A DNA stretch of 64,000 bases. Origin: Parasitella parasitica NRRL 2501. Taxonomy: Eukaryota; Fungi; Mucoromycota. The notes under the pieces were generated by a model that did no database searches, was not told the origin of the DNA, and saw only the letters and a program-made list of their open reading frames with translations. Positions within the stretch are counted from its first letter, which is position 1. Each line of letters opens with the position of its first letter. Of the stretch, positions 1 through 64,000 are shown piece after piece. The stretch is taken from positions 105,585-169,584 of the forward strand of contig MU619305.1 in NCBI GenBank assembly GCA_025201805.1, read 5' to 3'. A program made the translations under genes and the position numbers.

Positions 1-357
1 AAAGCCATGTGGGGAACCACTCGTGCTCTGATTAATAATGCCATTTTAGGCGTATCTGATGGATACAAGGTTTATTTGCGTTTGGTTGGTGTTGGTTATA
101 GAGGCATGCTCGAGAACAATGACAGAGTTTTATCGCTTAAACTGGGCTATTCTCATCCTATTCAAATGGACCTACCTGAGGGCGTAACTTGCTCAGTTCC
201 TGCTCCTAATCGCATTATATTACGAGGAATCAATCTTCAGCATGTTACAGAATTCGCTGCAAAAGTTCAACGTTGGAGAATGCCAGAACCTTATAATCAA
301 AAGGGCATTTTCATCAATGATGAAACTATCAAAAAGAAGGAAGGAAAAAAGAAGTAG
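1..357 (+). CDS. MRPL6: Mitochondrial ribosomal protein uL6m (3' part; 5' end lies outside window)
   Basis: GTTRALINNAILGVSDGY, LRLVGVGYR, LKLGYSHPI, PEPYNQKGI..KEGKKK are uL6 family motifs; frame open from base 1. Confidence 0.93.
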   Translation, partial: KAMWGTTRALINNAILGVSDGYKVYLRLVGVGYRGMLENNDRVLSLKLGYSHPIQMDLPEGVTCSVPAPNRIILRGINLQHVTEFAAKVQRWRMPEPYNQKGIFINDETIKKKEGKKK

Positions 358-470
358 ATTTGTATGTAAATCTACACATATACATACATCAAGCCCCCTT
401 TTTTTTTAGACTAAAACATCATAATAAAATGAAGAAAAAATCTTATATTATTGTATATATGCAAATCATT

Positions 471-2042
471 TTATTTTGAGGCAACATAAGCCATGTTTCT
501 TGGGGATACGGACTGTTCAAATAATGGATACATGTATACTCCCTTGCTGTGGCATTGACTCTGCTTGGTAGAATCTCTGAGATATAGCCATCTGTCGACC
601 AAGATGATGCTCTCAACAACCGGCGCCAATAAGCATCGTAATGTCCACAAGGTTACAAATTGCTTGTCTACTTGCTTTTCCTTGGATTTTAGGTAATGTA
701 GCTCTGCTTCTTCTGATGAGATGGTATCTTCTGGTAAGCCTAGTCTCTTGATCGATGCTTTAACAAATGGAACAAATGCCTTGTTCTGTTTGATACGTCC
801 CAGTCTCGGTGGCTCATTTATATCAGACATACCTTTCTCTACCAACAGCTCCTAACGTAACATTTAGAAAGTTAAAGGACCCAACCCTAACCCTAACGCA
901 AATTTAAGAAACGTATCATACCTGTAACAGTGCTCTGAAGTAGTAATTGTCAAATGCTTTAATACATTGCTCCCCTTCATCGACCCAGCGAGATGGTGAA
1001 TGGCAAGCCAAAACTTGAGCGGTGGACCCAATCTTGATCAAATCATCCTTTTCTTTTAAATACTCGCTCATAGGGAACCCTGTTGCCGTGAGAGCGTTGT
1101 AACAACATCCTACATTTACTACGCAGGAAACCTCTCGGCTTTTAGCAAACAGATTGAATATCATGGGAGACAGATCACCGCATGTGTGTAATCCAGTAAC
1201 AAGCCATTTTTTATCCCGAGTGGAGTCGGGGCTCCACTTTCCCAATACCTGAGAAACATTTTCAGGCGTGATTTTTTCAGTTACATGCTTTAGATTTGGT
1301 TGCTGTTCCTTGTCCTCGTTCTTCGCGCCTTGCGATTTCAATGCTTTCTTGTCAAATTTGACAGCACCTTGTGTTTGTATTTCAGACATGTCAACAGCCA
1401 AAACTTCCATCCCATAGTCAAATGCTAAAGCTCGAGACAAGTATCCCTGCCCTGATCCAAGATCGATAACTGAATTGATGCCTCTCTCGTCCGCCACATT
1501 TTTAATCAACTGGCTCATAAACTTTACTTCGTGGATCTTTTTGTCGTTCATGCCGCCCAGAATATGTTTGCTAACATTCTGTTGTTGCTGCAAAGTGGCT
1601 TCATCAACATCTATAGTCACCTGTTGGCTATCTAAATCAAGCAAGCTCGCGATAATTCATACCTCTGGGCAAAGCTAAATCTCTAGCTGTTTCCAAATAG
1701 TTTTTCAATGATTCAGGCCAAATTGACTTATGTGGAACACCATTTATTAGTTTAACAAGCACAATCAGCTTAGCTATAACTTACATAATCACTCTTTTTA
1801 GAAGTCAAATCTAATACAGCATATGCCCAATTATCCCCTGCCTCTTCTATTCGCCTCATGAGTGCTTCTCTCCACTCTAATGGAAATTTTTCCCATTCTT
1901 TGCGAGTTACAAAGTTAAAGGCCAAGACGTGAATCAACCAATGGTATTCCTTATAGAAGCTCATGAGCCTTTCCAAATATTGCTCAGGGGTATCGTTGCT
2001 ATATTTTGGAGGTAATGGTAGCGGAATTCTAGAGGCGAGCAT
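471..2042 (-). CDS. METTL25/RRNAD1-like SAM-dependent methyltransferase (Methyltransf_32), multi-exon
   Basis: KKIHEV, VIDLGSGQGYL (motif I), GLHTCGDL, NVGCCYN, LAPVVESIILVDRWLYL, PLFEQSVSPRN; ATG at 2042, GT-AG introns. Confidence 0.88.
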
Positions 2043-2163
2043 AATATTATATTGAAAAGACACAAGTGAAAAAGGGAGAATTTTTCCAGCATCTACCTTT
2101 ATTTTGGCTGAATTACAATTGAAGATACAATGCCTCCAGTATCTCCAGGGCCAAACGGCGCTT

Positions 2164-2274
2164 GTGTATACGGAGGTAGATAGATATGCTGCTGTTTAAG
2201 TTTCTTTAGCCGTATGAGTTGGTGCATTGTCCAGAACAATGTAAGATCTTTTCATCTGAGGAAATTGGACCCAT
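2164..2274 (-). mobile_element. Degenerate Tc1/mariner-IS630 (DDE_3) transposase fragment
   Basis: Minus strand reads QFPQMKRSYIVLDNAPTHTAKET* then, in another frame, HIYLPPYT: the DNAPxH and YLPPYSP motifs of DDE_3 transposases, with stop, deletion and frameshift. Confidence 0.7.
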
Positions 2275-3880
2275 GCAGTACATTAGTAAAAAAAAAAAAA
2301 AAAAAGTCAATCAAATAACTGGATACAGAAAAAAAGTGAATGTAGGGACTCAGTAATATGTCAATTGCATTTGCTTACCACCAAAAATTGCTACCACTCT
2401 TTACCGCCAAAGCCGTCTTCTGTGAAAAGTTTACACTCATTATTACTGCGAATGTGATGAGACAAGGGAAAAGGTCTTGGTTTGACTTTTTGCTTGTTTA
2501 TTAAATATAAACGTAATTCGAGATTGCCAAATGAGCAATTTGGATTAATCAACAGCGCAAATTGGGTTCTGTCAAAAAGCATCAATTGAGAAGTTCGAAA
2601 GCGCAAGGTGTTTTTAAAAAAAAAAAGCCATTTGGCATTGGAGGCGCTGGGTGTGTAGACAGCTATTAGAGATGCATACCACCTTTGTGTCATCAATTTG
2701 ACCCTCATGTCATTGAGATGTAAGACAGTTACGTAAATACTCAAACACTCCATTTCGACTGTATAAGAGATAGATACTATTCAGCAGTTTTGGCAGAATT
2801 TTTAGACGGGAACTATATGAAACAGCAAAAAAATCAAATATAACGATATTGCACAGGGCTATACAATAAAATAAAAAAATACGCACGTTGTAAAGCATGA
2901 CTTTTTCCTGCAAATGTAAAAGAGAAATGCTGGGCGCCAAGATGCAATTGCCTCCATCAATCATGAATCATCATGATCGGTTCTTTTATTATGTATGCAT
3001 ATGATGATGTTGTGTACGCATAAGCCAGTTTGTATCATGGTAATAAGGTTTCTTGGGAGGAAGGTGAATTTTGTCCGTGTACTGTATAATGAAAAGATAA
3101 ACTGGGTAAAATGTCTTTATATAGACGCATGTCCAAATCCCTCGATTAATGGGCATTGGCCATTCAAAAAGACACTTGATTTCTGTCCAAGGCGTTTTCT
3201 GACTTTATGCAAAAAAGACATTTTTGAGATATTCCATTAGTTGGCACTTGTATAATATCGCCAACAAAAGGGCCAGAGATGTTTGAATACCAAGACCTCA
3301 TAAATATATAATTTCAATAAAGGAAATATAGGTATCACAATAAATCCAGGAAGTAAAGAGATTGGCCATGTGTCCTCTCAATCTGAGGATTACGAATGAA
3401 AGTATCATGAAACACGCCATAAAATAACACTTATTAAACGTAAATTCTGGACCGCAAAGTGTTGATTATACATTTAACGGATAAATAATTCATCATATCT
3501 TTCTGTGCAACCCTTGTACGCTCTTCTATCCATTAAACAGTAATCTAGGAGAACTGTTGTCAAATCAACAGGAAGCTTAGTAGTAAAAATACGGGCCTCA
3601 TAAACAGCCGATAACTTTTTGTAATACCTGAAAAAAATAAGACTTGATTAATAATAACAATTAATTTTTTATTAGCATGCAAATAAACATGGTTATATTA
3701 GTATTATTATGGATTAAACAGTAGAAGGAACGAAAGGAAAATGAAATAACAAAGAGGAAAGAATAGACAGGTACGAGTGAGATTTGGTGTACAAATTAGA
3801 AGGTATGCAAAATAATACACTTTGTATATTGAGATCCTTCCTGGAAAGGGAGAGGGATCGCCAGAGACAGATAGAAGAGA

Positions 3881-3930
3881 GAGTAAGAGAGAGTAAGACA
3901 GAGTAAGAGAGAATAAGAGAGGGTAAGAGC
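3881..3930. repeat. Imperfect 10-bp purine-rich tandem repeat (GAGTAAGAGA x5) downstream of the LCB2 stop
   Basis: gagtaagaga gagtaagaca gagtaagaga gaataagaga gggtaagagc read directly. Confidence 0.85.
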
Positions 3931-4027
3931 GAGAGAAAGATAGCAAGCAAGGGGTTTCGTTGCTCACTATACTACATGCAGGAGGCGGGAGATATTGGTA
4001 AAGATACGTCGGAAAGCGAGCATTCTA

Positions 4028-5885
4028 TTATTTGGGAACTTCACTAACTTTGAGAAGTAAAGTATCGCCAACTTCGCTGATGGCTTCTAAGGTTCTATCA
4101 ATATCTTCCTTGGTATGAGCAGAGGACAAACAAAAACGAGCACGAGAAGTAATAATAGGAGTAGCAGGATATCCAACAACTACTGTCGCAATACCACGCT
4201 TTAGCAACTCACGAGAAAAGGCGGGAATCTTTGCAGGGTTAAAAAGCAAGAGGGGGATGACAGGACTTCCTTGATCACCGTAAACGATGAAGCCCATCTC
4301 TCTCAAGCGTTCGATAAAGTAAAGAGAGTTTTCAGCTAACTGCTTAATCTTCTTACGACCGATGTCAGTACCATCTTCGCCGCAAATAATCTTCATGGAA
4401 GTGATGACTTGTTGAGCAACAGGGACAGAAATAGATTCAGCATAGTTGTAAGCATGATTGCGCAAACGCAAATGGTCAATGATAGCTTTATCACCAGCGA
4501 TGTAACCACCAGCAGCACCAAAAGATTTCGTAAATGTGCCCATAAGAAGATCAACCTCTGCAGGGTCAATGCCGTAGAAATCGCACACACCGCCGCCATT
4601 TTCGCCAAGGGCTCCAATCGAATGAGCCTCATCGACATACAAATAAAACTATTGAGAAGGTTAGTAAATAAGGAATAAGTTATATGCACAACTGCATGCG
4701 TGCAATTCTCCTCTTTTGAAGCTGTACCTTGAATTCTTTCTTCAGTTCAATAAGCTCAGGAAGATTCACAATAGTGCCCTCCATAGAGTAAAGGCCTTCA
4801 ACAATAATCAAAATTTTTTTCCAAGGACGATGAGTGCGTGGTTGGCCTTGAGAGATAACCTCACGTAACAATTCACGAAGATCGTCCATGTTGTTGTGTT
4901 TAAAGACACGAACAGAAGCACCAGAAAGACGAACACCGAAAACGATAGATGAATGATTCAGTTCGTCAGAAATAACTAAGCAGCCTTTGCTTACAAGAGC
5001 TGGGATAGTAGTAGAGTTGGTAGCAAAACCCATACTGACACACATAGCATCTTCTTTACCAACAAAACGAGCAACCATTTGTTCCAATTCTTGAACATGC
5101 TTGGTGGTACCAACTTCAGCTCTGGGACTAGCAGCAGTTAGACCTAGCTCTTGAGTAGCTTGTTCAACAGCATCAGCACAAGGGCCAACATTATCAGAGA
5201 AGCCCAAATAATTGTAAGATGCGAAATTGAGAGCTTCAGTTGTTGTACCAGTTAGTCTGAAACTTTTGTTGAAATCAGGAGTGACACGATCAAGCAACTT
5301 TACGGTTCTTGAGGCTACACCAGTGATGGGACGGTTGAAACAATCACTGCAAAAGAAAAAGAAAAAAAAATGAATATATAGAATGTTAGCATCATTCACG
5401 GTGAAACCCATACCGAATTCTAACATAAAGACGTCGAGTATAAAAAGAATCAAAGTCAGAGACAAGAGGAGCATAACCCTACATGCGAATATTCAATATA
5501 CAAGCATGGGCAATAAACCACAAACAAGAGCAATTACCTGGCTCATCTTCAAATGAGTGTAAGCTTGGGGTTTGAACATTTTACCAAGAATATCTCTTAA
5601 ATGACCAAACAGAATCAGTACAAAGTAATTGAGATAAGTACAGACGAGAACATAGAGAGGAGCTGCTTCCATCTTGTGCTCCAAGTCGTCGTATTTCATC
5701 TTGGGTTTGCGAGGGGGCTGCCATCTCTCAGAAGTGTTGGTGACAAAATTTGTTTGTTCTGAGGTTGATTTTGAAAGGGTACCGATAAAATTGGAGGGAG
5801 CATACGAGTGATCTGAGGACGATTTGGGTGTACTCAAATTGATGCTAGGAATGCTAATAGTATGAGCTCTCTTTCCTTTACCCAT
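4028..5885 (-). CDS. LCB2: Serine palmitoyltransferase catalytic subunit 2, multi-exon
   Basis: PLP-lysine motif [42 protein letters not shown]. Confidence 0.96.
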
Positions 5886-6119
5886 TGTGTGCGATAACTA
5901 AACGTATGTAGATTTTATGGAGAAAAGAAAGAAGAAGAAATTTCAAATACTTTTTGTGTCATATATTTATATTGTTTTTCCATTAGCAACTCAGTGGGTC
6001 ATTCTAACTGGTAGCCTCTTTATTGTGGTTTCAACAAGCGATAACTCTCAAACATTTGGAACAGACGTGATAATTGTCAATACTGTCATTTCATTTATCC
6101 CGCAAGGTTATAGATCATT

Positions 6120-6553
6120 CTAAATGACTTTATTTCGAAGTTCAACTACCTTTTCGTATAGCTCCATATCAATTGTGTTCACACATCGAATAATCCTTGC
6201 TTGAAGTACTGTCGAGCCATTGGCCACCTACGTTGGAATTAAGGCATGCAATCTAAGCAGCAAACTATTTTACCTCCATAATCTCTCCTATACACTGGAC
6301 AAGGTCTCCTTTTTGTGCTATTATTTGATCCACTTGACTTAAGTTTATTATCGCTTCCACATCGTTGTATCGAAGTGTCGCTGTGTTTTTAGATTCGTCA
6401 TATACCTCCCATCTATACAATGAGAAATGAGGATTGCGGCTTTTTTTATACGTCATCTTGACTTTACAATCCTGTAATTCGAACAGAGTCTCCTTCTCGA
6501 TAATTTTTCAAATCTTTAAACAAAACTAATCTTGCAGATGGTACGTTGGACAT
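6120..6553 (-). CDS. TEN1: CST telomere-capping complex subunit Ten1 (OB fold), 3 exons
   Basis: MSNVPSARLVLF..GDSVRITG / YDESKNTATL..GDLVQCIGEI / VLQARIIRCVNTIDMELYEKVVELR* matches Ten1 pattern (GxxVRxxG, LxAR..DxxLY). Confidence 0.8.
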
Positions 6554-6721
6554 AATTACAACTCGTATATCTTGACAAACCAAAGAGCATATCATCTCTG
6601 CAGACATCTGTTTAGAAAATTTCAATAGACTCCATGTGACAGGGTTTTGAATGAGATTTGCCTTCACGTTCTGTCCTAATTTGGTTTATCTCTCTTTACA
6701 TTATTTACATCAGACCACAAT

Positions 6722-7902
6722 ATGTGTAGTCCAAAAGTAATGGCCTCTACGCTAAAGGCAAAAGGTTTCGGAGACCACAATATACTTGGCGGATTCGATG
6801 ATAATTATTCCTTCCCGAGACAGCTCATTCCGGAGACTTTGAGAGGTAAACCACTTACACTGTTGCCATAGAAATAACAGAGCTGATTACTAATTGCGAA
6901 GGTAATCACAGATGATAGTAAAATACCACTTGTCATTGTCGCATGTGGATCATATTCTCCCATAACATATCTACATTTACGGATGTTTGGTAAGATCGAA
7001 TGGGAATACAACCCAGGAAATTGGAGATTTATTTTGTGAATCTTAGAAATGGCAAAAGGTCATTTCAACGAGCGTAATGGATACGAACTTATTGCGGGAT
7101 ACTATTCGCCTGTATCAGATGCTTACATGAAAGAAGGATTAGCAAAAGCTAGCCATAGAGTGAATATGTGCCAGTTGGCAGTGGACAGCACATCAGATTG
7201 GTTAATGGTAGACTCTTGGGAATCAAGACAGCCAATGTATCAAAGAACTGCTTTTGTTTTGGATCATTTTAACCATGAATTGAATATTATTGGAGGCGGT
7301 ATTAAAACTAATACAGGTAGAAAATATCGAAAACCAGCAGATACAAGTTGTTTAACAGAGTTGTATACAGGCCAAGTAAAAGAGATCAAAATAATGCTAT
7401 TAGCTGGTGGTGATTTAATGGCTTCATTTGGGCATCCTGGTGTCTGGACACCAGAAGATGTAAGTTACAATGTTTATACACTACACATATAGTGAGTCAT
7501 CTTCTGATTTCCATTCTTTAGCTTCATCAGATTGTGGGTAAATATGGCTGTGTGATTATCGAAAGAACCGGAACAGATGTGTACGGATTTTTACTTTCGC
7601 ATGATATTTTATATCAACATAGAGTACGTTTAGACTAATTTGGATGAGAAGGAAACAGACCAAGTGCTGAAACCCTAATTATTTTATAGATGAATGTTAT
7701 TATTATCAAACAGTTAATACATAACGATATCAGCTCAACAAAAATTAGGTATAGTTAAAATTTACTGAATGAAATGAAATTTAATGAAGTGTCTGGTAGA
7801 TTATTTGTGAAAAGAGGCATGTCTATCAAATATCTACTTCCTAACCCCGTCATAGACTATATTTCAGCTCATAGATTGTATTTACCTCAGCCTGATTTAT
7901 AA
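6722..7902 (+). CDS. NMA1: Nicotinamide/nicotinate mononucleotide adenylyltransferase (NMNAT), multi-exon
   Basis: Spliced frame gives ACGSYSPITYLHLRMFEMA, SPVSDAY, LLAGGDL, HNDISSTKIRLF, SIKYLLP. Confidence 0.93.
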
Positions 7903-10702
7903 ATCAACGCAAAATTTTGTATCATAAACCTTATTAGTTTTCTTTTCTCACTTTGATAATCATTTCCTAATTCTTATTTTTCGTATCGATTATTCTAGAT
8001 TCGTGACATTCCCCACATAAAAAGATTACTTATATTTCTAAATGGTAAATCGCTGTCAATGAACAATATGAATGATATGCCTTGCATAAAAATGAAGTAG
8101 AGAGGAAAATCAAATAATAATTTTGCTGCCTCGCCGCAACAGTTGTTATTGATGAAGTTGCATTATGTGATGTAGTAACCTGAAATGCTTTATGAGCTCT
8201 AAACTACCTATTGGGAATTACAGATGACATCAAATAAGAAAAAGGCGTTGTTAAATGATTTGCATCGTTTTGCATTCATCACAATACAGCACTCAAAAAT
8301 AAAAGAGACCCACCCTCGTTTTCATATATTTCATCAATCAAGAACAGTTTCGTTATATTAACATGTTGTGCCAGATCTTGAAAAATGTGACATGAATGGT
8401 TCCTGAGTATTTTGAAACTCGATAAACCGTTTCTGAAATAGTCTAAGACTACTGTATAGTAATATTAAATAATGAATTCTAGCTTTATATATATGCTATT
8501 ACTGTAGTTACTGTGGATAAATACCTAAGCTAATAAATTCCTACCATTAGGAGCATAGTTTTTAATATACATAGTAGGAATACATAACCAAAACAGGATG
8601 TCCAGTCAGTGACAATAAATATGAAACGAGCTTCGCACGCGGGGTCCTATTAATAGTAAACAGTGTTAAAGGAAAACCTCAGTGGAGACGATATTTTTCT
8701 TGCAAATGGGTGGAATTCGTCTTTTCGTCTCATTTTCAGATTGCTTTATGAGAAATTTTATAAGGCTAGGATTCTGACTCTCGAGAGAGCAACGTGTATA
8801 TGGTCATGGGAAAATGCAGCCTTGTTTACAGACATTGCGAAGGCAAGCCTAATAGGAAATTGACGGGAGTTTCATCAGGAGACTTTAAGCAAACTTTTGT
8901 AATAAAATATTCCATTAATATCTGACGCATAGTGTATGATTCTGATTCCAAGGTTTCAAATTAAATCTTTTATAAGCATGATTGTGGTTTACAATAACTT
9001 GATGTCATTCTTTAATACACAGAGAAAAAGACAAGACACGCTAGTTTACAGAAGTTTGTGTTGCCTCAGCCCCAATTAGACTCTCTCTGAATCTTTTTGA
9101 TGGAGGCCTTTGGTCAGACACCAAGGCTAATCAAGTTCTTTTTACTTTATTGCTTGAGATGAACAGCAGAAAGGTACGCTACTTCGTATATTTGTTATCT
9201 TGCCCGTATCAAGACTAAGGAAGATTAAAGCACAATAGGATCCTTCTTGGGTGTTACGAGTTCTGTGTCCTTGGGGTCAAACGATCAAGGTAGCAAGCAT
9301 TCTAGTAAATGAGTACAAAGCATCGTTGATAATTGGCGCAAACAAAAGAAACGCGAAAGTATAAAGTAGACAGTGCCCTCAACACTCATATTTTAGCTAA
9401 TAACCAAGCTCATTACTTTCAACGGTATTATTATATTACTACATTGATCCTCATATATTATGTACTGTAACAACTAAATAGTTTATTTTTGCAAGTTAAC
9501 CTTGTTTAGAATAACAAAATATAGCCAGAAAAATACAATTAGAACTGAATATATTTATTTTGCTATTCCAAGATTGAATGAAGATTTAAACTAGTGTATG
9601 TTTTGAAGGTATTTATAGTTATTTGACAGTGCCGCAGCAATAGGACCATGATCTAGGATGAAGGATAATTGGGTACACCTTGAACCAATCCCTAGGAGCT
9701 TGGTGGATAAGAGTTTCCGAGTTACCAGTAAGACAAGAGCATAGATACGTATAAAGGATAGAATGTTGTTCCTGGAAGCTTTGATGGAAGAACATTCATC
9801 AGGATTAAACACCGACCTCAGGAACCAAATGTCATAGGATATCACCACTTTGTACTGGGATAAAGATTCGCCATTCAAAGTTACCACTTATGTCTCTTTG
9901 CCATGTCTAAATAAAGTCATTCCATTCTACTACGCATTTCTACTCATGCTCGCTTTATGATGTATTATACAGAGTATAATACATTACCGCTAAGATTTGA
10001 TCTGTATCCTAAACAAACCTCCTAAAAGGTAGTTGTTTATCAACCGGTAAACTTTGTTTTGATACAGTTAATCAATGTCCAGCAATTAAAGTGTTAAATA
10101 CCTCATCTTTCTTAAAGAAGCTCTATGAAACGCTAAAGAACTATTTACTCTTCCTGACTCAAATGAATGATTTTAAATACTACAATATATACATTGCTGC
10201 AGTTATATATGATATGCTTGAAAAATCATAAATATCCTGCCTAAACCTCCCCCTTTTTCTAGTGCTTGATTTCTTTTTCACTTTCTTTCACTTTATTTTC
10301 AAAGTATTTTTATTATTTAATTATCATCTATACCACACTGATCATAAGCTATCGTAGAAACAACACTATTAATAAGTGGGACGTAGCTATATATTATATA
10401 CATATTAAGCTTAAATTGTAACATCATATTAAAGCACACTACATAATAAACTTTATTTCCTTCACAAAAAATCCAAAAAAATTTATATGTTCAAGTATCT
10501 AAATAAATTCCTATTTCACATTCCCTTCAAATTCGAACAACAAAATTAATCATCGGTGCCATTACCAGAACAACCACTGCTATATTTAGTTTCATGCATC
10601 TTTACACATCGAAATACACCTGCAATACAACGACAACAATAAATAAAACAATCTAAACTGAAGCATCGTTTACCATACCACGTATCAGAATATCCTACAA
10701 AA

Positions 10703-11364
10703 CTTGCGTGAATCAAGTCCATATACTACCTAGCTTCTATGCCATACTCACCTACGTTACCTCTACTCTTCTTTACAGTTCCTTGAGTGCATGGTGTTTC
10801 TATACAGAGTAATTAAGAAAAAGCTGTGATTTTGTGTGAGTTTGAGTGGGAGAAAGTAGCAAATCAAAGCCTGTCTTATGCGCCATCAAACCAGGCATGA
10901 TTATCGCTATCTGAGCATAACTTGGTTTCCACTGGGCAATGTCTCTATCAAAAGTTATCTGCAAAAACAGTTTTATTTTTCAAGTTTTATTATAAGTATC
11001 AGATATTTGCTCATAACTTTTTTTGCTAAAATGACCATAGAACTGAAACCTAACTTGGAAAAGTTAGCATTGACTTGGCGCTATCTGGAAACAACATTGA
11101 TATTGATCAAAACATTGATATCTATAAAGTAATCAAAAAAAAGCACAAATTTACATATCAGAATTGCATATAATCGATGATACGCTACGCTGCGATAAAG
11201 AGAATAATCCCGATACCTTACGTGAATGAATTCCCCCAAATACTACTACCAATATTTTATGCAGTACTTGCCTATGTTACCTCTACTTCTCTGTGCAGTT
11301 TCGTGTTAGTGGGATGTATCTATATAGAGCAATTAGTAAAAAGCTCTGATCTTAGGTGAATTTG
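10703..11364. repeat. Diverged ~140-150 bp direct repeat pair (10703-10844 and 11217-11364)
   Basis: Shared blocks cgtgaat, tactacc, cctaYgttacctctact, ctataYagagYaatta, aaaaagctStgat, gtgaRtttg in the same order. Confidence 0.75.
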
Positions 11365-12596
11365 CTGCGAAATATGACAATATTGCGCATAACAATATCG
11401 CTTGTCCTGTCAAAGTTTGCAGGTTTATGCAGCACATTACAGAAATTTGATTGATCGTGAAGAAGATTCCCAATATAATCTTTCATTCGTGATTATAATC
11501 ACTTACAGCAATGCATGAACTAACTATTTCAAGAAAATGAAAATGAGGACTTTTTAACGCTACTATGCATTATACAATGTATAACGAGTACAGTAGCAAC
11601 TGTATACAATAAAATTTATATAGGAAAGAATACGGACTTAATTTACCAGATACAAAATACTACTGTCTATTAACAGTAGAATAAATTTACATGGATCGAT
11701 CTATGAATGTAATCAGATCATGTTTGACACTCAATTGTCAAACAAGGGTATGATACAGCAAGAGCTATTCTTACATCAATCAGCTAATCACTATGAATGT
11801 GAATCATTCATCGATAAGTTTATCTTTGCAGTTCAAAAAATGGAAACCAAATACTTTTGCAAGGTATTCTCTTTATTTGTATTTATTATATTAAATAATC
11901 GGTGACATTTATTCTTGGATCCGATTGGGAACGGTTGCCATAACAACTGGATATAATACCGGTATAACGATGTGTATAAATTATGAACATCATAAAAACT
12001 CTTTTTATACATTACTTTTAATAGATACGTCGCTTAGTGGAGACAAAGTTATCCTCAGATAGCCCTGGTCATGCCCGATTTAATGACGCATAAAACAGGC
12101 TTGTATTTGGCTCTATATCGAAGATCATCAGTGATTAAATGGAATTTTGATATTATCATTGATAGAAATACTTTTATTGTATGGTGCTGAGTTGTTGCTA
12201 TGTTTTCCGGGTTTGATCTCGGATCTACTGTTCTTTTAGCAGAGATTATGGGCGAATGTCTTTTATATCTGTTGATTATGAAGAAACAAACTGATTTTAT
12301 ACATAAGTTTTGGCAAACACTTTGCCCAACGAACTTTAAAAATCATCCATATTGATGATCTACATTGGCACAAAGTATGTTGTCAAGAATAAATACAAAG
12401 AAGTGATGCAACAAAAATTTTCAGTTTAGCTCACTTTTGAAGTATTTTTGAAGCTGTCATGATGCATGAATCTGTTTATTAGCACAAATCTAAAGAACAA
12501 GATTCGCAAATCAAACCTGTCATATCTTCTTGGTGTTCAAGATTTCACATCCGTTTTACTGTATCAGATTTGTTTTCGAGTGGGTATGACGATAGT

Positions 12597-15061
12597 TTAT
12601 TCTTTTTTTAATTCAGATAATTCTTGAATGCGAGCTTGCAGTTTAGGCACTTCAAGTAGTTTTGCTTCAATCTATTTAATACAATATGAGCATTAAATGC
12701 TAGTAAACGATCGTGTAAATGTAACACTTACAGCATTCTTTTCTTCTTGAAGAGCTAATCTCTTTTGAGCATCTAATTTCGTGAAAACATAGCCGCCCTG
12801 GCCATCGTATTGAAGAATAAAGTTGTGATATTTCCAAAGTGATGGACGATGAGAGACAGTTAAAAGAGAGATACCAAGAGCAGTAGCGTGAGTGTACATG
12901 ATTTTCTCAATGTCCATACTAACAGCGCTAGTACATTCATCCAAGATGGCATAGCGAGGGGCATGATAGAATAATCTTGCCATGGCAATCTGGAAAAATC
13001 AGGGCTGTTAATACACGTTTTCATCTGAAATGGGATGATCGCTCACACGTTGTTTATCACCACCAGATAACGCAAGCGTCCATTCTTTTTCAGTATCCCA
13101 GCCACCTTCTCTCTCGACGATATGTTCAATTTGGACAACTTGGAGAATATCCAGCAAATTTTGATCTGTTATGTTTCTTTCCTTCATCTCCTTCGTTGTA
13201 TCAGGATACAGGATCCTATGTATCATTTTATAGCTAAGATTTCGGTATATCAATGTGTTTTGTATTTAACTTACTGATCACGGAGTGTTCCCAATGAAAG
13301 ATAGGGTCTCTGAGGGATGTAGAAAATGTCTCTATGGCTCGGTCGATGGACAGTACCGCCATAGACGGGCCATAAACCACCCAAAATTCGAAACAAGGAG
13401 GACTTGCCACATCCATTAGGCCCAACGATCAAAAGGTGCATCTAACAACGAGCAGTTGAGTGACATTTCTTGTACAGCAAGCACAAAAATTGAGTAACTT
13501 ACACCGGGTTTCACGTGAAAGTTCAACTTGGGGACGAGTACATCGCCGTTAGGACTGACAATGGGAACATCCACAAATTCAATATTCTCGCTTTCAACAA
13601 CGCTGCCACGGCCTTTGAGTGTCTCGGCATTAGACTCCGTTGAGCTGGAAGAAACCAAGTTTTTCTTGTAATGGCCGGCCTTGACATCTTGGAATACCTG
13701 GAGTAAATCATTCACTCTGCTAGTGTAACCTGCCAATTCAGTAATCTCCTTGTACGCATACATTATACGACCTGCAGCGTCGGATGAGCTCAGTAGCAAG
13801 CGACGATTTGTGACAAACCCTTCAGTGCGTCCGCCTACAGACACATCTCCAGTCAAGCCAGGCACCTTGAAGAAGACAGGCACACTGCAAAGCACCAGAC
13901 CACAAGCACCCCAAAAGTACTTGATGACAAAGTCCTCCAGCATGCCATGGGGGACACGAACTCGAAAGACACGATTTACATGGCGAATCAGGGCATAATA
14001 GCTCTTGTCTAATTCAGTCTTTTCGATTTCTTGGCCGTCAAATAGGGCGATTTCTTCTGCATTTTCAATCAGTCGGCTATGTCTGAAACGGAATTCGCCT
14101 TCCAGTTTCTGCTCTTCGGCCACCATTTTACCAAAAGAGGGCGTATAATTACGCATCACAACCGACGATATGTTGATGATGAGAGAGCCCAAAAAGACGG
14201 CTTCAAAGCCAACGCTCCTTGTCAGTTGGTAATTGTAGATAAACACATCGAGGATAGGCTTTGCGAGGTTTGAGTACAGTTCTGCCAATGAATTTGAAAA
14301 CTTCATGGTGTCTACCGTGATACACTGGTCGGCATTTTTGATGCGATCGTCTAGGTTGCCAACGGCATAAAAGGTCATATCGGACAGGTATTGATCGTGG
14401 ATATACGTAGTCAAGCGGGTACGGAATTGGATCGATAGCTTGCTCTGCATGTAGCTCAACATACTATTGGTGTATGTTGCTGGAATGGCCACAGTCATCC
14501 ACCAAACGATGCCTAATACGAATTCCTTAATCTGGCCTCTGACAAGGGCACTGACGATTCGGCCGTCGAGAGAAGCAATGTAGACTGACAAGACGGTTCT
14601 AAAGACTAGTTGCAGTGCGTGTTAGTATGATGTGCCATTTATCAGTTTAGTTTGCCCATACTCAGAAATCCAGAGTGAATGATTAGAAGCCAAAACTCCT
14701 TGGATCGGATGCCAGGCATTACGATTTGCAATAATCTGTATAGTTGCTTGAAAAATACCATGTCCACCTTGGATGCATGTTAGAAAACGACCACGGGTGC
14801 ACGTATGTTTGTATTTACCTCCACTTTTTTATTCTTATTTTTTGTGGCATCTGTCTTTTTGGATGCGGGTTCAGTGTTGCTCTTTCTAAAGGCCTTTACA
14901 AGTCGCCTTAGTGATAGTAGGGAACGAAATATGAATAAAAACAGAATAGAACGCTGTATAGAGGTGCGGTATTTCCCATAGTTCTTGACGAATCTGGAAG
15001 CATAAGGCAGCAGCGATAAACCCCACTCTTGCAATGCCAATTTGCTAAATACGTTTGGCAT
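12597..15061 (-). CDS. Peroxisomal ABCD-family half-transporter (PXA/PMP70-like), multi-exon
   Basis: [17 protein letters not shown]-like LIENAEEIA, Walker A GPNGCGKS, signature LSGGDKQR, Walker [21 protein letters not shown]. Confidence 0.94.
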
Positions 15062-15187
15062 ATTAGGGCAAAACTAGGGAAACTGGAGGAAAAAGAAAAA
15101 GAAAAGGGATAGTGGAGATTGTAAAAAGTCAAGCGAGCATTTTAATATGTACGTATAAATTCATAGAAATGCATGTGAAAATGATGC

Positions 15188-18100
15188 TCAAGGATCACAT
15201 GTGTCGAGCAGAATTTGGGAAACTTTGTCTTTAAATTGAACGGGTAGCCAGGATTGAATGCATTGTAATGAGTGCTTAATCTATTGTAAAGGTTAATTCA
15301 TCGACATGTATGCCAGCACGTACAAAGAGCTCACCTGCTGCTCCAGCTGCTGTTTATACTTGATTTCTTTGTACTCTGCGTTCTTCTCACAGACACTCCA
15401 AGCCTCTAAAATACTCTCCACAATCTTCACCAGTTTATCTCCATACTGGTCCCGTTGTTTGGGTGTAGTCAATGCCAGACACGCATTAATTCTGACTTTA
15501 AAGTTTTTGCAATGGAGCAGAGAATGGATCAATGATTGATATAGAGTGTGAGTCCATGGATAGATGCCGCCTTCTTTGGGTATAAAGCCGATAGGAAAAT
15601 GCGGGTTTAGCAACATGTTGCTGGTAGCATGGCAGGCATTCCATCGAACTTTCAGTGATCCCGCTTCAATGTTCTTTTCTAGTCCTTGCATGGCATTTTT
15701 CACCAATGACATGATTCTTGTATTTTCATAATACTCCTTTGGCGTAACCCGCAATAAACTCCCAATGGCTCGAACTGCGTTTGATCGTAATTTTTCATTG
15801 TCCAGAGATCCATTAGTCGACATTTCAAGTACTTGAATCCATTCAGTAGTGGACATATAGTCTCTGAATCCAAAGCTTGCGTTGTTGTCGTTTTCCGATA
15901 CAAGTGCATCGCACAGATTGGCAATCGCCCAGCTAGCGCGAACTCTTACCAAGATTGTTTTGTCGTCTTTCTGCAGTAAAATCACCTTTAGCATATCTGA
16001 GAAGAATAGGGGATCATCTCTTAATGATGGAAACAAGACAAATACACCAAGTGCTCGACATGCTGCCGCTCTAACATTGGGGTCGGCATCCGACGCTAGC
16101 GAAAATATCAATGTTATTGCTAATCGCTGGTATCGATACTATTTTGCAGACAGTCAAGAATGTGCCATCGGATGAACACGTTTAAACTTACGTGGAAAGA
16201 TTCAAATATGTCTTTGGACATGCTAGCAAAGCAATCACAGGCAGCGACACGCACAGACGGCATTTCTTGGTTAGTGGCTGCTTTTTGCAGGTAGCTCTCA
16301 ACGATGGTCTGCCACCACAGCACATTTTCTGGTGAGATGTCTCCCGATTCGTGAATAGCGGTTGCATAGGACTCTATAAACTTCAGACTAGCTGCAGAGA
16401 TTGGAAGGGCGCAAGTCGTGTCAACTAGTTTTTGCCACAACAATGGCATGGTATCTTTGTAGTAGTGTTTAGTCAGTGTGGTACATGCGGGCCAAACTTC
16501 CGCTTGGGCCTCTTGGTCATCTTTTTGTTTGCTGATGGCCGGCAATATGATTTGATCAACAACATCGTTTTGAATCAACTCTCTCAAATTGTCTTGTGGA
16601 ATACTGAATATCGAAGAGACTACTTTTAAGATTGGGCCATGTAAATCTAGCCAACAAAAACACACGTTAGTTGTAAAGACACACTCTGGCGGGAATCAAG
16701 ACAATTTACTTTGCTCTTTCCAATGATCTGCAACTGCATGATATAGCCTCGGCAAATGTGATTTTGAAAGCTTTTCATACGAACAGTTTGCGACAAGCGT
16801 TGTGATGACATGCATTGTCAATGCTAAAACCTGATTTGATTGCTCTTTGCGCAGTACTTGAATAAGGCCTTGATGTAAATCTCGAATTATTGAGCCAAGA
16901 TTCTCGGATAGTGATGTAAAAGAAGACTTGTTCGTGTCACTACCATTGCCGTTGAATACATGAAAATTCACCCAAATACCCACAGCATCCTACCTTTCTT
17001 GAGCCAAACTCAGATACTTTTTAGATCCATCCAACATAGATACAAGTGTGTTGCACACTGCTGTGCGCACAGTGACCATGGGATCATACAGTAATATAGT
17101 GAAAAGCGAATATGGCTGATTGTCCGATCTAAGTAAGGGGGGCAGCTCTCCGTTGGATGCGTTATTGTTCAGAAAAATAGAAAACGTGTCAGGCAAGAAT
17201 TTATGCCAATGAGGGTACAATGCTTTCGGTGTAGTCTAGATACAAAACCATCAATGCATTGCGGTAATAAACATACTTTTGGACCTACATTAGCAATAGC
17301 AGCCAAGCAAAGCAGCGCATTGATTCTGATTTTTGCATTGTCTCTCTGTCGTCGGGGTGACAATTCTGTCAAGCTACCAGAATCTGACAATTCAGACTCT
17401 GAACTGGTAACAAGCAAAGTTGATTTATGTAGAGGAGCTCTCCATGACATTTGAAAAGGTCTATTTGCTGCCATTGGAGCAGCAGTAGATGTCGACGACT
17501 GAAGCAGTCTATTCCTTCTATTGGGAGTCGCATTTGATGGCTGCCCAGCACCATACAACTGCACAGTGACATGCAAAAATATAAAAGTGTATATAATCTC
17601 AACGATATCGCACAACGGGTTAGTTATCAGCGATTTATCCTGGGCTAGCAGAAACTGCAGTGACCGCAGAGTTGAGCTGGCTACTTTTCGAACAGCTGTG
17701 TCGGCAAAATCCAACGAGGTCGAAGCAACCATGATTGTGCCTTGCGCTGTACGGTCCACTGTGCACACATTCCCCAAGAGACAGGCGTACAAATCTTGGA
17801 ATAGTGGCTGTAGTTTCGTCTCTGCAGCCCCTGCGCAAGCATTGCCGATGCAATTGATGGCCATTCGACGCACTTCCAAAGGTTTAGACGATCGATCACC
17901 CAGTGCGAGCAAAGTTTTCGCCAGTCGAGCAGCAATTCGCTGTGTGTTGTGAGCATTTTCGAATATCAAGGCGCTCAAAGCTCGCAACAAGTCAACCTTG
18001 TGCTCATTGTCGTCATCGACAGTGTCTACGCCGTCTAGCAGGTATTTGATTGTTACGTCAAACTGTGAAGGGCGAAAATTGGCGATTCGAATCTATCACG

Positions 18101-18466
18101 TATGTCGTCGATTAATGTCAAAACGATACAGATTGCATTTGCTATTACTTGTTTTGAAAGCTGCTTGTACAAAAACTGGCAAAATGGGCGAGATAAAGCA
18201 TTCTGATGGCCTAAGATTTTGCATCCAGCAACAATTACATCGATTACTTGCTAGCCGAAAAGACAAAACATTACTAACAGGCAACGCTTTGGCTGTGTTT
18301 CTTTTTCTATTACCTGGTCTGGTATATGCTTGACGTGCTCCACTGAAGCAAGTAAATCAAAGATGGTCGCTGCACTCGTTTCCTGATCTACTAAATCTGG
18401 AAATGCCACCTGCTTATATTGATCCAGCAGTGAGTAGAATGCATCCAAACTCTTTGAATGCGCCAT
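15188..18466 (-). CDS. HEATR6: HEAT repeat-containing protein 6-like (DUF4042), multi-exon
   Basis: KIRINALLCL, W..FLPD, SLFTILLYDP..VR, VRVRASWAIANLCD, KVRWNACHA, NFKVRINA characteristic of HEATR6. Confidence 0.85.
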
Positions 18467-18637
18467 GACTATAACCGAAAAGAAGGCAGAGCAGAGCAGA
18501 GAAAAAGAGAGAGAGATACAAAAAAACAAAAAAAACAAAAACGCACAAAAACAAGAAATAATTTTTATAGCTGAGCGGACAGTCCTTGAAGAGCACAGCC
18601 AGGGCACTCACTCAGCATACATGTAGAGGTTTATTTT

Positions 18638-19770
18638 CTAGACAAGAGTTTCAACAGCCTTTATCAGTTCTTGGAAATCGAACTCGGCAGGTGATTTATG
18701 GAACTTTTCAACGAGCTTCAACTTGTCTTCGCCCCCAGTGACATAGAACTGCTGGAGAGCAAATGCCAAAAATTGGGCATTGGCTGTGTCCAGCATGCGA
18801 GGATCGTCATTGATCTCGCCCTTCATCAGAACTATGCCCTTTGACTTCTCAAGTTCGGGGAAATGAGTCAGTGTGAGAAAAGGCCTCGCCTCAGTGCCCT
18901 TTGTCTTGTACTCTAGAAGCGAGGTAAAGTTGACTTGATGGAAATTGAACTGCAGGAAAAAGAACTCGACGCCCTCTTCACGAGGCATAGGGACTACAAA
19001 CTACAGACAAACATGGTTGGTACAAGTCAATAAACGTTCAAATTTCACTCGTTTACCACAGGATATTCTTGGCTACGCTTGTAAAGTTTATCATAGACAT
19101 CACTGGGAATCACAGCGGTGATGCAGTCCTTGTTGGCATGTCCTGCATTCCAGATTTGTGCAATATTTTCAGGTGTTTCGTTTTCGAGTAAGCTCAGCTT
19201 TACAAGTTTGTCCAATGTCTATAATCAAAATTCATCAGTGTACTCTGCATAATGTCATTAAAAAAAAAGAAGAAGGCACACATACTGGTGCTGAAGAGTC
19301 GTAAGGCAGTTGGGATTTGGCAGCAATAGTTGCAGCAGATGCCTTTTTAGTTGTTTCAGCAACGACTTTGGGCGCTACTTTTTTAGGTTGGGCCGCCTTG
19401 AGCTTTATTGCTGCCTCGTCTTTGAGCTTTTGCTTCAATTTCTCGACACTAAGACCCTCTCTATACGAAAACACTAGGCATTTATTAAAATGCAAAAAAA
19501 AAAGCAGATGTAAATACCTCTTGGCAATCTCTTGAATCTTTTGAGCATATTTAGCCTCAAAATCAGTAACGTTGTACGCTGGGGCAGTGTAAAATCTGCC
19601 TTGCCCTACAATTTCATCAATACATCGACCCTCAGTTGCTCGAATTTTGACAGTTTACCAAGTTTTGACGGAACTGAGCATCTTTCAAGCTGGAATAGAG
19701 GATTTGAAGCCAATTTTTTGGGTGAGGCATTCAGGTTTCTGGCAATATGCCGAAAGACAGTTGAAATCAT
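18638..19770 (-). CDS. ATP11: Mitochondrial F1-ATPase assembly chaperone Atp11, multi-exon
   Basis: MPREEGVEFFFLQF, FTSLLEYK, THFPEL..KGIVLMKGE, LQQFY, FH..P.EFDF; basic N-terminal presequence MISTVFRHIARNL. Confidence 0.92.
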
Positions 19771-19961
19771 TGCACAGTTTCTTACAAGTAATTGTTATGG
19801 ACAGAATTCAGCTTTTTTTATCCAGATGGCAAATGAACATCCCAACCACCGTGACTCGAACAAGGTTTTTAGGACTATGAAAACAATGACCCTAGTAGTC
19901 CCTCTCTGCTTTATCTGTGAGATTGCTGAAGCCTTTTCATTCTCCCTTGCTTCCTTACAAT

Positions 19962-21299
19962 ATGCTTAGACTCACAAATCGAATTGTAACGAAAAAGTAA
20001 TAGTTTAATGGCACGGGAAATCTATGCCGCAATCCCTGACAATTTCTTTTTTTTTTTCGTAGTAGTACATTTGCTCGCATCGGTCACAATGCCTCGATGT
20101 CTCGTTTGGTAAGCAGAGCTGTCATTGTGCACACACAGGCACCCGAGATTATATTAACAAGAAAGTTGCAATAGCTGTCGACTAGCTTGATGAGCATGAG
20201 AAGAGTCCAGCCTTTGAGCGTCATTGCACAAAGAGCTGCAAAGAGTAACGGCACTCGTGTGTTGGGTAATGTATCCATGGTGAACCAAATTAGCACTCGC
20301 CAGCTGAGCACCGAGGAAAAGACAGAGGCTGTCAACACCACCAGCGATTCAGCTAGAGAGCTGATCCAGCAGGCAACCCAAACGACTTCGCCAGACGCAC
20401 TTGTCAATGCCGCTTCGCAGATTGGAGAATTCAAGGCGCTTGGATTATGTAATTTCACGCCTGTCGGTGGTTTGGAAGCCATGTTTGAATACATCCATGT
20501 ATACAGCGGCTTGCCATGGTGGGGAACAATTGCCGTAGCTACTGTAGCTGTCCGTGTGGCGCTTTTGCCTTTGATGGTTAAGATTCAGAGAAACAACGCT
20601 AGACTGATGAACATCAATCCGGATGTCACTCGCATCATGGACAACTTGAAATCAGCACAATCGCAAGGTGACTCCTTGGCTACTGGAAAATATACACAGG
20701 AAATCCAAACACTGTTTAAAAAGAACGAGTGTCATCCCATGAAGTCAATGGGTCTCCCCTTGATTCAGATGCCTGTCATGATCTCCTTCTTTATGGCCAT
20801 TCGCGCCATGGCAGAAATGCCTGTTCCCGGCTTACAAGATCAGGGCATTCTCTGGTTCACTGATTTAGCTGCTAAAGATCCCTACTACGTACTACCTGTG
20901 GTCAGTGCAGCTGGTGTTATGGCAGTTTTAGAAGCTGGTACTGAAGCTGGGGCTGCCAACCCTCAGAGCAAAGGGATGAAGAATGTGTTCCGTGCTCTTA
21001 CAGTAGTCATGGTTCCATTTACTGCATGGATGCCTAGCGGTGTCTTTGTTTATTGGATCACCTCTAATTTCTTCTCCATTGGCCAGATCCTGGCACTAAA
21101 AAATCCAGCAGTTCGCAGCGCACTGAACATTCCAAAGCTCAAAAAGAAGCCTGAAGAACTTCAGAAGAATACAAAGGGCTTTATGGAAAACTTTAAAGAC
21201 CAACAGAAGCATCATGAAAAATTAGAAAAGGAGCGTGCTATTCGTGAAAGACAACAAGCTGCCGCTGCTGCGCGACGAGCTGCCAAGCGTAGATTTTAA
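19962..21299 (+). CDS. OXA1: Mitochondrial inner-membrane insertase Oxa1 (YidC/Oxa1 family); two short 5' exons encode presequence
   Basis: GLPWWGTIAVATVAVRVALLP, QMPVMISFF, WFTDL..DPYYVLP, YWITSN, charged C-terminal tail; spliced start MLRLTNRIVTKNSTFARIG. Confidence 0.93.
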
Positions 21300-21512
21300 T
21301 ACTCTATGTAAATTCCCTTCCCCCCTCCATCACTCCATCCACCTTTATGACTAATTAGACAAACTTTATACAAAACAAAACAAAAACAAAAACAAAATTG
21401 AATAAATGAAAACCTTGTACAGTATTTACGAATGCTGTATGGATGTATTAATAGACGATGATGATATAATAAAGTAATAGTTGAAAAAAAAAAAAAGAAA
21501 AAAAAAAGGTAT

Positions 21513-24500
21513 TTATACAGAGGAAAGCGGTGAAGATGGCTCAGAAGAGGTAGGCGTATCGTAATGTTTTTGCATGACAAGGTTTAAGCTTCGTAGCGTT
21601 ATGGCCAGTTCTTTGGGAATAAGAGGTTTTGTAAGATATCCATCCATGCCTGCGTTGAAACAAACCTCCTTTGCAGAGCTTTGAATGTCTGCGGTCAAGG
21701 CTACAATGGGTAAACGACTACTTGTGCCCGACTCAAATGCTCGAATGCGCTTAGTAGCTTCGACGCCATCACACTGTAAAGACAGGAGAAAACCGCACAT
21801 TAGTAGTTGGCACATTTGGCAATCCTGTCATATAAACTTACCTTGGGCATATGATGGTCAAAGAAGCCAAGACAAAAATAATTGGGTGGTCTTTCACGCC
21901 AAAGGTTTACAGCTTCCTCGCCGTTGTTTGCGCTCTCTACGAAGAAACCCATTTTTTCCAACTGTTTGCGAAGCAGTTTTTGTGCGACCATGTTATCTTC
22001 AGCAATCAGAACTGGCTTTTTAGCATACCACGATAGCTCATCCTTTTCGAAATAATCTTTCATGCGATTTCCTAGAGGCGTCGGTAATTGTGGCATGGGA
22101 GACACATGCTGTTGATCCAGCACTTGTTCCAGCATGCTCAATAGTTTCGCTCTTCGTACGGGTTTAGCCATTTTGACAAGTCGTCCACGACGGTCAGACG
22201 CAGAATTCGTAGCCTCAGCGGCCAATTTGTGGCCCTCAGTAGAAGGCGTGTACAGTAGTATAATGTGCAACTCGCATTCAGGATCATCGTCTACGCTTTG
22301 AAGCTGATGGGCAATAAAATTGTTTGGTTTGGCTGGGATATCCAGAATAAGAATAGGATGATGTTCCTGCAAGGCCTTGGGGACAGCCTGGTGCGTGTCT
22401 GCAGTTCGCTTAATTGTGAAATCACCCAGTAAATATCGAATCATCTTGTCATTCAAGTCGCTATGGCTAGCTAGCAAAATCGTCTGGTTTCTTAAAGAAG
22501 CTTGTAGTGTAGCAATTTTCGAAACGCTGTTTGCGTCTTCGATTCGTTTGGGCTCTTTGTTGGCAACAATTGTAAACCAAAAGTTGGATCCCTCCTCAGG
22601 CTCGGATTCTACACCCACTTGGCCCATCATCAATCGCACTAGTTGAAGGCAAATGCTCAAGCCAAGGCCAGTACCGCCGTACATGCGGGTCGTGCTGCCG
22701 TCCACCTGTGAAAAGGGCTCAAATAACTGTCGCTGTTGTTCGGGACGAATACCAATGCCAGTGTCTATGACTTCAAACTTCAAACGAACAAACTTATCGC
22801 TGTCGGAAAACTCGGCATCGTTTTGGACAACATGACATTTGATGACAACACCACCTTGATGGGTAAACTTGATAGCGTTGCCAAGCAAATTGGTCAATAT
22901 CTGTCTCAAACGAGAAGAGTCAGTGATGATGGTGTCAGGCACCTCTGGGTCAACATAGTAGGCCAGTTCCAAGCCTTTTCGAGCAGACAACGAGCTGAGT
23001 ATCTCAATGGTGTCTGCAATAACCTCTTCCACAACTAAAGGACCCAAGTCCAGGGCAACTTTACCGGCCTCCAGCTTTGAAAAGTTGAGAAGATCATCTG
23101 TTAGAGTCATATGTGAAATGTTAATGCACCGTAAAATTTGCCATTAGTCTCAACATGTTGTATATACCTATAATTTTGAGAAGCATTTCACAGCTCTCTT
23201 TTGCAGTATGAACAATATCCTGTTGCTCAGCATCCAAGCTTGTTTCTGACAAGAGCGAGATCATGCCATAAAAACCAGAAAACGGTGTTCGCAGCTCATG
23301 AGACATGTTGGCCAAGAAATCAGCCTTTAATCTCATGGCATGTAACGCTGCCTCTTTGCTTTTCCGAGCCTCTTCCAGAGCTGCCTTTTGATTTTCAATC
23401 ATTTTGACGTTGGCATAGGTAACTTTTTGAATACTCTTGAATAAAAGAGCATTTGTCACTGAAATACCAATTTGTTGCGATAGCAACCGCAAAACCACCT
23501 CATGACGACACGTTAACGAGCCCACGGCGCCTTCGATATAGATACAGCCTACTATTGCGGCCTTGTGTATGATGGGTGTGCAAATACACGATTTGGCTAG
23601 AGTCGTACAGTCCGAGAAACGAGAGTCTTGTTGCACGTCGACTATAAACATTGATTCCTGGGCATGAATAGCATAATGCGACACACGAGTGATAATGGAA
23701 TCAGCTTCCTCAGACAGCGACCTTGGCTTATTGAAGATCTCGCAGCCATTAGTCTGCGATCCACATCCCACAATCAAGAAGGACGTATTTTCTTTCACGA
23801 TGATCACGCCTGATTCAGCGCCGGAATTCTCCAAAATGATTCCCAGCATTTGTTTCATCAGCAGCTCAAAGTTCATCTCGCTCGAGATAACTTGAGAGCT
23901 CTTGAGGATAGAGGCTAGATCGACTACATCCAAAGTGAGTAAAGTCTCTTCTGGACTTGTGTCGTTGATGCTGTTTGCTTGCGAATTGAAGGTGTCTGCC
24001 GAGTAAGGTTCAGGAACAGTGAGATCACTGATAGATTCACGTTTGACGATTGTCTGGAATGTCTCTGTCTGAATGCAGGCTTCTTTGGCTTGCTCAGGCT
24101 TGATAAACTTTTCGAATAGAGACTTATACTTGGCTTCCAAGGTATTGGATTTTCCAAATAGACCCATGTGGCGATATGAAGCAATAGCTTCTCTAATTAG
24201 CGCGTAGGCAACAGATGTCAAGTCATTCTGGTGATAAAATTCGCCAGCGAGTTCATGTATGACGGCAGTTTCAAGTGGCCAGTTCCCTTGGCGAGCTTGT
24301 TGTATAGCTTGATCGTAAAGCCTTTGCGCCTTAAAATGCTCGTTCTTCAAACCAGCAAGCTCAGCGTCAATACAAGTAATGAACATTTGAAGATTGGTAG
24401 GATGCGAGTGCTGGGCCCATTTAGCCAGCCTGGCACGGCTTTTCTCCATTTCATCCATGTTGACTAGACTGATTTCCTTGCTTCTCATCATACGAATAAA

Positions 24501-27500
24501 GCTTATACATCTGAAAAAGAACATCAGATGCGTATGGCGCGCAGATGGTAACGAATCAGACATATGTGTGTGTTGAGAACTAAGTTTGATCGAAGCAGCA
24601 TCGAATTCAAAAAAGCCCAGGATAATTGATTTCATAGCGTAATAGTAGTACAGTTGAATATCGGAATCAGGATGTTCCTGTATGGCTTGCTGAATGAATT
24701 GAGTTTCATTGAAATCCTTGTCGTCGAATATGCAATCTGGCGAAAGGTGCGTCTTTCCTTGCACAGCCAGAATGACTCGCACAATCGTAGTGGCTAAAAT
24801 AGACGTTGTGCCTACAGTCTCTCCAATGCTATTTGCTTCCTCTACGCAGTTTTTGGCATCTCGTAGGACGTCAGACATGTTCTCTCCGGTAAGCAAGTTA
24901 CCAATAACAATGTACGAGTGCGCAAACGTAGCATAAATCCTATCGCCTCCCAACAAGCCTTGCTTCATCGCCAAACGGGCCATTGAGATAGATTTACGGT
25001 AAGGGTACTTCCAAGAACTCAAAAATGCAGCATAAAGGTACCGCGCACGACCTGATTCAGAGTTGCCACCGTAATTTCTACAAAGATCAACGCCTATTTC
25101 CCCAATCTGCTCACCAAATTCATAAGCTTTAAACAGCTGCATCACAGCTATACCGAAGAATACAAAACCAACGCCTGTGGTGGGCGTTGTGCCGTTTCTG
25201 AGAGTTTTCAAAACGAACCTTGAGCCGACAGACAGCATGGCACGCATGTCATTTGTCCAATATGCCCATAAGCACAATTCTTCCATAATAGAAAATCGAG
25301 TACGGATTAAGCGACTATCACAGACGGGCAGATTCAACAGGTTGCTCATTCCTACTTTCAAGACTTCATTGCGGGTATCTGTATACAGCTTTTCCTGATC
25401 CTGCTCGGTCATATCCATCTGGATATCATCCACGCCCAACTCACGTAAACACTCTAGCAGTATCGGGGCACTTTCGTGGCTTCCAGTACGAGACCAACGA
25501 TATCTGTGCTGAACTCTGTACGCCGCTGCACGATCAATGGCAGACTGAGCATGGTCCAAAATTGCTTTCAGATAGCCGCGCGTTAAATTGTAATCCATAA
25601 ACCAGCTGATTTCAGCAAGTCGAGTGTATAGGTGGAGTGTCTCGGCGTATTTGGCATCTTCCCCGTCTTGCCAAGGGTCTTTGGAGGTTGGTAGTAACTC
25701 TTGAGCGACTGAATAGTAGCTAAAGGCCAGCTTGTGAGCCCCTGAGTCGAATGCTTTGTCGCCTGCTTGAAGAAGCACTTTTCTATACGAGGATTTGTTT
25801 GGTTTATTTTTGATGAGATGCAGCGCTGCTTTGACGTGATCGGCTACCCAGAATTTGTCTACACTATCCTTTGCCATAAAATGAGATGCGATTTTTAAAT
25901 GAAAAGCGTCCTGGTTTGTAGGTGAGGCAAGCATCATGGCAGCTTGTGAGTAACGGTCATGTGTAAACTTGAACTCGTCGTTATTGAACGTTTGGATAAA
26001 CCCCTGCTGCAATGCAGACTGAAGACCGTTGATTGCATCGAATTTGCGTTTTCCAACGGTAGCGGCTCCTTGAGGAGGTTGCTTTGCTTTCGAGGCACTG
26101 TCTTCATCTTGATCCGAGTCCAGGTTTTCCTCCTCTTCAGTCGCATCGTCATTATCGTCCGTGTCTTCATTTTCCATCATCAAATTTCTAACAGTCTCGT
26201 AGTTGAAACTATTTCCAACAAAAGATGCCCATTTGAGGAACTTTCTGCCGTCCCGCGGCAATTCTTCCAATCTTCTCACCAAAAACGCAATATCCATGTC
26301 ACCGTTGTTGTCTTCTTTCATGTCTAGCAGCAGTGCTTTATCGATTTCCTGCAGGTTATATTCCCATCTTGTTTTTTCCCATGTGAAATAGATTAGATTC
26401 TTCTTTTCCAACGTCATTAGTAATTGACAGGCGTAAAACGGGTTTCCATGCGTCCTCTTGTATATAAATTCAACTAGTGGCGTTAACAAAGCTAGATCGA
26501 TTTCCTCTAGTCTATGCATTGTGATCCGAACAAGTTCCATCAAGGCTGTCTGATCCAGATTTTCAATTTTTATGTAGCTGACAATCGAATTCTCGTTTCG
26601 TAGTAGCTTTGTGATCAAGCTTGACACTTCATTCTTTCTATAGGTGAGAATAACCAAAAAGTTTAATTTGGCTGAAATAAGCGAATCAAGTAGCTCGATT
26701 GAAGCTTCGTCTGCGAGAACAAAAAAAAAGAGATTATTACGGCTACCATTTGCAATGGATGCCTAGATTTTACCTGCTTGATGTAGATCCTCCAAAAACT
26801 ATATTACTGTTAAAAACTTCGCTGGCTTCAATCATTTAAACTTACCAGTGTCACAAATTTGAAGTTGACCATGACCTGAAATATTTCAATGAATGCAGAG
26901 TGAAACCGCAATTTGATTTCGACACCTTCCACGTCGCATTCGCAGCCACTTGATTGATTACTGCTCCCAACAGAGACACCCACAAGCGAAGGTTGATCCA
27001 AAAACGACACCAGCTCGGGAACATTGTCAACAAGTAAAGTCGGTAGCTGTGCAATAGTTTCTGCGCCTAGTTGCTCTTTTAACATGCGTCGGAATCTTTC
27101 GATCTCGGATGCTGGCTCTGTCAATATGTTTTTGAGAAATATCGATAGACACCTAAGAATGCATCCGTACGGTGTCGGTTGTCGAGTGTCAAACTTGGCG
27201 ATCGCAATATAACCATACTCTCGAGCAAATTGTCGAACATTTCTGACAAGCGTTGATTTTCCAACGCCCGTATTGCCATAAATCGCAATAATCTCGGTGG
27301 GTCTCTTTCTACTATGATGTATCTTGTTGCTACTTTTGCCACTCAAGGCTTCGTTCCTGTTGTGCACACGTTTAAAAGTTGACGATTGCTCTTCCGCAGT
27401 CAACTTGAGCGGTGTGAACAATGCTGCTGCTGCGGTTGCTGTTATTTCGCTGTTCGATTGTCGTCGTCTTATATTGAATCCACACATGTATGCTGTTCTT

Positions 27501-28747
27501 CGAATAATTGCACTGATCAGGCTCAATTCTTTTGCTCTTCCAAAGCAGCCGTTATTAGGTAGAGTGAATACGCTTGCAATGTCAAATCTACCCAATAGGA
27601 ACGGCTTTATTAGGATGCCATTGCCAAGCTGCAATTGCTTTTGACATTCCTTTAAATCTTCTCTCAGCCCGTGAGCACTTGAATATCTTTCGTCGGGCGA
27701 CTATTTTCTGTCAACAACACAGACCACTCAATTATTGACAAAGTTCACTTTTTACATACCTTGTTGGTCAATTTTTCAATAATCATCGATATTATCACAG
27801 GCGTTTCTGGAAGGACTTCATGGAGAGACGGCAACTTTTTGTTTAAAACATGGTGTACAATCTCCATTGGGCTGCTATGAGCAAATGGCATAGACTGTGT
27901 GAGCGCTACAAAGAACGTAATGCCAAGACTGTACAGATCTGTGCGATGATCAGGCTGAAATGTGGTGCGTCCAGTTTGCTCAGGAGACATGTACATTAGC
28001 ATTTGCAAGAAATTGTTTGCCCCGTTTCGTTGCACAGTTTTTCTCCAACCTTCAGACGTTAGGCTTTGTTCCAGGCTGCGAGATCCAGAGCCAAAGTTCC
28101 AAATCTTGACAGGATTGTCCTTTGGCCATAAAAAAGCATTCAACTTGATTTCACCATGCACGACTACAAGCACGTTAGTATATATTTCAGACTGAGGCGA
28201 TCGGATAAATACTTTGATGCTTGTGTATCATTTCCAAACAGTTGCAGCACTGGATGGCAAATTCGAGGAATTGGTGCATAGACATAAAGGACTCCATAGG
28301 GCGCTGTGCTTTATCATTCAAAGTAGGGCTCTGGTGCAAAAATTCAGGAGTATTGCTCGACTGATACTTGTCTAGCAAGTTGTCACGGAAATCCTCGTAA
28401 ATGAATGCAATTAGACTTTGGTTGGACAGGGTGATTCTGTCCAACGGTTTACATAAAAGATCTTTAGCAGATGGTTGCCTGTATAAGCGTTGCACAATGT
28501 GATATTCTCTTTCTAAACGGAGCGGTTGGTGTGACAATTTTGCTACGACTGGCTGTTTGTCTCGGTTTCTAAGTGGTAAAGATTTAGACTAAATTACNNN
28601 NNNNNNNNNNNNNNNNNNNNNNGCATACCTAATGCCATGGGCAATGGCTACATTATCGACTCCTTCTAGCAAAATAGGTTTATCAAAGTGGTACCCTGTT
28701 ACTTGGATGGCAGTTTCCAAATCGGTAGAATTAGTCAGATTCTTCAT
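21513..28747 (-). CDS. Hybrid histidine kinase with N-terminal Ser/Thr-kinase-like, AAA/STAND ATPase, GAF, HisKA, HATPase and receiver domains (fungal group X, Chk1/Mak2-Mak3 type)
   Basis: [15 protein letters not shown] kinase motifs; Walker A GNTGVGKS, Walker [10 protein letters not shown]; H-box [12 protein letters not shown]; N-box [10 protein letters not shown]; G-boxes DTGIGI, GGTGLGL; REC AEDN..DHHMP..DG..ALTA..KP. First intron contains N-gap 28598-28622. Confidence 0.93.
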
Positions 28748-29532
28748 CAGTTGCTTTTTGTTCTTGATTTGGCGTTTATCCTATATATACATTAAAAGCA
28801 AAAATCGAAAGAAAAAAAAGAGAAAAGAGCCCTTTAACATTTGTATGTGTACAAAAATTCTTCGACTGCTCCTCTCCTGGTTAAACCGCCGCGACTGACT
28901 GCAACGCAGCAAATCACATTTGCGACCAGTTTTCTAAATTCTGTCTGCTACATGACCCCTTTTAAAAGGTTTAAATCGTCAGGTCTGATGAGCCGAGGTC
29001 CTCAGAACTCTGTGCCTGCGAGATATGGCGTTAGCGTAGTTCATTTGAGATGTTTTCGAAAAGAAAACGATTGCCACGCATTTTTCATGTGTGCAGTGGC
29101 CATTTCTCCGTTGATACAGGGGCTTTCAATATTCCATATACATTGCAACCGACATTGTCGCTGATCCTATACGTACAGTTGGTAGTTGCTGTAATCCACA
29201 GTGTATGTGATGTCTCATAACGTATGCGATATTCACATCTGGCCGATAAAATTTACAACACTTTAATACGTATTGAGCACACGGTGTCATAAATCAAATA
29301 TTCTTTAAAAGGAAACATAGATGTTCAGAGCACACATACACAGACATTTATATATACCATGTGTGTATACAGTACTTGCGCGGCTTTATTGCATGCCAAC
29401 TTACGTCTATCTGCTGCTTTTTGGGGAATATTCACTAATGCTTGTAAGCAATATCCGTTGTTTTCCTTTCTTGATTCTCAAAGGTCTTGCCAATCACCAA
29501 GAAGCTGGGAGTTTTCCTCAAATCATTCATGG

Positions 29533-29721
29533 TCAATTCTTGCGGCGAGCGATTGTATTTGCAAATGAGTGCCATTTGATCGAGATCTATACAGACCCGG
29601 CGTATGAAATGCGTTGCAATCGACCTATGCAGCCCCACAATCTTTCAATTTTGCTTTGAGCTTTGCTGTCAAAAGAAACCCATTGTGATCCGTTAGCATA
29701 TGCCCATTCAATGGCTGTCAT
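29533..29721 (-). pseudogene. Pseudogene of a small WWE-like domain protein
   Basis: MTAIEWAYANGSQWVSFDSKAQSKIERLW then *VDCNAFHTP, VCIDLDQMALIC and TIARRKN* in different frames; WWE-like W..W..E and D..M..IAR pattern broken by frameshifts/stop. Confidence 0.6.
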
Positions 29722-30900
29722 TGTCCTATATTGTGTCGATGATCGAAGAGAGCTTGTGTTATTGAACAGAATTGAAATGTCAAGTCGTCTAAATATATAT
29801 ATATACGGTATACGTATGTATTTCGAGCATGGCAAGATTCAACAAGCTAAATATACTCGTGGGTTTTTTTTGTCAAAATTGCATAATTCCCTTTCGACTG
29901 TTTTTATACCTTGAAAAGTATCATATGCTATACGATTCAAAAGAAACAAGATCCTATTTCAGTAACTTTGCTCACAAGGTAGGTAGGTCATTGTTCATTA
30001 GGAAATATGCATTCCTAAACTTGGCTGTCTTCTTTGGACTTGTATCACAAATAACACCTCAAAAGATGATAAACTGATCTTCTGGCACCTTCTTCCCAAC
30101 GCCTCACTCCATTTCAATTTTTTAATTTGTAACTTTTAATAAGAATAGGCGATAGTTTAAAGCTGAGAGAAAAAAGCGCAGTTCCGTATAGCCTTTAAGT
30201 TACTTTAATTGACACATTTCCAAAAAAAAAAAAAAAAAAGACATAATCCGGCTTGTAAGGCAGACTTTTAATTTCCTTACATGGCACAAATGGATTCGCA
30301 GATGAAAGATATATAGGTTGGTCAACTCTGCATCTACACAAAGATTTCCCTCGAGTGGTTGTCTGTTTGCAGATTTTCGAGATTAAATAATAGTCTGTGC
30401 AAAATCTTCAATATGTCCTTGGAGGCGGGCCTATATTTTATGTACCATTAATTTTTGGAAACGTGTCTATTTTACATTATAAAACTGATTGTGTCAACAA
30501 TTTTTGTTCCATTAGTTTTAGGAAAAAAGTATTACTAAATCCGTTTAATGAAAATGGCATATTTTCACCAAAGCATTTGGACGAATCATAAAACCATGTA
30601 TCCAAGTTCGAATTCTTTGATGTTATCAGCATTTTGAATACATTCTCTAATGCATACTTACTCGGACAATTCGATTTTCGTAGTTAGCAATAATATACAG
30701 TGCATCAGGTATCAAATACCAAAGTATTCACAAAAAAGTTGACCTTTCTCGACACTCCCAAAGAAGAGTTCAGTTCGTTTCACTTGACTCGAAAAAAAAA
30801 GACAAAATTTGCTTAGATTAAAACTAAAAGCTGATAGATTATCAATTTATTTACAAAAGTTCTTTAAAACTTTTATGTGTAGGGCAAAAAATCAAATGAT

Positions 30901-32492
30901 TTACTTCTTGCTAGCCTTGGCGGCAGCCTTGGTGATCTTACCAGCCTTATCAACCTTCTCAACAGCCTTGATGACACCGACAGCAACAGTTTGACGCATA
31001 TCACGGACAGCGAAACGACCAAGAGGAGGGTAATCAGTATAAGCTTCAACACACATAGGCTTGGAAGGAATCATCTTGACAATGGCGGAATCACCAGACT
31101 TGACAAACTATTGAAAATAAAAGGTTAGATTTCATAAACTTCAAATTATGTCGCAAAACTTGCCTTGGGGCTATCTTCCATCTTCTTACCTATAAGCAGG
31201 GAAGCAAAAACGGGTTAATGACATATTCCAAATGAAAAAATTTATATCCGAATTAAAAAGAGATTATAGCACTTTGAACTACCATGCATTTAAAATGGAA
31301 TATAAATGCAAAATCAAACTCTCAAATTCGACGGAGGCAAGTACTTACCGGAACGACGATCGATCTTCTCAATGAGTTCATCGAACTTACAGGCAATGTG
31401 AGCAGTGTGGCAATCAAGAACTGGTGCGTAACCAGCAGAGATTTGACCGGGGTGGTTCAAGATAATAACTTGAGCGGTGAAAGAACCAGATTCCTTAGCG
31501 GGGTCGTTCTTGGTGTCGGAACAGACGTTACCACGACGGATGTCCTTAACGGAAACGTTCTTGACGTTGAAACCAACATTGTCTCCGGGAAGACCTTCGG
31601 GAATAGTTTCGTGATGCATTTCAACGGACTTGACTTCGGTGGTGACATTAGCGGGGGCAAAGTTAACAACCATACCAGCCTTGATAACACCAGTTTCAAC
31701 ACGACCAACGGGAACTGTACCAATACCACCGATTTTGTAAACATCTTGGAGAGGAAGACGAAGAGGCTTATCAGAAGGACGGACGGGAGGTTCGATAGCA
31801 TCGATAGCCTCAAGAAGAGTTTTACCGGTCTTGGCTCCAGCCTTAGTTTCCTTGTTCCATCCCTTGAACCAAGGCATGTTTTTGGATTCATCCAACATGT
31901 TATCACCGTGCCAGCCAGAAATGGGAACAAAAGGAACGGCCTTGGGGTTGAAACCAATCTTCTTGATAAAGTTGGAAACTTCCTTGACAATTTCAGTGTA
32001 ACGATTTTCAGACCACTTGGTGGTATCCATCTTGTTGATGGCGACAATCAATTGACGAACACCCAAGGTGAAGGCAAGGAGAGCGTGTTCACGGGTTTGG
32101 CCATCCTTAGAGATACCAGCTTCGAACTCACCAGTACCACCAGCAATGATAAGAATAGCACAATCGGCTTGAGAAGTACCAGTAATCATGTTCTTGATGA
32201 AATCACGATGGCCGGGAGCATCAATGACAGTGACCATGAACTTGGGGGTCTCGAACTTCCAGAGAGCGATATCGATAGTGATACCACGCTCACGTTCAGC
32301 CTTGAGCTTATCGAGGACCCAAGCGTACTTGAAGGAACCCTTACCAAGTTCGGCAGCTTCCTTCTCGAACTTTTCAATGGTACGCTTATCGATACCACCA
32401 CACTTGTAGATCAAATGACCAGTGGTGGTAGACTTACCAGAATCGACGTGACCGATAACGACAACGTTAATGTGAGTCTTTTCTTTACCCAT
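30901..32492 (-). CDS. TEF1: Translation elongation factor 1-alpha; exons 32492-31349, 31189-31164, 31107-30901 (plus a 5'UTR intron ~32502-32557)
   Basis: [23 protein letters not shown]..., near-universal eEF1A sequence ending [13 protein letters not shown]. Confidence 0.99.
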
Positions 32493-32590
32493 ATTGAATA
32501 GCTATGCTATGATGTTTAGTATTCTGATGGATGGATGGATGTATAGTAAGAGATTACCTTTTAGTGGATAGAAGTTAGGGAGGGAACATA

Positions 32591-32773
32591 ACGCATTCCA
32601 AAAATTTGACTGTATTTAAAGGAAAAATTTTTTTTGTGGCGCTTTTAGTCACATCTGGATACAACAAGTCCCCAAACAAAACGCATTCCGAAAATTTGAC
32701 TGTATTTAAAGGGAAAAAAAATTTTTGTGTGGCTCTTTTAGTCACATCTGGATACAACAAGTCCCCAAACAAA
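32591..32773. repeat. Tandem duplication (~90 + ~93 bp) in the TEF1 promoter
   Basis: acgcattccRaaaatttgactgtatttaaagg...ttttagtcacatctggatacaacaagtccccaaacaaa occurs at 32591-32680 and 32681-32773 with few differences. Confidence 0.95.
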
Positions 32774-34196
32774 AAGCCACCTGTAATTCATACTGTCCTT
32801 TTGCAGTTTCTGATAAAAAAAGTCCAAGTAAATGATAAAGGAATGGCGATTGTGAAGATATATATTAGGGTTTCTGGCAAAAAACTAAGAAGTTTCTGAG
32901 AGAAGAGGAATGTCTTCCTAAAAAGATTTCAAGTGAGGATTTTCATATTCAGAGAAAAAGAGCGGTTGCTTTGTTTCACTCATAGTGAAAATACAAAGAG
33001 AATGTGTTGTGAATTAAGCTACCTACATCATATCTTTAAATTCAAGGTAGTATTTATAAAAAGTTACGGTTGTTTATTATTGACAAACATCTGTGATTCT
33101 GTGTGTAAATGTATCTGTTGACTTTGGATCAAAAGCCTTTGATTGAATTGAGCAAGGTTGAAGAGCTTTATTTTATGTCCTTGAAACACAAATGTTTCTA
33201 TATAGAAAATTTTTTATGAGTGGGTGTGTTATCCTGGTGGCAGATTGTTCCATATTCTCTGGTATTTTTTTATACCCTCGGTTGATTTGGCGTTTTCTAG
33301 TGTAGGAGGTTTTGTCTGACATATACCAAGCTGGGTTCTCTATATCCAGTTGCACAGTAGAACAGCTAGTCAAACTTGTCCATCTTTTTCATAATATTGG
33401 AATGGTTCAAAAGTGTGCGCCTTTGTAAGCCATAGTAGATTTTAGGCGCCTAATTTTATTTTTTTTGTCTGCACAAACTTCAGTGTGTTATTGTCTGAAA
33501 AAAGACAAAAACTGTAAGAAAACAATGTTTAGCAATCTCAAACACAAAAACGAGTAATTTAAAATATTGCATTAGACTATAAGGCATCTTTTGGTTACAT
33601 AATTGTGTAGTTTAGAGCAAGTTTTTGTACTTTTTAAGTTGAACTCAAATGAAGGTAGCGACTTTTTCTGAATTTTTTCGGAAAAATATTTTTCGAAATT
33701 AGAGCGTGAGATCGTCAGGCTAGGTACAGGCATGCAAGTAAAACCATTAAAATGCCAAAAAGCACACTATTTAGGTGAACTAAATGCAATTGTTTTTCGC
33801 TTGAATTGGGTAAGCTATGGCTTCTCAAAGCTGATTCTTTCTTCAAAAAACCACCATTTTTCTTTGATAACGGAGATTAAACGTGTCCAAAAACAGAATT
33901 TCCATTTGGACGAAATTACTCTTTTGAGGCAAGATATCATCCTCCGATACTATGCATACCACCGCTGTCAGTCTATGATAATAGCTGTATTTTTGGACGC
34001 TTTATACGATGGTATTATTTCATAAATTTCGTATGCTTATGGAAGGAGTTATATCGAGAAAACCTCAAAACAGATCAAGAGGGAAAATTCAATATTTTGC
34101 TTAATCAGAGCGTATTTTCAGACTTTCAGATTAAGGGATGGTCTTTTACGATCATTTTCTTCTAATATATGACATAGTAAAAAGCTGAATTTTTGA

Positions 34197-34383
34197 NNNN
34201 NNNNNNNNNNNNNNNNNNNNNNNNNNNNNNNNNNNNNNNNNNNNNNNNNNNNNNNNNNNNNNNNNNNNNNNNNNNNNNNNNNNNNNNNNNNNNNNNNNNN
34301 NNNNNNNNNNNNNNNNNNNNNNNNNNNNNNNNNNNNNNNNNNNNNNNNNNNNNNNNNNNNNNNNNNNNNNNNNNNNNNNNNNN
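34197..34383. other. Assembly gap (N run) at the LINE 3' end; other gaps at 28598-28622, 59438-59447, 61887-61896
   Basis: N characters in sequence. Confidence 0.99.
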
Positions 34384-34389
34384 ACTATA

Positions 34390-37300
34390 TTACAAAATGT
34401 TAAGAGCCGATAAGTGTCGCAAATTGACCATGGCACGATCCACGATGGATTGGTTGTCAGGGGCAACTGCATCAAAATAATGTTGCCATTTGGCACGCCA
34501 GACAGAAGTCAGTAGACATGTAACCGCTTCAAAAACAGAAACTTTCAATTCGGAGTCCAGAAGACGGTATCCCTGTAGGTTTAACGACATTACATCTTGA
34601 GATACCTGATCCATATTCAGTGGACCAGAAGGCACAAAAACCAAGGCAAAGTAGTTTTGCCAAGCATCAGCATGAGATGGACAAGTGAACAACATGTGGG
34701 CAGTAGTCTCACGACCGCCACAGAAAACACACATTTCATCCGGCAGCTTGAGGATAGGCCGCAAATTCACCTTAGATGAGACTTTGTTATGTAGCAAACG
34801 AAACCAAAGATTACGCGCTGAGCTGGGCATCCGCGTATGGAGGAAGGAGGATATAGCAGTAAAGCGATGAACATCCAGCGCTGGGCGGTTGATTGGTGGG
34901 TGATCTCGCATATACATCGTTCGCAGCTGAGAATTAGTCATGGACAAGACCAATATTCCTTGGTAGATGAACTTAGAACGAAAATACGGCGAGAAGTCAA
35001 CACCACTGCCCGCGGCACTCAGAGAAGGGCCAGAGGGAGAAGACAAGTATACGTTGATGGACGAGATGAAGGACAGAGCACCCGAATTTACCGCTCGAAG
35101 AATCTTTGTCAACAGGCCAGGGTTGGGACAGCTGCTTCGAGCTTTAAAGACTAGAGCCTCGGATAAGCGACTTGGTTCTAAGAAAGTGCTGGCCGGTTTT
35201 TGTCGTATCTGTCTGTGGTGAACAATGCTACGGGCAGCGTCATCATGTTGACATAGGGCAACGAGAGGAAAGTTCAGCAGCGTGTCAAAAGACAATTGGC
35301 TTTGATCCCAGGAATCATCAATATAAAAGGCATCGACAGAGCGCAAAATTGGGAGGAGGCAATGTAGGCCAGTCAAAGGCGAGCCCCAGCGAAAGTTCTT
35401 AAACAACAATGGTAACTGCACGTAGGGAGCCCCATACGTTACTTGTATGAACGTTGAGAGGAGCTGCAGGAGGAAACTAGGCAGCTGCTGCTCACCTGGG
35501 GCGTCTATCAGGAGAGCCCTGACATAACGCTGCTGTAATATATGTTGTTGCACAGTTATGTCGAAAACTGCCAGACCACCATCTTCTTTGGGTAAGTAAA
35601 TGACAGATTTCCTCATAGGCGGAAAGATCCTGTAGCATATAAATTGGTAAATCATAGAGGATATCTTCCTGATAAAGGCCAAAGGGAACGTAGTAATCCT
35701 CAATACGTGCCAGAATCTAGCCAGGAACAAAGTATTGGCCATTTTTGCCCGGCCGTACACAGAGATATTACGCGTTAAGTGGCGGTCGAGGGACGCCTGT
35801 AACTTGAGGATACTTTCTTCACAAAACTTCGTCCTTTGGTGGACACCAAACCAGATGGGGTACCCAAGGTATTTCATATAGGACGCACTATTTGAATCGT
35901 GCCATTGGAATTGAAGGCGCCGTGAGAGGCGGAACAAATCTGGACGTACGATGGACCTGTCCCCAGAGAGGGGGAAAGCGACCGACTTATGATAATTAAC
36001 CCTAGCATTGGATGCACGGCCATAGCATGATATATGATCCTGAATGGCCTGCATCTCGACACTACTGTTGACAATGACTAATAAATCATCAGCATAAGCT
36101 AACAGTTTAATGGGAGCAGGAGATGGCACTTGAAGGTTCGATGATTTGACGGCCTTGGTGTTCAAGGAGTATCCTTTGATACTGGGATCATTTAAGATGG
36201 CTAGCAGTAGAGGTTCCAAGGCAAAGTTAAAGAGCACTGGAGAAATGGAATCCCCCTGGCGTAGTCCCCGTTTCTGCTGTACAGAATCTGTCAAAAACCC
36301 GTTAACGTTAATCACTATTTGGTTCTTAAAGAACAAATTGCGAATGCTTGTGATGAATGTGGAGGGAAAACCAAACTGTTGCAATACTTTGCAAATGTAG
36401 TTCTCGTTGACATAATCATATGCTTTAGCGCTATCGATGGCCACCCCAAGAGCTCGGTTGGAATATAGTTGAGCGTCTTCCATCAGAATTCGCAGAGCGA
36501 GGCCGTGATCGCCAATAAAACGGTTAGGCATAAAACCCGCTTGTTGTTGCGTAATCACCTGATTAGCAGCATCAATCACCCGAGAATTCAAAATTCTAGT
36601 GAATACCTTGCAATCAGTATTTATCAGGGAGATGGGCCTCCAATTGGCAAGATCCTTAAGGTCTCCTTGTTTTGGAAGGAGGACTATGCAAGTTTCCTGC
36701 CAAGAGGGAGGGAAGATACCAAGATTTAAAGCGTCATTATATATTTGAAGAGCCAAATTCTGACACTCAGGGTGAGCCAAAATCAAACGAAGGATAGGAT
36801 ATGGAAGTCCGTCCCGCCCAGGGCTGCTGACCTTTGGACAACGAGCGGCAGATTGGAGGATATCATCGATATCTATACGCGAGATAATGAAATCCGCGTC
36901 TTCGACAGAAATTGTCTTCTGAATTCCTCTAAGCAACTTATCCATTGAGTACCTATGAATTGGCTCTGGGGAGTATAATACATGATAAAAGGAATGTACC
37001 GCATCCAGCTTTTCCAATGTAGAGGAGCAAAGGGCGTTCGAGGTGGGGTGAATGAGAATGTCCATCTTTCGCTGAGCAAGGCGACGTTCCCCAGTCGCTT
37101 TCAGAAAACCTGCTGAATTCTCGTTGTTGTCAAGCCAACGTCTACCCGCTTTTAAGCTTGCATTTCGAGCCAGTTCATGTTCCAGATACGCTATATTATG
37201 TTCAAGCTTTGGTAGGCGTTCCTGCAAAGCCGTTTGATCGTGTTTGTACTGTCTCATCAGTTGATTTCGTTTGCTTTGAAGCTCTTTTAAGCGTTCTTTT

Positions 37301-38269
37301 CGCCAGGAAGAACGATTGCTGCAGTAAGCTTTAGTTAACTTACGAACGTAGCCTTTTAAGCGATCCCATTTGATTTGATTGCTATCAGAAGAATGAGCAA
37401 GGATGCTCTGCATAAAGTGCGAAATACCAGAGTTAATCTTCTGAATATAAGACTTATAATGAACGAGGTCTGGATTTGCTCGCCATAATCCTTTCCCAGT
37501 ATTCGACAGTTGTATCTTCAAGCTGACCGTCAGTAGATGGTGATCTGTCCACGTATTGGATGTTGTTGTCAAAGTAGAGATCTTTTAAAAGCCGACCAAC
37601 CATGATATAGTCGAGGGTTTTGATCACTCGCCCTCGAACAAAGGTTGGTAGAGTTTCAAAAAAGGGATCGCTGTAATTGTTGTTGCAGTCATGCAGAAAT
37701 GAATCTGTAAAGTTCACAAATGCTGTTGGTTGCTTACTAGGTATATTGCCAGGCAATCGTAAATCATACTGAAAATTGAAATCACCAGCAAGAATCAGAC
37801 GTTCCAGTATATCACCATAATTATCTAGCGATTTGAGATATGCTATCAAATTGTTGTAAAAAACGGTTTTGTTTTGTATAGTATCCGCAGGTGCATATAC
37901 GTTGAGTACGTATATAGGCAAAAAGTTTGGCTCTGCAGGTACCGATAATTTCGCCAATATAAATCTACCATCATTGGAGGAGTGTATTTTTTCCATGTTG
38001 ATATTCTTGTTAAAATTCAATAATCCACATTGGGATGTCCATAAGCTTTGATAAGATTGAAATTTCATGTTGAGCATGGCTGTCCGATCTTCAAAGTGTA
38101 GTGAGGGTATATGGGTTTCTTGGCAGGCAAAAATGTCAAATTTTTGCAACCTCAAATACCGAATAAAAGAATCAGATAATTGGGGATTGTTGACTTTGAG
38201 TAGATATCTACAATTAAGTGATCCAAATTTGATATTCAAGGTTTGGCTATAATTATTATGATTACTCAT
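34390..38269 (-). pseudogene. LINE ORF2 (APE endonuclease-reverse transcriptase-zinc finger), frameshifted near 37552
   Basis: EN: SLNCR, ACQETH, NVYAP, AGDFN, TLDYI, WTDH; RT: WRPISLINTDCK, KAYD, RQGDSISP, YADD, YLG; CVFCGGRETTAHMLFTC. EN and RT are in different frames. Confidence 0.9.
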
Positions 38270-38274
38270 AATAA

Positions 38275-39744
38275 TTATAACGTTAAAGAAGTGTTGGTGG
38301 ATTGCTTCTGCCCCTTAGCAACCCCACCACTTACGCGAGCCCCAAAACTGGAATGACCCAACGCCTTGTTACCTTTCATCTGTTTGATCGTTTTCTGCTT
38401 CTTGTTTTTGGCCTTCTTGAGCAGCAGACGTTGTTTGGCCAGAACTTGTTCAATAGAGACATTGGTCTCTTCAGCTTCCTTGGCAGCTTCAAACATGTCC
38501 AAGTCGCTATCATCAACATCAGAGCCCATGTCGGCATCAGACATATCTTCTCTCTCCTCCTGATGGTGGGCATCATTGCTACTCTCCGGGAGAGCCGGGT
38601 CAATTTGGTCGGGAGCTCCCAGGGCATCATGGTGATCTACCACCAGATCGGCCTGGGTAGAAGTCGTACCGTCAGCAACCTTCGACGGTCCTTCATGCTC
38701 TGAGGTAGACCCCTCAATCTGCTGGACGATAGTTGGCGAGTCGTCGTTAGAGGCTATCTGAGAGGGAGCAGCAGAATTGGCAGATTCCTTGATAATCGTG
38801 GTGTCATCAGGAGTACTTGGCTGATTGGGCGACTTATGGGCTGCATTACGTTTGGCAATCTTTTTAGCCATCTTGTTGAGGTTCCACCAAGCCTCTGGGC
38901 AGCCAGCTTGCAAATGATCAGAGTGACCACAAATGTAACATTTCTTCATCTTACGTATCATTGTGGGGCAGTTACCGAAGACATGATCGGTGACATGACA
39001 GCGACTACAACTAGGCTTCATGTTAGTGTACGTGAGCGTTAGATTTTCATTATCGTCCCAAGATTCCATTTGAGGTGTCAAATCCTTATAGTCCTTTCCC
39101 GGCAGTCTGTTCAAAGTAACAAAGCCTCGACCGGTGAACCAGTGACCATGTACAGTGTACAGTAGACCCATTTCCAGAATTTCACCATAGTATTTAAAGA
39201 TATCGCTCATATGTTCCTTGAGGATGGCCTCGTCCTCAAAGGGTAGATCACTGATACTAACTCGAATGATAGTAGCATCCTTGGGGAAGGTTCGACTGAC
39301 AGTCACCTTCTTGTCTTTGTAAGCAAAATCTTTCTTCAGGGCCTCTTCCCTGGCTGCTGCTGTACGAAAATTGATTTCGAAGTAGTGAGTGCCTTTGGTT
39401 GCATTACGAATGCGAAGTCCAAGTGCTTCCGGGTATTGCTCCCGAAGTAGAACGCCGAGTTCCTTAAAATTGACATTTGCCTCAGTAAACTGAGCACCGT
39501 CAATTACTATGGAGTTTTTACCCTTGGCGTGGATGTACAGTTTTCCACCCTCAGACAGTTCTCCTAGTTCAGCTGCTGTCCTGCGTCCTAAATCAAAGCA
39601 ATCCCTTGCTTGATTAGACTTGATTACCTGTGCGTATGAGCGCATTGGGTCTTTTTGTTTGTTTGGGTTATGGCGAGAATCTCCAGTGTTTCCACCAATG
39701 AGATTCCTTCCTGTAGTCAATGTTTGTTTGTCGGAAAGAGCCAT
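38275..39744 (-). CDS. LINE ORF1 (gag-like nucleic-acid-binding protein)
   Basis: CSRCHVTDHVFGNC and CYICGHSDHLQAGC zinc knuckles, RRM-like YGEILEMGL..WFTGRGFVTL region; first ATG 39744. Confidence 0.9.
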   Translation of the reverse strand: MALSDKQTLTTGRNLIGGNTGDSRHNPNKQKDPMRSYAQVIKSNQARDCFDLGRRTAAELGELSEGGKLYIHAKGKNSIVIDGAQFTEANVNFKELGVLLREQYPEALGLRIRNATKGTHYFEINFRTAAAREEALKKDFAYKDKKVTVSRTFPKDATIIRVSISDLPFEDEAILKEHMSDIFKYYGEILEMGLLYTVHGHWFTGRGFVTLNRLPGKDYKDLTPQMESWDDNENLTLTYTNMKPSCSRCHVTDHVFGNCPTMIRKMKKCYICGHSDHLQAGCPEAWWNLNKMAKKIAKRNAAHKSPNQPSTPDDTTIIKESANSAAPSQIASNDDSPTIVQQIEGSTSEHEGPSKVADGTTSTQADLVVDHHDALGAPDQIDPALPESSNDAHHQEEREDMSDADMGSDVDDSDLDMFEAAKEAEETNVSIEQVLAKQRLLLKKAKNKKQKTIKQMKGNKALGHSSFGARVSGGVAKGQKQSTNTSLTL

Positions 39745-40245
39745 GTGACGATTTTGGATGGGTGAATACAAGGAAAAAATCGAAAAAATCCGTCATTTTG
39801 CATCGAAAAAAAAATCATGCTTAAATTGCACCAAAATCATATATAATATAGTTCTTTCCCAATGGATACTATTTGTGGCGTTTTCAGGGCATGTTTGATT
39901 ATTAAAATTAATCAAAAAATGGCACACGAAGCTAAAGTTCTTGCTTTTAAGCTGTAAAAATATCTATCTGGAGATGATATAACGTCAAAATCAATTCTAG
40001 TAGATGACACCGCTCTATAAAGCAAGTATTTTTGATGCCACAAATATACCTTTCTTCAAAGTAATATGATAAAACAAGAGTGGCTCATCTTCTCTCAGCT
40101 TTTCTCAGAAATAAAATTATCAGAAACTCTATTATCACAAACACCGTGAAATTTATCATTTTACTTGCTTTTTTTTTTTTCAGAAACCATAAAAAGATTG
40201 CAACATGTTTTATTATCTACAGCAGAAGTCTAGTCGTTTTAGGTG

Positions 40246-42103
40246 TCAACCATCAAACACAGATGGGTCAATCTTGACACCAAATTGCTTAAACATCTAA
40301 ATTTATAGAATTTTTTGAGTTAATTTGAGCCGTATTTTGTCTGTACATCAGATTACCTGATCCTTCATTCTTTCGTCTAATATGTCCTCCAATCCCCGTG
40401 CCTTAGTGCCAGATATAAGCTTGCTGGCAGCATCTCGGAATCGCACTATCCAGAAGCTGAGACTCATCAAAAGCAAGGTACATTCAAAAACAACAGTTCT
40501 CCAACTAAGCCATGCACCTTTGGTTGCAGAAAGTCCTAGCACAGCCCAACGTGCCATTATATTGATTCGATTGATTGGACTTCCAACAGCCTTATTGTTT
40601 GCTCGTACAATATTCATGTTTCGAGAAATAAAGATCAATTCCTTGGGAAATAAAGCCTGATCCTTCAAGAAGTCTCTTATGCGCTCCTTCATATGTGCTT
40701 GCAGCTCGTACATGTCTTTGACATTTATTTGCTGATCTATATGCACCGCTTTTTTGCCTGAGAAGGGCCGCTGTAGGGTAATGGTAGCAAACATGGTGGC
40801 ATCGTAAATACCCCATTTTTTGCAAATCTCTGTCATTTTAGGCACGTCCAGCATGAACAAAGCCTCCCATAGCTGGCAGTACTCCAAGCGGAACCTGACA
40901 TGCTCCTTAATACAAAATATCCCAATTCAAATGTCACCTGTCAACTTACTTTTCCGACTCCTGGATGTATAAGCCGTGGTCGATCAATACAACTTGAACT
41001 TGCTTTTTTTTCTGAGGGTTTTTTCTCACTAGAACATTTCCTGGGTGTGGATCGCCTATATATATAGCAAGTCTTTTAGAAATGAAATTAATCGACCCAT
41101 TGGAAGCCATACCATGCACAAAACCGCTGCGAAAAATCTGGCTAGCAAAAGCCTCAACAGCAATTTTCATTGCGACTACATAATCAATGCCCATTTCATT
41201 CAATGCGCCCGTATCAGTCAATTTTACGCCATCCACCCATTCGCACACTAGAACTCTCTTTGAGGAGTATTCATCATACACTTTTGGAACGTAGACTCGA
41301 TCTTTCAACGATTTTTCTTGTTGCAAATTTCTCCATGCCTTTTTGGCATTACTATGAGTACGATGGTACATGTCAATATGACCACTCTATATCGATGAAT
41401 CCATGGCTCACCTAGCTTCAATTTCAAAATCGGCCTCCATACGCATGTGTTCCTCGATATAATCACTTGACCAGGATAATGGCAGATCAAAAATGCGCTC
41501 GTAAACTTTGAGCAGGATTCGGAAAGCTCCTAAATCCCAATTCATTTGCTTCTGAATTGCTGGTTTCTGGATTTTGACAGCAACTATGTCACCATTCTTC
41601 AGCCTCGCTTTATGCACTTGAGCAATGGATGCGGATGCAAGTGGCGTCATGTCGAATTCAGCAAATACGTCGCTGGGATGCTTTCCATCGAAATCTTCCA
41701 TAAACACGCGCTCCACCGATTCAAAAGGTACAGCAGGAGCGGAATCAAACAAGCGCCTTGCTCTGATTTGATACGCTACGGGTAATATTGCTGCCTGCGT
41801 ACCGATGACCTGACCAATCTTTATGTATAGCCCACCATTCTGCTCAAACACATCAAAAATGCGGTTCGCTACTCTTTGATGCAGCTGTTCAATGCGGACA
41901 CCATCTTCTGGGGTGTGCCCTGGTTTAAAATTAAGCTTGTAATCAACGGCCAATGCAATACCGTTATAAAAGGTTCTGACATTCCTTCCAATAAGTTGTG
42001 CCTCAGTTCGAGAGTCGTAGGCGTAAATGCCGCCACCTAATACACTAGCTCCCAACGCTATTTTGATAGGTCTAGACAATAGCCTTTTTGATAAAAAAGA
42101 CAT
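40246..42103 (-). CDS. ABC1/UbiB-family atypical protein kinase (ADCK1/Mcp2-like), multi-exon
   Basis: GGLYIKIGQ (KxGQ), ASASIAQVHKA, VAVKIQKP, E.DF..EA, FVHGDPHPGN, IDHGLY; mitochondrial-type N-terminus MSFLSKRLLSRP. Confidence 0.92.
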
Positions 42104-42320
42104 GGCAAAAGTGGTAAATACGGAAAAAGGGACACAGTTCACTAAAACTGCTGCGACCTTTTATGCTGTATTTTTTTTGCATTGCATACAACCAAGTTTT
42201 GTAGTCACTGTGCCCCCCGATCCCTCCGCATCCTTCAACAGTTGTCGTTTTCCCCATATTTCCCTATTTCTTTATCCTTTATCCTTTATCCCCTCCCCCA
42301 ACTTATCCAAAGATATCACC

Positions 42321-44116
42321 ATGGCAACCCAAAGAGTCTTGCCAATCCTCCTACAAAGATTTAGCTTTTCAGCGATGAAACCAAACCCGCTATTCGTGAG
42401 AAGGATGGCATTGTACACAACTTCTTCTTTGAATCGGTATGCAGCCGTACCTGAATCAACAAGTATTATCGTCCTTGTCATATCAATGAACATTCATGTC
42501 AGTGCTAAACTGAATCTTGTATAGCAACCACCTCTTCTCGAGCGGTAAATCAAGACAATCATGAGTCCACTAGGTATTGTATATGGCGGGTATGAAGTTT
42601 CGCCATGGCTACTAATTATAGCGTACACTCCCTGGACTAGAGCCGTCGAGATTAAAGATGCAAAATTGATATTTAATCAAGCATGGAAGAACATTGAAGA
42701 CCACTACGGCAGGGAAAATATCCAATTACCTCGTGAATTCATCTTCTTAATGGGCGCACCTGGGTAATAGACCATTATTTTTTGAATGGCTGCTGCATGA
42801 TATTCATCATCCACACTATACTGTTTAGATCTGGTAAAGGCACGCATACTCCTTCGATACTACGTGCACGTGGCATCACGAACCCTCCTATTTCTGTTTC
42901 TCAGTTGCTTCAGGCACCAGAATGCAAAGAACTCATAAACCAAGGTCAGATGATTTCAGACAGATATGTGATAGAGCTGATTTTGCATGCCATGTTGGAT
43001 TGTGATCCATCCGTTGGTGTTCTCGTGGATGGATTTCCACGCACTGATATACAAGTTGAAGCTCTCAAGTTACTGCATGACCGCATGACAGAACTGAGAC
43101 GTGAATTTTGGAACACAGATAGACGAGATCAGTATCCGTGAGTAGACAGACTTGGATTCGGGTTGCAAATATCAAATGTATAACCATCTTACAGACGCCC
43201 TGTTTTTCGCATTTGTGTTTTGTATGTAGACGAAGAAATCTCGGTACAGAGACAGTTGGCAAGAGGCAGAATGATTCGCCAACATAACCTCCAAGTGAAG
43301 AAATCTGGCCAAGGTGTATTTTGGGACGAGCGAGTTACAGATAATGATGAAAGTGTAAGTGCAGTATTAATTTTTTCCATAAAGCGTAATTATTCATTGC
43401 CATACACGCTAGTTGATCCGTGAGAGATATTCCATTTTCAAGGCTCATTACGGCTCACTATTAAAATTGTCTAAAATGTTTCCATTCCGTAAGAGCTCGG
43501 TGTCACATGTATTGGAATACTTGTAGCTGATTTTTATCTGCCATGTGCTGTAGACCTCGTCAATGCCACCGGATCCATCAAAGAAGTTTTGCAGATCATT
43601 CTCAAGGAATTTGAATACCAATCATCGCTAGAATTAGATTCAGACACCTTCGATTCCATTTCCCACATACCTGTTGCCACTCAAATTGGCATCCATGCCC
43701 GCCAAGATTTAATCAGTCGGTTGGAACATTACCAAGATACTGAGCCAGATCTGTTGCACAAGGCCATCAAGTTCATTGACGCATACGTGATTCCTCAAGT
43801 TCATCGACATTCAATCAGTGGGCACGCCAATATAAGAACGTGAGTGCATGATGCTGGAGAACTTGTGGAGCTTTTAATAACCAAATTAATGCTTAGTGAG
43901 GAACCTTTGATGGGAAATGCTCACTTTGCAGCCATTGTGATGGATGTCTTGTCTGAGCGTGGCTATCATGTATCATTTGATAAACGTCTACATCATGTAC
44001 CTGTTCGAGTCGATTTGAAGACTGGAAAAATAGAGCTGGATACGCACCGTATTTATTTGCTATCGGTCGAGTATCCCAAACACTATATCCGTGCTTTAGA
44101 ACAAAAGTTTAACTGA
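42321..44116 (+). CDS. Atypical adenylate kinase-family protein with C-terminal extension, predicted mitochondrial presequence, multi-exon
   Basis: P-loop MGAPGSGKGT, VDGFPRT..QVE, YQSSLELD, HARQDL..RLEHY, RHSISG, DVLSERG; N-terminus MATQRVLPILLQRFSFS. Confidence 0.85.
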
Positions 44117-44832
44117 TAAAGTTTAAGGTATCCTCATGCTATAAACCCCACCACCCTCTCTCCCATTTTTGCAAATCTAAAAATTACTTGTATATCATTT
44201 TTCTGTGTCATGAGCAAGGCTCTTTTTTAATCGGAAATAGATATACATCAATTCTGTCACTATCAGAATATATACAGCAAATACTTGATGTTCATGAAAA
44301 GATAGTTTTGTTCGCCTCATTAATAACTTTTTTTTTTTTTTTTTTGCCGATTCAAGTGCTCAGAACAACATTAAATTTCTACCTAGAGCAGGTAGTTATA
44401 TCTGATGCATTTTTGACGATTTCCATTAGCATACAAGAAAAAATGGTCCTAAAATGCATTGTTTATTTTAATCATTTTACTCTAATTTCGTTACACAATT
44501 ACTATTTTGGGTAATGATTATATCTGCTATATAGACTTTTAGTTGAAGCCTCCTTATTTTTTTGTTTGCAGAATACTCAAGTGTGTCAAATTAACTAACT
44601 TCAAATATTTATACCAAAAAATGTGTGCTTAATTATTCTAGAACACTTTTATATACTGCCTTGGTAATTTTTTTTATTGATGAAAAAGTACCAGACAAGC
44701 GGGAAAAAAAAAGGGCCTGTTTTAGGATAGCATAAACGTTCAGCAATATTGATCAAACAAGAAGAAATCAAAACTGTTTTTTCTTATATAATATATACAC
44801 AAAACATGCTTGGAATTATGTCTCTTTATTTA

Positions 44833-46051
44833 TTAGTCTTCATCTGGGTACAATTTACATATTTTTTCCCACCATATACGTGAGTTATCTTTCAAGAATT
44901 CCTTGGTAGCAGCGCCCGCAAAAATTGCGTCAATAGACTTACGAGCAATTCTGAAAACCTCCAGCTTGCTCAATCTGAATGTCTCGGCAGCAATTCTATA
45001 CTCATTAGAGCACTCTGAAAAAAATACACCTTTATCATCTGTCTATTTTATACCAAGAAAAAGAAAAAATTAGATCAAATGTATGTATGCAACAGGCAGA
45101 TATGACACTTACACAAAGACTGAAAGAATGATTATCTCGCATAAGCTGCTTGATGTGATGCTCTTCATAAGTTTTTACGGTTTTGCAAAGAACGTTTGAT
45201 GTCATACAGATCTCGATAGGAATATTTTCTTCATAAATAAAGTTTCTAGACTCATCGTCCAAGAATGTGGCATGGCCTAAGCGATCGGGCTGAATGGACA
45301 ATAAAGAAAATGATTCAGGAACATTTTCTTCAATCTCATTAAAATGTAGTGTCACTGGAAACCCTTCTTGCTTTGCCCTTTCAAATGCAGGCCTTAGAGT
45401 CTCAAATAGACCTACGCTGACATCACCGCAGAGATCAATGCCCACAACACCTAGAGATCGGAATTGCATTGCTAGATCAACAGCCTCGTGTGCTTCATCC
45501 AAAGTATTACGTCGATCTATCGACACAATTAATTTGACAATGATGTCGTCTCTAGGTTCTTGAATAACAGAGGTCACTGCGGTGAGGTACGAGTGTTTGG
45601 TCATGCCTTAATGATAAACAAACAACGCATTTAATATTCCAGGAATTGAAACTCTTGTCGGCCATACCTGTTTCATCGTTCTTTCTAGGTGTTGTTCGCA
45701 ATTCCAAATACTTGACATTGTCCTTTGCAAAGTCGTCAATAACATCACGAGTGGCAATACGAATACTCTCTTCGTCGTCCGTAAGCTGATAAATGAACTT
45801 GAATAGCTTAAAAAAACTATGCAAGTCGTTTAACTCGAAATGTTGTCTCTATATAAGGTAGGACAAACTTACTCGTCAATTTTATCCAAAGAATCAGGGA
45901 TTTTAAAATCGGCCAATTCAGGCTTTTCTGCTTTCTTTCTCTCGACGAGCTTTCGCATTGTATTAGGGCTTAGACTGCCATTTAAGTGAGCATGGAGCTC
46001 CACTTTGGGCAACTCAAAGCAGAATTTTTCTAAAGAAATGCCAGGAAACAT
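44833..46051 (-). CDS. ADAL: Adenosine deaminase-like protein (ADAL/MAPDA, N6-methyl-AMP deaminase family), multi-exon
   Basis: PKVELHAHLNGSLS, YLELRTTPR, VVGIDLCGD, TLHFNE, DRLGHAT, EICMTSN, LCTDDKGVF. Confidence 0.9.
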
Positions 46052-46129
46052 TTTGCTGTAATATATGAAAAATATAGAGGGGAAAAAAAAAAAAAAAAAA
46101 GGAGGTTTTAGTAAATCGAAAAGAAACTG

Positions 46130-46268
46130 ATTTGTAGTATTTTATACTTTAGCTTCCGAGCCCTGGTTCCTGACTGACAGACTCATGTTACTACTTTCAT
46201 GTCACTGCTGATGCTGCGGCTGTGCCTTTTGCATTAAACATATGAGCTACCGACAGCACTTTGCATAA
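46130..46268 (-). ncRNA. Candidate two-hairpin H/ACA-like RNA upstream of ADAL
   Basis: Minus strand: GUGCUG-U-CGGU...GCCG-CAGCAU hairpin, ANANNA (ACAUGA), second hairpin AGUA..GAGUCUG..CAGGGCUC..UACU, then ACA+3 nt. Read by eye only. Confidence 0.25.
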
Positions 46269-47081
46269 ATTTTAATGTCGTTCTGGGTCCTCGTTCCCTC
46301 TTATAGCGCTGCATCAGCTTAATGATCATAGATTGTGTACGACAGCTTCTTCAAACCCCAATATATGGAAGATCTAATCTTTCTTCCAGAGTAGAATCGG
46401 CCAGAGATATTAACTGCACAACAGAGGCAGCCCCAAATCTTGTTGGAGATTTTCTAAATGATTTTTTGCATGAAGGTCATTCTGCTGATTATACGTTTTA
46501 TACAGTCAATTGACTGCCGTTACAAGTAGCCACGAAGAGGCAATTGAGTTGATATGTCTGCTTTGATGAAAATACAATGGTGACTATACCTATGCAGAAG
46601 ATCTCTCAAAATCTCATAAGCCGCTCATCAATATGATTGATAGTAGTCTTTCAAAGCACTTCAAAAAGAATGGCTTTGGTAACCTAGGCAACATGAAGCC
46701 TCTTTTCTCTCACAAACTGATAGTTAGCAACTAGAAAAAAGCCACTCCATCAAACGGAAGAAAGTAGCACATACCCATAACATAAATTCTGTCTCTAGAT
46801 CCGGGCGTGATTTTCGGTTTGTAGTCTTATTGCAGAGCAAGAAAACAAAAACCAACCTGCTGGCACGAATTCAAAATGATACTTTGCGGTCTTGTTCTCT
46901 ACAGCAGCGTTCAATAATATCTCATTCGCGTCAATCTGTTTATGCTTTTCTAAATCAAACTTGTTGTCTGATAGTAGAAACTCCGGATTGATATCATTAT
47001 TATGTTATGACGATTCTCCCTTTTTACTTTATTTTTATTTTCCCTTCTTTTTTCTTGTTTTATTATATACAGTTTATAAAA

Positions 47082-48481
47082 ATGGCATTAGGGTTCGGCA
47101 GTAGCAACAAAGTCAACAAAAGCAAATCCTCGGATGAGGAGACTCCAAACAGCAGTGATGTCGATACACTTTCTGTCAAAAACTTGGATACTGCCGAGAA
47201 GAGCCAATTTAAAGAATTCAAAGAGTTTTTGAAGGTCGTGATCAGTTTCACGGGCGACCTTTCGTCACTGACCTGCCCTGCGTTCTTTTTGAACGGCCTG
47301 TCTTTGCTGGAATACGGTACGTATTGGGGTGATCATCCCTCCACTTTTACTGCAATCAATGATGCAAAGACAACAGAAGGTATGTCATGTATATATATTG
47401 AGCTATATTTGGATATGGGGGTTATTCAACCGTTGTAATTAGACCGTCTGCTGGCTATTTCTCGTTGGTTCATCTCTACACTTTATGGCAGTTACGCCTC
47501 TCGTTGTACTGACGGTAAATATGAAAAGAAGCCATACAACCCTATTCTGGGAGAACAGTTTTATTGTGATATGGGCAGTGCCAAATGTGTCTGTGAACAA
47601 GTCTGTCACCATCCACCAATCTCTGCATTTTACTTGGAGGACGAAAAAGCTGGTGTATCGCTAAATGGTCATAGTAAGTTTTTGTGTTCCATTGCGCAGT
47701 TAGAGCGTGCTACTTTGCTCGTGGCGCTCACGTTTTGTCAATTACCCCACCCGCGATAGGTGGTCAAAAGTCTAAATTCAAGGGCACCTCCATCAAGGTC
47801 GAACAGGTTGGTAGGGCTGTTTTATACCTTAAAAATTTTGATGAGCAGTACATGATTGATTTTCCCGACCTCCTGATCCGTGGCGTATTAACTGGTGGTG
47901 CATATATTGAGCTGGGCGGCTCTTGTACCATCATTGGGTCCAACGGGACAAAGGCTGTCATTGAGTTTGTCCCCAAGCCTTGGTTTGGCGGTGAGTACAA
48001 TCATATCAAGGGCTCTCTTTATGCTGGCAGTAAGCTATGTTACAATTTATCCGGCCGTTGGAGCCATCAATCCTTCTACAACGCACCTAGCAGCGACTCT
48101 AGTGCCAAGAAGGAGCTTTTGTTTGATGCTGAGGCTGAATCCATGGCGGATCGTGTTACTGCTCCTGTGGAAGAGCAAAGTGAATTGGAAACCCACAAGA
48201 TCTGGGGTCCTGTTTCCGAGGCGCTCAAAGAAAAGAACTACAAGACTGCTAATGCTGAAAAATCAAAGATTGAAGAATGGCAGCGTGGAATTCGTAAAGA
48301 GCGGGAGGAAAAGAAGGAAGTTTGGGAGCCTAAATTGTTTGTTTTTGAGAAGGACATTGATGGGCCCAAGGGTAATGAATATCAACAAAAGATGGCTGAT
48401 TTAAGAAAGAATATTGAATCTAAACACCACTTGGATTCTGGTGCTTGGACATACAACAAATCTCTTCATCTGCGCAAGTAA
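47082..48481 (+). CDS. Oxysterol-binding protein (short Osh/ORP), 3 exons
   Basis: GDLSSLTCPAF, KKPYNPILGEQF, signature EQVCHHPP(I)SAF, A..EKSKIEEWQR. Confidence 0.94.
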
Positions 48482-49231
48482 ATATAGTGGTATAAAAGTG
48501 CCTTTACGTTTATGTTGGTTTTCTTTTGGTCAAATCAAAAATTAAAATTCGGACACATTTAGACTACCTTTTTTGTACAACCAAAAAGGGATTTAAGATG
48601 TCTTACAACTTTTTTTGGACAAACTAGAAAGTCCCTGTGGAAGGGAATAGAAGATCAGTTGACCCTCTGGTAAAGAGTCAGTCTTTCCGCAAGATCGACC
48701 AGTATCGCAAATTGCTTGTCGTAAATCAAAAGACAAGAATGTAAGGGTTATGACCAAATACATTTTTTGAAAGACCAAAAAAGATAGTATAATCGTAAAT
48801 CTGCCAATAACAAAAGATTTTGAAGTGTACATATCGAAGATAGCTAGACAAGGAAAGCTAAGGAATTCGGTAAAAGATTTGATTTGGTTTTTTGCCTTTG
48901 TCTCTGTGTTGATCTCGGGTTAGGATATTTTGTTTGCGCTTTATCTTGAAAATCCCAAGTAGAAATAATAATATTCTTGACGCTTGTAAGTCGACATTTT
49001 AGCATACTCTCGCCTCTAAACAGCTCTTAACAAATAACGACGGGAATAATAATAATAACAGCCACAAAACGCATATAGCAATATTGATTATATGCTATTT
49101 TTTCATTGCCATTATCACACATTGAAATTTTTGTACCTAGGGTACGTCTCTATGGCATCATAAATACGTTTTGCGACACTTCTCTTGGACGGCATGATTA
49201 GATGATTATTACCAAAACAAAAATATACTTG

Positions 49232-49367
49232 GGAGGCTAATAATGATGATGTTTAGGATCTGTTCACCCCACCCACTCTGGTGATGTTTGCACCTTCGCT
49301 AAGCTACGGTAGTAATCGACCTTTGTTTACGCGGGGTCCACCTCGCTATGTGAGGCTGCCAGTCTCC
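49232..49367 (+). ncRNA. Candidate multi-hairpin structured RNA element
   Basis: GC-richer island closed by GGAGGCU/AGUCUCC; internal hairpins GGUG/CACC, GACCUU/GGGGUC, CCUCGC/GUGAGG; G-U pairs favour + strand; AUGAUGA at 49243. Confidence 0.3.
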
Positions 49368-49917
49368 AAACTAAATGAAATTTTACTGTTTTCAAGTGTA
49401 TATGTTGTCATACTTACCACACAGTTATTATAGCGACCGTTTCTGATCGAATACAAGGTCGAATATCACCGATTATTCTACAAAGAAAATAGGAGCAATC
49501 ATGTTGTATCCATAGAATAACCATGGTTACGGTAATATTTCATTTCAGTTGTCATGGCAACCGTTCCTGATCGGATCCAAGACTAAATGTCACCGCATAA
49601 CAATGTACTCATATTTTTTTTTTTTTCTTTTTTTTTAATATATTAGATTTAGACCAACGTAAAACTTATCCAAGTTGATTATATTTCTTGGGTTCATAGT
49701 GAGGTCTTCTTCTATAGCTCTGTCTTCCGAAAGATGTACATTTTAAGCCCTGGGACCACGAAACTAACTTGCCAACTTACTAACTCCCTAATCATTTTAC
49801 AAAAGTCAGATATTGCATTAAAAACCCTAGTCTCGACGGGGGCAGATGTGAGATTCTTTTTTTTTTTTTTCTTTATTTCTCTCTCTCTCTGTTGTTCGTA
49901 AATTGATAGCATCAACC

Positions 49918-50655
49918 ATGTCGAGTTTAAAAGATTTCTATAATAATCCAGAGGTGGAAGAGGAAGAGGATTCTGAAGATGATGAAGATTTTGTTCCTGA
50001 TGGTAAAAAAAAAAAAAGAATAAAAAGAATAAAAAGAATTTAACAATTTTCCTGAACGATAGAAAACGAAAGCGATGATCAAGACTTGGCAGAGGACGAT
50101 GACGATGATGAGGACGAAGAGAATAAAAAACGTCAGGTTAAAGGAAATGATAAGGGCAAAAAACGAGAGCTCTCAGAACCAGAGTAAGAAAACTGATAAA
50201 GGTGGATGGTTTTCAAGTGATGTTGATTCTTTCTTTTTTATAGAGAAGATGAAAGCACAAAAAAATCTAGAATTGATGCAATTTGGGCTGATATAAACCA
50301 ACCGAAAGCGTTACCAGCATTAAAGCCTGAAGTAGCAGCACCAGCAAGCGCAACAACAACATCGACAACGACCGTCATTGATAAAAAGGAAACAAAAAAG
50401 CCCATATCCCCATTACAGCAAAAGCGACCCAAATCGCAATTATCTTCGCTAGTGTCAAAATACAACATCAAGGAGCCAAAAATGAACACATTGGAAAAGA
50501 GCAAATTAGATTGGCAAGGCTATGTTGACAGAGAAGGGATCCGTGATGATTTAAAGTACAAAAATAAAGACGGTTATATGGAAAAAGTGGCATTTCTCCA
50601 GCGCGTAGATGACAGACGATTGAACCAGTTGAAACAAGGACAGAAGAAAAAGTAA
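49918..50655 (+). CDS. SWC5: BCNT-C domain protein (SWR1 complex subunit Swc5/CFDP1), 3 exons
   Basis: Acidic N-terminus EDDEDFVP, RIDAIWADI, C-terminal KMNTLEKSKLDW..EGI..L..KNKDGYMEK..FL.RVD. Confidence 0.9.
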
Positions 50656-51049
50656 CGTGCTCGTTGTACCGATTGGCCATTGGACCCGCTGAATATCACA
50701 GCTCAGAGCATTTACATCATGTAACCATGTTTCTTGGCGTATTTTTTTTTATTTTTATTTTTTATTTTTTTACGTACAAGACATGCAACAGTCGCTTTGA
50801 TTAGAAACATGTCAAGTTGAAATCTTATAAAAACCACAAAGTTTCTTTATATGTATGCATCCACCCATCATCATTTTATTGATGTAACCGAACGCATGTC
50901 TTAAAATAGACAATTAAACATTTATATCTATTGTGGTGTAAGACTATTAAAAACCCCTCATCAAAAAAAGAGATATATCAGGTTTTGTTAATTTGATTTC
51001 CTCTTCCTTTTTTCTTCTTGTATATCCAACATCTGCAAACCCTTTATAC

Positions 51050-52930
51050 ATGGTCCGCCCAACTTCAATACTTTCTAGTAGTATTGCTATAGTTGGCATT
51101 CTCACATCCACTGCCATTGCGGTTGATCAGCCCACTGCTGATGGCCCTTCAAATCCTCCTGGCGTCACAGGAAATGTACATTATGCAAATTTACTAAATA
51201 ACTCACTGTGGTTCTACGAGGCTCAACGCAGTGGCCGCCTACCGTCAGATAATCGAGTGCCATGGTATGAATGCTAAACAATTCAGCTCGGGTTATGACA
51301 CATCGCTGTTATTTCCCGACACAACAGATAGACAGATGCACTAACATGGACATTCAATTAGGCGTTCGGACTCTGGCTTGCAAGACGGCAGCGACAACAA
51401 AGTCAATCTAACAGGCGGGTATTACGATGCCGGGTAAGTGTGGGCTAATTATAGCTAATTATGGCAAATTATGGCAAATTATGGCTTGCTAACACAACTT
51501 GTCATGAACAGTGACTATCTGAAGTTTTCTTTGCCATTGTCCTACACACTAACAACCATTGCGTGGGGTGCTGCTCAATGGTTTGACGGATATCAGAAGG
51601 CAAACCAAGTTGGCTATCTCAAGGAGATGCTAAAATGGGGCACAGACTGGGTAATGAATGCTCATCCGGACGCCGACACGTTTTACGTCCAAGTAGGCGA
51701 CGGCAATGTTGATAACAACTATTGGGGTAAGCTGGCAATGTCTTGTGCAAGACAGCTATTTTTAACCCGAGTGACACTGTAGGTCCCGATACAGACATTC
51801 CAACGCCTCGCCCTTCCTATCAAGTGAACAGAACGGCGATCGGTACGGACGCTGTCGCCATATCTGCCGCTGCATTGGCTTCAGCCTCTTACCTGTTTCG
51901 GAACAGTTTAAACGACACAGCTTACGCTGACACACTGCTGAACAAAGCATCATCACTCTTTAGCCTGGCCGATACTGCTCAGCCTCGCAATGTCTATGTC
52001 AATGCAGTTCCTGCTATTGCAGACTTCTATGCAACCAACAACTACACCAGCCAGCTCACATTTGCCGCGCTTTGGATGTACAAGGCATCGGGAAACGAGA
52101 CGTACAAAACCATGGCATCCAATTATTTTGATCAGTTCAACCTGGCTAGTGCCCCTATCAGTGTGATGGATTGGAGCGATCAAACAAATGGCGTGTTTGT
52201 GCTCGGTGCTGAGCTCGATTCGAGTAATACAAAGTATGCAACGGCTGCCAAGAAAGTACTGGATGCCATCATCAATGGCAATTCAGGCTCGCCTTGCAGT
52301 TTCACCAACGGCGGCTTATTGTGGTGCGACGGCTACAGTGACGAAAACTCGCTTGTGCCTGCTCAGGATATGGCCTTTTTGGCACTGCTGTACAGTCAAC
52401 TGGATAACTCTAAATCCGGTGCATACACAAAGTTTGCCACCAGTCAAATCGACTACATGCTCGGTAACAATTACATGCTTACGCCCTATGTGTGCGGTAT
52501 CCACATGAACTCTCCTCGTAATCCCCATCATGCCGGCGCATCTGGTGGCACTGACATTGCCAACATTGATTCATCGCCGCCAGAAGAAAAGTACCTGCTG
52601 TACGGTGCTGTTGTAGGTGGGCCTGACAAGGATGACAAATTCTATGATATTCGCGATGATTATGCTCAAACCGAAGTGGCTCTAGACTACAACGCTCCCT
52701 TTCAAGGTTTGGTGGCTCATCAATTGAGCACAGGCGCATCAGATCCTCCCTATGTTACCATCACAACGCCTAGACCTTATGTCAGTCGCACATCCAAACT
52801 CCCTGGATGGCTCATTGCGGTTATCGTTATTTGTGTCATCTTTGTCGTTGCTCTCACAGCTTATATCTGTTGGTGGAAACGTGGATGTGGACTCTGCCGC
52901 AGAAGATACGATAAAGCTGTATCTGCTTGA
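51050..52930 (+). CDS. Glycoside hydrolase family 9 endoglucanase with signal peptide and C-terminal transmembrane helix, 4 exons
   Basis: SLWFYEAQRSGRLP, GGYYDAGDYLKF, QVGDG, NPHHAGAS, GAVVGGP, EVALDYNAPF; TM WLIAVIVICVIFVVALTAYICWW followed by KR. Confidence 0.94.
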
Positions 52931-53618
52931 TGCAAATTTTATTTCCTTTTTACCGTCTTGTATAAATACTTTAAAAACCGTGTACAGTACTATTTTTATC
53001 AGTTTTATTCTAATGCAATTGTAACTTGTGAAATTTATCCTGCGCACTGTTGTAAATCATTGACCATCAACATAGATGAAGCGATGCTTATATTATGACG
53101 AGATTTACCTTGAGAGTGAGACTCCATTTTAATCAATATTTCGTCCAATGTTAAAAACCCCTTGTCGAATTTATAGCTGGTGGTTATTGCATTTGTACTT
53201 ATTGCCTATATCCGGAAGAATACTTTTACAGGCGGTTTGTGTTACCATACGATCTATTTATGAAATCCTCGTTGACTTGCCTCAGCCTCTTAAAATCATG
53301 GATATGAGATTCCACCTGCAAGATGTCACCAATATGCGGCATATTTTCCTTGTAACATTAACACAAACGAATAGTCTCAAATTAAGTTGCGATATTTAGA
53401 AACAAAACATGCAGAGAAAAAACCCCTCTAGGTCAAGTTTTCCCCAGTCTAAAACACCATTTGAACGCAAAGAATGTAATGTCATGTACGTGAATCAATC
53501 ACAACCCGGCTTAAAAATCCTTTGAAACCTTATTCCTTACGTGTATTACGTTGAATAGATTTTTGACATTTTTAAAATAGCAATTTATTACATATTTGAG
53601 CGTGCTTGGATAGTTGGT

Positions 53619-53783
53619 TTAACCGCTCATAACCTCTGGTGGAAGAGACAAGAGCATTGCTATTGCAGCGCCACTTAATACAAACACAATCGCAAAAATC
53701 ACACAGACATTTTTTACGCATTTTTCGTCTCCTTTGAGTTCATATGCTACCATGTTTTGAAATCGTTCTTCATCGTCTGCCAT
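53619..53783 (-). CDS. Single-TM microprotein family member A (54 aa)
   Basis: MADDEERFQNMVAYELKGDEKCVKNVCVIFAIVFVLSGAAIAMLLSLPPEVMSG; paralogous to 54260-54418 and 60416-60586; TATA (CTATAAAA) ~110 nt upstream. Confidence 0.75.
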   Translation of the reverse strand: MADDEERFQNMVAYELKGDEKCVKNVCVIFAIVFVLSGAAIAMLLSLPPEVMSG

Positions 53784-53891
53784 TGTTTCTTGGATTGAGT
53801 ATGAGTGGTAGAATGGGATTATATAGTTTTGTTTGTAAAGTACGAAATTAATAATAAATTGGTGGGCTTTTTTTTTTCTCAAGATCTTCAT

Positions 53892-54720
53892 ATTTTATAG
53901 TTTGTCAAAATCAACTAAAAGAACAAAGAATCTTGAAGAAACATAACGATATACTGACAACATTATGGATCTTTGTTCGAAAGAGCATTACATCACCATT
54001 GCTTTGACCACAGCTGCTAGCCTTCTATTATAAAAGTACTGCTCTCCTGTAGAACAATAAACAACAAAAAGATCGAGATATGCATGCAGAAAAAACTCAA
54101 GTTAAGCTCTTTCCGGCTTAGAGCTACATTTAAACGTTAGATTGCGATGCTTTTGCGTAAATATCTCAAAGTGTTTCTCATACAGAACATGAATTGAAGA
54201 ACTCGTAGTATTGTTTAAAAGCAAAGGTTTATTATCTATATTTAACAGATTTTATTGATTTAAGCACCCAGTACCTCATTTGGGAGAGACAAAAAGATTG
54301 CCCCTGCAGCTGCAGCCATTACAACCAGAATTCCAACAAACAAACAGGCAGTTTTGTCTCTTCTATCATAATATTCATATTTGTTATAAACTTCTTGTTG
54401 TTGATCTTCGTCTGCCATTGCTTCTTGATTCGAATATGAATTTTAAAAAGATAGTTTGAAGACACTGGAGAGATAAATAAAATTACTGTTCAGATCTATC
54501 CGTTTTATAGCTTGTTGAAATTTCAGGCAGAACAAAGGGCCTTCAAAATAACGCAATTGTGCTCACAAGATTTTATTTAAAATCAATTAAACCTTGAGTA
54601 ATGTGCCAGTATTGCTTTGACCACAGTTGCCAACCTTTGGTACTATATCTATGAAGGATAATAATATCCTTTGTAGCATAAACAGTATAATGTATCTAAA
54701 AACTCAAGTTTAAGCTCTTT
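53892..54720 (-). promoter_or_regulatory. Conserved promoter blocks of microprotein genes A and B
   Basis: Forward-strand ttttatag (TATA on -) at 53893/54503; attgctttgaccacag at 53998-54013 and 54611-54626 (identical); aaaaactcaagtt(t)aagctcttt at 54091/54698. Confidence 0.7.
54260..54418 (-). CDS. Single-TM microprotein family member B (52 aa; below ORF-track cutoff)
   Basis: MADEDQQQEVYNKYEYYDRRDKTACLFVGILVVMAAAAGAIFLSLPNEVLGA; same start context, TM and LSLPxEV motif as member A. Confidence 0.75.
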   Translation of the reverse strand: MADEDQQQEVYNKYEYYDRRDKTACLFVGILVVMAAAAGAIFLSLPNEVLGA

Positions 54721-55026
54721 ATTGCTTGGGATTGCAATTTTAAGACAGCAGATCATTACTGCCAATAAATACTATTAGAATTATCTCATTCTCAAGAACG
54801 GCGAGCAGTAAAGATACTATTGACGACAAATCCCCTATTCGTGTTCGATAGCAATTGATATCAATGAGTTTACAAAATAGATATTTATTGTGTTTTTGAC
54901 AGAATTTAAAATAGAGCAGCTTTCTTTATGTATTGTACAATATATGTTGCTCTGGACATGGCAGCTCCAAAGCTAAAATGATTGTATCATAGATATTATA
55001 TTTTTCAGTGGTACCAGCCAGTAACG

Positions 55027-55116
55027 CTACCATTTACCCAAAACCGCCGGGAGTAAGCCAGCCAGCATGAGAAATACAACAACTGCTACGATAACACCAA
55101 GAGTACCTTTTCCCAT
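55027..55116 (-). CDS. Putative diverged single-TM microprotein member C (29 aa)
   Basis: MGKGTLGVIVAVVVFLMLAGLLPAVLGKW; C-terminus aligns with MLLSLPPEVMSG/FLSLPNEVLG; CTATAAAA ~105 nt upstream as in A/B. Confidence 0.5.
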   Translation of the reverse strand: MGKGTLGVIVAVVVFLMLAGLLPAVLGKW

Positions 55117-55523
55117 TTTGATTTTTGCTCGTGTAATTAGAAATTTTCTTGAAAGTAAATTGAGGTAAATGCGATATAATGATTTGGAGAATCGAATACA
55201 AACATTGATTCTTTTTTCTATTTTATAGTTTATTGAAGATTGTGAATAATATTGACAACATCCAAGCCTTTAAATATGGTCAAAGTTAGTAATTTTTGGG
55301 GGGGGGGTAGAAAGAATAGCTTGACAATAATGAGACATTGCTACTAGAGTTTGAGTTCAATTTACAAGAATACTGATTGACGCCTTTCATGAAGCCGGTG
55401 GTTGTGTCTCAGTGCAACATTTTGTTAGTCGGCGACCCATGCTTGGATTGAAGCACCGCGTGCGATTTCTTTGCCAAATACAGTTGCTTTTATCTTATCT
55501 CTTTTTCATCATATAAAAGAAAC

Positions 55524-56586
55524 ATGTCTGCCCGCACGTTTTTAACTTCTGGCAAAAAAATTGTAGCCATAGGCAGAAATTTCAGGTACGACATCACTAG
55601 AGCATCGAAACAAAGCTTTTTTTTTTGAATACATTGTTCGTAGTGAACACGCCAAAGAGCTGGGCAATGCAGTTCCCAAATCACCATTCTTTTTCTTGAA
55701 GCCCACTTCTTCCTATTTGGCTAACGGAGGCACCATTGAAATCCCAAACGGATGTGATGTTCACCACGAAAGTAAGGAAGCTGCCCACATCTGTTGTAGT
55801 ATATGAGCACACTTATATAAGGTACATCGTATTGTAGTTGAATTGGCAGTGGTGATTGGTAAGGAAACTCGTGATTGTCCCGCTTCCAAGGTGATGGACC
55901 ATGTTGCAGGTAAGTTTACTTCGGTTACTGGTGCATGCGCATTATTTGCAAGCATGTATATTTACAATGTGGAAAATCAGGATATGCGCTGGCCATTGAT
56001 TGTACTGCTAGAAATCTTCAGGTAATGCATGCCACATTGGTACAGCCGCACGCAAGTAGTATTTAATAAGGTATTTCTGCTACATGTATAGAACGATGCA
56101 AAGAAAAAGGGCCTACCTTGGAGTGCTTCCAAGGGTTTCGACACGTTTTCACCAATCAGGTATAAAACAGGCAGATCAGGATTGCAATGGATTTGATCCA
56201 GGAACCTTATTCTAGCGGCTATTTGTAGTGAATTTATTCCCAAGGACAGTTTCACTGATACAGCAGACATTGATCTTTGGCTCAAAGTTAATAATACGTT
56301 TTGCCAGCAGGGGAACACAAAGGACATGATATTCAGGTAAGTTGCTATGCTGTGGAGCAACCAAACGGCTAATGGGATGTATAGTGTTCCTTTTTTGATT
56401 GAATACATTTCCTCTATAATGAAACTCGAAGCTGGGGATGTTATTATGACAGGAACCCCATCTGGCGTAGGCCCAATAAAGGCAGGAGATGTTATTACGG
56501 CTGGCATGAAGCCTGGAAAGGCAGAGAAAGACATTGTCTCACTAAAGTTTAACGTTGCAGACAGACAAGGTCTCTTCAAGGCCTAA
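55524..56586 (+). CDS. FAHD1: Fumarylacetoacetate hydrolase-family protein (FAHD1/Fmp41-like), many small exons
   Basis: GKKIVAIGRNF, HAKELGNAVP, FFLKPTSSY, HHE(V)ELAVVIG, GYALAIDCTAR, GLPWSASKGFDTF, GDVIMTGTPSGVG. Confidence 0.93.
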
Positions 56587-56725
56587 TTTAATGTGACGCT
56601 TTAAATAAATTACGGAATCTGGCATGTATCGTGTCTGAAACAGAAACACATGCTCTTTCTTTTTCTCTTCTTCTTCCTCTTCCTCTTCTTAACATATACT
56701 CTCCTGGGAAAACAGCATTCAATAA

Positions 56726-57523
56726 ATGTCGAATCAAGTGGACCCACTCCTGTTTTGGCTGGAGCAGGAATCTGTAAATAGGTAACAAAACATTGCTAAT
56801 TTTGACAAGACAGACAATCTTGTTTTCCACTAACACAAGACGTATCGAATGTGTAGCGATGCTGATATATATCTTCCTGCGGATACCCCAAATGACTATG
56901 CGTTGAGCAAATACAACTATCAATTAGACAAAAAAAAGCACATGAAAAGACATAGAGCAATTGCTAGGCTGAAGGCTTATGAGCTCGAGATGATTACAAA
57001 TAAACGAAAATCGCAGCCTCCAGACGATCCACAGATATCAATCCCTCCATTTGCAAAGCTAGAGACGATCGGAAGCGATGAATTTTTAAATGACCATGTA
57101 AAGGAAATCATTGAAATACTAGCATTGACCGGGAAAGATGGTCAGAGACCTGTTGAAGAAAGTGTCAATATTGCGTCTAATGTTCATCTTGAAGAGCGAG
57201 ATCATAACTATGCCAGATCACTGCAGATACAGGTAAAGACTGTCATCATGGCAACTCAATTAAGGGATACTTAGTCTGTATCATAGAATCTTGCCAGAGT
57301 GGACGAGTATGAAAGAGAATTTGCTAGGATTCGGAATCAAATCTACAATGGGTAAAGATAAGTTGCCGTTCATTTTTAATCAACAAGAAAACAAGCAAAA
57401 AATCCTCAATAAAACGCTCTTCTGATCATCCATCCCGAAAGTACCACTAATCATCGCCTTAGCAGGTATTACCAACAACCAACCATCGTGCAGTCCTTAG
57501 CAACTCGCCGTTTATACCACTAA
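56726..57523 (+). CDS. Hypothetical protein, ~4 exons
   Basis: Continuous spliced frame MSNQVDPLLFWLEQES/TYRMCSDADIYLP...RSLQIQ/NLARVDEYEREFARIRNQIYNG/RYYQQP...LYH* with GT-AG boundaries; no family recognised. Confidence 0.6.
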
Positions 57524-57570
57524 ACTTTGTCTCGAACGCTGTATTTTTTTTTTATTAGTTATTGTACATT

Positions 57571-59198
57571 TTAATGAATACTGGGCTTGCCCTCCACTTT
57601 TTTCTTCAATTCGTGGATCATGTCTTTTCTGTCCAGCACGAATCCCCCGCCTTGATCTGAATCCTTAGATCTCATGTCTTTGATTCTAATTTTGCCATTC
57701 TCAATCTCATCTTTGCCAATAATAACAGCAAACGGGATTTGCTCCTTTTCACAGGCAAGCCATTGCTTCTCAAGTTTGGGCTTGTTTTTAAATGAAAACG
57801 AAGCGTTAATGCCCGCCTCCCAGAGTTCTTGTACAAGCTCCATACGCTCTTTCAAAAGTCCATTGCCCACTGAAATCACATAAACTTGCGTCGCATTGCT
57901 TTTGATACTATTGGCTTTTTGTCGAGACATCAGAATAGAGAATACTCGCTCAACTCCAATCGATACACCGACACAAGGGATTGTTTTCGGCTTGCCCACC
58001 TTATTTGTGCCTGAAAACATCCCCACGAGATTGTCGTAACGTCCTCCTGCCGCAATAGAGCCCACACCCTCTGATTTTTCGGTAACGGCTTCATAGATGA
58101 TGCCAGTGTAATAGTCTAATCCACGAGCCAAGCTCAGGTCCAGCTTGACTCGATCACGCACATTAAATATCTCTAAAAATTCCAACAGCAACCTAATGTC
58201 TGCCAGTCCTTTGGAAGCACCTGCGTGTGCCATCAATTTCTTGTCATTCTGTAGGTAATCTAGCAAACTAGGTGTGTCTTTGTCCATTTGTACGTATCCT
58301 CCAATACGGTCAGCAGCATCTTCTGCCAATCCCTTTTCCTGAACCATCTCCTTCTTCACGTCCTGCCACGGTAGCTTGTCAAGTTTATCCACTGCAGCTG
58401 ATATAGATCTGATCTGCTGTGATGGCACACCGCACACCTCAAAGATACCGTCTAAGATTTGACGATGATTCAGTTTTATGTGGAATGGAATCTTGACGGC
58501 GTCAATTGTGTCGCTTAAGATCTTCAATATCTCGGCATCTGGAATCATGGGATCGTAGGAGCCCGCAATATCGAAATCGCACTGAAAGAATTCCCGTAGT
58601 CGGCCTTTAGTCATGATGGGTTGATCGCGTCTATACACTTTGGCAATTTGGTAGCGCTTCATTTGCTGTGCATCCTTTTGACCTTTCATTGCGAGATATC
58701 TAGCAAAAGGCACTGTGAGATCGTATCTTAATGAGCATGCCTCTCCCCCTTGATCTGCCAAGTCGTATATAAGTTTGCTGTCTTCCCCATATTTTCCGCT
58801 CAGTATATCTCTCATTTCAAAGACGGGCGTGTCGATCGTAACTCCTCCATGACGCTGGAATATCTTTGTAATAGTGTTGAACAGATCTTGTCGCACTGCC
58901 ATCTCATTTTCGTTATAATCTCGAGTTCCCTTGGGTGTCTTTAATTGGAACTGCCGTAATAATCAGTCGATTTCATTTTACTGTTTAAACCAAGGCTGTA
59001 TAGAGCTACTTACGTTGCTTTTCGGCTTTTTCTCTGTTTGTACTTCTATTGATCATGTTAGTCTACCAGAGCGGGGGGAGGGGAGGGGTGAATAGACTAT
59101 GTATGATTACCAGACGCAATGGCCAGGTATCGACATGGCGCATTTATTAAGATCTTTTTGGGCTGGTATCGTAATAAATTTATCGAAGTTTTGAACAT
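57571..59198 (-). CDS. HTS1: Histidyl-tRNA synthetase (eukaryotic type) with N-terminal mitochondrial-type presequence, 3 exons
   Basis: [69 protein letters not shown]; start [15 protein letters not shown]. Confidence 0.95.
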
Positions 59199-59447
59199 TT
59201 TCTAAAATTGCTGTCTTGAATTTTTACGTTGAAAAACTAAGGGGTGGCAATCAGCAGGGATGGGTCTTCCAAAAGATGTCAATTTGCGGCGCTTTATTCC
59301 ATGATCCATGGTGAATAGTCCTACGCCAAATTTTAAGAGCTTTATGTACTTCTCAACAAAGAGCTTTGACATTGCTTTATGAGCGTCCTTTGTCTCTATA
59401 ATGTCAATAAGCTATAAATACCGTAAATAAATTCATGNNNNNNNNNN

Positions 59448-59489
<42 letters not shown>

Positions 59490-59524
59490 ACTTATTTTGA
59501 CCTTCTACAAATTTTTTTAATCAA

Positions 59525-59647
59525 ATGCCTGAATGCGAAAAATTCCAACGTATAGCTAGTGGTGTTATAGGTCTAATGGCCGGTCTAGGTGTGATTTTGT
59601 TTGCGATCATGGACGGAACTTCTGCCGATAATTTACCAGAGGACTAA
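59525..59647 (+). CDS. Putative single-TM microprotein D (40 aa), possible distant family member
   Basis: MPECEKFQRIASGVIGLMAGLGVILFAIMDGTSADNLPED; upstream tcaataagctataaata and aaagagctt resemble the family promoter (N-gap 59438-59447 intervenes). Confidence 0.45.
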   Translation: MPECEKFQRIASGVIGLMAGLGVILFAIMDGTSADNLPED

Positions 59648-60415
59648 TACTGTATATCTTTCCAAGCACAAGACTCTCTAAATTTGTGAAAAAAAAAAAA
59701 TCAATAAAAACCCGAGTAACTTTGAACCAACAAACCCAAAGAGATAACTATAACTCTCTCGATAGCTTAATGTTTTCTCAAATTTTTTTCTTCTTGGTCC
59801 ATGTTTATAGCAATCATCAGCATATTGGAGTTTTGGCAGAGGATGGATATGTTTAAGCAATAAGAATCTGAAAGCTAAGATATTTTTGATCTATCAAAAT
59901 TGCTTGTGGTGCTCATCCAACAATTTGAGAACAAACAAGATTTACTATTTATTCCATTAGAAAACAATGCGTCTGTTCGCTAAGAAACGTTCTTTCAGTT
60001 ACAAAAGATTTTGCTTTGCATTTTATTATCTAAATAAATATTTTTTTAAAAAAAAAAAAGTGTAAGGAAGAAATGTCTAATCAAGGGTTTTGAACGATAT
60101 TATGCATAGCATTAAAATGTCACTTTAAATTGTCAAGCGCCTGGACTTTACAGGATATTGTTCCAGCTCGAGAAATACAGCATTATTATCCTTCGTACGT
60201 ATAGTATCTAAGGTTAATAACTGTTGTGGTCAACGCAATGACGACATATTGCTCAAATTTTAGCTTTATTTCCACATTCTCCATAATGTTGTCAGCACAG
60301 ATTTAAAATACTCTTAAGCTATAAATACACAGATCCGTGAAGCATTCTATCTCAAACTAATCTCTTTCTAAAAATCGCATTATAGAGTCTCACTATAAAT
60401 ACTATACTCGAAAAG

Positions 60416-60586
60416 ATGGCAGAAGAAGAAAGCAATCAATCTGCCACTGGTACTAATACTACAACAAGTTATCAAGGAGAAGGTTGCGGATGTCATGAAC
60501 GTATCGGGATAGTGCTCTGTATTTTCTGTGTGTTAACCGGAATTGTGGCAGCGATATTATTAGATCTTCCATCTGAGGTATGGTAG
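60416..60586 (+). CDS. Single-TM microprotein family member E (56 aa; below ORF-track cutoff)
   Basis: MAEEESNQSATGTNTTTSYQGEGCGCHERIGIVLCIFCVLTGIVAAILLDLPSEVW; LxLPxEV motif; upstream tgtggtcaacgcaat (60225-60239), ccataatgttgtcag (60281-60295) and ctataaata (60319-60327) match A's promoter in reverse complement. Confidence 0.75.
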   Translation: MAEEESNQSATGTNTTTSYQGEGCGCHERIGIVLCIFCVLTGIVAAILLDLPSEVW

Positions 60587-61047
60587 TAGAATCGTAATCA
60601 AATCCATCAACAATAAAAATCAACCTTTTAAACTGGACTTATTCCAATACATGATGGATGACTATATACAAAGGCTGTATTCAGTTTATATTCAGGGCTC
60701 ACTATTTCTGGGTAATTGTTGCTCTTCCTATAAAATGATGTCAGCGAAACAAATAAACTTGTCAAAAGTTTGAGTCATAGAAGCCTTATTGTTGTCGACT
60801 GATTCATTTAATTATGAAAAAGGTGGGTTTGCAGAAATAAAGTGTTTGGAGCAATTGTATAACAATCCTTGGAGTATAAAAATGTTGGAGTCAATGAAGC
60901 AAACGTTTAATTATTCATAATACTAAAGAGACCCTCTCTTAAATTAATTATACAGTTTTTGTTGATTTCATTGTCTCACTGATAAATTTCAGTGTATAAA
61001 AGTCGAAATGACATTTGTAACCTTGTTTTTTTTCCATTAACGCTAAA

Positions 61048-61860
61048 ATGACACTATTTATTACAGAAACGAACTTGACCTCAGACACAGAGCAGCTGGG
61101 GGATTTCATGGAATTTCATATCGCTTTTTCCATGATGTCTGTACCATGTAGGATCCATCGTCCTGAAGTCATAAATTATGCTCTTCAAAATCGACTACGT
61201 AAAGGTGATACGGTGTTACTACAGGGTGTTTACATGTCTGCTGTAAAACCGGGCGACGTGCAGTACATCAGCATCAATTACATCGAGTTGCAAAATATTC
61301 ATTCGAGAAAGAAACGAAAGCTCCAGCAAATGCAGCAAGAGCTATTGACAAACGATGCAATGTCAATAGTGTCATCGTCGCCTTCGCAGCAAAATGGAAG
61401 TTCTGGCAGTTCCACTCCATCCCAAAGTGAAAACACTGGAATCCGTGTTTTACCGCCTTATTACAATGAGAAACAGAAAGCAGAATATACCTTTATTGAA
61501 ATCACAGGTTGTTTCCGAGAATACTTTTTCATGTTGTATGGACAGGCATCCTATGTCTGTGAAATATACATACACGGCATGCACAGCTTGGAAGAGAAGT
61601 ATAAGGCGCATGCAGAAATGACTGAACTGATTCACCAGCATTTGGGCGACATACTCACGTTGTACGTTACAATCACAAATGATCACACTGAAAAAGGTCA
61701 GGTACGGAAATCTGATGTAGTCAAATTTGTGAATTCAGTTAAAGGGTTGATGACCGAAACTCTTGGACGATTTACGAAATTGAGTAACAGTTTACCCGAA
61801 CTTATCAGCATCGACGCTAGAATCCCTTTACCATCGTTTATTTACAATGAATACCTTTGA
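61048..61860 (+). CDS. Hypothetical intronless protein (270 aa)
   Basis: Long open frame with good ATG context (aaaATG), TATA-like gtataaaa ~50 nt upstream; no family recognised. Confidence 0.6.
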   Translation: MTLFITETNLTSDTEQLGDFMEFHIAFSMMSVPCRIHRPEVINYALQNRLRKGDTVLLQGVYMSAVKPGDVQYISINYIELQNIHSRKKRKLQQMQQELLTNDAMSIVSSSPSQQNGSSGSSTPSQSENTGIRVLPPYYNEKQKAEYTFIEITGCFREYFFMLYGQASYVCEIYIHGMHSLEEKYKAHAEMTELIHQHLGDILTLYVTITNDHTEKGQVRKSDVVKFVNSVKGLMTETLGRFTKLSNSLPELISIDARIPLPSFIYNEYL

Positions 61861-61995
61861 AGATCAAAGTGGCTTATTTCTGGCAANNNNNNNNNNAAAA
61901 AAAAAAAAAAAAAATGAAATAAAATTAAAAATAATAATGCAGGTTTTTGCTGTTGTTATTATTGTTTCCTATCTAATTGAAATCAAATCTATATT

Positions 61996-63974
61996 ATGAC
62001 AACAACTGTTCCTGCTCATGCCGGTTCCTGGCATTTATTAGAAACACCACTAAGTGAATCCATGTAAGTGTATATAGGCTGCGATTGTACGGTACAGAAA
62101 AACTAAATTCAGCTCCAAGTCTATCTACATTGGATAACATGGGCTTCGATACAATGACTCCTGTTCAATCAGGCGCTATTCCACTTTTTATGAAAAACAA
62201 AGATGTTGTAGTCGAAGCAGTTACAGGTTCTGGCAAAACATTGTCGTTTGTAATTCCAATTCTCGAGAAACTATTGCGCAGAGATGAGCCCCTAAAAAAC
62301 CATGAAATCGGAGCTGTCATTATTACACCTACCCGAGAGCTTGCTCAACAAATTCATTCAGTATTCCAGATTTTTGTTCAAGACCATGAGCGAGCTGATG
62401 ATATCAACTTGGGCCTCTATATTGGTGGGTCGACTTCATTAGCAGAAGACATTTCTTCATTCAAAAAGGAACATCCTCGTATCCTGATTGGAACACCAGG
62501 TCGATTAGAAGAGTTGCTCACCAAGTCTGGGCAATTAGTGAACACCAAGGAATTGGAAGTTCTGGTTATGGATGAGGCTGACAGATTATTGGATATGGGG
62601 TTTTCCAAGCAACTAAGCAGTATCATTGCTCAATTACCCAAACAACGTCGTACAGGTCTTTTTTCTGCAACAATGACAGATGCAATTTCAGAGCTTGTTC
62701 GCGCCGGTCTTCGCAACCCTGTTCGCATTGTCGTCAAGGTAGAGGACCTTGCCAACAAGGGCGTTGTTCAACGAACACCTGCTACGCTAGACATTGATTA
62801 TCTCGTATGCGATGCGGATCAGAAATTATTGCAGGCAGCTCGTATCTTGGAAACAGAAATAGCAGACGACGAAGGCTCCCGTAAATTCATCATCTATTTT
62901 GCCACCTGCGCCATGGTCGACTACTTTTACAAAATTCTTTGTCGTTTGCCAAAACTAAAGTCCTTTTCTTTCCATTCACTTCATGGACAGATGGATACCA
63001 AGCGTAGATCAGCTACATACACATCATTCACAGAACTATCACCAGCAGTCCCTGCAGTCTTACTTTGTACTGATGTTGCATCGCGTGGACTGGACATTTC
63101 AGATTTAGATTACGTTATCCAAATTGACCCTCCTCAAGACCCTAAAGTCTTTTCTCATCGATGTGGTCGTGCGGGTCGTGCTGGGCGAAAGGGCCGTGCC
63201 ACTGTATTATTGGTGCGTGGTCGTGAAGAAGTGTATATCGATTTCCTCAAATTACGGAAAATTCCTATACAACGAAGATCTTACATTATGCCCGATTTGA
63301 CGATGTTTGATAATAGCATCGCTGCAGGAGATGATGAAAATGATGATAAAGCTACGTCTGTAGAAGTCAAGGACGAAGGTGTTTCTGAATTTATCCAACA
63401 AATGCGCTCCATCGTCAAGACTGACCGAGATATCAGCGATCGTGCAATCAAAGCTTTTGTATCTTGGGCCAGAGCTTATTCTAAGCATGAAGCCAGTTAC
63501 ATTTTCCGCATAAAAGATTTGGATCTAAGTCGATTGGCCATGGGATTTGGTCTTTTGAAGTTACCTAAAATGCCTGAACTGAAAGCGCAGAACGATAAAA
63601 GTCAATTTGTGGAAGAGGAAATCGATTGGGATTCGTTTAAATACACAGACAAAATGAGAGAGGCTAAACGCTTGAGAGAATTGAAAGAATATCAAGAGAA
63701 ACAGGCTGCTTCCAAACCTCAACTGCAAAAGAAAAAGATGAATTCAGCTTGGTCTGAAAAGGCAGATGCCAAAGAGAGAAAAATTGTGCGTAAAGAAAAA
63801 AAGCAAGCCAAGAAGGAATTTCTAAAGAAGGAAGCCCAGGCAGAAATTGAAAACAAAAAGAGACAATTAGAAGAAGAAAAGGAAGATTGGGAGGATTTTG
63901 CTAAAGAAGAGAGGATGTACAAAAAAACCAAGAAGGGCAAACTAGATAAAAGCGCATTTGATAAGATGTTTTAA
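61996..63974 (+). CDS. SPB4: DEAD-box RNA helicase Spb4/DDX55 (60S biogenesis), short first exon + long second exon
   Basis: MTPVQ (Q motif), VEAVTGSGKT, PTRELA, DEAD, SAT, TDVASRGLD, HRCGRAGR, AFVSWARAYSKH..IF, FGLLKLPKMPEL. Confidence 0.95.
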
Positions 63975-64000
63975 TGGTTTTTTTTTTTTTTTTTTTTTTT

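Follow-up and report, generated by a model that had tools for sequence, protein, structure and literature searches.

Do the five conserved micro-ORFs that lie within 7 kb of a 64 kb stretch of Mucoraceae DNA (the window) encode proteins, and do they belong together? An earlier note on this DNA had read three of them, A, B and E, as unannotated single-pass, tail-anchored-like microproteins under protein-level selection and without a known family, and had listed C and D as weaker members. A (53619–53783, minus strand, 54 aa plus stop), B (54260–54418, minus strand, 52 aa plus stop) and E (60416–60586, plus strand, 56 aa plus stop) are present exactly as described there, and the core of that reading is supported by the analysis reported here.

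Three paralogous ORFs

Across the six frames of the window the motif LPxEV occurs three times, in each case 1–3 codons before the stop of A, B or E. As judged from their sequences the three are clear paralogues and the sole members of the family in the 32.8 Mb genome: pairwise similarity reaches z-scores of 6–12 against composition-matched shuffles, the family HMM scores A, B and E with E-values of 3.5e-29, 4.4e-27 and 4.7e-27, and a profile of the three had no genomic matches beyond these three loci. Each ORF starts with a Kozak-like ATG, stops soon after the motif and is followed within 30 nt by AATAAA. This signal lies 29 nt past the stop of A (53584–53589, minus strand), 3 nt past that of B (54251–54256, minus strand, with a second copy at 54228–54233) and 25 nt past that of E (60612–60617, plus strand).

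GC3 of the ORFs is 0.27–0.33, close to intergenic DNA, and GC1 is 0.50–0.60. With a T content of 0.28–0.29, compared to 0.24–0.27 in four ordinary genes, they are not markedly T-rich. Codon-usage log-odds favored the ORF frame in all five cases; we dropped this measure as evidence since it is partly trivial, the other frames containing stops.

Conservation in Parasitella

For comparison we used the genome of Parasitella parasitica (contig L028), which is treated as a separate genus from the species of the window. Gene order is identical, and A, B and E each have an intact orthologue at the matching position (L028:15342–15506, L028:14721–14885 and L028:7665–7835) with HMM E-values of 1e-20 to 1e-22. 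Orthologue dN/dS amounts to 0.25 for A, 0.27 for B and 0.22 for E, giving a range of 0.22–0.27. Differences are distributed over the codon positions as 42/24/78 (p = 1.4e-7), and indels, such as the single one of 6 nt in B, comprise whole codons without exception. The dS of the ORFs (0.61) resembles that of the neighboring HisRS gene (0.67), which is under stricter constraint with a dN/dS of 0.07 versus about 0.25. The ORFs form conserved islands: conservation fades within about 25–70 nt of the stop codons and the remaining intergenic DNA is unalignable between the two genomes. Under drift the probability that all five ORFs stay intact is 2.5e-6. At the sequence level the synteny with Parasitella is the decisive evidence that the genes are real, since they are conserved in a different genus together with their own promoters.

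The earlier note had argued for protein-level selection from the paralogues. Selection is borne out, but not on that basis, as dN/dS of A, B and E compared with each other is about 0.6–1.3. It is seen instead in the retention of the ORFs between paralogues versus neutral drift (P 0.006 and 0.001) and of helix hydrophobicity (P 0.014 and <0.001), and above all in the Parasitella orthologues. The single frame open in all three loci is the ORF frame. Of the outcomes named in that note as refutations, those open to sequence comparison did not appear: orthologue dN/dS is about 0.25 and not near 1, no frameshift was found in the orthologous loci and there was no sign of a transposable element or a larger spliced gene. 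On the last one, missing transcription or translation, a single RNA run showed no sense transcript.

C (55027–55116, minus strand, 29 aa) and D (59525–59647, plus strand, 40 aa) are likewise real conserved ORFs with intact orthologues (L028:13801–13893, 87% amino acid identity, dN/dS 0.24; L028:9279–9401, 82% identity, dN/dS 0.22). We define the A/B/E family by an acidic MA[DE][DE] start, a helix cap with LP ahead of the stop and the TGTGGTCA/ATGTTGYCAG promoter cassette. The A/B/E family HMM did not detect C and D at E ≤ 10, and their similarity to the family is marginal, the best pair being E–C with a z-score of 3.7. D ends in NLPED and C contains LLPAVLG, which is suggestive at most. Because neither the LPxEV motif nor the promoter boxes described below were found, C and D are, on sequence grounds, conserved neighbors whose membership in the A/B/E family is undemonstrated. 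An intergenic assembly gap (59438–59447) lies 78 nt upstream of the ATG of D and inside none of the five ORFs. One colinear Parasitella alignment connects the HisRS 5' region with D through the gap position (about 747 nt, Ns not counted, versus 733 nt), which supports the join and suggests that little sequence is missing.

A family-specific promoter cassette

Each gene forms a cassette of about 620 nt. It comprises a conserved upstream block, in which an invariant TGTGGTCA is placed within an imperfect GCAAT-N9/10-ATTGC palindrome, then an ATGTTGYCAG box, a CTTTGTT (HMG/TR-box-type) box and a TATA box that precedes the ATG by about 92–117 nt. The start codon stands in good context; 52–56 codons and an AATAAA no more than 30 nt past the stop complete the unit. 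The four boxes are conserved across the six A/B/E loci, except that CTTTGTT is missing from E of the window, and they are specific to the A/B/E loci in the window as well as in the genome. In the 5' region of A (53784–54062, minus strand) we located the TGTGGTCA block core at 53998–54012, ATGTTGTCAG at 53954–53963, the TR-box-like TTCTTTGTTC at 53921–53930 and CTATAAAA at 53893–53900. That of B (54419–54668, minus strand) has the block core at 54611–54625 and CTATAAAA at 54503–54510, that of E (60180–60415, plus strand) the block core at 60225–60239, ATGTTGTCAG at 60286–60295 and CTATAAAT at 60319–60326. Expression of the three genes is probably conditional and driven by this promoter.

Other readings of the upstream block were discarded. 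RNA structure on either strand is weak and shows no covariation, so that a palindromic DNA site is preferred. A short antisense peptide (..IALTT..) is inconsistent between loci: in B it is interrupted by a stop, and in A it ends differently. Matches to the block with one mismatch elsewhere in the genome are in no case accompanied by the cassette.

Transcription at the A locus

In one RNA run no sense transcript was found at loci A and B; B had no coverage, and A was covered only by a contig of the opposite strand. This spliced antisense RNA (run X1, depth about 20) spans 53559–54078 on the plus strand with exons 53559–53834 and 53901–54078, the strand being read from the GT..AG ends of the intron at 53835–53900. 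The same uncovered interval is where a TATA-driven sense mRNA would be expected to start. The antisense RNA begins right after a further uncovered stretch (53486–53558) that is also bounded by GT..AG, which fits read-through splicing, and its depth is about 0.6% of that of the GH9 contig. Its probable source is read-through from GH9, a neighbor with high expression. In B and E the antisense donor is not preserved. A type I toxin-antitoxin-like system would have a dedicated, conserved overlapping antisense RNA gene, while here antisense RNA was seen only at A and B was uncovered.

Protein architecture and proposed role

All six proteins consist of an acidic N-terminus, one helix of about 22 residues and a tail of 5–9 residues. 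The helix occupies residues ~26–47 of 54, is rich in Gly, Ala and Val and reaches Kyte-Doolittle maxima of 2.7–3.0 over 19 residues; AlphaFold predicts a single helix of residues 3–46 that stops before L47-P48. The first 25 residues, acidic and polar in nature, do not look like a signal peptide. Lys and Arg precede the helix, Glu and Asp follow it. The motif LxLPxEV proposed earlier was retained and refined to L-[SD]-L-P-x-[EDG]-V, since the Glu is not invariant (Gly in the Parasitella orthologue of A, Asp in that of E); its Pro caps the helix. Hydropathy, the AlphaFold model and the tails, which are well under the ~30 residues of the tail-anchored class, assign the proteins a predicted tail-anchored architecture.

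The comparisons given above establish the reality, conservation and architecture of the genes, whereas topology, targeting and function we infer from general rules rather than from data on this organism. The product would present a stretch of some 25 N-terminal residues with acidic character (net charge -3 to -4), Cys residues at the membrane boundary and a hydrophobic helix of about 22 residues bearing a conserved small-xxx-small face ([GA]-x-x-x-A), closed by L-[SD]-L-P-x-[EDG]-V and followed by the acidic 5–9 residue tail. As the tail is short, the helix would leave the ribosome only after termination, so that insertion should be post-translational. The basic residues on the N-side and the acidic ones on the C-side predict a cytosolic N-terminus and an outside C-terminus, and high hydrophobicity together with a non-basic tail favors the ER/secretory pathway (GET/EMC route) over mitochondria or peroxisomes. 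The likeliest function, which we put forward tentatively and with less than even confidence, is that of a small accessory or regulatory subunit. It would pack on a partner membrane protein via its juxtamembrane LP motif and small-xxx-small face, and its acidic tail would act on the cytosolic side.

Search for relatives

The statement that the proteins belong to no known family held throughout Pfam, two very large protein libraries, the ESM Atlas and metagenomes. Pfam-A hmmscan of all five ORFs gave no family at E ≤ 10, and Rfam on 52500–61500 gave just a sub-threshold chance match outside the loci. A profile search of 5.8 billion proteins with three and then six sequences returned the window's own protein A alone; an exhaustive HMM search of 1.84 billion representatives returned the own protein and two long repetitive false matches. 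Look-alikes in the ESM Atlas scored at most 0.84, within the chance range, metagenome contigs searched by protein and by promoter-block pattern yielded nothing, and an exact look-up of protein A found no record. The genes are absent from the protein set of the genome (except A), from the Parasitella annotation and from public protein libraries.

The family appears narrow, since it was not found in the syntenic interval of three Mucor species. These intervals are unalignable and hold other micro-ORFs, and by sequence the absence could reflect loss, relocation or replacement. A match of the HMM in M. circinelloides (E 0.007) was spurious because it aligned to the linker only. A single-inversion model versus M. 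circinelloides is insufficient since the right-hand neighbors differ too; Parasitella has the order of the window. Loci of Pilaira, Helicostylum and Gilbertella have other synteny and no members, and JGI and Logan contigs with a 92% HisRS are M. plumbeus-like and do not contain the family.

In M. circinelloides, M. lusitanicus and M. plumbeus the same interval holds a family of 30–32-aa single-helix ORFs, with 2–6 copies in the M. circinelloides group. Like A, B and E these ORFs are unannotated, lie beside HisRS and GH9 in a tandem same-strand array, encode a single helix (rich in Gly, Ala, Val, Ile and Leu) and are under purifying selection (dN/dS 0.08–0.33). They differ in being shorter and in lacking the acidic linker and the LP motif. 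An HMM of this Mucor family gave no score to A, B and E (P 0.09–0.5) and a marginal one to C and D (P 0.02–0.03).

Alternative explanations

We estimate the probability at roughly 0.75 that A, B and E are protein-coding, lack introns and are each transcribed independently, and that these three paralogues represent a previously undescribed family, known to date only from this Mucoraceae species and Parasitella parasitica. The least probable alternative is that an RNA or cis-regulatory locus is what is conserved, for example the spliced transcript over A, the ORFs being incidental. A is indeed covered by that RNA, and, taken on the other strand, the TATA box of every locus makes a good 3' splice site. 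However, substitutions between orthologues are phased with the codons of the ORFs (42/24/78) and indels comprise whole codons, antisense frames contain stops and are not shared among loci, no Rfam match or conserved structure was found, and the transcript itself has an unconserved donor in B and E, about 0.6% of the GH9 contig depth and a start directly behind a GT..AG gap. Hardly more probable are first exons of larger spliced genes, with the E-V codons (GAG/GTW) as donor and the early stop in the intron. GAG/GTATGG in E, GAG/GTACTG in B and GAG/GTTATG in A do resemble used donors of this genome, but no open frame downstream is conserved between the three loci in any frame, the stop comes within 1–4 codons of the motif in 6 of 6 genes, and at most 30 nt separate the stop from AATAAA in 3 of 3 genes of the window. 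In addition, Parasitella conservation ends about 25–70 nt from the stop, and there is a convergent GH9 transcript within ~130 nt downstream of A and the promoter of A downstream of B.

Young translated proto-genes drifting toward loss without a selected function would account for the narrow distribution, the GC3 near the intergenic level and the paralogue dN/dS near 1, yet three genes intact in two genera at a dS of about 0.6 and a dN/dS of about 0.25, each with a conserved dedicated promoter, make this very improbable. Unlikely, though less so, is that the same genes and architecture serve anchoring in the mitochondrial outer membrane or in peroxisomes. Tail-anchored architecture alone does not fix the organelle, and the mitochondrial outer membrane has many small tail-anchored subunits. 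Published targeting rules nevertheless favor the ER for a net acidic tail free of basic residues and for a long, very hydrophobic helix (19-residue maxima 2.7–3.0).

Comparison with known microproteins

Phospholamban, sarcolipin and DWORF of animals and the Pmp1/Pmp2 proteolipids of yeast Pma1 are regulatory tail-anchored micropeptides of P-type ATPases. A, B and E resemble them in kind only. The common traits are a length of 30–55 residues, one TM helix close to the C-terminal end with a short tail behind it, an N-terminal segment that in the known cases is cytosolic and modulates the partner and that in A, B and E is predicted to be cytosolic, and small genes, many of them without introns or annotation. 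Pfam (E ≤ 10) shows no sequence similarity to phospholamban, sarcolipin or Pmp1/Pmp2, and neither an N-terminus of such strong acidity nor the L-[SD]-L-P-x-[EDG]-V cap is known from these micropeptides. Sec61-beta/Sbh1, RAMP4/Ysy6 and Tom5/6/7, small accessory subunits of membrane complexes, share the small size and the tail-anchored topology predicted for A, B and E. They are ancient, pan-eukaryotic and recognizable as Pfam families, whereas A, B and E have no database match and a very narrow distribution.

Another likeness is to 'TM-first' emerging ORFs such as S. cerevisiae YBR196C-A, a fast-evolving ORF of about 50 codons that originated in intergenic DNA; half of it codes for a TM helix, and its product inserts into the ER membrane (Vakirlis et al. 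2020, PMC7005711). Likewise, A, B and E are lineage-restricted TM ORFs of about 50 codons and lie between conserved genes. In contrast to 'TM-first' ORFs, which are expected to be thymine-rich and to stem from thymine-rich non-genic DNA, they have become fixed in two genera, evolve under purifying selection, possess a dedicated conserved promoter, are only slightly thymine-richer than ordinary genes and have Gly/Ala/Val-rich helices, and no non-genic ancestral sequence was found.

The HisRS-flanking DNA in Mucoraceae may be a long-lived nursery of single-helix microprotein genes, in which lineages hold different, mutually unrecognizable, unannotated families under purifying selection; we regard this as speculative and rather doubtful. 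If true, it would offer a natural, datable series of microprotein birth, duplication (tandem and inverted) and replacement. The genes could possibly be tied to the GH9 enzyme next to them, which is membrane-anchored and whose probable read-through transcript is antisense over A, or possibly to sexual or parasitic development via the HMG/TR-box-type promoter element.

Annotation systematically misses microproteins, and to our knowledge almost nothing is known about small membrane proteins in early-diverging fungi. A, B and E provide a case validated by comparative genomics in such a lineage: within 7 kb there are five conserved micro-ORFs, of which three make up a new family that has its own conserved promoter, and in pathogenic Mucor species the corresponding interval carries parallel arrays of a second small family. 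Gene catalogues of Mucorales thus miss a class of membrane components, and the locus is a tractable system for the function, origin and turnover of microproteins as well as for the factor that reads the family-specific promoter.

Three related ORFs in the window and the genome

The three paralogous microprotein ORFs of about 54 residues with one transmembrane helix were found where the earlier note had placed them: A at 53619–53783 (-), B at 54260–54418 (-) and E at 60416–60586 (+). When the 64 kb window is translated in all six frames, LPxEV occurs exactly three times, each located 1–3 codons before the stop of A, B or E. Pairwise similarity (z 6–12) is far above that of composition-preserving shuffles, and a profile of A, B and E has no match in the 32.8 Mb assembly other than the three loci themselves. 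The window contains four runs of N; the one within the region considered here (59438–59447) is intergenic, 78 nt upstream of the neighbouring micro-ORF D, and lies in no ORF. A run of about 38 A (59448–59485), directly after this assembly gap and between HisRS and D, probably caused it.

The spacing of about 615–635 nt between A and B indicates a tandem duplication, and E is an older inverted copy according to paralogue dS (0.43 vs 0.9–1.3). The earlier argument for protein-level selection, drawn from the paralogues, is weak as stated because paralogue dN/dS is not low (A–B 1.3, A–E 0.6, B–E 0.85); selection is nevertheless backed by retention of ORF and helix and by dN/dS between orthologues. 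At the observed divergence, neutral drift would keep ATG, open frame and stop with P 0.006 (A to B) and 0.001 (A to E), and the proposed frame is the sole frame open at all three loci. Among simulated sequences that were still open, helix hydrophobicity was retained with P 0.014 and <0.001.

No known family had been recognised from the sequence, and our searches agree. Pfam, Rfam, profile searches of 5.8 billion proteins and an HMM run exhaustively over 1.84 billion representatives returned no relative beyond the window's own protein A. The Atlas look-alikes and the metagenomes, scanned for the protein as well as for the promoter pattern, likewise yielded nothing further.

Orthologues and selection

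The HisRS neighbour is 88–92% identical to that of many Mucor species and of Parasitella, which puts the genome within Mucoraceae. M. circinelloides, M. plumbeus and M. lusitanicus share the order GH9 (+), gap, HisRS (+), X (-), FAH (-), and the 21 kb analysed in these species contain no member of the A/B/E family. The Parasitella parasitica comparison locus (L028) has exactly the order of the window, namely DEAD helicase, 270-aa gene, gap, HisRS, X, FAH, gap and GH9. Its two unannotated gaps contain intact orthologues of all five ORFs in matching positions and orientations: A' (L028:15342–15506), B' (14721–14885), C' (13801–13893), D' (9279–9401) and E' (7665–7835). The family HMM scores A', B' and E' with E-values of 1e-20 to 1e-22.

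Amino acid identity and dN/dS to the Parasitella orthologues are 65% and 0.25 for A, 56% and 0.27 for B, 87% and 0.24 for C, 82% and 0.22 for D and 73% and 0.22 for E. A dN/dS near 1 or frameshifted orthologues, which the earlier note regarded as speaking against the family, are thus not what Parasitella presents: values are 0.22–0.27, the ORFs are intact and all indels comprise whole codons. Differences in the concatenated orthologues (230 codons) are distributed 42/24/78 over the codon positions (chi-square p 1.4e-7), with dN 0.164 and dS 0.612; HisRS shows dS 0.668 and dN/dS 0.074. Even with the divergence actually observed, which is already constrained, neutral drift would leave all five ORFs intact with a probability of 2.5e-6. 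In intergenic BLASTN against Parasitella the conserved islands are the ORFs themselves and short promoter pieces. A single colinear alignment connects the HisRS 5' region with D and spans the gap position (about 747 vs 733 nt in Parasitella), which supports the scaffold join. We put the probability that A, B and E are real, protein-coding genes at about 0.9.

The order GH9, FAH, X, HisRS, 270-aa gene and DEAD helicase is common to the window (50993–63974) and Parasitella. GH9 and HisRS lie on the same strand in the three Mucor species (L022, L027, L029), where a GH15 glucoamylase comes after FAH. The rearranged FAH-X-HisRS segment of the window is flanked by inverted microprotein cassettes (B/A vs E). 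X (56849–57274, +) is conserved and has no Pfam match; a product of 175–239 aa is called there in Mucor, Parasitella, Pilaira and Helicostylum loci. The 270-aa gene (61048–61860, +) adjoining the DEAD-box helicase is likewise conserved, including its length in Parasitella, and has no Pfam match.

The neighbouring micro-ORFs C and D

C (55027–55116, -; 29 aa) and D (59525–59647, +; 40 aa) are better conserved with Parasitella than A, B and E (dN/dS about 0.23); a conserved island surrounds C at 54873–55238. Both are real, conserved and constrained micro-ORFs. The proposal that they are weaker members of the family found no support: the family HMM misses them, pairwise similarity to A, B and E is marginal, and they possess neither LP motif nor promoter cassette. 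We treated them as separate genes of the same array.

In the three Mucor species compared above, the gap between GH9 and HisRS contains 1–6 unannotated single-helix ORFs of 30–32 aa, arranged in tandem on the same strand. Such ORFs are located at L022:7785–7883 and 9542–9634, L027:9235–9345 and L030:759–869, with six in L029 between 5029 and 9468, all of them on the minus strand. They constitute a family of their own under purifying selection (orthologue dN/dS 0.08–0.33) and by appearance are real microprotein genes too. Against this family A, B and E give no score, and the score of C and D is marginal (P 0.03 and 0.02, respectively). A review of the fungal 'hidden genome' does not mention such Mucor microproteins.

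A shared promoter cassette

Repeat search and alignment showed that homology among the A, B and E loci extends past the ORFs. Upstream of the ATG in each locus lies a block whose invariant core TGTGGTCA (-191 to -229) belongs to an imperfect palindrome GCAAT-N9/10-ATTGC. Between -92 and -117 there is CTATAAA[A/T], and AGATC comes a fixed 12–13 nt later. The start codon has A at -3 and G at +4, the stop follows 1–3 codons past the motif, and AATAAA lies 3–29 nt past the stop. The exact block 15-mer occurs in the genome solely at these loci; no cassette follows any of the one-mismatch sites elsewhere, and no promoter boxes were found near C or D.

Alignment of the six upstream regions of A, B, E and their Parasitella counterparts revealed TGTGGTCA, which is invariant, and an ATGTTG[T/C]CAG box. 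A [T/C]TCTTTGTT[C/T] box is found in five of the six and is missing from the window's E. In S. pombe the HMG-box factor Ste11 binds the TR box, TTCTTTGTTY (PMC3416868). The likeness of the CTTTGTT-type box to this element may offer a lead to an HMG-type regulator, but only a lead. Over the promoter block of E lies a 32-aa antisense ORF (60186–60284, -). Since the corresponding ORFs at A and B are shortened or broken by a stop, it probably results incidentally from the conserved DNA element.

Transcripts at loci A and B

One public run (X1) covers the region; it represents one sample, and its assembled contigs drop rare forms. Since these contigs skip GT..AG introns of neighbouring genes, X1 is RNA. 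It provides no sense transcript of A or B: locus B has zero coverage, and locus A is represented by a 480-nt contig (53559–53834 joined to 53901–54078, depth about 20). On the strand of the ORF the skipped 66 nt begin with CT and end with AC; GT..AG appears on the + strand, which makes the RNA antisense to A. No contig covers 53835–53900, the expected start of a TATA-driven sense mRNA of A, hence the sample contains no evidence of sense expression.

The GH9 contig (depth about 3,500) extends about 555 nt past the stop codon at 52930 (52931–53485, +), with an intron at 53116–53176; Parasitella has conserved parts of this 3' stretch. The uncovered stretch to the contig at locus A (53486–53558) also starts with GT and ends with AG. 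The simplest reading of the antisense RNA is a read-through, alternatively spliced tail of about 0.6% of GH9 mRNA, which apparently continues via two further introns across A (53486–54078, +). A's TATA box, read as its reverse complement (TTTTATAG), would then serve as cryptic acceptor. The box is kept in all six upstream regions (invariant columns TAT.AAA, one gapped position in E; preceding base C in five, G in Parasitella B'), which argues for a true sense-strand element whose acceptor use at A is incidental. GH9 read-through could cause transcriptional interference at A or provide an RNAi substrate. A further low-depth RNA contig (55054–55398) overlaps C and its upstream region.

Protein architecture and possible role

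In the alignment the six proteins begin with acidic residues, have Cys where the helix starts and carry a small-xxx-small pair formed by [GA]38 and A42; M1, V35, A42, L47, P48 and V51 are invariant (A numbering). Of the motif L[SD]LPxEV described earlier, L-[SD]-L-P and the final V stand, but the Glu position varies, giving L-[SD]-L-P-x-[EDG]-V. In the AlphaFold model (mean pLDDT 71) a single helix spans residues 3–46, with best confidence at 21–40, and stops immediately ahead of L47-P48. Together with a C-terminal tail of 5–9 residues this fits the tail-anchored definition, as had been suggested. Charge distribution predicts an N-in, C-out orientation, and we consider a tail-anchored, N-in topology likely. 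A very hydrophobic helix and an acidic tail favour the ER route in tail-anchored targeting; by these general rules the proteins would more probably than not reside in the ER or secretory pathway.

Closest in kind are regulatory tail-anchored micropeptides such as phospholamban, sarcolipin and Pmp1/2, and small tail-anchored complex subunits, although Pfam indicates no sequence membership in either. Our best guess at function, a tentative one, is a role as regulator of a partner or as accessory subunit through helix packing. In evolutionary behaviour the closest case is YBR196C-A with the 'TM-first' model (PMC7005711); A, B and E, however, have become fixed in two genera, are under constraint, come with a promoter and are not markedly rich in T. 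They form a real family of membrane microprotein genes of tail-anchored type, narrow in distribution and so far unannotated.
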